Shown here piece after piece: positions 1 to 64,000 of a stretch of 64,000 nucleotides of DNA. The number at the start of each line of letters is the position of its first letter. The stretch's first letter is position 1. The translations under genes were made by a program, and so were the position numbers. The notes beneath the pieces are model-generated. The model made no database searches. It had not been told where the DNA came from and saw only the letters and a program-made list of their open reading frames with translations. The stretch is from Polymyxa betae A26-41 (taxonomy: Eukaryota > Protista > Endomyxa: Phytomyxea). Where the stretch lies: contig RBZT01000855.1 of assembly GCA_003693705.1 (NCBI GenBank), positions 236,981-300,980 of the forward strand, given 5' to 3'.

Positions 1-1445
1 AGAAGAGCTCAGTTGAAACCTGTTATCCAAACCGTTGTTCAATCAGGCGTTAAGTTTGTTGATGAGATCAAAATAAAGCCCGTTAAGATCGACTTGATAA
101 CCGTTCTTCGAGAGGTAAGCTCGTTTTGCAGTTCAAAACTACTATTATGTTTCTGATTGTGTCAAGGTATCACAAGGGAAAATATTTGTAGAGTTAGAGC
201 GGGCACGACTTACCCGCATTTTGGCCTCTATTTACGAAGCTGATGGCAAAATCGCGGAAGCGGCTGAAACTCTTCAGGATGTACAAGTTGAGATAATGGG
301 GACTATGGAGAAAAAAGAGAAGGCAGAATTTTTACTGGAACAAATCCGTCTTTCACTGGATAAAAATGACTTCGTTCGTGCTGAGATAATTTGCAAAAAG
401 GTTGGGAAGAAACCGATTCGAAAACATGGAATTAGAACTGAAGTTTGCTGCTTAGGTTAACAAAAGCATCCTTGGCGATGAGCCTGAATTTGAAGAATTA
501 AAATTGAAATTTTACCGGCTTATGGTGCGGTTCTATCTGCACTCCAACCGATATCTTGATATTTGTCAAGCTTATAAGTCCGTTTACGAATCGAAATCGG
601 TTAGCAACTTGTTCCAGAGGCGGAGTGTCATTTATGCTTTCCTATAGATTCAAGCATCCAAGACAGAATGGCAACCCGTTCTTCGTGCATTAACTGTTTA
701 TGCACTTTTGAGCTCTCACAGCCCAGCGCAGGCAAGTTTTTTATTTAACCTAAGAACTGTTTTTAACTAGTCTTAGCTGGATATTTTAAACTGGCTTCGT
801 GCGGAGAAAAACTTGAAAAGTCTGCCATCTTGCAAGTCAGCTGTTGAATTGTTCTGCACTCCTGAACTGATTGGCCGTCCTGTTCCCTACGAAAAGGTTA
901 GATTTTGCAATCTATATGCGTCCATCGTTAACTTTATTTAGGAATGGGCTAGTGAATTCTTTAGCGGTCCTAAAGGTGCTCAAGCCAAAGCTGATCTGGA
1001 CTGCCGTATTATCGAACATGTCAGAATCGCACCTCAGGGCTGTGGATTGAACATTAATTATCTGTAGAACATTAGGCTAATTGCAAAGAACTACACCCGA
1101 ATCTCATTTTCACGATTGGCAACATTGTTGCAGGTTTAATAATGGTTCTACACTAAAATCAATCTGACTCTCTATCAGTTAAGTCCAGAGGCTACAGAGC
1201 AGCATATCTCTGATATGGTTAGTGATAAAGCTGTCTTTGCCAAAATTGATAGGCCCGCGGGTAATGATTTATCATTTTTTCATCAGATTGCCCAAGTTTG
1301 TTTTGTAGGAGTAGTCTCATTCCGACCTGCCACCAAGCCAGATATTGTTCTAAACGAATGGTCTTCGGATATTTCTGACTTACTGTCTCTGGTCGAGAAG
1401 ACGTGTCATCTGATTAACAAGGAGATTATGATATATGGATTGTGA
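1..1445 (+). CDS. PSMD12: 26S proteasome lid subunit Rpn5/PSMD12 (5'-partial, multi-exon)
   Basis: Exons encode GKIFVELERARLTRILASIYEADGKIAEAAETLQDVQVE, RIIEH/NIRLIAKNYTRISFSRLATLL and AKIDRPAG...LNEWSSDISDLLSLVEKTCHLINKE, the PCI domain of Rpn5. ~50-bp GT-AG introns. Confidence 0.93.
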
Positions 1446-1670
1446 TCATAATCCATGATTGATAAGTCAAGTAAACTTTCTTACCTATTTTGTATGCTTG
1501 AAAATGTGAAATGTCACAACGTTGACCGATCAGTAAGATACAGTAGCCAAAGGTTTGTTATTTCGGTGTTTGTAACCATCTTGAACTTTCAACGAAATCC
1601 TACAATCGAAGCAATGCCGACGAAGTGCGTAGCGGGGGTCCATGTCTCTTTGTAAAATCTCTGTTCGTCG

Positions 1671-4600
1671 ATGCTGGATACTCTTAGAGATGCTCTTGAC
1701 AGTCGCCTGCTATCATCTGGTCGAGAAACCGTCGATCAGCTCTCCAGAAATATTTTAAAAGCAGCCAGTCCGGCTGATGCGCATGCAATTGTCGACAGCG
1801 TTTCATTCTTCGCGTTGCATCTGCCTCACAAATATGATTCGCTGACAACTGGTGTTGCCAGACTTATCTTCAACCTAATTTCCAGTGCAATTTTTGTCGA
1901 GGACGATCTAAATCGTTTAATTTCTGTCCATGTATCTATGCTGAATTTAATCAACGATCCGAAGTTGATATCGTCATCGTCGAGTCTACTTGCTCAGCTG
2001 CTTCGCCACATGCCGGTGCTATTAAACTCTTACTCTCTCTGTATCTTCTCTGTAGATTTATCAAGCAATTTTGTTGCTCTCACTGCTGCAATTCACTACG
2101 AGCCGTTCTTAGACAAGTATCGCCTCAAAGTAATTGAGGCATATTGCGATCACATTGTTGGTGGGAAACAGAAAGCGCCTCCGACTGTTTACAAAAATGG
2201 TTTCATTCCGCTGTATTCTACTCTAAATTCAGATGAAATGGACAAACTGGTCGTACCTGTCGTGGACCGGATGCTGAAACGCGCTCAGGGAAGCACCATT
2301 CAAATTATTGTGCCGCTATTCGAGAATCTCAAACTTTTCCCGATTGACAGCTATATTCCGCTGCTGAAATCTGTAATCGGTTTGAATTTACGCTCCCCGG
2401 AGGAGCGTAGAAGGAAGGCTGCTTCTCAATTATTTCGAACATTAACTTTGAAAGCAAGGAATAGCGACCTGCTTCAATCACTGATATCTGAGATTGCAGA
2501 CCATTTAAGTGGGAAGAAGGACGGATTCATTGCAAACATTGAGGAACGACTTAATGTTATCAACGCACTTGGCTCTGTAACCCATTCTCCCATAATACAT
2601 GATGTTGGGGCAAACGTTGTCGCCCTTCTTCAAGAACATTCAAAACGCGAAACTCACGATGAAGGTTTGCTTTTTGGATGCATTTTTTCTGCTACTGTTA
2701 ACGTCTTGTAGGTCGCATTGCTGTTCTTGAGTTGCTTTCGCAATTCGTGCCGCTATTGCCGCTTCCAATTCCAAATGTGCTTGTATCCTATATTGAACAA
2801 ACCATTATAAAGACCGGGACGTCTAAACCTGACACTATTGTTGGGCATTTGATTGTGCTGTTATCCATTATCCGGAAGTCCAAGGACTCGGTTAGTTCAA
2901 ATATGCTCTCGGCTGTCGAGAAGATCTTGAATGAAAATTTCAACAAATCTCAGCTCCGCACTGCATCTCTCGCATGTACCACTGCTAATTATGAGCTTCG
3001 ATTGAGCTAACGTTTTTTTGAAGGTCTGGCAATTTTATGTCAACTGGGCAACGATGAAGTAGTGTCGAAATTTCTTTTAACTGCTGAAGCGTCGTTTGCC
3101 ACGTCATTTAAAAGCATAATTCAAGGTTCTGCCAGAGAATCGTTTTTGCTTGGAACAATCATTAATTCGCTGTTCGCAAATCGTATTGGCGCAGGTGTGT
3201 CTTAATGTTATCCTCATGGGAATTCTCAGTCATGTTTGCTAGTTTGGTCTGCAAACGGTTCTTACCGAAATGTATTTGATGCTATAATTGCATTGTTGGT
3301 GAGACCTGAAAACGCTGTAAACATATCTGCCTTTCACTTGATTCGAGGTATAATCGCTTGTTCCTGCTTCCAGCCACTCTGACACTCCGTCAGATTTTCC
3401 ACAATTAGCTCCTGACATCATTCAATCGTTTTACCGACTGCTCTTCACTAGAATATATCCAGAGAGTGCTACGAAGCCGACTCCGTTTCAGTTATTGGCA
3501 ATACTTCGTTACGTCGCTACTATTCAGTCATTAGATACAGATTCGTTCTTGACTGCTGCTCTTATTTGCCATGTCAGGTTTTTCTGTTTATCTACTGTTA
3601 TGGAGTCTCATTTGATTACAGCATCCGGCCTTACGGAGGTCAGCTCGGGAGAAGATCAACAGCTCGCCTTGGGATCATTTTTATCGGAAACAGTCGAAAA
3701 ACGTGGCTTTGCTGTTTGCTAAAAGCATCGATACCATTGTTGAACTAGTTTTTTCTGGTACATGTTTGCTTGGTTCAGACCAGGACTGCTTTCTTGCTGG
3801 TTCGAATTTCATCGCAACTGTCATCGACACCAGTCCATCGTGCTATGAACCCGTCTTTAATCAATTAAAAAAGCACTTAGACTGCTCGGCTTTGTCAGCC
3901 CTGTCTGAAACAGATCTGGCTATTTTCTCGGTTCCAGATGGACAGGTCTGGTCTTCTGCATTACCTGGTCTATCATCTCTGATTTTGCCAAGATTGCCAA
4001 AGTATCATCATCATCCACCTCCCCTGTCAATGTGACACCAAGAGTTGGGCGCTCTAAGCAGATGTCGGATGAGGAATGGGCCGCTAAAGTAAATCCGTTT
4101 TTGTTGCTTAATCGGCATTTCTAATTGGAAAAGGTCCAATCTGAGATCGATAGCAAGAAAGGGTTAATGAAGAAAGACGAAGAGTTGGTTGAAGTCAAGA
4201 GACAGAACGAAATTCGTGCACGCATTTCTTCGCTGCTTTTGCCTATTCAATGCTCTTTGGAGGCAATTCGGTTTTTGTGCCTCCGGCTGCAAAAGTCGTT
4301 CACCGAAACGATACTGTCTTCTCAGTATTGTTTCCTGTTGGATGCGATCTGCCAATTGGCTCCTTTTTCTTTAATAACTGCCCAAGTCAGACAAACACTT
4401 GCCAGTATTGCTAATACCGGTATTAATCTATTCCCTTTGCTGTTCCTCTTTCGTTTGTCGCTCATTCTTGTTGTATGGATAGGGCTCGAAGGTCGAATTA
4501 GCTCTCAGCATGGCGATCTTATCGCTTACGCTGTTGCTGTTTCATCTCAGTTTGGGTCGAAGACTTTCCAGCACGATTCTCCTGTCCTCAAAACTGTATT

Positions 4601-7600
4601 CGAGATATTCTGCGCTCGTTTCTTTTGTTCTGACCATCGATCAGGTAAGTGATGCTGTCCATGCACTCGTTCAAGGTTCGGTGGAGTCGCGGCTGTTCTC
4701 CGGCTCTACTATTCGCTTTTTAATGCCTCTATTCGAAGCTGCTGCTGCGTGCCTTTCGTTATCTACTTCGATGCAGTGCATTTCAGTGCTGACTGCACAT
4801 TCAACGGTCTCTGATCTCCCTGTGGACCGTGTTTTGGATCTATCATTAGAGATTCTGAAAGTTCCTCGAGGTGCACCGGATGCAAATACGCTTCTTCACG
4901 GTGTCAGTCCCTATTTAAAACCGATCCATATTGACGCTCTTATTGACGATCGTGGTCTGCTTTCTTCAAGTCCTTTTTCTCGCAAGGTTGCTCTTGAAAC
5001 TTTGGCGCTTTCATCATTGCTTCACTCTCCTAATTCTCCAGAGCTGGTTGCAAAACTGTTCTTAATGACCCACGATGACGATGCTGAACAAAATCTAAAA
5101 AGTGATGCCGAGCGTATCTGGCATCAGTTCGGATTCAAGTACATTCCAATTATTCATATTCTGACCCCGCTGCTCTCCCACCCGACTCCTTGGGTCCGTC
5201 GCACTGCTGCTATTAGCTTCGGCTATGCTATTCGCCGGCAAGACGATGCTGATCTGCAGATTGCTTCGCTCTTAAATCTGATCAAAAACAATCCTGATGA
5301 GATGGTCCAATCGCAGTTCGACATTGATGCCCGAGAAATTGGTTTGATGAGTTTCAGTTTTGGCTGTATTCTGCTCACCGTATTCTAGATCGATCTGCAA
5401 CGAGGGTGTCAGCTTTTATTGCTCTTGGTTATGCCGCTCCAGCTCTGTCCCAAGACAGTATAATGAATTCCGTTCAGTAATATTCTGTAGTATCAACTCT
5501 CAGTTCGTGCTTAACAAGTTTTTTCCAGGTTTATTCTTGAAACAGGATTTCTCGATAAAAAACCTGCTGTTTGGAATGCAGCACTGCAAGCTGGATTGTC
5601 AATCATCAGTACAGATCTGGACGCATCGTCTGTCCGTGATCTTCAGTTGCTCCTTGATAAGGGTTTGTCATTGGGTATCGATAGTGGTATGTTGTCCTGT
5701 CGGCAGCTCTTTATACTTTCCTTATCGTTATTCAGTATCCGAAGGCGCTATCGTTCTGATTGGCCGCCTGGCTCAGTTTTTAGATCCGAAAACTGACTCT
5801 GAACAAGTTAAAGCCGTTTTTTCACGCCTGATTGATGCTCTTCGAATTCCGTAAGTTTCTTCACGTGTCCTCTTGTCTTCCTTTGTCATCTTATGGCCAG
5901 GTCGTATTCCGTTCAATGTGCTGTTGCCGAGTGTCTTGTCCCGTTGGCAGGAATGCTTCAGGATGATGAACAGAAGCAAGAAGCGTTCAACCGTTTGATT
6001 GAAACCGTTTCGGGTGGGAAAACCTATGGCGACAGAAAAGGCGCTGCTCTTGGTCTGGCAGGGCTTGTTAAAGGACTTCGGATTTCGAGCTTGAAAAAGT
6101 CATTTTCTGCCACTTTTCGACCGTTTGCTAAAGGATGCCTCAGGTACGGAGTACTGAGCGCCCTCACCACGATGGCGAAGGATAAGCGATCTCATACAAA
6201 GCAAGGTGCCTTGTTCTGTTATGAAGCACTTTTTTCGGCTCTTGGGAAGCGATTCGAGCCATATCTGCCGCATTTGATTCCCGATCTGCTCGCTTCTTTT
6301 GGGGACCCGGTTAGCGAAGTTCGCGAAGCCACTCAAGAGGTGTGCCAACTGCTTGCCATTTTTGACTGTTTAGTGGGTGATGTAATACGTTTTGTTTAGG
6401 CTACTCGTGTCGTTATGGCTCATGTGACAGCTCAGGGTGTCAAGATGATGTTGCCTCATATTCTTAAGGTTTACCGCAACACCGCCTGTGTCTAACCCTA
6501 TATTCAGTGTTCTCAGGCTCTTGACGACGATCAATGGCGAACCAAAGTCGAATCGATTGGTATCTCGTTCTGTTTCTCCTAAATTAAGGTTTGGTGAATG
6601 GGGGATTTCAGGAATGTTGGGCTCAATGGCGTTTTGCGCTCCCCGGCAACTTTGTGCTTTCCTTCCGACTGTTGTACCTCGACTTACTCGCTGTTTGGCC
6701 GATCCACATCCAAAAGTTCAAGAAGGCGGTAAAAAGGCCCTGGCTGAAATTGGTTCAGTGGTCAGTTTTTTTCATTTCGAAGCTGACTCAAATTCAACTG
6801 TTTTCAGATTCGAAACCCAGAAATTCAGTCTTTGGTGCCTTCTTTGTTAGCCGCTTTGATAGATCCGTCTTCTAGCACTCGGGACGCCTTACAACAACTT
6901 CTTGATACTTCGTTCGTCAATTCTGTCGATGCTCCCTCGTTGGCGCTGATCATCCCCATTGTAAAACGAGGCTTACATGACCGATCGCCTTCCGTTAAAC
7001 GAATGGTGATGTCTCGCTTACAGCCGATTTTTTGCTTATATGTTATCGAATTAGGCCGCATTAATTGTCGGTACTATTTGCGAATTCCTTCGCGATGTTT
7101 CTGCGATTTTACCTTACACCAAGTCCCTGCTGGATGATCTACAAAAAGTTCTAATCGATCCCATTCCTGACGTTCGGGCTTCCAGTGCCCGAGCAATGGG
7201 TCTCCTCTTCAAAGGTGTCGGTGAAGTACATTTCCCGAACTTAATCGGTGCGGTAACGACCTCGTTGTGGTATTCATCTAACTGTTGCTTTAGATTGGCT
7301 TCTTCAGATGCTCTACACGAATACCTCCAGTGTTGAAAGAAATGGTGGTGCTCAGGTATTTCACCACAAGTCAGACGCTGTTTCTCTTCTAAGCGCGTTG
7401 TCAGGGTTTAGCTCAGGTGCTCGCAGCACGTGGGCTTTCAGCGCTTTCTGACTATTTGGATGTCATCCTGGAGGGCGCTGGTCATAACGAATCTAATGTA
7501 AGGGAAGCGTATATGGAGATTTGGGTTTATCTTCCAAGGGCCTTTGGCGGCCCGCTTCACATCTATCTGGAAAGGGCTCTGCCAGTTATTATCAATGTAT

Positions 7601-10600
7601 GTGTCTTAGTATTTTCCCAACGTTGCTGTTGGAGTTGCCAAATACGGTTTAGGGTCTTGCAGATGATAAAGAAGCGGTACGCTCCATGTCGCTATCCGCA
7701 GGAAAGTCTTTGATTACTGCTTACGGTGCCGACCATTTCGTTATCTTCCTGCCGTTTTTGCAAGAAAGCTTACGACATGAAGTTTGGCGCGTCCGAGAAC
7801 ACACCTGCGTTCTCATCGGCGACGTTCTCGCCCGAATTTGCGGAGCCCAGGTTTGAACAAAATTTTAAGGCTATGACAACCATTAAGGGCTTTAATTTTT
7901 TGCTTATAGGTCAGCATCGTCGCCAGTGACCATATCGAATTCGATATGGATGACCAGCGAAAGGTTGAAAATGAAGAGGTTGGCATCTCTATGTTTGCGA
8001 CTTCTAGATTATTTTAAGAATGTCTTACAGGCGGTTCTATCTGCACTCGGACGTTCTTCTCGTGATCGCTTGTTTTCTGATCTATTCATTGTCCAAGCTG
8101 ATAGCGCTAGCAATGTTCAGCAGACATCCTGGCTGGTTTGGAAGTCTTTAGTCGCTAACACGAATCGGATGTTGGCGGATATCATGCCCGTCCTAATGGA
8201 AAATGTCATCAAGTCTCTTTCCGACCCCGATTTCGAGCGTCGAACGGCCGCAAGCAAATCTCTTGGATCAATGTCTGTATCGTGCTATTAGTTTTATGCG
8301 ATTGTTTGCTTCTTTGTATGATCACCATTTTTTTGTTCTTTCTGGTATCATTTCCACCATATGCTCAATCTTGCTTTAGGGTTCAACGCAGCGGTGAGAT
8401 TGTTCTCCCCATCATCATCCCTATCTTAGAGGGAGGTTTATCCTCCCCATCTGCTGCAATTCGTCAAGGTGTCTGTTTCGGTATGAGCGAAGTTATGGCG
8501 TCTGCATCTAAAGACAGCATCACTGCCTACATGTCCGCTCTGATTCCGGCAATCCGCTCTGCGCTCTGCGATGAAAGCGAAATGGTTCGTGTTGCGGCCG
8601 CCCGATCGTTTGAAACTTTGGTTCGTAACACTGGTCCACGAGCCGTTGCGGATATTGTTCCCCCGCTCGTCAAAGAACTTTCGGAGGATTTTGCTGTCAA
8701 CTCGCTGCTGATTTTGCAGGGACTACGTCAGGTTCTTCAGGTTCGAAGCAGTCCTGTTTTGAATCATCTCATTCCCGCTGTGGTAAGTCTTTTTCGAGTT
8801 TGCCTTCTGCTTGGCTTATCTTTGAACCAGATTTCGAGACCGATAACACCGTTTTATGCGAAGGCGCTGGCGTCATTATCCGATGTTTATGGGCCAGCTA
8901 TCGATATGCATATCGATACGGTGATGCCTTGGTATCTTGATGGCATTGCCAATACACAGGATCCGAACACATATGAGATATTGGCTGATGCAGCCACTTC
9001 TTTCCTTCTAGGTCTTCATAAAGATGTAAAATAGTCTCTGTCATGCTTACTTTGCCCTAATTCTGGTTTGTAGGCGACCCATTCCGTTGTGCAGTCTCTA
9101 TGCTCGTCGCTGGATGAACGTCGGCGGAATGCATCGACATCACTGATGCTTATTTCTACCAAACTTCTTGGCTCTTTCTGCTCCTCGTCTCAATCCGATT
9201 ACTCTTCTGAGTTGGAGTATGACATTCTACGCTCTTGTATCATGATAATGATTCTTTAAATAGATCTATTTTGGGTTCGCTACTGTCGCTGTTGATCTCT
9301 GCTGAGGACGATCTTCAAAATGCAGCCGCGGAAAGCTTACTTCAGGTGACAACGACGAGCAATAAGGTAATATTTGTTTTTAAAACTGCTGGTTTCCGAC
9401 ATTATGAAAGGATGAGCTCGTCTGTCATCTTGTGTACGTTCGGCAGTCCATCCAACGTTTAGCTCGAGATTGTGCTCGCAAGTCAAAAGCTGAACAGGTT
9501 TGCTATCCAAAGTCGTATTCTTCGATTGTTCATCAGTGAAACAGATTGTGATTCCTGGTCTTTGTCAGCCCTCGGGAATTGCTGCTATCTTGCCGATCTA
9601 TCAGTACGGGTTATTGAATGGTTCACCTGAGCAACGACAGCAAGCGGCTACTGCTCTTGGTGATCTGATCACTTATACCACACCATTTGCTCTCAAGCCT
9701 TACGTCATCAAGATTACTGGTCCGATTCGTTTGTCCCTTTATTTTATCGTTGCTCATGTACTCGATTAGGCCCATTGATCCGTATTGTCGGTGATCGTTT
9801 CCCATCCTCGGTTAAGGCCGCCATTCTGACAACTTTGGGCTTGCTTCTGGACAAAGCGGGACCTTTCATGAAACCATTCGTACCTCAACTTCAAGCGACA
9901 TTCACTAAAAGTCTGAGAGATCCCGATTCGTCCGTCCGCTCGAGTGCTGCACCGGCTCTGGCTTCTCTCTTGGTGTTGGCGCCCAAAAAGGTCGACCCTC
10001 TGGTGCAAGAAATCGTCTCTGCATATTTTGAAGATAATGGGCCGGTCTCATATACGATGGTCTCAGCGTTATGCGCTCTGTTATCTACTGTGGTATGAAG
10101 AGTGCTGTTAATCATATCCATCTTAGGGGTTTTTTAGGGATCCGAGATATCTCCTGAGCTTTATGGTTCTGTACAAGACGCTTTAGTGTCGGCTTTGTCG
10201 AAAGACTCAGATTCTTGTCGATCAACCGCTGCAACTGGGTTAGGACATCTGTCCGGGATTGTATCTGATCCTGAATGTCGCCAGCTGTTTGAGCGCGTTT
10301 CATCTCCTTCGGTATCAAGTGATTGGGAGGTCGATATCGTTCTTGTCTCGTACCAACTCCACTGATAACTTTTAACAGGCGCGTCATGGCTTAGCTTTAG
10401 CTTGTGCTGCTATCATTCGTCGAGCTGGAGCCAAATTGGATGGCAAATCTTGTCTAATGGCGGTGCAATCCTCACTTCGTGATACCGATTCTACTGTCAG
10501 ACAGGCTGGATTAATTATGGGAGCTGCATTTTCGGTTGTATCGCAGGGTGAAACAGTCGATCTTGCTCTGTCTTCAATGATCGACCTTTCACGTGATCGT

Positions 10601-10900
10601 AATGCTGATGTTCGTATGGAATTCTCCAACCAAATCAACTTCCTGGGCAAATCGCATCCGAACGTGCTTCTGACACGAACCGATGTTCTGAACCAAGTCG
10701 TTAATGTTCTGCTTGCGTTGATCAACGATGGCAGTCAATCTGTGTCGTTGGCCTCACAGAATGCATTGGGTCACACTTTGCAGCTTCATCGCGGTCGAAC
10801 TCACACGTTCGATTCTTATCTGAAGACTGTCGATGTCAACACATCGGCAGCGCTGGATAAGTTTGCCAGAAGGTCGCGTCTATTTCGGTCAGCAGCCTGA
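1671..10900 (+). CDS. GCN1: GCN1, HEAT-repeat activator of eIF2-alpha kinase GCN2 (many exons)
   Basis: GCN1 motifs: [105 protein letters not shown] at 1671, stop at 10900. Confidence 0.92.
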
Positions 10901-12040
10901 TCTTCATGAAATAAACTCCAATTAGACTCACCAATCAGTTTCGAAGATTATGATTTTGTTGGTTCACTGATCATTTGACCTAAGTCGATTCTGGTCACAA
11001 TTTTTCAATTCAATGCAGATTTACTGGACTTAGGGTATTTCACTCAGATCCGTGAAACCCTGAAACAAGTAACATATTTTATGACTCCTTGTAAGAAGGG
11101 GTTCAGGTTATGTAGATAGAGCTGTGTTCGAAATTGAGCACCTGATTCACGGTGACTCTCCAAGCACAGACCTTTCAATAGGACACGAACGAATAAACCC
11201 AAGATTTGAATTGAAACCGTACCAGCAAGAGGCAGTAGTCCAAGACCAAGTCTATAGGAAGGGGGAATGGCTCAAGATCTAGTTAATGGGATGCAACACA
11301 GACGACGAAGTCGTTGAAGCAGATAAATCCCTTATAGTTAAATATGGATGGTGCTCTTTAGAGTCTTCTGGTTCGTCGTTCGTTGATAGATGTGGACTGT
11401 GCTGTGTTGTTTTGATCTAATGCTTAGACTTTCATAAGAATCTACCGGTAGCGATTTGCTAATAAAGTAAATTCCTTTTCCCAGCGAGCCTATAACCCAG
11501 CCCGTCAATGGTATGAAGTCTCGTTTGAATGATTGGGCGTATGTTTCTTATGGAAATTGTTTAGACTAGATTCAATGCGGATGGTACCTGTAATTTAATT
11601 TCGGTTCCTGTTCGTTTAGTGCCGAACCATTCCATATATGTTTTGACGTGTACTTGGTTGTGCTGAGAATCGTATTGTTGATATTGCCAACGAGTTGTTG
11701 AAAAGGGTTGTATCAACTGGTCGTCAGGTACCCCGTCATGTAGCTTTGTAGATTACGGCCAACGGCTCTACAAATACGGTCAACAACTGCAAGGTCCGAA
11801 TTGAAGATTTCAGGTCGTTGAACATAATGATGATGTCCTTGAAATGATTGTATTGGTTTCATTTCGTAATACATTCCAGAATTCTTACAATATGTAGGAA
11901 CATGAGCAGTTACCGTCCGGTTGCCAACGACCCTGCTCTAGGGCGCTTCTCGCCTGCTATCCCTGCCGGTGCTGTCGACAGGGACGCTGTCGGCAGAGAT
12001 TCGATACGCAAACGGAAGATTCATCAATTGGCATCGATTC

Positions 12041-12139
12041 TGTAGTAACTGCGCCTGGACTTCACAGCAATTAATTGACCAAAAGGGACAATAACAGCTC
12101 CAAAGCTGTTAGTCCAGGGCTCACTTAAACAGTACTACA
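12041..12139. mobile_element. 99-bp foldback element (MITE- or solo-LTR-like, TG...CA ends)
   Basis: Ends TGTAGTA(A)CTG ... CAGTACTACA. Inner inverted repeat CCTGGACT/AGTCCAGG. Interrupts a reading frame. No TSD seen. Confidence 0.5.
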
Positions 12140-12525
12140 CACGTTGCATCCTGGGCTAGCTTTCGTTGCTGAAGTTGATCTTGCGGAAATTCGAACTTCG
12201 CAGGCCATTTCACAAGCTGCTGGTGCTGATGTGGCGCCACCCTGGTTTGCCGGAGCGATGGCCTTAACGATTGCTTCATTACAAGCGCGTCTTGAAAACA
12301 TTTCGCGCTTTCGCTCAAATCGATTGGTATGCAGCCTCGATTACTATTGTACTCGTTTATTTACGCTTAAATTGACTCAGGAGTTTGCTACACAGAAGCG
12401 TCTTCCGAATGTTATGCCATTTAAAGTTGATGCCGAATTTTCGTACGGCCCTCCTATCCCCGCGATGGATCCGCCCAGGATTCCTGCAAATATTGCTGCC
12501 ATATTTGCCGCTCCTGCTCCAATGA

Positions 12526-12626
12526 AATGAACCCTAAGAATCAAAAGGGGAGGCAAACTAGAGAACTAGAAGAAGACCACAGGAGCAAGACGGAAGAGGA
12601 CAGAACTAAAACGAGAAGACGAAACG
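12526..12626. mobile_element. 101-bp purine-rich insertion flanked by AATGA direct repeats
   Basis: AATGA at 12521-12525 and 12627-12631. Deleting 12526-12631 restores the frame ...APAP-M-TAAELGY... Confidence 0.5.
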
Positions 12627-13858
12627 AATGACCGCAGCCGAATTGGGCTATATCTGCAGATGGTACAATATTACCGCCGATATCGTTCCTGGTGATCTTC
12701 TGCACGAGCAGCGTCGAAAACACTTCAGGATTTACATATTTCCATTGTTCAGTTTCCTTACATACAGTATATGTTTGTAATTGTACCTAACCGACCATGC
12801 CAGGCTCTGAATCCGTCGGGCTACCGTTAAGAGGGATGCCCGGCAACTGATCCTTCCGGGCGATCATTCTGCACACCAAGCAGACGCGATACGCGGATGA
12901 ATGCGATAACGATTTACTCCTGGAGAATCATAGCGATGTGTAGGTCTCACCACCGTCTTCAAACATCTCTATTCCTAATATTCCAAGTTCTGTCTGTCTG
13001 TACATCTCTAGGGTTTAGGAACTTGTCATTATCGCATTAAATATTGTGACAGCGGGTGAGCGTCTCGATGGCAGGATCAGGTGTCGGGCGCCGGGTTGGA
13101 GAGGCGGGTAGGGTTTGGGTGAATCTGTTGTCACCTCTGTCGCGATTCATGTGATCTACATTTGATGCTTCCCTTTAACCTTGGGTAAGAACTGCTTTGG
13201 AAGATATCGTCGATGGAAATCTCTTCCAACTGGCATGAAATGATGATGTGAATTAAGACATAGATTCCATAGGCTGCAATTTGTTCATCTCCCAGATCAA
13301 GTTCCTCTATCCATCGTCCAGATGCGTCATCATAATGAGTTTCGGGGACATGGCTGCAATGGATCTGCTTTCGAGCATGGTCGATTAACAGGACCATATC
13401 GGCGAATCACCAATCGATGTCGCTGATGCATATTGCCCAGATACAGGAGGATTTGGTTGTCTTCAGTCTCGAGCTCTTCAGAGGTTGGATCGACATGCGA
13501 TAACATATCATTTATTATCATGATCTATAGAACTCACAAACTGATAGATGGAATCTACGCCCATTCTTGTATGAACCTGCCCAATCCTTGTCACAGCGCT
13601 TGAAATTTCGATTCAAATCTCGCGAACAGAGATGGTCCGGCAAAGTGATCGTGGCACTCGTCCGGCCCCTGAATTCGTCATTTCCATTTCGTTTGTCGGT
13701 CACACAGCTCACAATTGCATTGAACAACATGGAGCGCTGCTCTGCAGCTACAGACTAACAGCATTGTACCAGTTACAGTCTGTGTAGAAGTTCTGTCCAT
13801 GACCAACTGGCTCATTTCCGAATTCCTGTAAATCGCCTCTCCTAGGTCTTAGGTCACG

Positions 13859-16800
13859 ATGCGATTCGCTTCGATTCTCGTAGTGCTCGGTGTGGTTCTA
13901 TCAATTACAGATGGAGCTGCACCTCGTGTCACCAACACCTATTCGCAATTCAAGACCATCTACATTCAAGGAATGACGCTCCGTGCATACATTCTAACAG
14001 CAGAATTCGATCAACCCATCTACGTCAACGGCGTCCCGATCACAGCCAAGAACATCACAGCAGCACCGCAACAGAGCGAACAGCGAACCTGCAGTGGCGA
14101 TGGCGGAGGCGGCGGCGGCGGCGGTGAACCTGGAATGCCTCCTCTAACGATGCTGATGGACGGGAAGGTGACCGTTCATTGTGGATCTCTTTATTGGAAT
14201 ATCGACCTTCAGCATGATAATGATGGTCCTCCGAGATCGCTGCTCACGACCGTCTCCACATCTGATACGGGATCGTCATTCATGGGATTCCTGTCCGGAT
14301 TCGCCATGCCTGAATACGTCAATCCGAATGCGATCGCGTTCATCAAGCTGATCTCGGGAAGTCAAGGTGGCAGTCCTGTTCAGTATCTGGATGCGAACAC
14401 AACCGAGACCACCATTCAGACCTGTGGTAATAAGACGATTCAGATCGCATCCGGGATCATCTCGAATGCAGCGCGCGAGTCCATTCCCACCACGCCCATC
14501 GTCGTCAATACCCTGAAGACACCGACCTGCGATTTCAACAGCATCTCGTCGTTCAAGCAGGCGTTCAACTATGTGAGCGGAATCGCCAAGCAGCTCCAGG
14601 TTGATGCGAGTCTGTACAAGCAGTTCTCGTTCTTGCAGGGCGCTCTCGATAGTCGTGATGCATTAGCTGCTTGTAAGAGCTTGGTCGATCCAATGTTCAG
14701 CACGCAGACCATCACGAAACGATTAAGCCCGACTCGTCAATGTGTTTATCAGCAAGGAACCGCCGAGTTTAATAGTTCAGCATGCTGTAATTACAACCTG
14801 CAATTCAGCCAATGCTGTGCTCCAACGACACCAACCACGAACATCACGATTATCAAGAACATCACATTGGATCGTATTGTTAATCAATGCTCCCATCCCG
14901 ATAAAATCATCCTGAATCTGTATTCGTACATTAATACGGCGAACATGGCGGCGGCACAGGTCGAGAATGAGCAATCGCTACAGGAACGATTCATGGCGTT
15001 CCAGAACACGTGCCAGAACCTGATCTATGGAAAGAAATGTTCCGTTGATGCTGATTGTCAATATTCACAGAGCTGTGATACAACACAAAGTCAATGCAAG
15101 ATTCCATGGGGTATTGACTCTCAGCTAATGCTATCGTGTTATTATGATCAATTCGATCCGCTCATGCGTTCATCTCTGGCTGGATTATGGTCATTAGATG
15201 AGAGCGATAAGAACGGATTCCTGTCTCGTATGGGCTCGATGCTTCTCATGGATGATTGTGTTGGTAGTAACAGCTGGAACCTACAGACTCGGTACTACAA
15301 TGATGCTGCTCATCATAATCATCCTGATTGGTTGTTATAGATGTAATTGGAATCATGACGCCCAATGTAATGAATGTGTCTATTCAAATAAGACGACCTG
15401 TTTAGCACCAAAGAACTGTAATTGGAATAATCAGAAGACGAGCCAGAGCGAGTGTCTGGCTGTCAGTACAGCTGATCCATCAACGCAGTTCTGTGGTCAA
15501 TGTTTCGGTGATGGATCAAACTGCTGGTCGCAATCATCACCAGATCTCTGTATGCGTGATTTCTATCAGACCCAGTCCGCATGTACGGCGGCCAATCTGA
15601 CATGGTAGGGTTTTAGGGTTTAGGGTTTCGCCATCGTAATGTGGGTCCAGGTATGTGCCGCCCTGGCAGAATGGATACTGTGTGGATCCCAGCAAGAAAT
15701 CTCTCTCATCATGTGTTCCAACAGAGGCATGTCCTCAATTAACACCAGATGGACATAATTGTGAATCTGTAAGAACATGATCGTGATCGTCATCTCCGTC
15801 ATTATTAATATTCTGATTATGTAGTGGGGAAGTCATATGTGCTATGCTCCAAATGTTACATCGAATGAATGTTCAGCTGCGAACGGGTTCACCAAAACCT
15901 ATGGTGGTGTCACTTATCGCTTGGTACGAACCAACATGCGGGGGTCGTGCTGGCCCCAGGCATGGCATTGAGAATGACATTGATGATGTAGGAATGGCAA
16001 TCATGGCGTAATAATGGCAATGGAATGTGTGCGTTCAATCGACAATGGAATGGCGATCAGACCGCCTTCACACCTGAATTCTGTTCATCGTTCTCGCCGG
16101 CAGTTAACAACAAGACCGTGAAGTTCTTCGCCGGTGGATGGTGGTCTGAGGGACAGTTCAACACGAAGCAGAAATGCCAGACTGGTCAATGTAACTGGCA
16201 GGATCCATTACAACGTGAATCTGGTTGGGGTTTAACACCGCAGCAATGCTCTCAGAAGCAGATGTGTAATCAGCCATGTCCCAGATGTCAATCATCACAA
16301 TGGGTCGGACCAGGTGTCACTTCCTTCTGCTATTCAGCTGGCAGCAACGTCACCAGTATGGACGAATGCAGTCGGAAGGGTGGGCAATGGGCCGACAATG
16401 TCGTCGGGAATACTGGCCGATGTATCTTCTCGCAAGATGTGGCGATCAGCTCGCAGGCTGCTTGCCAGGCCTATGGAAAATCGATGGGCGTGCAAACGAA
16501 ATGGGCGACCTGTGACAATCTGTCGATGGATTCGTGCTCGAATCCCAATCGACCTGAAGTTGGTGAACTCGGCAGCTGGATGAAGTGCTATTGGAACATG
16601 AACGCTCAATGTCGCAATCCGCAAGAATGTTTGCAATCCGGACGATGCAATGATGATGACAAGCAGATCTGGCAGCAGAATGCACCATCGCTTCCAGGAG
16701 CGTGCCAGGTCGATAATGCTCTCAATGATAATGGATGGCCGAGTGATTGCTCAACATTAAAGTCGAAGAAAACCAATCAGACATTGACCTACGCCAGGTA

Positions 16801-18102
16801 TCACAACTCAGTTCATTGTCGATATTTGATTTGACGTTTTCTATCAGATATCCAATGAAGTGTGTTGATCCCAGTATTCTGAATGCCACTGTTTGTGCAT
16901 CAATCGGCGGTCGATGGAAGACGAAAGCTGTTAGCAAGCAAGACTGTCTGGCTGATGTCGCATGCTATGATGAAGGGTCCAACTGGCCCAATGGCAAATC
17001 TGCAATTGAATGTGCGAAATGTTCTGGATCGATGGCCCCGATCTATAGCTGGACTCAAGGTCAATGGGTGAATGCATCCATGCAGCCATTATCATGGAAG
17101 AACAAGACGTTCTCATCTATGAATCAATGGGGACAACGAGTCAATAATGATATGGTTGGTCAGTCGATGATCGGCCCGGCCGTCTATTACTATCTGGGAT
17201 CATCTGTATACAGCACATTAGCTGCCAAATACAGTCTCGTATCCGACCTGTTCGCTGCATTCTCCTGTGATTGCACTCCAGGACGCGACCAGCGAAACTG
17301 TTTCGGGGAGGTGCGCGCGTCGCCCATTGCCGCCGCCATCCTTCAGAAAGGCAAGCTGAACAAGATCGAGACCGCTCTGGGGGTTATCAAGGCGTCGCTT
17401 CGCGGCAACGACAGCAACCCGATTGGCGGTCGTCGTCTTCTAGCCAATGGACAGGTTTCGATTACGATCGCCCAAGTGACCGCCCAGAATCTGGCCGTAC
17501 TGGGCCCGAACAATGCCCCTGATTATCGAGTGGTTCGTGCATCACCATATGTGAGCAAGATCGTTGGTCAGCTGGCTGGTGATGGAATGCAAGTCTCAGG
17601 ATTCACATCGGATATGACACAAGTCAGTGTCACTCTGTATCTATCTCAATCGATTACACCTGATACCACAACATATTCTGTTCCCTGGATCGCTTACTTG
17701 AAGCCCAATACGACCCGCGTGTTCCCACTTCAAGGTATCAATGTCCAGTTTGGAAACGGCTCGATCACCACGAACAATATCACCAGTGATGGGGCGTACT
17801 TCCCCATCTATCTGCAATCCAACTGGACAGCATCGCTGATCACGACGAAAATGCCATCAGCAAAGACGTCGAAGAAAGCGACGACGTTTTTGGCCACGAA
17901 GAAATCCACGACCAAACTTTCGGCGAAAGCATCAGCCGATCCTCTTGCAGACGGATCTCCATCTCCAAGTTCTGTTCACTCTACGTCTGCTCCAACACCG
18001 GCTACAAGCCCAACACCGGCACCTACATCCTCAGCTGTCCAACAATTCCCTGCTCTGTTCATCACTTTGGTCACTTGTTTCAGCGCCTTCCTTTTGCTTT
18101 AA
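13859..18102 (+). CDS. Large (~1,320 aa) secreted Cys/Trp-rich, probably GPI-anchored surface protein (6 exons)
   Basis: Signal peptide MRFASILVVLGVVLSITDG. Introns at about 15292-15340, 15605-15650, 15769-15823, 15925-15991 and 16798-16848 join the ORFs. Many C..GG.W modules, a GGRRLL motif, an S/T/P-rich stalk and a terminal hydrophobic stretch (FPALFITLVTCFSAFLLL*). Confidence 0.88.
15606..15628 (+). repeat. Short interstitial telomere-like repeat (TTTTAGGG/TTTAGGG) at the 5' end of an intron
   Basis: TAGGGTTTTAGGGTTTAGGGTTT, read directly from the sequence. Confidence 0.7.
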
Positions 18103-18719
18103 ACACACATTGATTAACACAGAATAAAACGGCAGCGGACGGCCCTGATACATCCTACTTCTGTATGCAAATTGCAATCATCAAACTTGTCAGCGTATTG
18201 CTTGCTTACTATAGAGTCGAACTGCATGCTACCACGATTTGTAAAAATGGAACCAAACTTCGACGATCTCTTACAGACAACAACAACATTGCAAACAAAA
18301 GGAAATGGTCAGCAGGCATGCTCTTCCATTTCAGTCACTTGGTGATTTGATTGAATGCAATAAAAACCTGCATTCGCAATTACAGTTTCATTGACTTGTT
18401 GGTGCCGGATATTTCAAATTCAGTAAAGACAGCAACCAAAGTTCGTGAATTGAGGGAATGTGATAAAGAAAACCCAGTCAATTCAGAAAGAGCGTCGTAT
18501 TTACCAATTATTAATCCTGATAGAAAATTTACAACAAATTGATAGCCAATGATGGGCAATGAGCTTTATCTTCTTTCAAAGAGGTGCGTGCTAATCAGCT
18601 AATGCTATAGATACCAGAACCCTAGGGATGTTCATTCTTCCTAATAAATCGATTATAGCGATTAGTTGCAGCTTGGATTTGGTTTTATGTAGGACAATGC
18701 ATTGCAGGTGAATATCGAA

Positions 18720-19115
18720 TCAAACGTCCGACTCAGATCTGAGAACAGACGTAACTTGACTTGTCCCATTCACTTTGCTCCAAATCGTTACATTGAGCAT
18801 TTGTCCAGGATCCTCTCCGATTTGGATATCATAAAAGTAATTCATTCCCTAATAAACCATCAATATTATACCATGCAGAACAGTATCAAACCCTACAGCA
18901 ACAACTTGAGCCTGATATTGTTTAGGCTTAAAGACCTTCAATTCTTTACCGAGCTGTGCCTCGATTTCAGGCTTCGCCGATTCCAAGATCTGAAATGCTT
19001 AAAGCCAAGTTGACCTGTAAGCATGTGGACAAACCTGAATGGCACGTCGGTCGCTCTCGTCCAGGTTGGCTGCTGTGAGGTCTCTAGCTGGATGCTTGGC
19101 GCCGCAGATAACCAT
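18720..19115 (-). CDS. Type-1 cystatin (stefin-like cysteine protease inhibitor), 100 aa, 3 exons; not in ORF track
   Basis: Exons 19115-19035, 18989-18897 and 18848-18720 splice to MVICGAKHPARDL...AKPEIEAQLGKELKVFKPKQYQAQVVAGMNYFYDIQIG...*. Has the N-terminal Gly and the QVVAG motif. Confidence 0.92.
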
Positions 19116-19304
19116 AATAACGACGTCCAACCCTCAATGGATGAACAAATGGACTATTAATGAGGGCAACTGTCCGAATTAGACACGTCAGTGGGTATCG
19201 CCTCATGTTACATCTCTAACCATGAATCATCTCACTTTACTATTGTATTTATGTGACACTGTACATTGTAGATGGTTGGTATTGGTGTTGCTGTCGCCAT
19301 CTGA

Positions 19305-22300
19305 TCAAAACCAGCCCGGTTTCTTATGCACCTTTAGGAAAGCGGTTGCAGCCTGGTCGCCATTATCCTTTCTCCTGGTTAAGACCCGGCGGATGTGCTC
19401 TCTGCTTAGATAGGGAACCGAACTCATTCGCTCTGCTTCTATCATTTTTGACTTTTCGTCTGGAAGTGCTTCCCATACTGCAGTCAACGAAGAAGTATCT
19501 CCAAGCTGTAATTCTAAAAGATACCGAACACGAACGATAGATTTAATATTATCGATCGCTGATTGCTCTAGGCCATAATACCTAAACAGTTCGACTGCAA
19601 GCTAAGCAATGTTAGGTTATGCTGCGGGTACAGAATCGTTGAGCGGGCCTACCTCTACTGCGTGCTGCAATCTATGCAGCTGAACATCGTTAAGGACCGA
19701 TTTGATAGATTTTGGAACAAGATGCGATTCCATGCTCTGCACTACACAATACAGCATTGCTTTGAGTAATATTGTGGTTTCGAACACGACTTTTACAGCA
19801 TGTTCAATTTTGTTGCTAAGATCTTCCCAAAGCGGTGACAAAAACTCTTCAACGGAATCGATATTCATAGGGTCGTCGATAGGTTTGTGCAATATCAGTT
19901 CTGTAATAAGTGCCGACCATAATTTCATCATCGTACAAGAAAGCTCATAAGCTAGTGATTCCATGGTCTAGACTCCATTAGAGCAAGAATTCACGTGTAA
20001 GCGTAATACCTGTTGGATGTACTTGAATGTCTGTTTACATTGCAGCTGGTCTAGTGTAGATTTTTGAATACTGTCACCTAAAAATTCTTTGAAATCTGCG
20101 TCATCATGCATCAATCCCTCCGTTAATTTGGGGGGTTGTCCATATCTGAAACAGAGTTTACACATATTGCCATCAATTAAGGGAATCCCTTACGCCTTTT
20201 CTAAATTAATGTCTTTCAGCAAATCGGACAACTTCACTTTACTGATTTGAATGTCATTCATGCGAAGAGCCATGACTTCTGTCAAATGCCCAGGATTTTC
20301 CGAAAGATCGTCCATCAACATTTCAGTTAACCTTTGGACGTAGTGTTTAACTGATTCAGAAAGCAAATCAGCGAATGTTATAGCCTGGGCTGAAGAAAAA
20401 GGAGCATGTTGAAATGCAGCGGCCAAGGGATATAATAGAGCAAACAGATCAATTACACTCGTCGTGCACATGGTATCACCTAACGCCATCCACTTGTCGC
20501 TGCTGATAGCCGAATCTACCCGTTTTGACGAGAACTGCTCCTTCTGGACCTCCAACCATCGCTCTACGAACGGAGCGAAATATTCTCCCACATTTATATC
20601 CGGCAAATCAACGTTGGGGCGGAAGAAATCGTATAGTGAACGAAGCTCACTGTAGAGTTGAAATATATATGGGTCCAATGATTCTGGAGCGTTGCCCATG
20701 ACCTTCCTATCCTCGTGTAACAGTAAAGTTTGGATCTCTAAGAACTTCTTGAAATCGTCCCAGATCAAGGGAAAATATAATGACGACGTTTCTTGAGCGG
20801 CGTTGAAGCCTGCAGCTGACTGTAGAATAGGCCCAAATTCATTGATGTCGCTGTCAATCTCTTTTTTCAAAAGCTGCATAACATAAATGAGATGCAGCGA
20901 GCTGATTATCCGACAATCTGCTCTGGTGATTTCTTGATGCGACGGCACCACAACAACACCCGCCGACAGCCGACGTTTGAGTTTAGAGGAATCTGATGGC
21001 GCAACGGCAGGTTTTGCAGCTGTTTGTTTGGCAATCTGAGCATCCTTCAAATTGCGAGCCGCTTCGATAACGAACATATATCGACTATGGAGAGCTATCT
21101 CGCAAATCTTATCTATGTAATTCGAATCGGTTTGCCGGCCAAGTTCCTCTGAACTGCTGACAATGTGACGACATAAAATTGCCAGGCGTACACATTCTCC
21201 CAGCCCTTTATAAACCACATCACCACGAAAGTTGTCGTGATAGGCACTCAGGCAAGCTTTACACCAGGATAATGACAAAGATGCTAATCTTAACAGTTCA
21301 GGCGAATCGCCAACCTGGATTGTCCGAGCGTCCTTAGCCTCTGCTAGCGGCTTATACAGATCGATTGCATCCCAAAAATATTTGGACGTGATTTGAGGAT
21401 GGCGAGTCAGAAATGTCAGAAGAGTCAATGCTCTTCTATATTCTCCAACTCCATAACGACGAGTCCAGCAATCCGTAATATAGAGACTTAAATCGTCGAG
21501 CCACATAAAGCTCATTTGCTGTTTTTGAATTCCTAAATGGCCTTGATTTAATAGCAGTACATTCAGGAGCATCAATACAAACCTTCAGCTCCAACGCGAA
21601 CTGCAACCCCAGAGTTCCTGTTTAGGTGTCGAAGAAGGTAAATAACGATCCAGACCAAACCAATTTCTGGTGCAACCGGAAATGACATTGGTCCTTCATG
21701 ACTAACTGATTGCGACCTGAATGCCGAACGTCCAGTTGAAGGCTTTCGAGGATTCTCGACTTTTTGACGAGTCTGGGGTTTAGGCTGCTTTTTTGGAAAA
21801 CAGCAACTGCAGCATCCTTCATCAGCGGGTACGGGTTTTGGCTTGCCTTCATTATTATTGTTCATCGCAGATTCTAACTCTTGCCTTCTCAATGCGACGA
21901 ATTTGTCAGCATCTTTGGAAAAAACATCGGCCTCGGCTAAACTTTCCGCAATAGCATTCTTTTCCGACTTCAACCAATTGTTGAAAATCTCAAATGTCAC
22001 AAAACGATCTTTGTAACTGTTCAGCTCGGATGAGCGAATTCTCATATCCCGCCGAATAAGCTTAGCGATCTGCTGCGGATTTTGAAGCTCTGCAGTTATT
22101 TCAGCAACAGCTGATTGATCAGGTTTCATAGCAGCGATTATCAAATCCACGCACGACTTTATGAAATCGTCGACCTTATCAATCGGACAAAGCCCAACAA
22201 TGCACCGAACGGCCATGTCAAATACAGCGCGGATGTCACGGGGTGGTGCTTTATCTGGGTCGAAGTGTTCAGAAATGATGGTTGACTGGACATCAACACG

Positions 22301-22654
22301 ATCGATCGCAACCTCAACGGGACCTTTCAAGTTAACTGGAGTCTCATCAGGTAAATGGACATCGACATGCCCAACTGCCAACCCTCCAACGTGATCGTTG
22401 TGCTTCACACGGTCCATAAACACCTTATTTTCAAACACTTGAGACGTGACATGGGACACGCTCTGGTGACGATGATGAACTGAGCCAGTTCTCCGTCTCG
22501 ACAAATTCAATAGACGAGTTGCAACAATCGTGGCTCGTGCCGCAGACGCTATCGACAAATGTTTCTGATGCTCCTGCGCGACTTCATGATGGAGTTGAGT
22601 TTCTTCTTCGTCAACGTCTGGCTGCGAGATCGACGGCCGCCTCGACTCTGGCAT
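19305..22654 (-). CDS. MUN-domain (Munc13 homology / DUF810 PATROL1-like) vesicle-priming protein, multi-exon
   Basis: MHD1-like YFAPFVERWLE...AISSDKW...TTSVIDLF and MHD2-like FLSPLWEDLSNKI. The C-terminal HIRRVLTRRKDNGDQAATAFLK resembles the LLRVLCxR.D..A..FLK end of DUF810 proteins. Confidence 0.78.
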
Positions 22655-23115
22655 TGCAACAGCAAATAGAGAATCAGGTCTGGGTCAATCGTTGCATCCT
22701 CTTTCGAGAACAAATACAAATGAGGTCTAATATCATCTCTATGACTATATGACTGACTGGGCCCAAAATACAAATTGATAAACATCGTAACGTACATCCC
22801 CCCTCCCCCCCGCAGCAATGATTTTTCAAAGAAGCGACTTTCTGTCTGATTTATATCACCTTCCTTATAAAGACATCGACAATCGATCGACATGGCAGCA
22901 TGGGTTTTCCGGCCGACCATCATCGCAGATGCATGCGGGCGCGGTTCATCGGAGTTTACAATTAGGTATACACACGAAGGTTCTCGAAGACAGGCCAGAT
23001 CCCAAGTCCCAGGTGCTCTATTAGACCGTTTTTCCATGAAGGTTTAATTGGTGATTTCCCTTGTTAAGGCTTGAAGGTTAACTATTTAGCGTTCTAAAAG
23101 ATTGCTGTACTGCTC

Positions 23116-24043
23116 ATGCAAACGAGTTCTGGGCGGGGCCCAGCTACTAACACTGCTCCTGCTATAACTGTAGCTAACGGCCGTCGGCGAGTTCGTGTTA
23201 ATGCTTGGCATGCCCTTAATGAAATCAGGGAGCGTGCTCCATGGCTATTAGCTTGGCTGATCTATGAGGTCGCTGAATGTCTGACGACGATCGTAATCCT
23301 GAGCCAGGTCTGGAACATTGAATACTGTATCGATCATCCAATGAGGCGTTGGCTTCTACTTTACTCGGGTCGATTAGTCCTACGTATTCCGTTAAGCATT
23401 TACTTTATTAATAATGCCAGAATCGGGCGAACATCTGTCCCAGCATGGATTAGCTTAATCGATGCTTTGCTGATGATTTATCTTATTTTCATCTGGTTTT
23501 TGGGCAACTTATGGTTCTATTCTTGGTCCGAATGTCGGCATACCGGACCTGTATCATACTATTATGCAGTCACATTAATCAGCCTCGTTTATCTCTGTTT
23601 TGCTATTCCATTGCTGCTGTGCCTTGGAACATGTTTTTGCTTTCCGCTTCTACTTTTTTGCTGTAAGTAGCCTATTTGTTAAATGATCGGTATAATAAGG
23701 GTATTTCCAGTGCATGCCTGCGGAATTGGAGATGAAGGTGCGACTAGCCAAATGATTGCGAAACTGCCTCATCGAAAATTCGATGGGAATCCGATTACTA
23801 AGCCAGATGGAACTGTCGATATATCTGGCACACAATGTGCTTTCTGCATGAATAATTATCAAGTTGGTAATGAAATTATCACTTTGCCTTGTGGGCATTC
23901 TGTAAGTTCCATTGAAATCGGCAGAGGCGAAGTTTAACTCAACTGTCCGTTAGTTTGATAAGGAGTGTATTGAGCGTTGGCTAAGAGTGAAGAGGATTTG
24001 TGCCTTGTGCAGGCACGATATAACAAAGCCTGGAATTGTTTGA
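23116..24043 (+). CDS. Multi-pass membrane RING E3 ubiquitin ligase (3 exons)
   Basis: Four hydrophobic helices (including C..HPMRRWL and WFLGNLW), then GATSQMIAKLP..KF and CAFC...LPCGHSFDKECIERWL....CALC. Introns about 23663-23699 and 23902-23953. Confidence 0.9.
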
Positions 24044-24113
24044 GAAAATACAGAATTTTATAACTTTAAACGATAATTGATTTTCATAACATTGTCACAG
24101 CATAGTCCAAAGT

Positions 24114-27100
24114 TTAGGCGGTTGATTGCTCAGATCGTAACAATTTGGCAACCTCAACGAGGTTCTCCAAAGACGATTCTGTTTCAGTCCATCCCCGGGT
24201 TTTCAGGCCACAATCAGGATTGATCCAGAACTTCTGAGCGGACAGATACTTGAGGATCACCTTTGCACGCTCGGTCATCTCCTTTACAGAAGGAACACGA
24301 GGAGAGTGAATATCATACAGACCCGGGCCGAGCTGGTTCGGGTACTGGCTGGTCTGAAAAAAAAACCATCGAATTTAGACAGACACAAGGTTGATGTGAG
24401 ATACGATTACCTCAAAAGCAGACAACAGTTTCAAATCGCTTCGTGAGCTCTCGATGCTCAGCACGTCTGAATCCATACGGTGAATAGCACCCATAATTTG
24501 TTGCTAGAACACTAATGAGTACGTCTTAGCAAACCAGAAACATCATACAAAATCAGAGTAGCACATGTGACTGTGAATCTGGGTCTCGTCCTTGGCAATA
24601 CAGGTGGCCAACAAGAATGAATCCACAGACCATTTAAGGTATGCTTCCTGTTCCGACTTGCGCATTGGCAATCCCTCTCGAATGGCTGGTTCGTCGACCT
24701 ATCGACAAGACACTGAAAGCGAGACCACAGGATGCTTGTTACAAATACCTGAATGACGCAGATACCAGCTGCTTCCAAATCTCGAACCTCCTCCCGAATG
24801 GCAAGGGCCAGTTGCTGGCAGGTGACGTTACGCGGTTGATCGTTACGAACAAACGACCACTGAGATAGATTCAGACAAGATGCGGAAGAGAGGATACCAA
24901 TATACTTGAAGAATTGTGACAGGGCCAGTGAGCATGCCCTTAACAGGTTTGGATGACATTGATTGTGCAAGCTTAGCCATGTCAACGGTCATGGGCTTTG
25001 TTCGACTGACATCACCGTAGATGACAGGGGGCTTAACGCATCGAGATCCATAGCTTTGGACCCATCCGTTTCGGGTGAACAACATGCCTTTAAGATGCTC
25101 GCCAAAAAACTCAACCATGTCGTTACGCTCAAACTCTCCATGGACGAGAACGTCCAGTCCCTAAACAGCTTGTGAACTTGATGCAAAGATGGAGGAGTCA
25201 GAGTTACGATATCTTCTTGGATCTTAATGCATTTCTGGGTTTCCTGCTTGATGAATTGCCCGTACTGTAAAACAATTAGCAACTGAAAACAATTTTTTAA
25301 TAATTGGCTTACTTCGGCATCAGAAAGAGTGCCTTTCTTATAATCAGCACGCATCTTGCGAACCTGACCGGTCTGAGGGAACGAACCAATTGTAGTGGTG
25401 GGAAACAAAGGCAAGTTCAGTTTGGCTTGCTGTGTTTCTTTACGAACGCTGTGCGTATTCTGGCGCTTGAGCATATTGGGCGTAGTGCTGTTCATGGCAG
25501 CACGAACGTTCTGGTCATTGGTTTTAGAAGAGCTCTGACGACCTTCATGCGAAGCCTTGTTGGCGGCAAGCCATTCAGTAACATCATTGCCAGGTTGGGT
25601 GCCACGGATAGCAGCATTGAGCAGACGTGAAAGCTGAACAACTTCCACGACCTTCTCCTTCGCAAAGGCAAGCCAGCCCAAAACTTCGCTGTCCAATCGG
25701 TCCTCTCCTGATTTAGGCATCAGTCAAAAGTTCCATGATATTTTCCATCAGCGCTTACCCTCAATGCTCCAAGGAGAATGCAACAGTGAACACGAAGAAG
25801 AAACCTTAACGTTGAGCTTGGCGAGCTTGTTCAAAATAGGTTGCAGCTTGGCTAAGGTTTTGGTAGCATCAACTTTCCAGATGTTACGTCCATCAACAAG
25901 ACCTAAGCTTACTCCACGAGTACCATCCAACTAGCAGTGCTCATTAATAAAGCACAGAACGAACGACAAAGAGACAATACCGACGACATCAAGTTGATAA
26001 ACTCATAGAAGACCTCATCGCTAGATCTAGTAACATCGAAATGAAGGGTGTCTACAGGCAGCTTGGTCAGTGCGGGAAGCAGTTCTGGATGAGGGCTCTG
26101 GAAATAGGTAGTGATCATTCTGTTTGAAAGGTAAGAATCATGAGGCCGGTGTTATGCGTACTCATTACAGTTTGGTGGAGAGGGTGGCAGCATAACGAAT
26201 AGAATCATAGGCTTTGTTGTAAGCATCCACAATCTCATATGTTGGGTTCTCATCGGTGGGATCCATGCAAGCATAAGGTTCATCGAATTGGATCTCGGTG
26301 GCTCCCTGGGCGACCAGCTTCTGCACAGTTTCCACGTAGACCGGAACAAGCTTGTCCAAAAGCGACAGGGTTCTGAAACCCTTAATAGCATTACTCTACA
26401 TAATTTTTTTCAGTTTGCAATAGTATTGTCAGTTTTCAAGCTCGTACCGAGGGCTTAGCCAGCAGCAAGAAAGAGACCGGGCCCATGAGAACAGGGCGAG
26501 ATGGAATTTGCAGGTCAGTGGTCTCCTTAAACTCATCAAATGGCTTGGAGCTGCTGAGCTTGAAAACAGTGTTGTTATCTAACTCTGGTACCAAATAGTG
26601 GTCTAAAGCAGCGAATTACAATTCATTGAATTTCAACCGCTGGGAAGCAAAATTACAGTTAGTATCGAAGAACTTCTTCATTTCCATGGCGGGTTGGTCG
26701 ACTTCGACATTGTCGGATCTGGATTGAATTCCTCGAGCCATGGCAAAGTACGTTTTCAAAGAAACATTTTCGCCAGGAGTCTGAATCTCCTTGTACCGAT
26801 CAGGGATGGCGCCAACAAGACAGGCGGCATCAAGAACCTTGTTATAAATGTTAGAAAAGATACTGTTGGCTCAAAGGCTTGTTACTTGATCGTAAAGAGA
26901 AAAGTCGTTGCATGGAACAGTAGTCAGACCCAGTTGCTTTTGCATGGTCCACGAATTGGCACGCAGCTGCTTGGCTGCCGTAAGCAAATCATTTTCAGAA
27001 ACCAACCTGCAGATTCATTAATGGGAGCAAGGATATTCCAGCTCCAGATATAATTACCCCTTCCAGAATGCTTCAACAACCTTCTTAAGCTCACGGTTGG

Positions 27101-27152
27101 GCCCGATTCGGGGAAATCCCAAGACATTAGATTCAATCTGGGTTGGCGACAT
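24114..27152 (-). CDS. metE: Cobalamin-independent methionine synthase (multi-exon)
   Basis: [97 protein letters not shown]. Confidence 0.97.
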
Positions 27153-27536
27153 GTTCAACAGCCAAAGCACTGTTCTTCGGTAAAACTGCAGAGAAGAATA
27201 TGAGAATGGGAGCGTTGGGAGAAGTGAGGAGAATCCGGAATGAGATGTGTGATGCGGATAAGTTCGAGATGGCAACAGAGGATGCCTTCTTATGTTCAAG
27301 CACGCTTAAAGGTTTGAGGGTGTTAGTTAGGTACTATAAAGGCGCTATAACTTAAGTGCGTCCCGCCTGCCACATGATTATATGTTGCCTCAAAGGCAAC
27401 GTTCATCCAGGCTCGCCAGACAAATGTAATCAATTAATCGTCGTGATATATTTCGGGATTCGAATGGATTTCATCGACATCATTACCGACTAAGACCCAC
27501 ACGTTGTATATCCATTTCGAAATAAAATAAAGCTTT

Positions 27537-29111
27537 TTAGTTTATATTACTACGTCTTTTGCTACCAACATCATGGCTGTTATCATCATCGATGGACGGT
27601 TGGATATCAACGGGAGAATGGGTCAGCTGATCCATATTGGAAATCAGCTCATCCAATTTGACATCGGGGAAATCGGGATCTTCAGCGTCCTCATCGGAAT
27701 GTTCGACAGCTCTATCAGCAGCAACGATGGCGTTCTCTTCAGGATCACGCTTGAACAAGTTCACTCGGCAACGCAGCTCCATATCTTCCTCCAGCTCTCG
27801 AAGGAAGATCTCCTCATCACGAGCGTGTTGCTCCTCGTCCGTCTTGCCCTCTCCATCGTCAACTTTCATCAACGCATGCAGCTTGAACTTCCTTCGCTGC
27901 GCCCGGTTCTTACGACGGTACGTCTTCTTGACCAGGACGACGTCGGGAAGCTGGGCATTGCCGAACGCTTTCAAGTCATCATCGTTAAAGACCATACTTG
28001 TGAGATCATATCCAGACGCCAAATCACCCGGCTTCAGAACATTTCCAAGATGGGTGATGGTCTCGAACTGAACATCATTGACAGATAGATCTGATGAACG
28101 AGCACAGGTAACTTCAGCCTGAGCATATTTCCCATGAACAACGCCGGTCTTCACGACATCCAAGATCATGTATTCGACCAGATTCCGAGCCGAGCAGAGC
28201 GGGCGGAACGGATTCGCCCAGAATTTGCTGGCCGACAGCTCCATCGACTTCATTGATTCCGGATCCACGAAGTTCAGCATGGTTGATACCTTCGTGCAGA
28301 CCAGGAGAGGGCAGATACCACCAGCAGCTTGAGCCACCTTCTTCGGTAAGCAGATCAGATCCAACATACAGATCGGAACGATATCCACAAGCATGGTATG
28401 CTTGTAATTAGCAGTGTTGTTCTTGAAATCCTGTGAGATTAGTCGTTTCGATTGTTTCGATCGCGATGGGACGACATTCGTGATGAATTCGAGCATGGAC
28501 AGCGCGCGAGATTTGCTCGAGAAAAACATGTCGAGACCGCCGGGAGCGTTCTGAACGTACATGATCAGCTGGTTCATACCATGCTTTAAAATAAGCTGTT
28601 CCAGAAGCAGGAAGGTTCGCTTATGATCCGCTTTCTGCCTAATTTGAACGCAGGAATTCCAGATGTGTTCGGTGTACGAACGTTGACAATCTTCACATTG
28701 CTGAGTAGTGACAACAAGCTCGATAACAAAGGTCTGCTGGACGACGACGCCATTCAATGCAGCGATGTCTTTCTGGACCGTGACCTTGACTTTTAATCGT
28801 CGAGAGTGCGGCTCGGTCCAAACGAATCCAGCATCGATAAGTTTCAGCTTTTCGATGCCTTTGAATCGCTTCAGACAGAGAGCGAGCAATTCGGCGGATT
28901 CTAATTCCATGGCCTGCCATTGGGTCGATTTCTGGTAACGACCACATTCTTTACAGTAGACGACCGTTGAATGTTTAGCCAGTTCGGAGGTCAAATCGAC
29001 AGACGATTTCAGACAATCAGCACACATATTAGCGCCATTCGGCTTGATTTGGATGCCACATGTGCAGCAGAGAATGTGACCAATGTGCTCCTCGTACTGT
29101 AAATCAGCCAT
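27537..29111 (-). CDS. NMD3: 60S ribosomal export adaptor NMD3 (intronless)
   Basis: ILCCTCG...PNGANMC, CKEC, LIDAGFVWTEPHSRRLKVK, QCEDC, VQIRQKADHKRTF..LEQLILKH and an acidic C-terminus. Confidence 0.97.
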   Translation of the reverse strand: MADLQYEEHIGHILCCTCGIQIKPNGANMCADCLKSSVDLTSELAKHSTVVYCKECGRYQKSTQWQAMELESAELLALCLKRFKGIEKLKLIDAGFVWTEPHSRRLKVKVTVQKDIAALNGVVVQQTFVIELVVTTQQCEDCQRSYTEHIWNSCVQIRQKADHKRTFLLLEQLILKHGMNQLIMYVQNAPGGLDMFFSSKSRALSMLEFITNVVPSRSKQSKRLISQDFKNNTANYKHTMLVDIVPICMLDLICLPKKVAQAAGGICPLLVCTKVSTMLNFVDPESMKSMELSASKFWANPFRPLCSARNLVEYMILDVVKTGVVHGKYAQAEVTCARSSDLSVNDVQFETITHLGNVLKPGDLASGYDLTSMVFNDDDLKAFGNAQLPDVVLVKKTYRRKNRAQRRKFKLHALMKVDDGEGKTDEEQHARDEEIFLRELEEDMELRCRVNLFKRDPEENAIVAADRAVEHSDEDAEDPDFPDVKLDELISNMDQLTHSPVDIQPSIDDDNSHDVGSKRRSNIN

Positions 29112-29623
29112 GATGACGACGGTGGCGAGATAGCCGAGGCAATCTCAGCAATTCACGAATCAGCCAGGCAGATTTTCGGACTTTCGGCATGCCGGAAAAA
29201 AATCTTCAAATTGTTCAAAAAATTTCACTTAAATCTGCTCTTAACAAGCGAGTATTCAGCATTGCCTTGAATATGTTGTTTGAAGTTCGATACAATAATT
29301 GGTTTAATTTATCTACCAATATCCAAGGTCATCGTCTCATAATCGAGATGATCGTAATGTGCTGAACACAATGATCAAACTTCGAACGTTCAGGTCATTA
29401 ACAGCGCGATAGGTTGTGTTGTGTCGATCGTGCATTGCTGTTCAGTCGTTGAAGGTGATTGGGCACTGGCGGTTGTGACCGTCTTGTGACCGACAGTGAT
29501 CTTTACGCTGTGTCTGTGCCCTCCTGCCGAACAGATACAGACTCCAATAGAATGGTTGCGAATTAAATGACACGATTGCAAGGTTCGAAAGTGTCGCTGC
29601 TATTAACGAAATACTTTGGTATT

Positions 29624-32353
29624 ATGACAGCTGGCGTAAGTCGTCAAAATTTGTGATTAATCGAAGTAATTCACTGCTTCACAGAAACAACCAGAAGGCG
29701 TCCCAAACGTTTATGACCGTAACAAAGACCTGAACAATCAGTTGGGGTTCTCAGGTGAATCTGCTTTCATTGTATTGATATTGGTAATATTCACTGCTCC
29801 ATAGATTCAGACCAATCCGAGGCTGATGATAAGTCGGTCGATGGCGATGAAGAACTGGCCGATTTGCAACGACAGCTGCAAATCTTCAAACAAGCGTTCA
29901 AGGAATCTGAACAAGCCAGGCAATTAGCAGAAGTTGCAGCCAAAGTTTCTGAGAAGAAGCTGACCGATTTGAAGCAAGTATCGAAGAGTGCTTTAGCGTC
30001 ATTAGAGAGCAGATATCAGGCCAAAATTAGGTCTCTACAAGAGGCGAACTCTTCAAATGGCTTTCCTGATCAATCATGCCTGATACCATCAGATTTGGAA
30101 TCACAACAATCTCTTCAAGAACTGCAGAAATGTTTATCTGAAAAGAACGCTGAATTGTCCCATTTGAAGCGAAAGTATGAAGAGCATCTACATTGCCAAT
30201 TTCGATTAGAAGAGCTGAACGAGGCGAATTTATTCCTTCGTGCCGAAACTCAGCGATTGCAGTCTGACTTAAATGCATCGCAGCCCTGCAAACCGAACTT
30301 CTCGCAAACGAACCTTGAAACTGACTCTTCAAAACGCGAACCTGAGTTGCAGAACATCATTGAGCAACATGAAACGATGTCGAAACTGAACGAGGACAAA
30401 ATCCAGCAGTATCAATGCGAGATCCAGAACATCGCTTCAAGCATTGCTGAGCGAGAGCAGACCATTAGAAAGCTCCATCAACATATCGAGGCGATCAGCA
30501 GCCAGATGAAGACATTGGAAAATCGCATAGAAGAACAAGATCAAACGATTGGGAAACTTCGTCAACAGAATGAATTGGCGAGCAACGAGATCAAGAAACT
30601 AGAGACTGAGATCGGTGAACGCGATCGGGCTACTGACCGGCTCCGTCAACAAAGCGAAGAAACGGACGAACTCATGGAACAGCTAAATGCTGATATTCAG
30701 GAAAAAGATCAGATTATTAATGAACTTCGGCAGCATCATGACGAAGTTGATCATCGAATTGAAGGATTTCAAACAGAAATTGAGAAGCGAGACCGTCTGA
30801 TCGGTGAACTTCGCCTTTCTGTTGCATCAAGCAGCGGTCGCATTGAACAACTGCAGAATGAAGTTACTCGAAGTACTCAGTGTCAGCAATGTACCAGATT
30901 ACAGGACATTGTCAACAATTTGGAACAGAATCGACGCAATGATGGTCAAATACAATATCAGCATCTACATCAGTTACGACAGCAGATTAGATCATTCAAG
31001 CACGACATGGCTGAGATCGGCGAAAGCGTCAAGATACTGCAAGGCGAAGTTCTGCCGTTATTGCATCGATCTCTACAGAGAAGTTCGAGATTTGAATCGG
31101 CTTACAAGGAGGTCAATGAACACAGACGATATTTGGCGAATCTGGTGGAGGAAATCCGCGGCAACATTCGAGTATATTGCAGAATACGACCATGCCACAA
31201 TGGTGAAGAAAACGCCATTGTCAAACTCGGCGATGAACAAACTCCTGAAAGCCTGACAATCAAGAAACAGGTGACATGGCGAAATCTGTAATCTCAGTCA
31301 TTAACGACACTCGAAGGGATTTGCGCCATTTCGATTTCGCTTCGACAAAGTGTTCAGATTGGAATCCAATCAGAATGAGGTTTTCCAAGAGGTGCAAGGT
31401 CTTGTGGACTTGGTTACTGATGGATATCATGTCTGTATCTTTGCTTATGGACAAACTGGATCTGGGTAAGCGATTTCATGGACTGCTGAGATGGACTGAA
31501 GCTGATTTTTCAGTAAAACGTATACGATGGTTGGGACGGATCAGGATCCTGGCGTGAAACGACAAGCTATCGATAGGTTATTCCAGTTAAAGACAAACTC
31601 GGATTCCATTCAATGCAGTCTGCTGGAAATCTATAACGAGACGCTCTCTGACCTGCTGTCAAACTCAGAGGATTCCCAACTTAAGATCGGCCTCAATGCC
31701 AATGGCAATGTCGAAGTCCATGGCCTGTCTCAGATCACTGTACTCTCAAATGCTGAAGCATACCAACTCTTTGTGCAAGGAAGCCAGCGCAGATCGATCG
31801 CATCCACTAAAATGAATTCCGATTCAAGCAGATCACATTTGATTCTTTCGATCACGTTCACCAAAGTTGATCGAATTACGTCGAAACCACAAACTGGTTT
31901 GTTGAACAGTGTGAAATCCTCAATCTAACGCTCAGTATAGGAATTCTGCAACTGATAGATCTCGCAGGTAGTGAAGCAGTTAGCAGATCAGGAGCAACGG
32001 GTGACAGACTGAAAGAGGCACAAGCAATCAACAAATCGTTGTCTGCACTAGGGGACGTTATTGCTGCTAAAGGTGGTTCCCGTCTCGTTGTCATTAAACA
32101 TTACTAACATCCATTCTCAGCAACAAAAAACAGTCACATTCCATTTAGAAACAGCAAACTGACATACCTGCTACAAAGTTCGTTATCAAAAAATAGCAAA
32201 ACTCTGATGATTGTTAACTGCAGCCCAGCAACATCCGATGTGGTTCGTACTATAGGTTTTTTGATGCCCTGAACTGACCGCATTCTCTAGACCGAAACGA
32301 TAACATCATTGAAATTTGCAACTCGTGTCAGATCCGTTGAACTTAATACATAG
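29624..32353 (+). CDS. Kinesin-14 (C-terminal motor) with long coiled-coil stalk; start uncertain
   Basis: Neck [13 protein letters not shown]-loop [14 protein letters not shown] (spliced), [42 protein letters not shown]. Stop at 32353. Confidence 0.93.
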
Positions 32354-32412
32354 CCTTGATTCATGTTTAGCTGTTGGTCACAGATTATAGATTCCATGAG
32401 CTTATACACTCG

Positions 32413-33087
32413 ATGTCATCTTTAGCACCGTTGTCGCGTTTACCTCCATTATCTTCTATCAATAAGACACTTCCTGCAATACAGCCAAAAAATCACCCGA
32501 TTTCAGATGATCCGCTTTTATCGTTGAAATCAAGCCCGCTCGACTTACAGCAGAAATCGAGAATCACACCATTAAAAATTGCTGTACGCTTTCATCCTTT
32601 ATCCATTGCATTGGTATATAATGACCAGAAATACAACAAGAACCGCATTCGCCAAATATCCTCAAGCGAGTTAGGAACATGTCAAGGGCCAGAACAGACA
32701 TTATTTCTTTTACGAACGAAGTACCAACAATATTTGTCAAGTATCGATCCAAGCCAAATTGAGAAAATTGTTCATGGCCTCTTTGAAACTCCAATAAGCC
32801 ACCATTCAAGTCATAAAATAGGAGAGCTCGACCTTGATCAGGACCTCAACAAAGTCGCACCTGAAAAACTGCTCGCTGCTAAAACATTGATGAATACTTC
32901 TTTTGAAAAAAATCGCCTGAGACCAGGCCAAGACGGATACATTTATGACAAGAAAGCCGAATTTCAGCCAACACAGAAAAGCGAATGGGATGAGGAACCG
33001 GAGGCATTCAGCGAGGTCGAAGATGAGATTGACTTTTCAGCAGCCGAGGTCACCGACGACGAAAACTTACAATCTCCCCATTTCTAA
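32413..33087 (+). CDS. CEP19: Centrosomal/ciliogenesis protein CEP19
   Basis: AVRFHPLSIALVY....KNRIRQI and DLNKV....L..AK..M...FEKNRLRPG..GYIYDKKAEF......WD. Confidence 0.87.
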   Translation: MSSLAPLSRLPPLSSINKTLPAIQPKNHPISDDPLLSLKSSPLDLQQKSRITPLKIAVRFHPLSIALVYNDQKYNKNRIRQISSSELGTCQGPEQTLFLLRTKYQQYLSSIDPSQIEKIVHGLFETPISHHSSHKIGELDLDQDLNKVAPEKLLAAKTLMNTSFEKNRLRPGQDGYIYDKKAEFQPTQKSEWDEEPEAFSEVEDEIDFSAAEVTDDENLQSPHF

Positions 33088-33219
33088 TAGAATTAATAAA
33101 ATGAAATCATCAGGCACACTCAAGTTAGCCTCTGACCGGACCACTCAGAATTCTGAGTTCTGCCACACGCTACAACCCATTATTCGACCAATGAGAGGAG
33201 TTCTATGTGGTCGCATATG

Positions 33220-33436
33220 AGCTCAAGACCCCACCAATTTTTAGAGGACACCTGGTTGTATAAGGCCAGGACTCCAAAACCCCATCAATTTAATGAAGCG
33301 CCTGTTTGTATAGGGCCAGGACCCCAAAACCCCATTAATTTAATGAGGCGCCTGGTTGTATTGGGCCAGGACCCCAAGACCCCATCAATTTAAAGAGGCG
33401 CCTGGTTGTATAGGGCCAATACCCCATGACCCCATC
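33220..33436. repeat. Minisatellite, ~4.3 copies of a 50-bp unit
   Basis: Unit approximately ACCCCAARACCCCATCAATTTAATGAGGCGCCTGGTTGTATAGGGCCAGG at 33220, 33271, 33321, 33371 and partially at 33421. Confidence 0.95.
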
Positions 33437-33449
33437 CAGCGCAGTCGTC

Positions 33450-35971
33450 ATGAGCGTAGGCACTTATACACTCAGTCCTCTTCAAAGCCCCAGCAAGGCT
33501 CGATCAGCCTTGCATGCCGACATCCTGGTCCAGGTTCTGGACCCGACCCTGCGTCTGCATCAGGTCAGGATAGAATCAGCCTCCACAGTTGATGCCGACT
33601 CCAGTATTAGGATCTGGGTGTCGAATCTGGCGACTGGATTCTCATAGAGCATAATGGAAGGAAAGCTGCCGGTCAGGTGATATTAGATCCCGAGGCCGAA
33701 GGCGAACCGAGCTTGATGGCGTCTCCATTGCTGTTTTTTTATCTTAAAGATATACCGACCAATCCGTTTCTCGATCGTCATTGCTCGATTGAAGTTTCTA
33801 TTGGTCGGCTTAATGAGAAATCGTCGCCGTATCAGGTTCCAGTTTCTGCAGCCCAAAGTGTCATTCTGAAGCCGCTGGCGTCTCATCGCTCTCAGCCATC
33901 TAGGGAAGCGACGCAAGCGTTTTTCAGGATACCTCATGTATTTACAAGTGGCATGGTTATTGGCATTCCTTTTGATGAGAATAGCCCATTGCTGTATAAT
34001 GACCTGCATTTAGGGGGATTGCCCTCACATCCTTCACCTCTTGATTGTCTACCAGACCTGTCTATAACTGATTCGGTTAGTTTGTCGTTCTACCAAATTT
34101 GGTGTCCAGACCAGTCTGTATTCGTTGTCGATGAGTTGACCACACGTGTGACTATTGAGCACACAGCGATTCATTCATTCGCTCCATATGAGATGGCTCA
34201 GTATATGTCGCAGATGAATCCAGATAGCAACTTATTTATTTCGCAACGTCATTTTGACTTGCTGATCGGGGCCATTCGCCCATTTTTTCATCCTCTTGCT
34301 AATCAGCTAAGTTTATCGCCAAACGTGTTATTTCTTGGGCGACGTCGGTCAGGCAAGCGTTTATTAGTAAGCATGGTGGCTCGGGCGCTCGGTGTCAATT
34401 TCGTCGAAGTAAACTGCCACGATTTACTGCATGCAACTGAGAATCAGACCGCACTCCATCTGCAGAAATTCGTCTCTGCTTCAGCCTCGACACATCCTGT
34501 CATTATACATCTAAGACGACTGTCCGCTTTGTGGGAGCAAAGTATAGCACATGGTCGTGCCGATTGCAGCTTCCTGGGCTCGATTCTGCGTCAAGAACTG
34601 ATCACATGCGGCAAAATGCCGAATGTCGTCGTTATTGGAAGCTGCGAAGGACCAAAACATGCTATTCCGCCTGCTGTATCTTCGGCGTTTTGCTATGAAG
34701 TGATATTGCCCGCCCTGGAAACTCAAGAACGTGCTCATCTCCTTCTGAATTACATGCCCAGTAGATGCTCTGATTTGATCAGAGAAGCTACTTCAGCGAT
34801 CGCAGGAGCCAGCAATGGCGATATTCTTGATCTGTGCTCACAAGTCGAGTTAAATTCCCTCGTGCGGTCGCGCGAAATAGTACCCAAAGTTAATTCTGGC
34901 GACGAGCTCCAACAACTATATAATGACTCTCACGATTTCTGTGATGCATCGTATCCAGCTGAACCTAATTCAGCCGATCTTTGTGCTGCCGTCGCATCTT
35001 ATCAAAAACGGATAGCCTCATCAGAAGGTGCTGCTGCTACATCTGCCGGTATTCCTAATGTAAAGTGGGAAGATATTGGTGGCCTTTCTGATGTTAAAGA
35101 GGCCATTCTCGATATCATAGACCTTCCATACCGACATCCTGAATTATTTAAAGGCGACGTTCGCCGCAAATCTGGCGTGCTTCTTTACGGTCCGCCTGGG
35201 ACAGGAAAGACACTGTTTGCTAAGGCCATTGCTACCGAGTGCTGCTTGAACTTCATTAGCATCAAAGGGCCAGAGTTACTTAATATGTACGTCGGCGAGA
35301 GTGAGGCTAATGTTCGAGCAGTTTTTGAGCGCGCACGTGCTTCAAAACCTTGCATTATGTTTTTTGACGAACTTGATTCGTTAGCACCGAATCGTGGCCA
35401 GGGCTCAGATTCAGGAGGTGTAATGGACCGGGTTGTCTCACAGCTACTCACCGAGTTGGATGGAATGGACAAAGCTAATGATATCTTCGTTATTGGGGCA
35501 ACGAATCGCCCAGATTTAATCGATTCTGCGTTGTTACGGCCTGGACGCTTAGATAGTTGCATTTATCTAGGAACATGCCAGGATAAAGGTTCACAGATCA
35601 AGATTCTACAGGCTCTAACAAGGAAGTTCAAGCTTGCTGAAGATGTTTGTCTCGAGAGTGTTGCAGAAAATTGCCCGTTCACTTTTACAGGAGCTGATTT
35701 TTACGCTCTGTGCTCAGATGCGATGCTCAACGCAATCAAATCAAATATAAAGATGGTCGATGAACACCTACAAAGAAACTACGATGATACAAGCCAGTAT
35801 AAGAAGATTCGAACAGCTCTCAGGTCTATTACTCCTGATCAATTTCAAGTCTGTGTATCTCAGGATAACTTCTTAAGGGCTCTTAGTTTCTTAACCCCAT
35901 CATTGACAGAATTAGAGCTTCTTCGTTACGAAATGCTAAGGAGGCAATTTGAAGAATCTCGTTCATCGTAA
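33450..35971 (+). CDS. PEX6: Peroxisomal AAA+ ATPase PEX6 (one 5' intron, about 33564-33610)
   Basis: Degenerate D1 domain. D2 has IPNVKWEDIGG, GVLLYGPPGTGKTLFAKAIATEC.LNFISIKGPELLNMYVGESE, APNRGQGSDSGGVMDRVVSQLL and FTGADFYALCSDA. Confidence 0.92.
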
Positions 35972-36024
35972 TTTTATTTATTGCAAAGTTTTCTATTCCA
36001 ATATATTCATATACAATGCTGAAA

Positions 36025-39000
36025 TCAAACAAAAGCAAATGGGTCTATATTAGTGGGATCGGGTTCACAAGCGACCGTGTTTGTAACCAATTGTCGCGCG
36101 CCCTGACGACGATGTCTGGCCCCAGCAGTTGATATTGAAGGCACTACTGCTCGAGCCGGCTTACCCGAACCGATTGCTTCTGGACATTATCTTTGTAAAG
36201 AATTCCAATCGATTTCTAGTGTTTTACCTTTGCGTATTTTCTGAGTTGCTGTATGATGCTTGTTTCCTTTTGCCGCATGATGTTGATATAGACTGGGATC
36301 TTTAGTCTGTTTTAATTTTCGAACGCTGCAATCTTTAAGAGTGGAGTTTTTCTCGGAAGTTCTAGCCTCGGATTTGCGAAGCTCGTTCTTTTTGCTTAAG
36401 GCTTTGACAGCCTTCGTCTTCTCAGGTCCCAAGTGAATGACAATGCGGTTCTCTGCGAAGCTCTTGAGACATTCTGATTTGTAATGGATGATCGCGGTCT
36501 TGCAACGATATTTGAATTCTTACCTTTTTCCATTTCGTTTCCGTTCCAATTCGGCCCAGGCAATGGGCACTCATGCCCGCCGTTCAGTTCCGATTTTGCT
36601 AAATCGTCATTGGTTTCTTTTAGCTGCGAGCGTACAGTTTGCTGATTTGCCGTATGTTGTGATTAATAGCGAGCATTTCCTATACGTCTGGATTAAAATG
36701 TTACCTCTTGGTTTTGCTGATGTTGCTTCAGAAGGTTGATGGAGTCGAGTTGTTTGATCTGAGCACGTGTTAAACAGCTCTCACTTTGATTCTAAGTTTT
36801 ACCTTCCTACTTAGTTCTATTTCTTGAAGTTGCTTTGTGCGATCAAATTCTCTCTCAAACTGTTCTATTATCTTCTATCCTAACCATTAGCACGAGTCCA
36901 ATCGTACAGCATTCTATGTACCTTTCTTTGAAGATTGTTTAGCTTCTTTTCAAATTCGTTCTTCAGTCTTCCAAGCTCGGATTCGTAGCACAAGCTTTCT
37001 TGTCTCGCCTATGCCAATGTTGGTAATCTGCCAAATAACCATACATTTCCCCGACAAACCACATCATCATATTCCTTGATCTCTTTGGTGAGTACAGAAA
37101 TGGAATGCTTAAAATCGAGTATCAATCGCAAATTCTTGCTGTTTCGCTCTGTCATATCCCGATGTAATTCCATCATCTGATTTTGCCTCTGCTGGAAGAC
37201 AAGCAGATTAGCACGTAAGACAGTCACTTGAATCTCCTTAGATTTAGCAATCTAATCCGTTGTGTGAGAAATGAATAAAACATTTGGAATTAGCTAAATT
37301 GCCTCTCGATAGTGGAGCAGGTCGCATATTGCAGCTTCTTTTTGGATTTTTGCTTCAAGCCTTTCAGATAGCTTACATATTTGTCCCAGCATTTTTTTGA
37401 ATTCCAAATTCTTGCTGAGCTCACAACGTTCGATTAATTCAATTGATCGGATAAGGTCGCCTGAAACCAATGGTTTGACAGCGATTTCATATTAGTAAAA
37501 TTGTACCCATCAATTTCAGTTGCGTGTCATTGTGCTTTATGACCAAAGGCCTCAGGATTCCTACTTGATCCTCAGACTCCTAGATCCAGGATTCAGTGCT
37601 TTAAGTATGCTGATGTAGGTCTTACCTTGAGCTCAATAGAAAGTTCATGAACAGAGGACGTCAATGTCGAAATGCTGTTCTTTAGCTTCTTAACCTCATT
37701 CCAAATGTGGAAGCATTTTTTTTCTTTGTAGAAATCCAGTTGCTTGACTCGATGGTCTAACTCAAAACACTCTGAAGTTCTTATACCGGAATCTGAGAGT
37801 TCTTTTGTCCGATCCTCAATACTAATTAAGATTTTTAGCACTGCATAGGTAAGATAAAGCTGTATACCAGTCTGATAACGATTTCTTGCAGATTTCAAGT
37901 CTTTCTGCTTGAACCAGAATAGAGTCGTTAAGCTCGGATATCTCATATTGTTGATCCTCGTTTTCTCGATTGACATAAAGTACTGAGCTCAAGTTTAATT
38001 GCATTTGTTTCAGATAGTCACGTCTCAAGAAATATGATTGTTCAAAGTTTGAAGCATCCTACGTCAATGGAAATCAATTAGAAATATAACTTTAAAACGG
38101 TTTTCTCTCACGTACCCCATAATTGTCTATTAACTTTTGGTGACAATCTTGAACATATTGCAATTTTTCCTTCAGTGTCGCGACAGCATTCGTCAATACT
38201 GACAAGCGCTGCTTTGACAGTTCTAAGAGTGCATACCAGGGAATGCTGATACTGGTTTTTGGCTTAGGAATGCACAAATTATGTATGACAGTTATGTTTG
38301 TCGACATCGATTCTGATCAAACGCTCAGACATTGGAATTGATTGTACCTGAAGTTACTTACCAAGAGCGACTGAAACCTGTTGTGTATCACTGACAATCA
38401 TTCTATTAAATGTTTCGATGTCACTCTTCATAGCATCAAGCTGTAGCAACGATTGTGTGCCTATGGACATCTTATATTGCTTATACATTCAATCTTCGGG
38501 GCCATACTAAATTCAAGCAAAGCCAACTCTTCCTTTAACTTAGCATCTGCATCTTTCATCTGTATGTCAACCCAGCTTAGAGCTTCTTCAGTTCTCGAAC
38601 AGTCTATCTGAAGCTTGTGCATGCATGTCTTTACTGCCTCAAATCTCAAGTCATTTTTCTGAAAAATCATCCCGGCCGAATCAAATAATTCGTGAAAGGC
38701 TTCTGAATTTTTCTTGAATTCGTCCAATGATTGATCTTTCTGTGAAATATCTGCACTTAATGTTGCAATGCAAGCTTTAACTTCGTTTATCCTGTTTCTC
38801 ATAGTCTCATTAGTCTCCTTCTGCTTCTCTAAATCCGCAATCTAATTGATATTGAGAGAACTACAATTTAAGTTTCAATCAAACATGCTTTGACAGAAAT
38901 ATTCTGTTTCGCTCGCGACAGCTTCTGTTTCATTGACAACGCGTTCGTCCTCAGGCGACTGAATACCGACTCAGAAGAAACAGCTTGCTGATTTTGAAGA

Positions 39001-39193
39001 CACGCTTTGGCGGTCGGCGGCCATGAACGCCTTGTCTGCCGGACGCATTCTGACGACATCGGTTGCTTCAATTGACGGACCTGTTCCATTCCAGCCAGCA
39101 CAGCTGACGCCAACCCGTCGGACGACACCACCTTTCGTCCAACAGAGACGAAATGAATAGCAAATGAGAAGCCTTGACCTCCCTTCTTATCAT
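36025..39193 (-). CDS. Long coiled-coil protein (~16 introns, roughly 750-850 aa) with basic tail ending IDPFAFV*; candidate ZYP1/SYCP1-like; start uncertain
   Basis: Successive heptad-rich exons, a K/R-rich C-terminal region, and a last exon ...CEPDPTNIDPFAFV*. The gene is well supported. The identity is inference. Confidence 0.72.
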
Positions 39194-39345
39194 GGCACTG
39201 TCTTGAGCCACATGACCCACATTACAGTGGCCCACGATCCAATCTCGACTGCAAAAGTGAATACGGGAGGTTACGTTACAGATTCCACTCTGCCTTAGAA
39301 CACGACCTAAGGTCAGGGCTAAAGCGTCTGCGTACGAAATACATA

Positions 39346-40866
39346 TCATTTGAACGATTTATGAGACGGGTTCTTGTCTAAATGCTTGAACAGTTGCGTT
39401 TTCGACGCGAACGTCGAATTGCATCTGTCACACCGGAACAAACTGTCTTGTGCCGGGTTCGGGTCAACTTTTCCTTTGGCCTTCAACTTGGCACGACGCG
39501 ACTTCGGCTTTTTGTCGGCGGCTCTGTGATTAGACTCCGATTCAGAAGCCTGATCGGCTTGCCTAACAGGTACATCGTCTGATTCGTCTGCAACGACCTC
39601 ATAACCAAAATTGGCTTCCTTCCTGGCATGCTTGTTTCTTTTCTTTTTCTTAGAATGATCGGGAAGTATCGGCTGCTCTTGGGCGATTTCACAGTCGGTC
39701 CCTGAATCGTTTTGATCAGCTAACAAGTCAAGCTGAGAATCAGCATCTTCTTCATCGGAATAATCATTTGATGCAGCAGACTTCACATCTGAACCATCTC
39801 CAATATTCATCTGGTTCAGAAACGATTCTTGGAGCTGCAGTTCCTGTCGCAGACGTTCGACATTCATTTTGTGCTTTTTCGAGTTCTCATGATTAGAAAA
39901 CTGTTTTTCGCTTTTGAACACTTTGCTACAGGCGATACATTCGAATTCTGGTTCTTCTTCCGATACACTTTCTGGCTCTTCAACTAGGTCGCCATACGCT
40001 TCCCGCATACGACGTTCTCCTTCCAATATACGCTCCTGCTCTTGCGACTGCCAAGCCTCTCTTTCTGCTTTTCGGGTTTTTTTCTGTCTTTCCAATTCTT
40101 CAGCTAAGACCCTCTCTCTATCTTCACGTTCTTTGGCAACAGCAGCTAGATGTTCTTTCACACGAGGATCACGCTTCCTTACGAACATTACTAGCGTCGT
40201 GACCTGATCAATATACGAACGTTTAGCCTTAGCTTGTTCAGTCTTGTTCTCCTTCTCCATAAGTCGTTTGGTTCTTCTTTCAGGAGCATCAGATAATCTC
40301 CACTTATTTGCCCAAGAGAAGTTTCGACCTAAAAAATATCTGTAAGTAACAGTAGCTGCAAAAGGAGGATACCAACAAGTAGAGAAATTGCTCCATTCTT
40401 TGTAGAAATCACTGACTTCGGGCCATGACGCCGTCGAGTTTCCGAAAAATGGAAAATTTCTGCGTGTATTGTCAGAACTTGATTTCAATTCCAGTTCATC
40501 GATCTGGACGAAGATCTTGCTGAAAACGACAAAAAAACTTTTCGGATCCGTATCGCTGAAGCCGTAGAAACATGACACATCAAAAAATTGACCCAGGCTA
40601 ATATCAGGATCCTCTGAAGAACGCAGATCAGGCTCATCCTCTCTCAGGATTTGATTTCTGTGTCCATCGTAGAAGGCGCGCTCATCAGGATCGCTGAGCG
40701 TCTGGTATGCCTCCTGAATGAGCTTAAAGCGCTCTTCGGCGACCTCTTTTTGATACAAATTCTTATCGGGATGCCATTGAAGAGCTTGGACTCGATAAGC
40801 CCGTTTTATATCAGGCTGAGTACAGTCCCTGGCAACGCCAAGGATTTCGTAAAAGCAGATTTTCAT
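39346..40866 (-). CDS. DNAJC21: J-domain co-chaperone DNAJC21/Jjj1 with two C2H2 zinc fingers
   Basis: J domain with [16 protein letters not shown]..., [35 protein letters not shown] and [17 protein letters not shown]. One in-frame intron near 40330-40372. Confidence 0.95.
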
Positions 40867-41211
40867 TGGAATATCCGCAGGTCCGGCAAGTAGTGGCGCA
40901 GAACCCGCCAATCGCCATACAAGTCCGTTTTCTCTACACGTGAATATTATGTCAGCAAATCATGTAAACAACCAAAACAAGCACCCGCTACACCATCAGA
41001 ACATAACAGCTTTAACGAGGACAAATCGGGGCTTACATAATGAATAGTATGAAATTGCACAGCACCCACCAATCACTCTATGTCAGAGCAATATGTTGAT
41101 CATTTAAGCAGTTTGAAGGAAACATGCAGTTTAAATCAAACATAGAGTAGTACTCCTTGAACATGGTTTTTATCTTTATTTACACTGATTAAAGCACGAT
41201 CCGGACGCAGT

Positions 41212-41744
41212 CTAAATATCCAGATTACTAGGCTTCTTGCGCATATAGTAAAGCTTAGCTCGGCGAGCATGTTGATGCTTGATCACCTAACAGATTGTTC
41301 GTGAAAATAGGCGGACTTCCAAACAGCAGAAACCAACTTGAAAATTACGAATCCATGGGCTGTAAACTGGAACAGTGTGCTCGCAACCTAAGCCTTCAGC
41401 AATACTTCGAACCACAAAAGTTGAGTCAAATCCTTGGTTAGTTCGGGCAATGACAACTCCTTCGATAACATCATTCTTTCGATTGTCGTCTGGAGACATC
41501 GTCTGAGGCATCTCAAACCTAAAACAATCACGTTCTCGTACACGACCACCAGAACGAATACGGGATACCTAACGACATCACCAGGAACGAATCGTGGCAG
41601 AGAAAATCCTCTTAGGCCATCAATCCGTTTCTGTTCCTGCTGGTGAATTTCGGTCAGCAAACGGTTTGCGGCTGTTAGAGTAGAGGATGACCGCTGGCCG
41701 AGATTAAGAACGGCCCGAGGCAAGAGGAAAACTTTGTTATACAT
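41212..41744 (-). CDS. MRPL19: Mitochondrial ribosomal protein bL19 (3 exons)
   Basis: Presequence-like N-terminus, LPRFVPGDVV, EGVVIAR.NQG..STFVVR, G.E...PVYSPWI, RRAKLYYMR. Confidence 0.92.
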
Positions 41745-41877
41745 GATAACGCAGTAGATGGAATGGGGTGTCCGTCTCCGTCCAACATCTCATGACATGA
41801 TATGATGCAGTGGTGAGTGATCCTATATTATTGCTATACCTCAATATGAAAGTATTTAGTTATATATATTTATAAAG

Positions 41878-44800
41878 CTACAAAGATAAATTAAATGCAT
41901 TAGTGTCATCATCAGAGACGGTATCGTCGTCATCATCGTCCGAATCGGTAACCATATCGGCTTCGTTATCTGGTTCATCACCTTGATCGTGATCGTGATC
42001 GTTGTCGTGACTGTGATCGTGTTCATATTGTTCCAGATCCATTTCGTTGAAGTCCATTCCACTCTCACTGAGGATCAGATCTTCATCGTCGCGCTCATCA
42101 TGAGCAAGAGAGCTTCCTTCGGTTTCAGCTTGATGATTAATGACGCTTGTGACTTCGGAGATAGGAGCAGAGCCATTCTCATTCAACCTTTTCCTAGCAA
42201 GCTCGAGAAGGGCTAATACATGATCTTTATCAAAACCGGACTTTGCGGCACTCTCGAAGAAATGAACCGCGAGATCATATTTCTGAAGCGAGCCATTTGC
42301 AAGACCCATCAGAATATTGGCTTGCGGCAGGTTCGGGTCTTCATTTAGAATGGATTCGCATTCAGATAGACATTTAGGGAAATCGCCGCTCTCGTACAGA
42401 GCCATGGCAAAAGTTAAACGGACGAGATGTTGGGAATGTCCACCTGGAAAGGAGAGAGCTTTCTTGCAATCATCTCCTGCTAAAAGTGGCTTGTCCAAAG
42501 AAACACGAGCTATGCCACGATTGCCAAAAGCATCCGAATACGTCGGATCAAGCTCAATCGCCTAATCATTAAAATGAGCCAGTGGGAAGAAGTCAGCAAG
42601 AAACCCGACCTTGAAAAAATCCCTAACTGCTAAATCTGACCATCCCCTCTCTGCATAAGCAATACCTCTGTTATTGTATAAAGATGCACGATCAGGATAT
42701 TTTGATATCCTGGAAAATCCAGCTTAAAGGTTTGACAACACTCAAAGGGCCGATTACCTTTTCGTTAGTTCTTGGATACAGCGGTCGAAGTCGCCTTCTA
42801 GCAGGTATCGGAGACTGATATCCGGATCATTGGCATGCTCGGGAAAATCGGTCACGCGAGAGATGCCAGAATAGCTAACCCGTTTCTTGGGTGCTCTCGC
42901 ACTCGAAGAATGTGCAGCAATATTCTCGATATTGGACTGGATGTATTCCATCATAGTCTTACGATCCGTAATCTCCAGGGACTGGCCACAATGAACAAAC
43001 AATATATATCTCTACCAACAAAGGATTTACCTGCCACGATGGGCAGACACCACGATGCCAGCCAAGACCGCATCCTTTCACCCGGCCGTCGGGCGGCTGC
43101 AGAGCCCGACACACTCTTGCGAAATTGGCGGTCGTGCCAGTATCTTCGCGATACTTATCAACATAGGTCTGCAAAGAAACAATCGGATGCGAGCATGGTC
43201 GAGAAGATGACAACTGACTTTCACACCGTCTCTGGAAAGAACCCCAAATGCTGACCAGCTGTTGCAAACCGCCATTCGATGGAAAGGCTCCCCACAACCA
43301 ATCACCCGCCCGTCAGGCGGCTGCGGAAGATTACACAGCTTTTCGGCATCGGGGCGGAATGTAGCCGCCTTTCTGGGTTTACTCTGAGCCCGAAACGTGC
43401 GAACCTTTTTTATCGCCTAAAAAACCATTATATTGAGCCGAAAAATAATCAAAGCTTTAACCTCTTGCCGTGTTAGCACGTCCATTTCTGCCCAGGCGGC
43501 ACAAATTCGACCTTTATGGTTCGGTGCGCCACAGCCCCTTAAACTTCCATCGGGCGGCTGGATAAAATCGCACAGCTCTACAGCTGGATCCGGATGTTCC
43601 TGATGCCAGGCAAGCAAAGCCGGTCGAATTTCCTCAAACTTTATCACATTCTGAGCCCGCCAGGAATTGCAAACTGTGCCACGATGTTGGATGCCGGAGG
43701 AACAGCCACGGTTGACACCATCAGGAGGTTGAGGGATAACACAACGGTCCTTATCTGGCAGTTTACGAATCATGCGATTGCTATTCATGCAGTCAAAACG
43801 CAGAATTCAAACTCAGCTGGCTTAGGGCCGTACTCGTTTTTAGCAAACCCAGAATTCGGAAATCGTTTCTTCCACTCCAAGAGCCTTTGTCTGACCTCGG
43901 GTAGAGTCAAGACACCAGCTGCGATCCACGTATTGCAAACATTATCAGGATGTGCAAGCTATTGTCCCGTGTTATGGACATCGACAGCAGCGGGGTGGAA
44001 TATTACCTGACCACATCCTTGCTTTAGCGGGCCATTCTGATCTGGGAAGGGGGGTTGCCTCATTGCACACATTCGATTCAATGGGATCGAGGATGCAGAC
44101 AGTTGAGATGAGGTGAAAGCGAAGACCCGATCGTGGATTTGGTTTGAGTGCGTTAATCCCTGAAAATAATATGTTATTAAATATCGTTGATATCAATTGA
44201 TATACCATTTGCTGCCATGCATAGCAGGGAATAGGAGCATGGGCAGCTTGGCCACAGCCTAACCAACGACCATCGGGCGGCTGTGGCAGCCGGCATGCAA
44301 GTAAGCCCTGAGCGTTCGGTTTCGTTCCAGACTAATAAGGATTAACATTACGCAGCTAAACGGGAAAATGCATACTTCATCGCCGTTGCTGGGAAGGGAT
44401 GTATTTCCAACTGATTGAATCACGAGATTCGACGCAACCGAGAAGGAAGCATGCTGTATTGAAGTTGAACTCATTGCAGATGCGGCATGCTGGAGACGTT
44501 CAAGATTCATTAATTTGGTATGGGCTGTCATCTATAATGGGTGTTACAAACGAATGATTTCGATCAGGTGAAATATGCAACTTACATCCAGATCCGTATT
44601 GGACAAATTGTGATTGTTCACGATGGTGGCAGGAACAGCATCTTGGGAAATTGGAGTCACATCACTACCGTATTGATTTGCAGATGTCATCAACGGAGCT
44701 GGATTGCTCGATTCCAAATGGTAACTTTGCGGATCGTCCTGGTATTGAGTCAATTATACGGTTAGGAAAACGCGGGCATTTCATACCGGTGCAGATGTAC

Positions 44801-45158
44801 CCATGGTCGAATGCAAGCCTATATCTCCAGCATTGGTTAGCTGGGGAATCAAGCTTGCACTTCTAGCGACGGCGAACTGCATACTAAGGCCCAGATTTCC
44901 AGCATCGAACGACTGAATAAGCACGCCCAAATCTCCGGAGTTTGCAGGCGGTATTACATTGGCCAGATTTACAAGTTGGGGTGGACTAGAAGAAGGGACC
45001 ATGGACGTGTATGCAGAAGCGGCTTCAGCCGCTCTTAGCACCTGAAGAGCGCCTGCCTGCGAATTGCTGGGTACTGCCGGGTTGCCAAGCTCCTGTATGT
45101 GATCCTCCTGAATGGGTCTGTCGGGCGGATGTAAACCATGGTTTGGGTCATTGGACAT
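41878..45158 (-). CDS. Protein with low-complexity N-terminus, six CCHC-type QPPDG repeats, ~5 TPRs and a His/Asp-rich tail
   Basis: Spliced translation shows six Cys/His modules (43031-44295), then TPRs (YNNRGIAY..RG..DLA..DF.KAIELDP.Y.DA..NRG), then HDHSHDNDHDHD and poly-Asp. Confidence 0.85.
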
Positions 45159-45930
45159 TTATCGTGATAGCCTTTAGCCTTACAGAGGCCCATACGAATT
45201 ACAGATAGGAACTCCGTCGCCTCGCATGTTTCTACCATTCTTCATTGCACGTTCCATTCTTTTGCATTATCAGGGTTGGCCTGATTTTCAGCTAAATCGC
45301 GATGAAAAGTGGGAACCCATGGGCAATACGAGGTGGCTGAGGGCCATTTGTTACATATGCTGGCTCAGTTAACGAATTCGAATCAAGCTGAGCACGGTCC
45401 TAGACAGTCCAGTGTGGTGTTCCAACTTCTGTAGCTGATGATCTTTAGAGCGAAGCCCGTTGTGGCGCCAATGCATCAATGGAATACTAATTACGAATGC
45501 TCTACGGTTTTAGATCAGAATATGTGAACGTCAGTTTGCCGCAAGAGTGGTTCAGATGGCAGATTCAGGCGGGGTATCAGAGAGAAATATCACAGATGTG
45601 ACCATTCGGATTATCGTCATCTAAGGATGAAGCCATGCAATCTAGCACCCAAATTATAGAAATATGGCAATACATTAGGTTTTGGATCAACAGATTCATC
45701 TTGTTATTCCAGTATCACATATGCTATCGAAGTCAGCTTTTGTCTGTTGCAAGCGATCACATTAGTCGGTGATTACCTGCGATAAGCCCCGTCAGAGCTC
45801 TTATGTTAGATGATATTATTAAGGAGCAACCTGCACGGCGAGTCAAGGCGACGCCCTTTATCTTAGAACACTTTACTGGTCGTACCTATCTATAATATCA
45901 GTCCATCTGACCATCTCTGGAGTATCGAGC

Positions 45931-48339
45931 ATGGTCAATGTCGACAGTCTTAATCTGCTTATTGATACGCCCAATTACATTGAACATCGGCGTGCGATGA
46001 CGGAATTCTTAGCGACGCATCCTGCTTTTAAAAGAAGGAAGCATTCTATTGTAGGTGTTGTCCAATTCATTAGATTGATACTCAATCTCTTTTCGGGTAT
46101 GCCAATTGACCAGCAGCGCGAGCACTGCATGGAGCAAGTTCGCGTTTTGGTTTCGGAATCGGGACTCTTCAATCTACGCGACCAATTCGAGGTTCGTCGA
46201 GAAACGATCTGCACTTGCGGTTATCAATTGGTATCCAGAAACCAGATCGTTGGGCTGCGACAGCAGAACCGATCGCCTATGTTGATAACAATCTGCTAAC
46301 CAAACTTGGTGTCTTGTTTAGCTTGTAAGGGAGAGAAACTTGGTCATTCAGATTATCCTCATCTTTCACAAAGGTTTGGGTCGTCCTTGTTCTTGCTCGG
46401 CTCGGAATATCATATCAAGAGATACTGTACGCTTAACAACTTTGAAAGCTTCTTCTAAGCATGCGTTTGTAGGGAATGATGTTGAAACACTCAAGGTTCG
46501 AGGTTGTTTCTGCATGACAGAACTGGGACATGGCTCAAACGTTCGATCGCTGGGAACTACTGCTGTCTATAGCTCTGATACGAGACAGTTTATACTGAAC
46601 ACCCCTAATGATTCGGCACAGAAGTACTTCATCGGTCGAGATCTGGTTTTACCAATGCACATCGGCACTGAATGAACATCAGGGGGTCTTGCTGTGCATT
46701 GCACACACGCGATTGTGTTCGCCCAATTATCTGTCGATGGGAAATCTCGGGGTGTTCATGCTTTCATTGTTCAATTGCGGGATGAATCAAACAAGTTATT
46801 GCCAGGCGTTCATATTGTCGATTGTGGACCTAAGTCAGGTTAGTGTCTTGATCTATTAAGTACCTGCCAATGATGTCGTTGCTTTAGGATTGAACGGGGT
46901 CTGTGAGATGTTTCTTGCTGTTTGAAGAGGTTGAATAATGGGCAGGTTGACAATGGTCGACTTTGGCTCTCCAACGTTCGTGTTGATCGACTTGCACTTT
47001 TGAACCGTCTCGCGACTGTTGATGAGAGTGGTAAATACCATTCAGAAATGGCATCGAATAACGCTCGCTTTGGAAAAATGTTGGCGCTTTTGGCCCTCGG
47101 TCGAGTAGGTTAGAGCCGGGTTAAGGGCTCGAATCGCTCCTTATCGTACATAGGCGTTGCAGTTTCGGCAACAAACTTTAGCAAGATCGGACTCTATATT
47201 GCAATTCGTTATGCGTTCTCTCGACGCCAATTCTCTATCAGTGATAGCCAGCCTGAGATCCCGATTATTGAGTACAGCACTCATCAGCTGAGACTGTTCC
47301 CTTTATTGGCGCGAACATTCGCCATCAACCTTGCCCTAAGCGATGTGAAAATGGTTTCCGTCCTGTCATGAAGAGGGGGTATTCTACTCAATCCCTGTTT
47401 CAGGAAGCGTACTCGAAATCTGGCAACGCCCAAGCGTATTTGGATTATTTGAATGACAACTCTAAAGAGGTGCACATCTTGACCTGCGGAATCAAACCTA
47501 TCGCCACCTGGCACCGGTACTCTACATCTTCATTACCATTATTGTGCTTAGCCACGTTCAGGAGGCGCGTACTTTACACATGTCGGGAATGTTGTGGTGG
47601 ACAAGGAATTCTAGCATCAAATCTAATAGGTGTCTTGATATCGGAAACAGACGCAGATATCACTTGGGAAGGAGACAATACTGTGCTTTTACAGTACGGA
47701 TGCTTTCGAATAATCAACAAGAAAGCATTCTGATTTTGAATCAATAGGCAAGTGGCAAGCCATGTACTGAAAGCTTTCGTAGGCAAACTGCGTTCGACGT
47801 CAAAGCTTAGGTTGGCACAGCAATATATGAAATCGGTTACCGTTGGGCGATTGGGTAACGATGGAGGAGGCAACTTTCAAGATCGATCATTCTACTTGAA
47901 AGCGCTCGATTTCAAGCAACGAACCTTGTCAATGCATTGTATGAAGATTCTCCGTCAACTGAAATTCATCGACGATGCTCAGAAAAAATTCGACATCTTT
48001 AACCAAGTTCTGCCCACGATGCTGGATCTGGCTGTGTCGTACATTGAACATGATATATTGCTCCGTTTTGATAAGGCGATTGACGCCTGCCAAGATGAAA
48101 ATCAAACTATTTTGTCGAGCTTGTTTCAACTCCATGCTGCCCATCTTCTTGATGAGAATATGGCATTTTTCCAAGCAGAAAGGTATATTTCTCCAACTAC
48201 CGCCAAAAATCTGAAAGCTTTCATCTTGGAGCTCTGCGCAAAGATCAAACCAGAAGCACTCAATCTAGTAGCAGCATTCAAAATCGATCCCAGGCTAGTC
48301 GACGCTCCCATTGCACACGATGAAAGTAAACCAGCGTGA
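45931..48339 (+). CDS. Acyl-CoA oxidase (multi-exon; true start may be about 45803)
   Basis: GCFCMTELGHGSNV..L.T.A.Y....QFILNTP...AQKY.IG, GLNG/VDNG, IAIRYA..RRQF, CRECCGGQG and the catalytic ITWEGDNTVL. Confidence 0.93.
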
Positions 48340-48413
48340 TTTCACCCAACCAATTTAGGTGTTGCTGCAAGCTTTCGGCACGAGGCGAAGTCGAATAAAA
48401 CATCGGATTGATT

Positions 48414-49754
48414 TTACTCTTTATGTTTAGACCTCGATGGCTTCTTGGCCATTACATTCAGGTATGTACCGAAGCAGAATACGAATCCGGCGATTACATA
48501 GGCCAGTGAAAACGGTTTCGGGAACAGGATAAACGATAGCACGACGCTTAAAACCTAGACACGAGATTAAACCTTCAATCAGTCATAAACACACTCATCA
48601 AGACCTTCCGAACGGTCGTAACGGTTGTAGCGACGACCACCCCAAATCGTTTAATGATAGCAACAAAGCAAAGCACGCCAGCATATACAAGAAATGTACG
48701 AAGGACGAAATATGCATAAATGCTGGGATGAACTTTGCAGAATTCGATAGCTTGTGTGAACTCACCAGTGGCCTAAATTCAATATAAGCAAACAGGATGG
48801 TCTGGAATTGTGCTGCAAACCAGGGTGATAACAGACGATAAACCAGCAGCAAACAGATTCCCGAAAATCATGAGCTCCAGCATTGGGGCATTGTGAGCCT
48901 GAACACCGAATAAGCTACTAATAACAAAGGCTATCGATGCATTTATAAACCTGGAGAACATGCTCTTGAGAATTGGAATGCAATGCGTCGAAAAACAAGC
49001 TATACAGAAATCAATAGAATTACGGGGGCATGGTACATTATCATACCTGGCGACAACGATGCCGATTCCCATCATTGAGAACCTTGGTGAGACATCAGCA
49101 TCTCCAAGAGAGAACAGAATTGCAGACAGCACCAATAGTGAGCATGATATCCATTCCTTAAGTGGATATCTGGTGAACAAATTAGATTGGAAGTTTCGCA
49201 GAATATTTGAAGGAACCTTTTTTGGTAGATGAAGAAGCTGCCCATTAACACAACAATAAGCTTTAGCGACTTAAAAATTACTTGCGATGGGTAATTCAAG
49301 TATTGCAAGCTCATATTGGTCAGACCTCTTGCGAACGTCATCGACAAAGCGACGATTAAGTGATTATAGAGCGGCGCCTTTCTCCTGAACGTCATCCCAT
49401 TCACAAGTAGATGCTCAATGGAGGCGATTGCAGCAAATCCCAGCAATTCAAAAACGGTCATGAACCTAAAAAGAATTTCAGAAACGACCCAATTGATTGT
49501 TGTTTGCCCCAGCACAACCATCCAAAATTAAATCCGGGAACATTGCTGAACATATTTTCTTCGACACTTCCACAGAGAAGGAAGAACAAGAAGACGCCTG
49601 TCACCAATACCACGAACTGAAAAACAGCAGGCAGTTTGCTGATGTCAACCCCGAGAACTTGAATCGGGACGTTTGCGGCAGATGAGCTGCCTTTCTCGAT
49701 ATCATGCAGGGGTATCTGGACATCACTGGTTGGGATGGGTTTGTTAACGACCAT
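48414..49754 (-). CDS. UAA-family nucleotide-sugar/PAPS transporter, SLC35B3-like (copy 1); start uncertain
   Basis: GLTNMSLQYLNYPSQVIFKSLKLI, LFSLGDADVSPRF, TTVRK.LSVVLSFILFPKPF. Confidence 0.88.
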
Positions 49755-50876
49755 TTGTCCTGCAGTTTGAGCGACCGGAAGTGAAATAAATGATTCAGCC
49801 ACTGTTTGGGACTTGGCCGATTAATCGTCACACCAATCTGGACGGTATAACCTAACAGGACAGAAACAGGCTACGGCGACAAATGAACACGGACTCTGGT
49901 ATGAGCGAGGCTTGCACGACCAAGCGGGTGTTCTAGGTAGAAATGGAATGGAATTTAGGGGAATACTGCCCAGAGCGTCCACTTGAATGTTGTCGGGTCT
50001 GATATGGCGCCGATTTTCTTCTGCCTTGGAAAACCTATCAACATGATCGACACCATTTTTCGAGATACTTATTTACTAGGAAAAAAAATGGAGAGATTGT
50101 GGATAACTGAATTTTGTATTTTTTTTTATGAAAGTGTGTTCAAGCGATGTCAATTTTGACATGGCCATTTTTTGAAAGGTCCAGCGAAGAAGGGTCTTTC
50201 TTTGCATAGAAAGACGATTGATCTTGCTTGGCGTCCGACAAAGTGGAAAGGCTCTGGGGCATGTCATGGGCAGCAGGTGATTCACAGCATGCACAGAGCT
50301 GGGACGGTCGGACGACGGTTGTCATACTCCATCGGTGGCGCCATCGCTTCCATGAGGGGACACTGAATGCATTTGAGCTCATGATGGAGTAGACCTTGGC
50401 GGATTTGGTTTCGATGTTTGGAACTGTTTCAGAAATGGCCCGGATTCGCCGGCTGATTTCGTCAGGAATCTCATCGATGAGTCAACCATTTTCAGTTCCG
50501 ACGTAAGCAATTAGCTCTATCCGACACTTCCTGCATGCTTTTGGGAGCTATAACCTATCAATCGCGGCATTACGACGAACAGTAGTCCCTGTAAGACAGG
50601 ATGGAAGTAGGTGGAAAAGCCATTGAACAATACTCATTCATAAAGCTAGCTAGTTTTCGAGAACCTTATTGCAGTTTAAGTACAAACATGAGATGAAAAA
50701 AGAGAATGGTGCAAGATGGCCGATTGTCTGACGATGACAGGAAAGAGGCCGCATCCTTTATCTTGTTACTTGTTGCATTCCTCTCTTCTTTCGTTCTACT
50801 TTGGCTGGGTATCAACTTCATCAGTGGAGTTGCTGGGCTGCAATCTGGTCATTGTTCAGAGTAGCCGATCTAGATA

Positions 50877-51310
50877 ATGGCGTCGGGAAATCAGGGTATC
50901 CAGCAACTAATAGCGGCCGAAGCAGAAGCCGCTGCTATTGTTGAAGAGGCCCGCAACTGTATGGTTTAGTCTTTCAGCTTGTGCTGATTTTTTTATCGAT
51001 TTCATGATCAGATCGAAAGAAGAAACTCAAATCTGCGGAACAAGGAGCTCAGGGCGAAATCGCTCAGTTCCGGGCAGAAATTCAGGCGAAATTCGATGAA
51101 GATTCAACGTCGGATATCGGGTCTACGCTCACCTACCAGGCGACATTGGATCGAGAAACAAAAACTGCTATAGATAAGACGACTGAAGTTCATCAAAAGA
51201 AGAGTGATGAAATCATCGACCTTCTGGTATATCATGCTACAATGGTCACTATGAAAGTACCAGAATCAATCGCTCAATGCATTAAAGCGACAATGTACCT
51301 AGACTCCTAA
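50877..51310 (+). CDS. V-type ATPase subunit G (2 exons; not in ORF track)
   Basis: MASGNQGIQQLIAAEAEAAAIVEEARNYRKKKLKSAEQGAQGEIAQFRAE. Intron 50959-51011. Frame checked to the stop at 51310. Confidence 0.92.
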
Positions 51311-51366
51311 TAATGGCAGCAGTTCCATAAACAATCGTTTCTTTAGTTAGTGTTTTTACAGTTTAA

Positions 51367-52876
51367 TCATTGCATTTGGCTTCCGGGTTCGGTGCCCTTT
51401 CTTCTTTTGATAGATTGAGATATGTCCCTATAACGAACAGGAACGCAGCTGGTATGTAAATCGACGTAAACGGTTTTGGGAATATCCAAAAACTCAAAAT
51501 CTACATTGACGTTTACTTCTGCAAAAAAATATATTTCGAAAACATACAATTGTGCAGATTTTCCTGCAAGTGGTGACAGTGGTAGCGACGACACAGTTCC
51601 ATCGCTTTATAAGAACAACAAAACATAACACTCCCATATAAGCGGCGCACGACCTAGATTAAGATGACATTATGAAGAAAATCTCCTTAATAAGAAACTA
51701 CCTAACAGTCAGAAGAAGAAATACACGAGGTTCCTTAATGCAGAACGCTAAAGCAACTAGTAGTTCCCCTTTCATTATGCAAGAGAATGCTGACGACACA
51801 AATAAAAAACTCGAACGCTATAACCATCAATGGGCTCTTACCGGCAAAAGCTGCTCCAAACAAGTTCCCGAAGAAAAGCAGCTCAAGCACAGAAGCATTG
51901 TATTTATTCAGAATCAACTCCTGCAAAAAATCGGTCGTTCAGTTAAAAGCAGCATTTTCAGTTTCCGTACCTGATAGTTGGTATGGATAGAACTAAAGAC
52001 TAGACTCGAAAGGACAAAAGCAATCCCTGCAAACAGAAGGCCAGTGGTTTGCGATTTATTGGAGACGACCGAGTCCCCAAGGGCAAACATCGCCGCGCTG
52101 GAAGTCAGCGAAGCTGCTGCGGCGTAATCTTTGAGCGAATAACGAGAGATATCTCTGCAGAATGGTTTCAGCTGGTTGCAGTAGGTACAAATAATCCATC
52201 TACCGGTGAAATGCCAAGCTTATAAGCATAACAATTACCAATTTGGTTGATTTAAAGACCACCTAGCTCAGATAAGCCAGCGACTTTGAGTGTAAGCGCA
52301 GCGCTTACTTGAGTTGGGAAGTTTAGCATTTGTAGGCTCGTGTTGCCGAATGCCCGACCAATACTCATGCTTAGCGCAACGAGTGCATGCGATCGGATTG
52401 GTGCTGATCTTTTCCATACCCCGAATGCAAACATTTGATCTTTCTTCAAGTAAGCTTCTGCAACCGCGATGGCCGAAAATATGAAAAGTTCCCATGTCGT
52501 CATAAAAAGCGGGAACCGGAAACTGATAGACATTATTACAAAAACGACTTGAGCTATGTTATGAAGCCTTACCCTTGAACTGACGTGAACATGAACTCAT
52601 CCAGAGCTGCACTTAATAAGGAGAAAGCAAATAACAGAAATGTGATAAAAGCAAACTAAAGCGAAGTAGGTCAGGTGTTGTATATTGCCAATCTCATAAA
52701 CTAACTTGTGCAGGTGGAGACATCCAACTTAATTCGAAGAAAAGGAGCTGAACTTGAGGACGATGAGGCTCGTCCGAATCACATTTTAAGGCGCCTGCAT
52801 CATCTTCAATCTCGAAACATACACGGTCAGAATCAGCCTGGTCGACTTTGGAATAAGCCGGCTCATTGACAGTCAT
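51367..52876 (-). CDS. UAA-family nucleotide-sugar transporter, SLC35B3-like (copy 2, divergent)
   Basis: Same architecture as copy 1: GNTSLQMLNFPTQ, MFALGDS, QELILNKYNASVLELLFFGNLF, SFWIFPKPF. Confidence 0.85.
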
Positions 52877-53077
52877 GAACGAGATCGGGCCTGGCTATCA
52901 ATCTGGCTTGACCGTGCCTTATAGCCGATGACATTCACAGTTTATATTTGAAGGAAAACACACACATAATGACATGCGATTTTACGATACATTCAAAAAA
53001 TTCAAAAACAAAAAAGCAAAAAGCCATCTAACTATGCAAGTTGTAAAGCGGATAGCGAATTTGTCTATATCTGGAAT

Positions 53078-53703
53078 TTATAGAGGAGTCTGGGTACAAT
53101 CAACATTAATAATACCTAAGTTACGTATGAATATTAGGCATGAATATATTGGGGAAGACGCAATGTAATCGCATACATTGAGGAAGGTCGACGATTTCGA
53201 CCTTAACGAGAGCGTTGATTCCCAGTGATTTCAGCGAGCCACGTACGATTCCTTTCATGATGCAAGCCAATTTGTTTGACAGGTCCGATACGAGTTTTTC
53301 GTCTTTATGGGAAAGATGACGAAAAAAACGGCAATCGTCGTCATGGATTACATAAATCCCATTGTTATTTGTTCGAAGCTGATTAATTCAAGAGCGAAGT
53401 TAAGGAAGTTTTTGCAAGCATCTTAGGTCGTCTTTACCTTGTCGACAGTTTTGCTAAAGAATTCATTCCACATGTCTTTGCATAAATATTTCAGCACGTC
53501 AAGCTGACTTTCAAACCTGACCTGGTTCAGGTAGTCAGACCATGAATGGCATGACGAGCATGCAAGCAGACCTTCTCCCGAATGATTCGTTCTGTGAACC
53601 TTAGGCCAATGTCCTCACCGATATGGTCTAGAGCGTCTTCCGACAGTTTCGATCTTACAATCTCATTGATGACCAGATCTAGAGACAACCTCGATATGAT
53701 CAT
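53078..53703 (-). CDS. TRAPPC6: TRAPP complex subunit 6 (Trs33/TRAPPC6); not in ORF track
   Basis: IGEDIGLRFTER, RFESQLDVLKYLCKDMW..FFSKTVDKLRTNNNGIYVIHD, GIVRGSL..LG. Confidence 0.9.
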
Positions 53704-53920
53704 GTTTACACTTTACATACAATAACCATATTGCGCATCCATTATGGCTTGCTCTAGTCCATACTGCCATCCAATAGGTCAGAAAATTCGACTTTTATTA
53801 TCAACATGCATTGATATTAGGCAATCTTCGTTAAGCAAGATACCGTTGCGATCTTGGTACTAATATATAGACTGGCTATACGTTCTTGACTAATAGCGGT
53901 TAAGAGCACAGGCTGAACGG

Positions 53921-54573
53921 ATGTCTACTGGAAATCAAGAAAATGCAGAAAAGGAGCCAGTTGCCGATGCATCGGCGCTGATGGCCGTTCTGAAAAAGCG
54001 GATCAAGGAGGCGTTTGACCTATTCGATCGGGATGGGAAAGGCATTGTAGTGAAAGAGTTAAGGGCTTGCTTGCCGATTACAATTGCAATAATTCTTGAT
54101 ATAGAGAAGTGGGAACCATAATGAGATATCTGGGCTCATATCCAACCGAAGAAGAGCTTCTGCTACAAATCCTTCCACGTATTCGAGAGGACGAAGATTC
54201 CCATTTTATTCGCTACGACCGTTTCGAACCTGTCATGCTCAGTGTCTTGAACCAGGGCGATTACGAGCCCGATCTGGACGATATCGTCTTGCAGGCATTC
54301 AAAATGATCGACCATGAGCATAAAGGGTTTATCAGTGACTACAGGTCGAATTTCAACAATCATGAGATGTGCTCGTTAAATTGTTTACTTGATAGAATGA
54401 TTCAGCTATTAACGTCGAATGAATACAAGTTCCGACAGAAAGAGCTCGAGCAATTCCTGAAAATCTCCAAAGACGACACGTCAGATAAGATCTATTACGA
54501 AGATTATGTTGCCATTCTCGCCAAAGATCTGGAAGAACTACGTGAGCGTAATAAACAGATGGAGTTTGCGTAG
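53921..54573 (+). CDS. EFCAB2: EF-hand protein EFCAB2/DRC8 (dynein regulatory complex), 3 exons
   Basis: RIKEAFDLFD, EVGTIMRYLG.YPTEEEL, FIRYDRFEPVM, LQAFKMID.E.KG, IYYEDYV. Confidence 0.88.
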
Positions 54574-54585
54574 ATAGACACCACA

Positions 54586-55039
54586 ATGTCGGCGGCTGCT
54601 GGACCTGCAGGTTCCGTTCTGGGTCATGGCGTCTCAACGCCTCGTGTACAGTCCAGCCAGTCCTATGATGAACTGATTCGTTCGCTGGAAATCGCTATAG
54701 AGCAGGCGTTCGCGGGTCTGGCGTCTGCGTTCTCGGTGTCGCCTCAGTTCTCCCTGCATAGCGAGAGGAAGCGCATCCTGCAATTGATAGATGTGTTGGC
54801 GAATCTGCTCAGAGACCAGGGTGATGCTGTGTTAACCCTACCTAATGCTGCTAGCGATGACGACTGCAAAGAGCGTATCGCTGATCTTAGGCGTCAGATT
54901 AACCAAATCACAGGCAGCAATGCTAAGGTCAATACATCACCCACCTTCATCAAAACGCCGATTTTAAACATTGTATCAGATCGCTGTGCAAGTACTAAAC
55001 AAAGTGAATGCAGCTCACAAGTTAAGGAAACCGAACTAG
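54586..55039 (+). CDS. Small helical/coiled-coil hypothetical protein (2 exons)
   Basis: Clean ORF from ATG 54586. Intron about 54928-54979. No recognised family. Confidence 0.6.
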
Positions 55040-55143
55040 AAGGCTTTTCTATAGATATATTCACAAAACATCAATGTATTCGACAGTTGCGATCACGATT
55101 TTAATAATGTACATTAACCTAACTTTCAGACAGTAGTACATCA

Positions 55144-56240
55144 TCAAAATCTACGAGGCTTTTTGCTAATAGGTTGCTCTAAGTCAGGGTACAATCGGCC
55201 AATCATCTGTTGAAGCTGATCGCAGCTGATTGGAGAGCTCCTGTACGACAGCCAATCAGCACCAAAACACGCTTTATCGACGTCGTCTCTCCAGTTCTGA
55301 TATTGCGAGATTTTTGGTTCGGGAAATGGGCAGGTCCTCATCCAGTTTGCCAACCGAAATTCGACATTGTCTTCACCGAACAGATCTTCTTCGGAATCGT
55401 TTCCCAATGACCCGATCCATCTGATAATAGGAGGTATAGCCTGACTGGAGCTCTTCACGTCAGGAAAGAAATACAGGCCCATGTAGGGACATGTTGACTG
55501 TTGCAAAACCTCAATGGCATTCGGGATTCGGTGACATTGTGCGAATTCAAGCCTTACAGAACCATCAGGCCGAGGAAATCTCAATTCCACCTAAGAACAC
55601 ATCAATAATGACTATACACTTAAACTCATCTTAACAAACCTGAGCTACTCTTAGCCGATGATCCCAACTTTGTGTTAGAAGCGATGTCCCCAGAAAGACC
55701 ATAAGATCGACAATTTGAACTGTTAATGGCGAAACCGATAAAATATGGCAGCGAATAGCAGTTCTATGAGAATTAGATTGCTGTAAAACTGTCAGAAGCA
55801 AAATACCTTGATAATCTGGATGCCGGTTTTTTCCTATACATGAAATCGATTCCGGTTAGCTTGCGAGATGAGGCTGGATTCATAGAATGGACTAGGTATG
55901 TGCCACAGTCGAGAACCACGAGCAAAAAGGGGGATTCTGTTATGCTATTTGTCAATATAAGAGCGCTGCAAACTGCAATAGCTTGCAAATACAGACAAAC
56001 CTGCTACTATGAGTGTGCAAAAATACGATCTGGTTAGCTGAGAATCATTACATAAATCAACAATGGCAGCGCCATCCTGATGATACTTTCTGAACGTCTC
56101 ATCCAGGAACGATAAGAATTCAGTGAGCTCGACAGTCTCACCTGATCAGGTTTCGGTCAGCAATGCCATGGACGAATGACGAAAGCCTTACTGGAAGAAA
56201 GTGTCGAGGTTCTACTGATAATGTCAGCTCGGGATGGCAT
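55144..56240 (-). CDS. Divergent mRNA-capping guanylyltransferase-fold protein (no KxDG seen), multi-exon
   Basis: Ordered motif analogues: TAIRCHIL (III), VQIVDLMVFLGTSLLTQSWDHRL (IIIa), YMGLYFFP (IV), IIRWIG (V). The 5' exon structure is uncertain. Confidence 0.6.
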
Positions 56241-56684
56241 GACGCTTGCAGACGTCTAGGGATAAGTGACCTCTGCAATCAAACGCAAAGCAGCCGTCAA
56301 GAATAGTGACCCACTCCGTACAGCTGCAAACTGGTATTTAAAGCATGAATGTTTGTAGTGTCTCTTACTTAAAGCATGAAATGCCAAAAAAAGTCGAATT
56401 CTGCATTCTCTAACTATAGTCCAATCCTGAGAGCAGGCCTGCAAAAAATATTTTTACAGATAAATTTCTATTGATTAAATACTCGTTTTTTCACAAAGTT
56501 TTCTGTGATTGCACAGTAGTACAGAGTCGGCTAAATTCCTCAGAAATCGCTAACGTTAATCATCTTCATGAAATATTTGAGGCATAGTTTGAAGTAAACG
56601 GGGATGAGGTAAGAGGTCGCGCTTTCATAGTCATCGCAGTTACCTTCTCTATCGGGGCATTTCCATCGTTATATTTTATAAAAC

Positions 56685-57152
56685 ATGTCTGTCGATGGGG
56701 TTCGTCAGCTCAGACGACTTATAATCAACTATTGTAATTGGGGCGGGTCTAGCCAAAACTTAAGGTCCTATTCTGTCAACCTTATTATTGAAGTAGTGAT
56801 TTTTGCATTATAGATCGTTTCTATCAAGCCCGCGTCTCATTCAGTTTGCTGAGTCGAACCCTGAGCTTGAGATCATTGCTAAGAAGCGTCACGGGCATCC
56901 ATTTATTATTGGCGAATACAGTTAGGATTTTCGAAAATTCTATGATCTCATAGCTGAGCTTTTATAGTTAATGGTGTTCAACACCAAATCGATGTCAAAA
57001 ACAAAAGCGAAGGTGACATTATGGTTGTTATGAAACAACTAAGGAATCGATCCGGCAGGAACACCTCGTCCCTCAAATTCTGGCAGCGCCCCCGTACGCT
57101 GGTTAGATCCATACAAGGATTATGGAATCCAATGCAATCAGTTTCAGTCTAA
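56685..57152 (+). CDS. MRPL43: Mitochondrial ribosomal protein mL43 (3 exons; not in ORF track)
   Basis: GVRQLRRLIINYCNWGGSS..LR, FAESNP, HPFIIGEY.NG, LRNRSG, SIQGLWNP. Confidence 0.92.
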
Positions 57153-57361
57153 AGTGTATCGTTCATCGTATCCAATAAACTCAACAATTTCTATAGGAAG
57201 TCTGAGGTTACCCTTGGCAGATGAAATGGGCCGGTTCGGTCGTCAACGGGATTCTGTTCTTACTTTTTTTAATTTATTTTTTACAAAAGTGCGCAAGCCA
57301 AAGTAAAGTGCGCACATTAAAGTCCACCAGTTTCAGAAAGTCACCAAGTAAAGCGAAAAGT

Positions 57362-58733
57362 ATGGCCACCGATCCTGGAGAAATCGGTTGGGATCATGCG
57401 TCGTCTCCAGCAATCATCAAACCTGTTCCAAAGAAGCGTACGAAGCCCATAGCGATGGCCCAGCCGCCAGGTTTGATACTGATTTGCCGTTGCTTGCTTG
57501 TGATTATCGTTCTGGAATTCGGAAATTTTGTGGCTTGTTAGAATGCGATTGTTTTTCCATATTGACAGCCTTTGTGTTTGATGGTTTTTTAACTTTTAAT
57601 TCCTGGATAATCTGGTTTAGGCCATCGGTTAAATGAAACCAATAGTTCTTCAGACAAAGTCCTGGCTTCTTTAGCCAGTGAACAGAACAACACCGTCCAG
57701 ATAACTGAAACTTTGTCTGCAAGAATGGATAGCTCTCTAGGCGTTCTGACAAAAAAATTTGTCAGCCTTTTACAGAGCGAAAGCTCTGGAATTTTGGACC
57801 TCAATGTAGCTGCTGCTGCCCTTGGTCCGATTAGCTTCTCTGCTGATTCGACATTTCGTTGATTGCGTTTCGCAGGTGTCCAGAAAAGAAGAATTTACGA
57901 TATCACAAACGTTCTTGAGGGCATTGGTAATTTATTATTCATAACAATTGCCCATAACTTACCGGTAATTCTAGGCATGATTGAGAAGAAATCGAAAAAT
58001 CTGATTCAATGGAGCGGTGTTGGAGGTTGGTTGTATTCTTGGAAGCAACTGATTTTCTCTAAAAATGTTCAGCGTTGACAGAAGTCGACGACAAAAGCGA
58101 TTTAACCGCTGAGATCGCTCAGTTGGCCATCGATGAAAGGATTATTGATGGCTATATCGAAAGGATGGATGCTTTAGTCAAGAATATGGAAGGTTGGTTT
58201 CGCGATTCGATCCAATCTTTGTTCTAACAGTTGACAGCTGAGGAAGCTGTATCAAGCCTTGGCTATGTCACATATGAAGACATCAGGCAAAATTTGGGCA
58301 ATCCTGGTGATACGATTCTTGCAGTTAAGGCGCCACCGGGTACCATTCTGACTTTTCACGATCCTAAACCGGTATTTAGATGTTTTGTTTTCTGTACGCT
58401 TACTGATTTTTTGCCTAGAGTAGCGGTAATAATGCTGAAATAAGGCACGAGATCTCACTTGAAAGTGATAGCGATCCAGTTGATATATTTATCATCAGCA
58501 AACATGCTGTTCAGGTATTATAGTCCGGTTTAAGGTGTATAATGTTTTTCATCGTTAGCTAGTGTTCCGATGATATGTATCCTGTGATCGCTTTATCATC
58601 CGATTCGTCGCCGATATCTCAGAGAAATACTATTCAACAGCTTGACCCTGATATGTACCTAAATCTGGAAGCTTCTGTGTTCCCTGACGAACAATTTAAT
58701 GAGCAAGAAGGATTGTCTGATATTTATAAATAA
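57362..58733 (+). CDS. E2F-family transcription factor (multi-exon)
   Basis: [50 protein letters not shown], marked box [16 protein letters not shown], and C-terminal EGLSDIY. Confidence 0.94.
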
Positions 58734-58753
58734 TATTATTAATTACAGTCATC

Positions 58754-61700
58754 TTACGTTCCTAGAAACGTCTTATCATTGATGTTGATTTGGGATGTTT
58801 CGATCGGCTGAGACTGAGACTGAGTTGGCTTGATAGCCCTAACAGACTTGATATTGGCTGAAAAGACAAGGATAACCATACAGAACAATAAAAGTGATGA
58901 GGAAGAAGCTAATGCAATCATAGTGACAGCGTCCATCGGCAGACCTTGCAGCTGGATTATGACTTCAATTGAGTTGTCACAATACGAGGTCATTAAAGAA
59001 GGCACTGTTTTGGAAGATATTTGAACCAGGAGAAAAATTTCGGGGGCGCTAGGAAATTCAGGATAGATCTTGGAACAGGGGCTTCCGATAGGGCACTGCC
59101 AGCTAAACCGAATTTAGCCAGCGATTCCGCAAGTCAACCATAAGACAAGCTAACCTGATTGTTGAATTGGTACTTAAAATGCTAGAGGAATCAGAATTCG
59201 TGTAAGCCCACAGAGACTTTGCCCCGGAATTATAATCGAGTAGTTGCTGGTTATCAAACAGAACGATAGAAGTTGGCGACATCCCAACACCTAGCACAGC
59301 GAGCGTAATTGGTCCTTGGTAATGCATAATTTGACCAGATATATCATCTGTTGTCTGTAGCGACAGCTGAAAATCTGCAGAGCCTATTTAGAAAAAAGTT
59401 TTTGTTTAGCTGGCAAATGAATAGACCCGTCGTGAATGGAAAGCAGTAAGATGAATGCATGTTGGTGTCAACACATTCATTTGCGCCCAGAGTTTCTTTC
59501 AAATTGATTGCGGGCTCGATTCCGGGAGGGCAACCGGAAAACACATTGACATCATACGAAATAACTGATCTGAATACAATCATCAAACAAATGAAGTATA
59601 TAGGAAAATCGAACCAAACTGCATCGTTGCGGAATCTGGTGCCTGATCGACTACAGACCCAATCAAGGTACATGCAGATGTTGCATTTAGAGGCAACAAA
59701 CGAATTGGCGTATGGCGAAGATTGCTACCGGATTGAGACATTGTGTGATACTGACCAGAATCGGTTATAACCAGCTCATACATCACTGTCTTTGCAAACG
59801 AATTCGAATCGGTTCTTTTCAAAGACACTGTGAGTCAAAAATAAGTTCAACAAAGATGCCAACTACCCAGATTATGCATACTGTTGACGTAGCCCATATT
59901 ATCATAAGATATACCCAAAGCAAACAAACCAGGGTCAATATTTAACTCAGCATATATGGTAAGGTTGATCTGATCTTGATAATCAATGAATATAGGCTCA
60001 TCAATACGATCTGCCTTTATACTATCCCCGTTCAATGTAAACTCAAGCGTCTTGTATGGACAGATCAAATGATGATCTTTGACATCATTATTGTAAGCAG
60101 ATTGGAGCAAATCTTGTAGGCTATCGGTGACAACAACCTGATCGGCGGTAGAGCCATTCACAACGTAGGCGAGACGGAGAGAGTCTTCTCCATCAAACAG
60201 TACTCTGCTGAGCATATTAGGTGTATCAAGGAGAGGATAAGGAACTTGAACTATTCGCCACGAATCAATATGACCACAGTAGAGCTTATTTGAAGCCGTT
60301 AAGAATGCAAATGTTCCATCTCCGGCAGAATCGAACGAAGTAATATTATCGCCTGTGTACATCACATAGAAAGAGCTCCCGAGTGTTCTGCTAATGAGCA
60401 ATACCGATCCCTTGAATCACGTATAAGTACGCGAAAATTCCGAACTGGATTTAAACTGACCCATGCAAACATTATTCTTCCAGGATGTCGCAGTGGCACA
60501 ACGCGTTTGATTGAAACAGGCACTGAACCAGAAGACTTCAACGACTCGGTGTCGTTCAATATTAGCCGCTCGATAATCGGTGTTGATGCAGAAACTGAGC
60601 GAACAAAAAAAGGTAGTTGGAATCTGATATTCCAATCTGAAGCATTGCGAAGAACAATGACAGTAGCACCATTTGGTCGGCGACATATTGCAACAGTGCT
60701 ATTAACCTCTGTGGGATCGCTAAATGCACCGATAATTTGCAGACCCCACTTGGTGATGGACGTTGTGTCTATTGCATAGAACTTGTCTGGGACGTCAGGA
60801 TTCCAGGCCCATATATTTGTGGAGTTCACTGCCATTACTGCTGCAATTACTGACGATCCTGGCGGGATTTGAACAGACGGAGGTGATAGCGAATCGATGG
60901 ATGCATTCAGAACTATAAGCTTAGTCGAATTCGATTCCTTAGAGGCGAATTGATAGAGCACAACGCCGAGTCCAGTTGATATTAGAATGCCATTATCGAC
61001 AGGTATAGCAGTCATAGCATTGGGCGATTTCCCCTTGACGACAGAATCAGGAATGCGAATCCCAACCGGTTTTTTGAAGCTACGATCACCAGGAGAGTAT
61101 AGAAAGGACAGAGGTTCTCGCTCAACGACTATAACGGCATCTAAAGTGAAGCCAGGAGCATGAATGAAATCGAAACCCGACACAGCGACCGTATTGGATG
61201 GAACAAGCAGCTCGGAATTCAACTGAAAGCTTGGCTGTGCGCATGAGCTTGCTCTCATTGACCATGACGATTTTATGATACAATGTGTGTCAGAGACATC
61301 GTCTGAAACTGAGAACCCGACATCACCTGTCATATTAATTGTAAATAAACTGGAATATATTGTCACTTTAGCTTGTCCAGAGAAATTAAAATGAAACGGA
61401 ATCAGCCAGGCACTGCCGGTAAATACACCCAAGTTATTGTAAATTTGACTATTGGAAAGGCCATGATAGGCACGCTCATCAACGTGAGCAAAGGGAGAGA
61501 CACCATTGTTGTAGAGATGTTTCGCTAGGTATGAATTAGGCTGGCGGGTCAATCGATCCGCAACCTGAATAGAAAGAATGAAGTTATCGTCGGGCCATGC
61601 TGATGGCAACTCGTAAACAGCGTCCTGCTGCAGGCACGATGCATGAGAGATCTGGCAGGTCCATTGGTTAGTTTGCTGAATGACCTGAAGTGAGTCGGTT

Positions 61701-61762
61701 TGATGAACGACAATGATGAGAACAGAAGCTATATGAATAAAGACATGGAGTAACGTTATCAT
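58754..61762 (-). CDS. CatSper channel auxiliary subunit-like (most gamma-like) single-pass membrane protein
   Basis: Signal peptide, beta-rich ectodomain, ICPY...IFIDY, FSGCPPG, and WQCPIGSPCSKIYPEFPSAPEIFLLVQISS...SYCD......LQGLP followed by one TM helix and a short tail. Confidence 0.75.
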
Positions 61763-61779
61763 AGATGTGAGAGAGCCCT

Positions 61780-62922
61780 TTATATGAAGATCACATAGTG
61801 TACAGTAGCACCCAAATACAGACAATGGGGTGTACCCCAAATTCCCATCCACCATAGAGAGTTCATCATTCTCTTTTGGAACATTGTGGCAACGTCATAG
61901 CAGCAGGTGCACTTGTCGACTGAGGCAATCGCCTGCCAACTGCCAAGCAAGAGCTGTACCTGCTTTGTGACCTCAATCATTCAAATTCTCCATATTAAAA
62001 TTTGCACTGCGCCTGCTCTTTGAGCGCCACATTAAAACCAATTCCAGCGCAAGTAAAGCTGCAGCGGGACTTGACAGATGATACTACTGTTATGGTCATA
62101 TGAGACTGTAAAATATGATCATTATTCGTTCGAGTTTAACCGATATAGGTATGCTTGAACTTCAACAGATAGGAGCATTCAATTTTGAGTAGCGAAAGCA
62201 ACAAGTCATTGTTTCGTGTTTAAACCTCTGGAAAGAACGCTGTTTCAAGAGATACAAGTTAAAATTAATGTGATTTTCCGCCGCAAGCTTGTACATTATA
62301 TGAGAGGACTCATTTTACTCTCGCAGCAATTGATTTGAGAATCACGATTCAGCAATCAGCAGTTTCGTTCGAGCACGCTATTACGCAGAGACAGAGAACG
62401 AGCTCTCTGCCATGAAACTGAAGAGCTGGATATGTGACCGGTTCTGAGCGATGTTAACATTGATCGGTCAAGGGATCGCTCTCGGGCTTCTGCGCTTAGA
62501 ACGGAGCTCTTTTGTAAGACAAACCAACAGAATCCGTAGTGTAGCATACCTATAAGAGTACACGACCACTACCAATATTTTTCAATTCGGTTTCGTGTTT
62601 AGTCTTGATAGCAGCCTGACACTGTGGCTCCCATACTGTATTCTTGTTTCATCATTAAAAAAAATAATTTACTCATCTATAACAAACTAACGACGCTGTC
62701 CGTCCACATTCGTGCGAGTCATAGCACATGCTGGATCCAGGGCCAGTACGTCCGCACCGAGAGAATCGGTCTTCGGTCACGGCGGTATGGTTCGAGTTGT
62801 TTCGGGCGATGCCCTTTGCGATCAAAACAAAAGGCGACGAATCCGTTCAAGAGCCCGCCCAAGATGTTCTTCATCTCGTTGACGATCGCGTCGCTACTTG
62901 CTGCGGGGCGTACCGCATCCAT
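61780..62922 (-). CDS. Possible multi-exon hypothetical gene (structure unresolved)
   Basis: Coding-like first exon MDAVRPAASSDAIVNEMKNILGGLLNGFVAFCFD... and several minus-strand intron-like segments. No consistent full model was found. Confidence 0.3.
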
Positions 62923-63116
62923 TATGAAATTTCCGCTGCTTGGCATCCAAACGGGTTGCAAGGAATCTGCGTGGCAGGAAATTCCCGTCCCAAGTCGCAC
63001 AGGGAATTTCCAGCTTTCCGGCGGAAATTTTCCGTGACATCCAAACGGGCCCTAAGTCGGCTTGGCTGTCGGCAATAGAGCGCAGCCCTTCCAGCTCACA
63101 CGCAGTTACCCAGGAT

Positions 63117-63555
63117 TAGGGTTGGGGGAGAATGAACCCGACCCGAGTCGGACCCGGGTTAGGTGAGTCGGGTTGGGGTGACCGAGTCGGGTATTCCATT
63201 GACTCGGGTCGAACCCGGGTTGGACCCGATCTTACTGATTTTGCTGAATTATCCGGTCTTCGGGGATAATCCATCGTAACTGATCTCGAAATGCTACTTT
63301 TACTTTATTATCGATTGGGTTGTCATATCACGATCGTTTACACTGAGAAAAGATATAAAAAACTGCAGTTCACACATGGCCTGCACAGTGCGCTGAAAGT
63401 TTATTAGCATTTTCTTCCAGTCAACCAGGGGTCAACCCAGGTGAACAGCGGGTCCAACCCGACCCGACCGAGTCGGGCCCTTGGCCAACCCGATCAGATC
63501 GGGTTGGGTATTTGTAAAACCCGACCCGACCCGACCCGACCCCTTACCATCCCTA
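63117..63555. mobile_element. Non-autonomous hAT (Ac/Ds-like) MITE, 439 bp
   Basis: TIRs TAGGGTTGG / CCATCCCTA. Perfect 8-bp TSD CCCAGGAT at 63109-63116 and 63556-63563. Dense subterminal ACCCG/CGGGT repeats at both ends around an AT-rich core. Confidence 0.93.
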
Positions 63556-64000
63556 CCCAGGATCATCATCATGTCGTCTCGCTCTTCTCACATGATTAGT
63601 CGTTCGCTGTCCAGTCTTAGTGGACGGACTCGAGTCCAATTCTGCTGGCTGGGTGCTCCTTTGCTGCAAATGCGCTCGTTTGCTGATGTGGAAAACTCTT
63701 CCCAAATGTGTCAGCAATGTAATTCCGAGCTCAAGTGACACTTCCCCGATAATTGACATGGATTTCACTCTCGCGTGTGTATCAGATTTATTAAAAATTA
63801 CATAAAACTTCTGATTTTCCCAAAAATAGCGTACGCAGTTTGATGGAACTGCGTCCGCAATAAGACTCGAAGACTGACGCATAAATCTGATGCGTACTAA
63901 AGATGCGAACATTGATGAAGTATGAAGACCTACTCTAATAATATTGGGCTCGACTCCCAGAGGTCCGTACGGACACCGTACGGACTGAGCTGAATGAAGC
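63553..64000 (-). CDS. 3' end of a hypothetical gene entering from beyond the window
   Basis: Exon SSYFINVRIFSTHQIYASVFESYCGRSSIKL, intron 63834-63768, then LKSMSIIGEVSLELG...RRHDDDPG*. The stop codon lies in the hAT terminus. Confidence 0.5.
   Translation of the reverse strand, partial: LHSAQSVRCPYGPLGVEPNIIRVGLHTSSMFASLVRIRFMRQSSSLIADAVPSNCVRYFWENQKFYVIFNKSDTHARVKSMSIIGEVSLELGITLLTHLGRVFHISKRAHLQQRSTQPAELDSSPSTKTGQRTTNHVRRARRHDDDPG

Follow-up and report, generated by a model that had tools for sequence, protein, structure and literature searches.

The window analysed here is a 64,000-nucleotide stretch of the Polymyxa betae A26-41 genome (contig RBZT01000855.1, positions 236,981 to 300,980 of the forward strand), and all coordinates below are counted from its first letter unless another locus is named. 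On the minus strand, a coding region was delineated from 41878 to 45158 using open reading frames, GT-AG borders and spliced contigs. It comprises 12 exons with a total length of 2748 nt, corresponding to 915 codons and a stop codon: exons 1–4 at 45158–44787, 44738–44586, 44531–44376 and 44331–44206, exons 5–8 at 44159–44007, 43958–43834, 43780–43462 and 43416–43219, and exons 9–12 at 43168–43031, 42981–42758, 42709–42610 and 42561–41878. All exons are open in their respective phases, with two codons split by introns and three frames used in alternation, and a stop codon lies immediately upstream of the ATG at 45158. The 11 introns are 44–54 nt long and all have GT-AG borders. Farther upstream, on the other strand, frames at 46340–46860 (plus strand) look like acyl-CoA oxidase or dehydrogenase exons when their translation is read.

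The exon model was compared with spliced contigs of two sequencing runs, X1 and X2, one from each of two independent studies and both of unrecorded library type. All of the introns were absent from these contigs exactly at the modelled borders, and the contigs were otherwise identical to the model. Because the contigs omit every intron at its modelled border, we concluded that the gene is transcribed and that its repeats are in frame in the mature message. A previous sequence-only reading of the window had proposed six repeats of about 55 aa on the minus strand, to be joined in frame by splicing. All six peptides were recovered in the translation of 44295–43031, and their common frame was borne out by the contigs of both studies, in which 11 of 11 introns were removed as modelled.

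Exons 4–9 encode the six repeats as modules of about 55 residues with exactly three Cys residues each. The module core reads C-x3-Q-P-P-D-G-x3-G-C-(G)-x3/4-H-x3/4-C-x2-W and is followed by x3-G-V-x-[TS]-x2-[ED]-[VI] and then by an amphipathic helix. Throughout exons 1–9, Cys residues are confined to the module positions and none is found in exons 1–3. The first two Cys residues are spaced as C-x12-C in five of the six modules and as C-x17-C in module 2, so that the longer spacing previously noticed in the second repeat was recaptured. From the second Cys onward, modules 1, 2, 4 and 5 share the pattern C-x4-H-x4-C, while the two spacers are x5 and x4 in module 3 and x4 and x3 in module 6.

Module 1 extends from its first Cys to its Trp over 44215–44295 and is 68% identical to the first module of L006, a locus of an orthologous gene described below. 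Module 2 is interrupted by the confirmed intron 44006–43959, which splits it between GCGQ and LAH; its N-terminal half (44007–44069) runs from the first Cys to GCGQ with a hairpin loop five residues longer than in the other modules, and its C-terminal half (43926–43958) contains the His, the third Cys and the Trp. Module 3 (43660–43743) has the pattern C-x12-C-x5-H-x4-C-x2-W, and its full unit, 43755–43588, is the sequence that was folded. Module 4 lies at 43492–43572, and modules 5 (43255–43335) and 6 (43034–43111) are 86 and 84% identical to their L006 counterparts, respectively. All of these modules are on the minus strand.

A six-frame motif scan of the whole 64-kb window returned these copies only, with no seventh module upstream. 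In the 27-Mb genome, profile searches likewise captured this gene only, whether run with the window modules or with the alignment of the wider family. E-values lay between 1e-19 and 4e-8 for the C-terminal half of module 2 and for the five complete modules, and the N-terminal half of module 2 had 0.013; the next-best place in the genome had an E-value of 0.72. Since both the window scan and the genome searches found no gene other than this one, the six copies are not a product of chance.

The module array is flanked by regions of a different character. The N-terminal region encoded by exons 1–3 (44376–45158, minus strand) is acidic (net charge −14), of low complexity and free of Cys, and it matched neither Pfam families (exons 1 and 3 were scanned) nor the ortholog locus L006. 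Three short look-alikes with the pattern N-[SA]-G-[DN]-[LI]-G-[VL] were found in an acidic, disordered-looking stretch of exon 1 (45158–44787, minus strand). As read, the N-terminus shows no hydrophobic signal or signal peptide. Following the modules, a tetratricopeptide repeat (TPR) domain of about five repeats is encoded by exons 10–12, with two introns inside it (42187–42822, minus strand). The fusion of the modules to TPRs, as originally suggested, was substantiated by a phmmer search of the last exon against PDB, where residues 1–106 matched consensus and engineered TPR proteins with E-values of 9e-18, 2e-8 and 3.6e-8. Single-repeat scores for the Pfam families TPR_1, TPR_17 and TPR_2 were slightly below their cut-offs, and SGTA, RPAP3 and STI1 gave weak matches to the C-terminal domain. 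The protein ends in an acidic, His/Asp-rich tail (41881–42186, minus strand), the last exon having a net charge of −39 and 11 His residues. The match to L006 stops at residue 147 of the 227 in this exon, and the His/Asp tail is not conserved there.

A collection of 1.84 billion representative proteins was then searched with a profile built from five of the window modules. Five proteins were obtained at E ≤ 0.001, one of which was a spurious low-complexity repeat; the other four are true relatives, all of them unnamed open reading frames in Logan assemblies. P0001 (loci L006 and L007, 62–65% GC) is a colinear ortholog with seven modules and TPRs, and its identity to window exons 4–12 is 36–78%. 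P0004 (L011) contains at least five modules before its contig ends. More distantly related, P0002 (L008, 457 aa) has three modules directly at its N-terminus and then a helical TPR-like domain, and P0003 (L010, 444 aa) has the same arrangement. The order of modules followed by TPRs is thus common to the window gene and these distant proteins; in their best-conserved TPR-like stretch, window exon 11 matched P0003 with an E-value of 3e-6 and P0002 with an E-value of 0.002.

An extra N-terminal module is present at L006:4723–4803 and L011:1456–1536 but absent from the window gene, where the Cys-free low-complexity exons 1–3 occupy its place. Four introns, those after exons 4, 8, 9 and 10, are shared by the window gene and L006. 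Three others (44006–43959, 43461–43417 and 42609–42562) are missing from L006, whose corresponding segments run on uninterrupted, indicating that related species have gained or lost introns. L008 and L010 are gene-dense contigs with long uninterrupted genes, including a CNOT1 reading frame of at least 1961 residues, DONSON, thiolase and Rpc4, which suggests that they derive from intron-poor eukaryotes.

Further searches did not extend the family. Word searches gave no match with exon 7 and, with an alignment of P0002, P0003 and the L011 piece, only the two known proteins; a degenerate DNA pattern run on metagenome contigs gave three high-GC chance matches with stops inside, and a literature search for the QPPDG word and the ligand spacing found nothing relevant. 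The matches in the protein collection included no annotated plasmodiophorid protein. Because none appears although the L006 ortholog exists, the searched collections evidently under-represent eukaryotic gene models, and the module family, which by its sequence matches appears narrowly distributed, should be called rare in the sense of rare within the searched collections. Neither the gene neighbourhood nor any named relative pointed to a pathway.

Modules from all five loci were combined into an alignment of 24 rows representing 23 modules, one of which was entered as two halves. At the C, Q, P, G, C, C and W positions, no substitution occurs in any of the 23 modules, while nearly everything else varies. 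The His falls in one column in 19 of them and is shifted to a neighbouring column in the remaining four. The initial observation that C, C, H, C and W stay constant while other residues diverge, made on the six window copies, therefore extends to the wider family, with a one-position shift of the His in 4 of 23 modules. Window modules are 55–86% identical to the same-numbered modules of L006 and 40–55% identical to their paralogs in the same protein. That same-position modules are the closest across the window gene and L006 implies that the array is old, that it predates the split between these species and that each copy is under constraint.

Searches and folding were performed exon by exon or on single modules. 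When module 3 was folded by AlphaFold2 with the 24-row alignment, the resulting model had a pLDDT of 87.4 and a pTM of 0.69; exon 7 folded without an alignment gave a poor model with a pLDDT of 36. In the module 3 model, residues 8 and 16 pair in a beta-bridge. A short helix (residues 30–33) follows directly on the third Cys (Cys29), and a long helix covers residues 40–53, which agrees with the helix expected after each module. From the pairing of residues 8 and 16, Cys5 and Cys18 would be neighbours at the foot of the QPPDG hairpin.

Structural comparison with this model gave no match in PDB by Foldseek or among 48,161 chains by VIA-align, both of which are insensitive for a 56-residue domain; for a domain of this size with little secondary structure, these results are no proof of a new fold. 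The ESM Atlas returned unrelated entries by shape (TM 0.38–0.50) and no usable match by features. In Pfam, no module match was obtained at E ≤ 1 for the nine exons scanned, a set that did not include exons 2 and 11, and nothing significant was obtained for the 24 single module sequences at E ≤ 10 or for the relatives. Profile searches of PDB sequences with the window-module and wider-family alignments yielded chance matches only (E > 0.1). The sequence-only reading, which did not recognise the module, is in line with these checks, where the 24 module sequences had no significant Pfam match and no sequence or fold neighbour in PDB.

The module might still be a very divergent form of a known zinc finger, such as AZUL, the retroviral-type CCHC knuckle or the MYT1-type C2HC finger, in which case no new family would be involved. 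It does resemble AZUL and the CCHC knuckle in its GCG motif and x4-x4 spacing, and one of the 24 modules, in a relative, matched the AZUL model with an E-value of 0.06–0.15 and a score of 12.7 bits, against a cut-off of 23.8. The same model, however, matched three other places in the genome, two of them above the cut-off, and not this gene, and hhalign of the module family alignment against the AZUL sequences of the genome gave a probability of 3% over 16 columns. We accordingly rejected membership in AZUL, given the score below cut-off, the failure of the AZUL model to capture the gene in its own genome and the hhalign result. Moreover, no module matched PF00098 or PF01530, and the first ligand pair is C-x12-C and not C-x2-C, all of which makes a divergent known finger quite unlikely. 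The two AZUL matches above cut-off lie at G000:C882:106858–106944 and G000:C949:18413–18493 (L015 and L016) and have the pattern GCG-x3-C-x4/5-C.

The set of three Cys and one His per module could also hold an iron-sulfur or redox site of the CDGSH/mitoNEET kind in place of structural zinc. This ligand set is invariant, as such a site would have it, and zinc and a 2Fe-2S cluster are indistinguishable from sequence alone. We nevertheless consider a cluster improbable: neither zf-CDGSH nor any other Fe-S family was matched in the Pfam scans at E ≤ 10, zinc knuckles typically have the C-x4-H-x4-C spacing, and six to seven clusters would be unusual in one non-enzymatic TPR protein. The CDGSH motif itself has a ligand order and spacing unlike those of the module.

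That the conserved Cys, His and Trp residues instead serve structure or binding in a metal-free mini-domain held by hydrophobic contacts or hydrogen bonds, as the confident AlphaFold2 model built without metal might suggest, has only a small chance of being correct, since three Cys and one His kept invariant in 23 diverged copies are the usual signature of a metal site, 30-residue modules this poor in secondary structure seldom fold without metal or disulfides, and the missing signal peptide counts against disulfides.

We therefore favour, with a probability of about 0.6, an adaptor in which zinc modules of three Cys and one His form a multivalent binding array beside a TPR dock. The protein would act as an adaptor in the cytosol or nucleus, with a disordered, acidic N-terminal part, then six modules in tandem, a TPR domain of five repeats and, at the end, an acidic tail. 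In each module, we infer a structural metal site in which one His and three Cys residues would bind zinc. A short beta-hairpin, with the invariant QPPDG as its turn, would lie between the first Cys and the Cys of the GC pair; the GC Cys, the His four to five residues on and the third Cys would form a knuckle, on which the invariant Trp would pack together with the amphipathic helix that comes after it. Three to seven such modules would make up a flexible multivalent binding surface, while the TPRs would dock a second partner.

As for the ligand of the array, single-stranded nucleic acid may be favoured on slender grounds, with a protein partner nearly as likely. The preference comes from the analogy with tandem knuckles and from the net charge of the module exons, which is +19 between acidic flanks on either side and would weakly fit nucleic-acid binding. 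The charge of single modules ranges from −5 to +6, however, so that a nucleic-acid role is not clearly indicated. A bolder version, in which the metal-binding fold of the module is new, has no structural neighbours and originated within a narrow protist group, and the array reads single-stranded nucleic acid or a repeated peptide in a multivalent manner next to a TPR dock, is doubtful in our estimation. If it were true, the gene would represent a new type of adaptor in plasmodiophorid parasites and their relatives.

In sum, the domain family is real, expressed and conserved, has a narrow distribution and is one for which we found no description, and it is an addition to the small Cys/His metal modules. 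With an alignment of 24 rows from five loci and a confident predicted fold, it is open to deposition and testing. Since plasmodiophorids are root parasites that cannot be cultivated and most of their proteins have no annotation, a conserved single-copy protein is a reasonable target for basic biochemistry. Its wider importance is limited by the narrow distribution and the lack of a functional link.

Compared with known systems, the C-terminal domain is like that of TPR adaptors, including consensus TPR proteins, SGTA, STI1 and RPAP3, none of which has this module; the likeness is generic TPR similarity and assigns no partner. The AZUL domain of UBE3A (PF16558) shares with the module a GCG motif, two more ligands at x4 spacing and a helix thereafter, but its ligands are all Cys and the fourth lies about 28 residues downstream. 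With the retroviral-type CCHC zinc knuckle (PF00098), the module has in common the Cys-Cys-His-Cys ligands, a Gly beside the second Cys and a nearby aromatic residue, and four of the six copies also space their last three ligands as C-x4-H-x4-C. The previous claim that the module spacing does not match the zinc knuckle hence stands for the first Cys, 12 residues upstream, and not for the other three ligands in those four copies. Whereas the knuckle begins with C-x2-C, the first Cys of the module is 12 residues upstream (17 in repeat 2) across the QPPDG hairpin, and the module is a unit of about 55 residues with an obligatory Trp and a 14-residue helix, as against 18 residues for the knuckle. 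PF00098 matched none of the 24 module sequences at E ≤ 10, nor the exons, P0002 or P0003 at E ≤ 1. Both are used in tandem, the modules in arrays of three to seven copies, and CNBP/Gis2 is a tandem array of seven CCHC knuckles. On these likenesses and differences, the module appears to work like a zinc knuckle while standing outside the zf-CCHC family.
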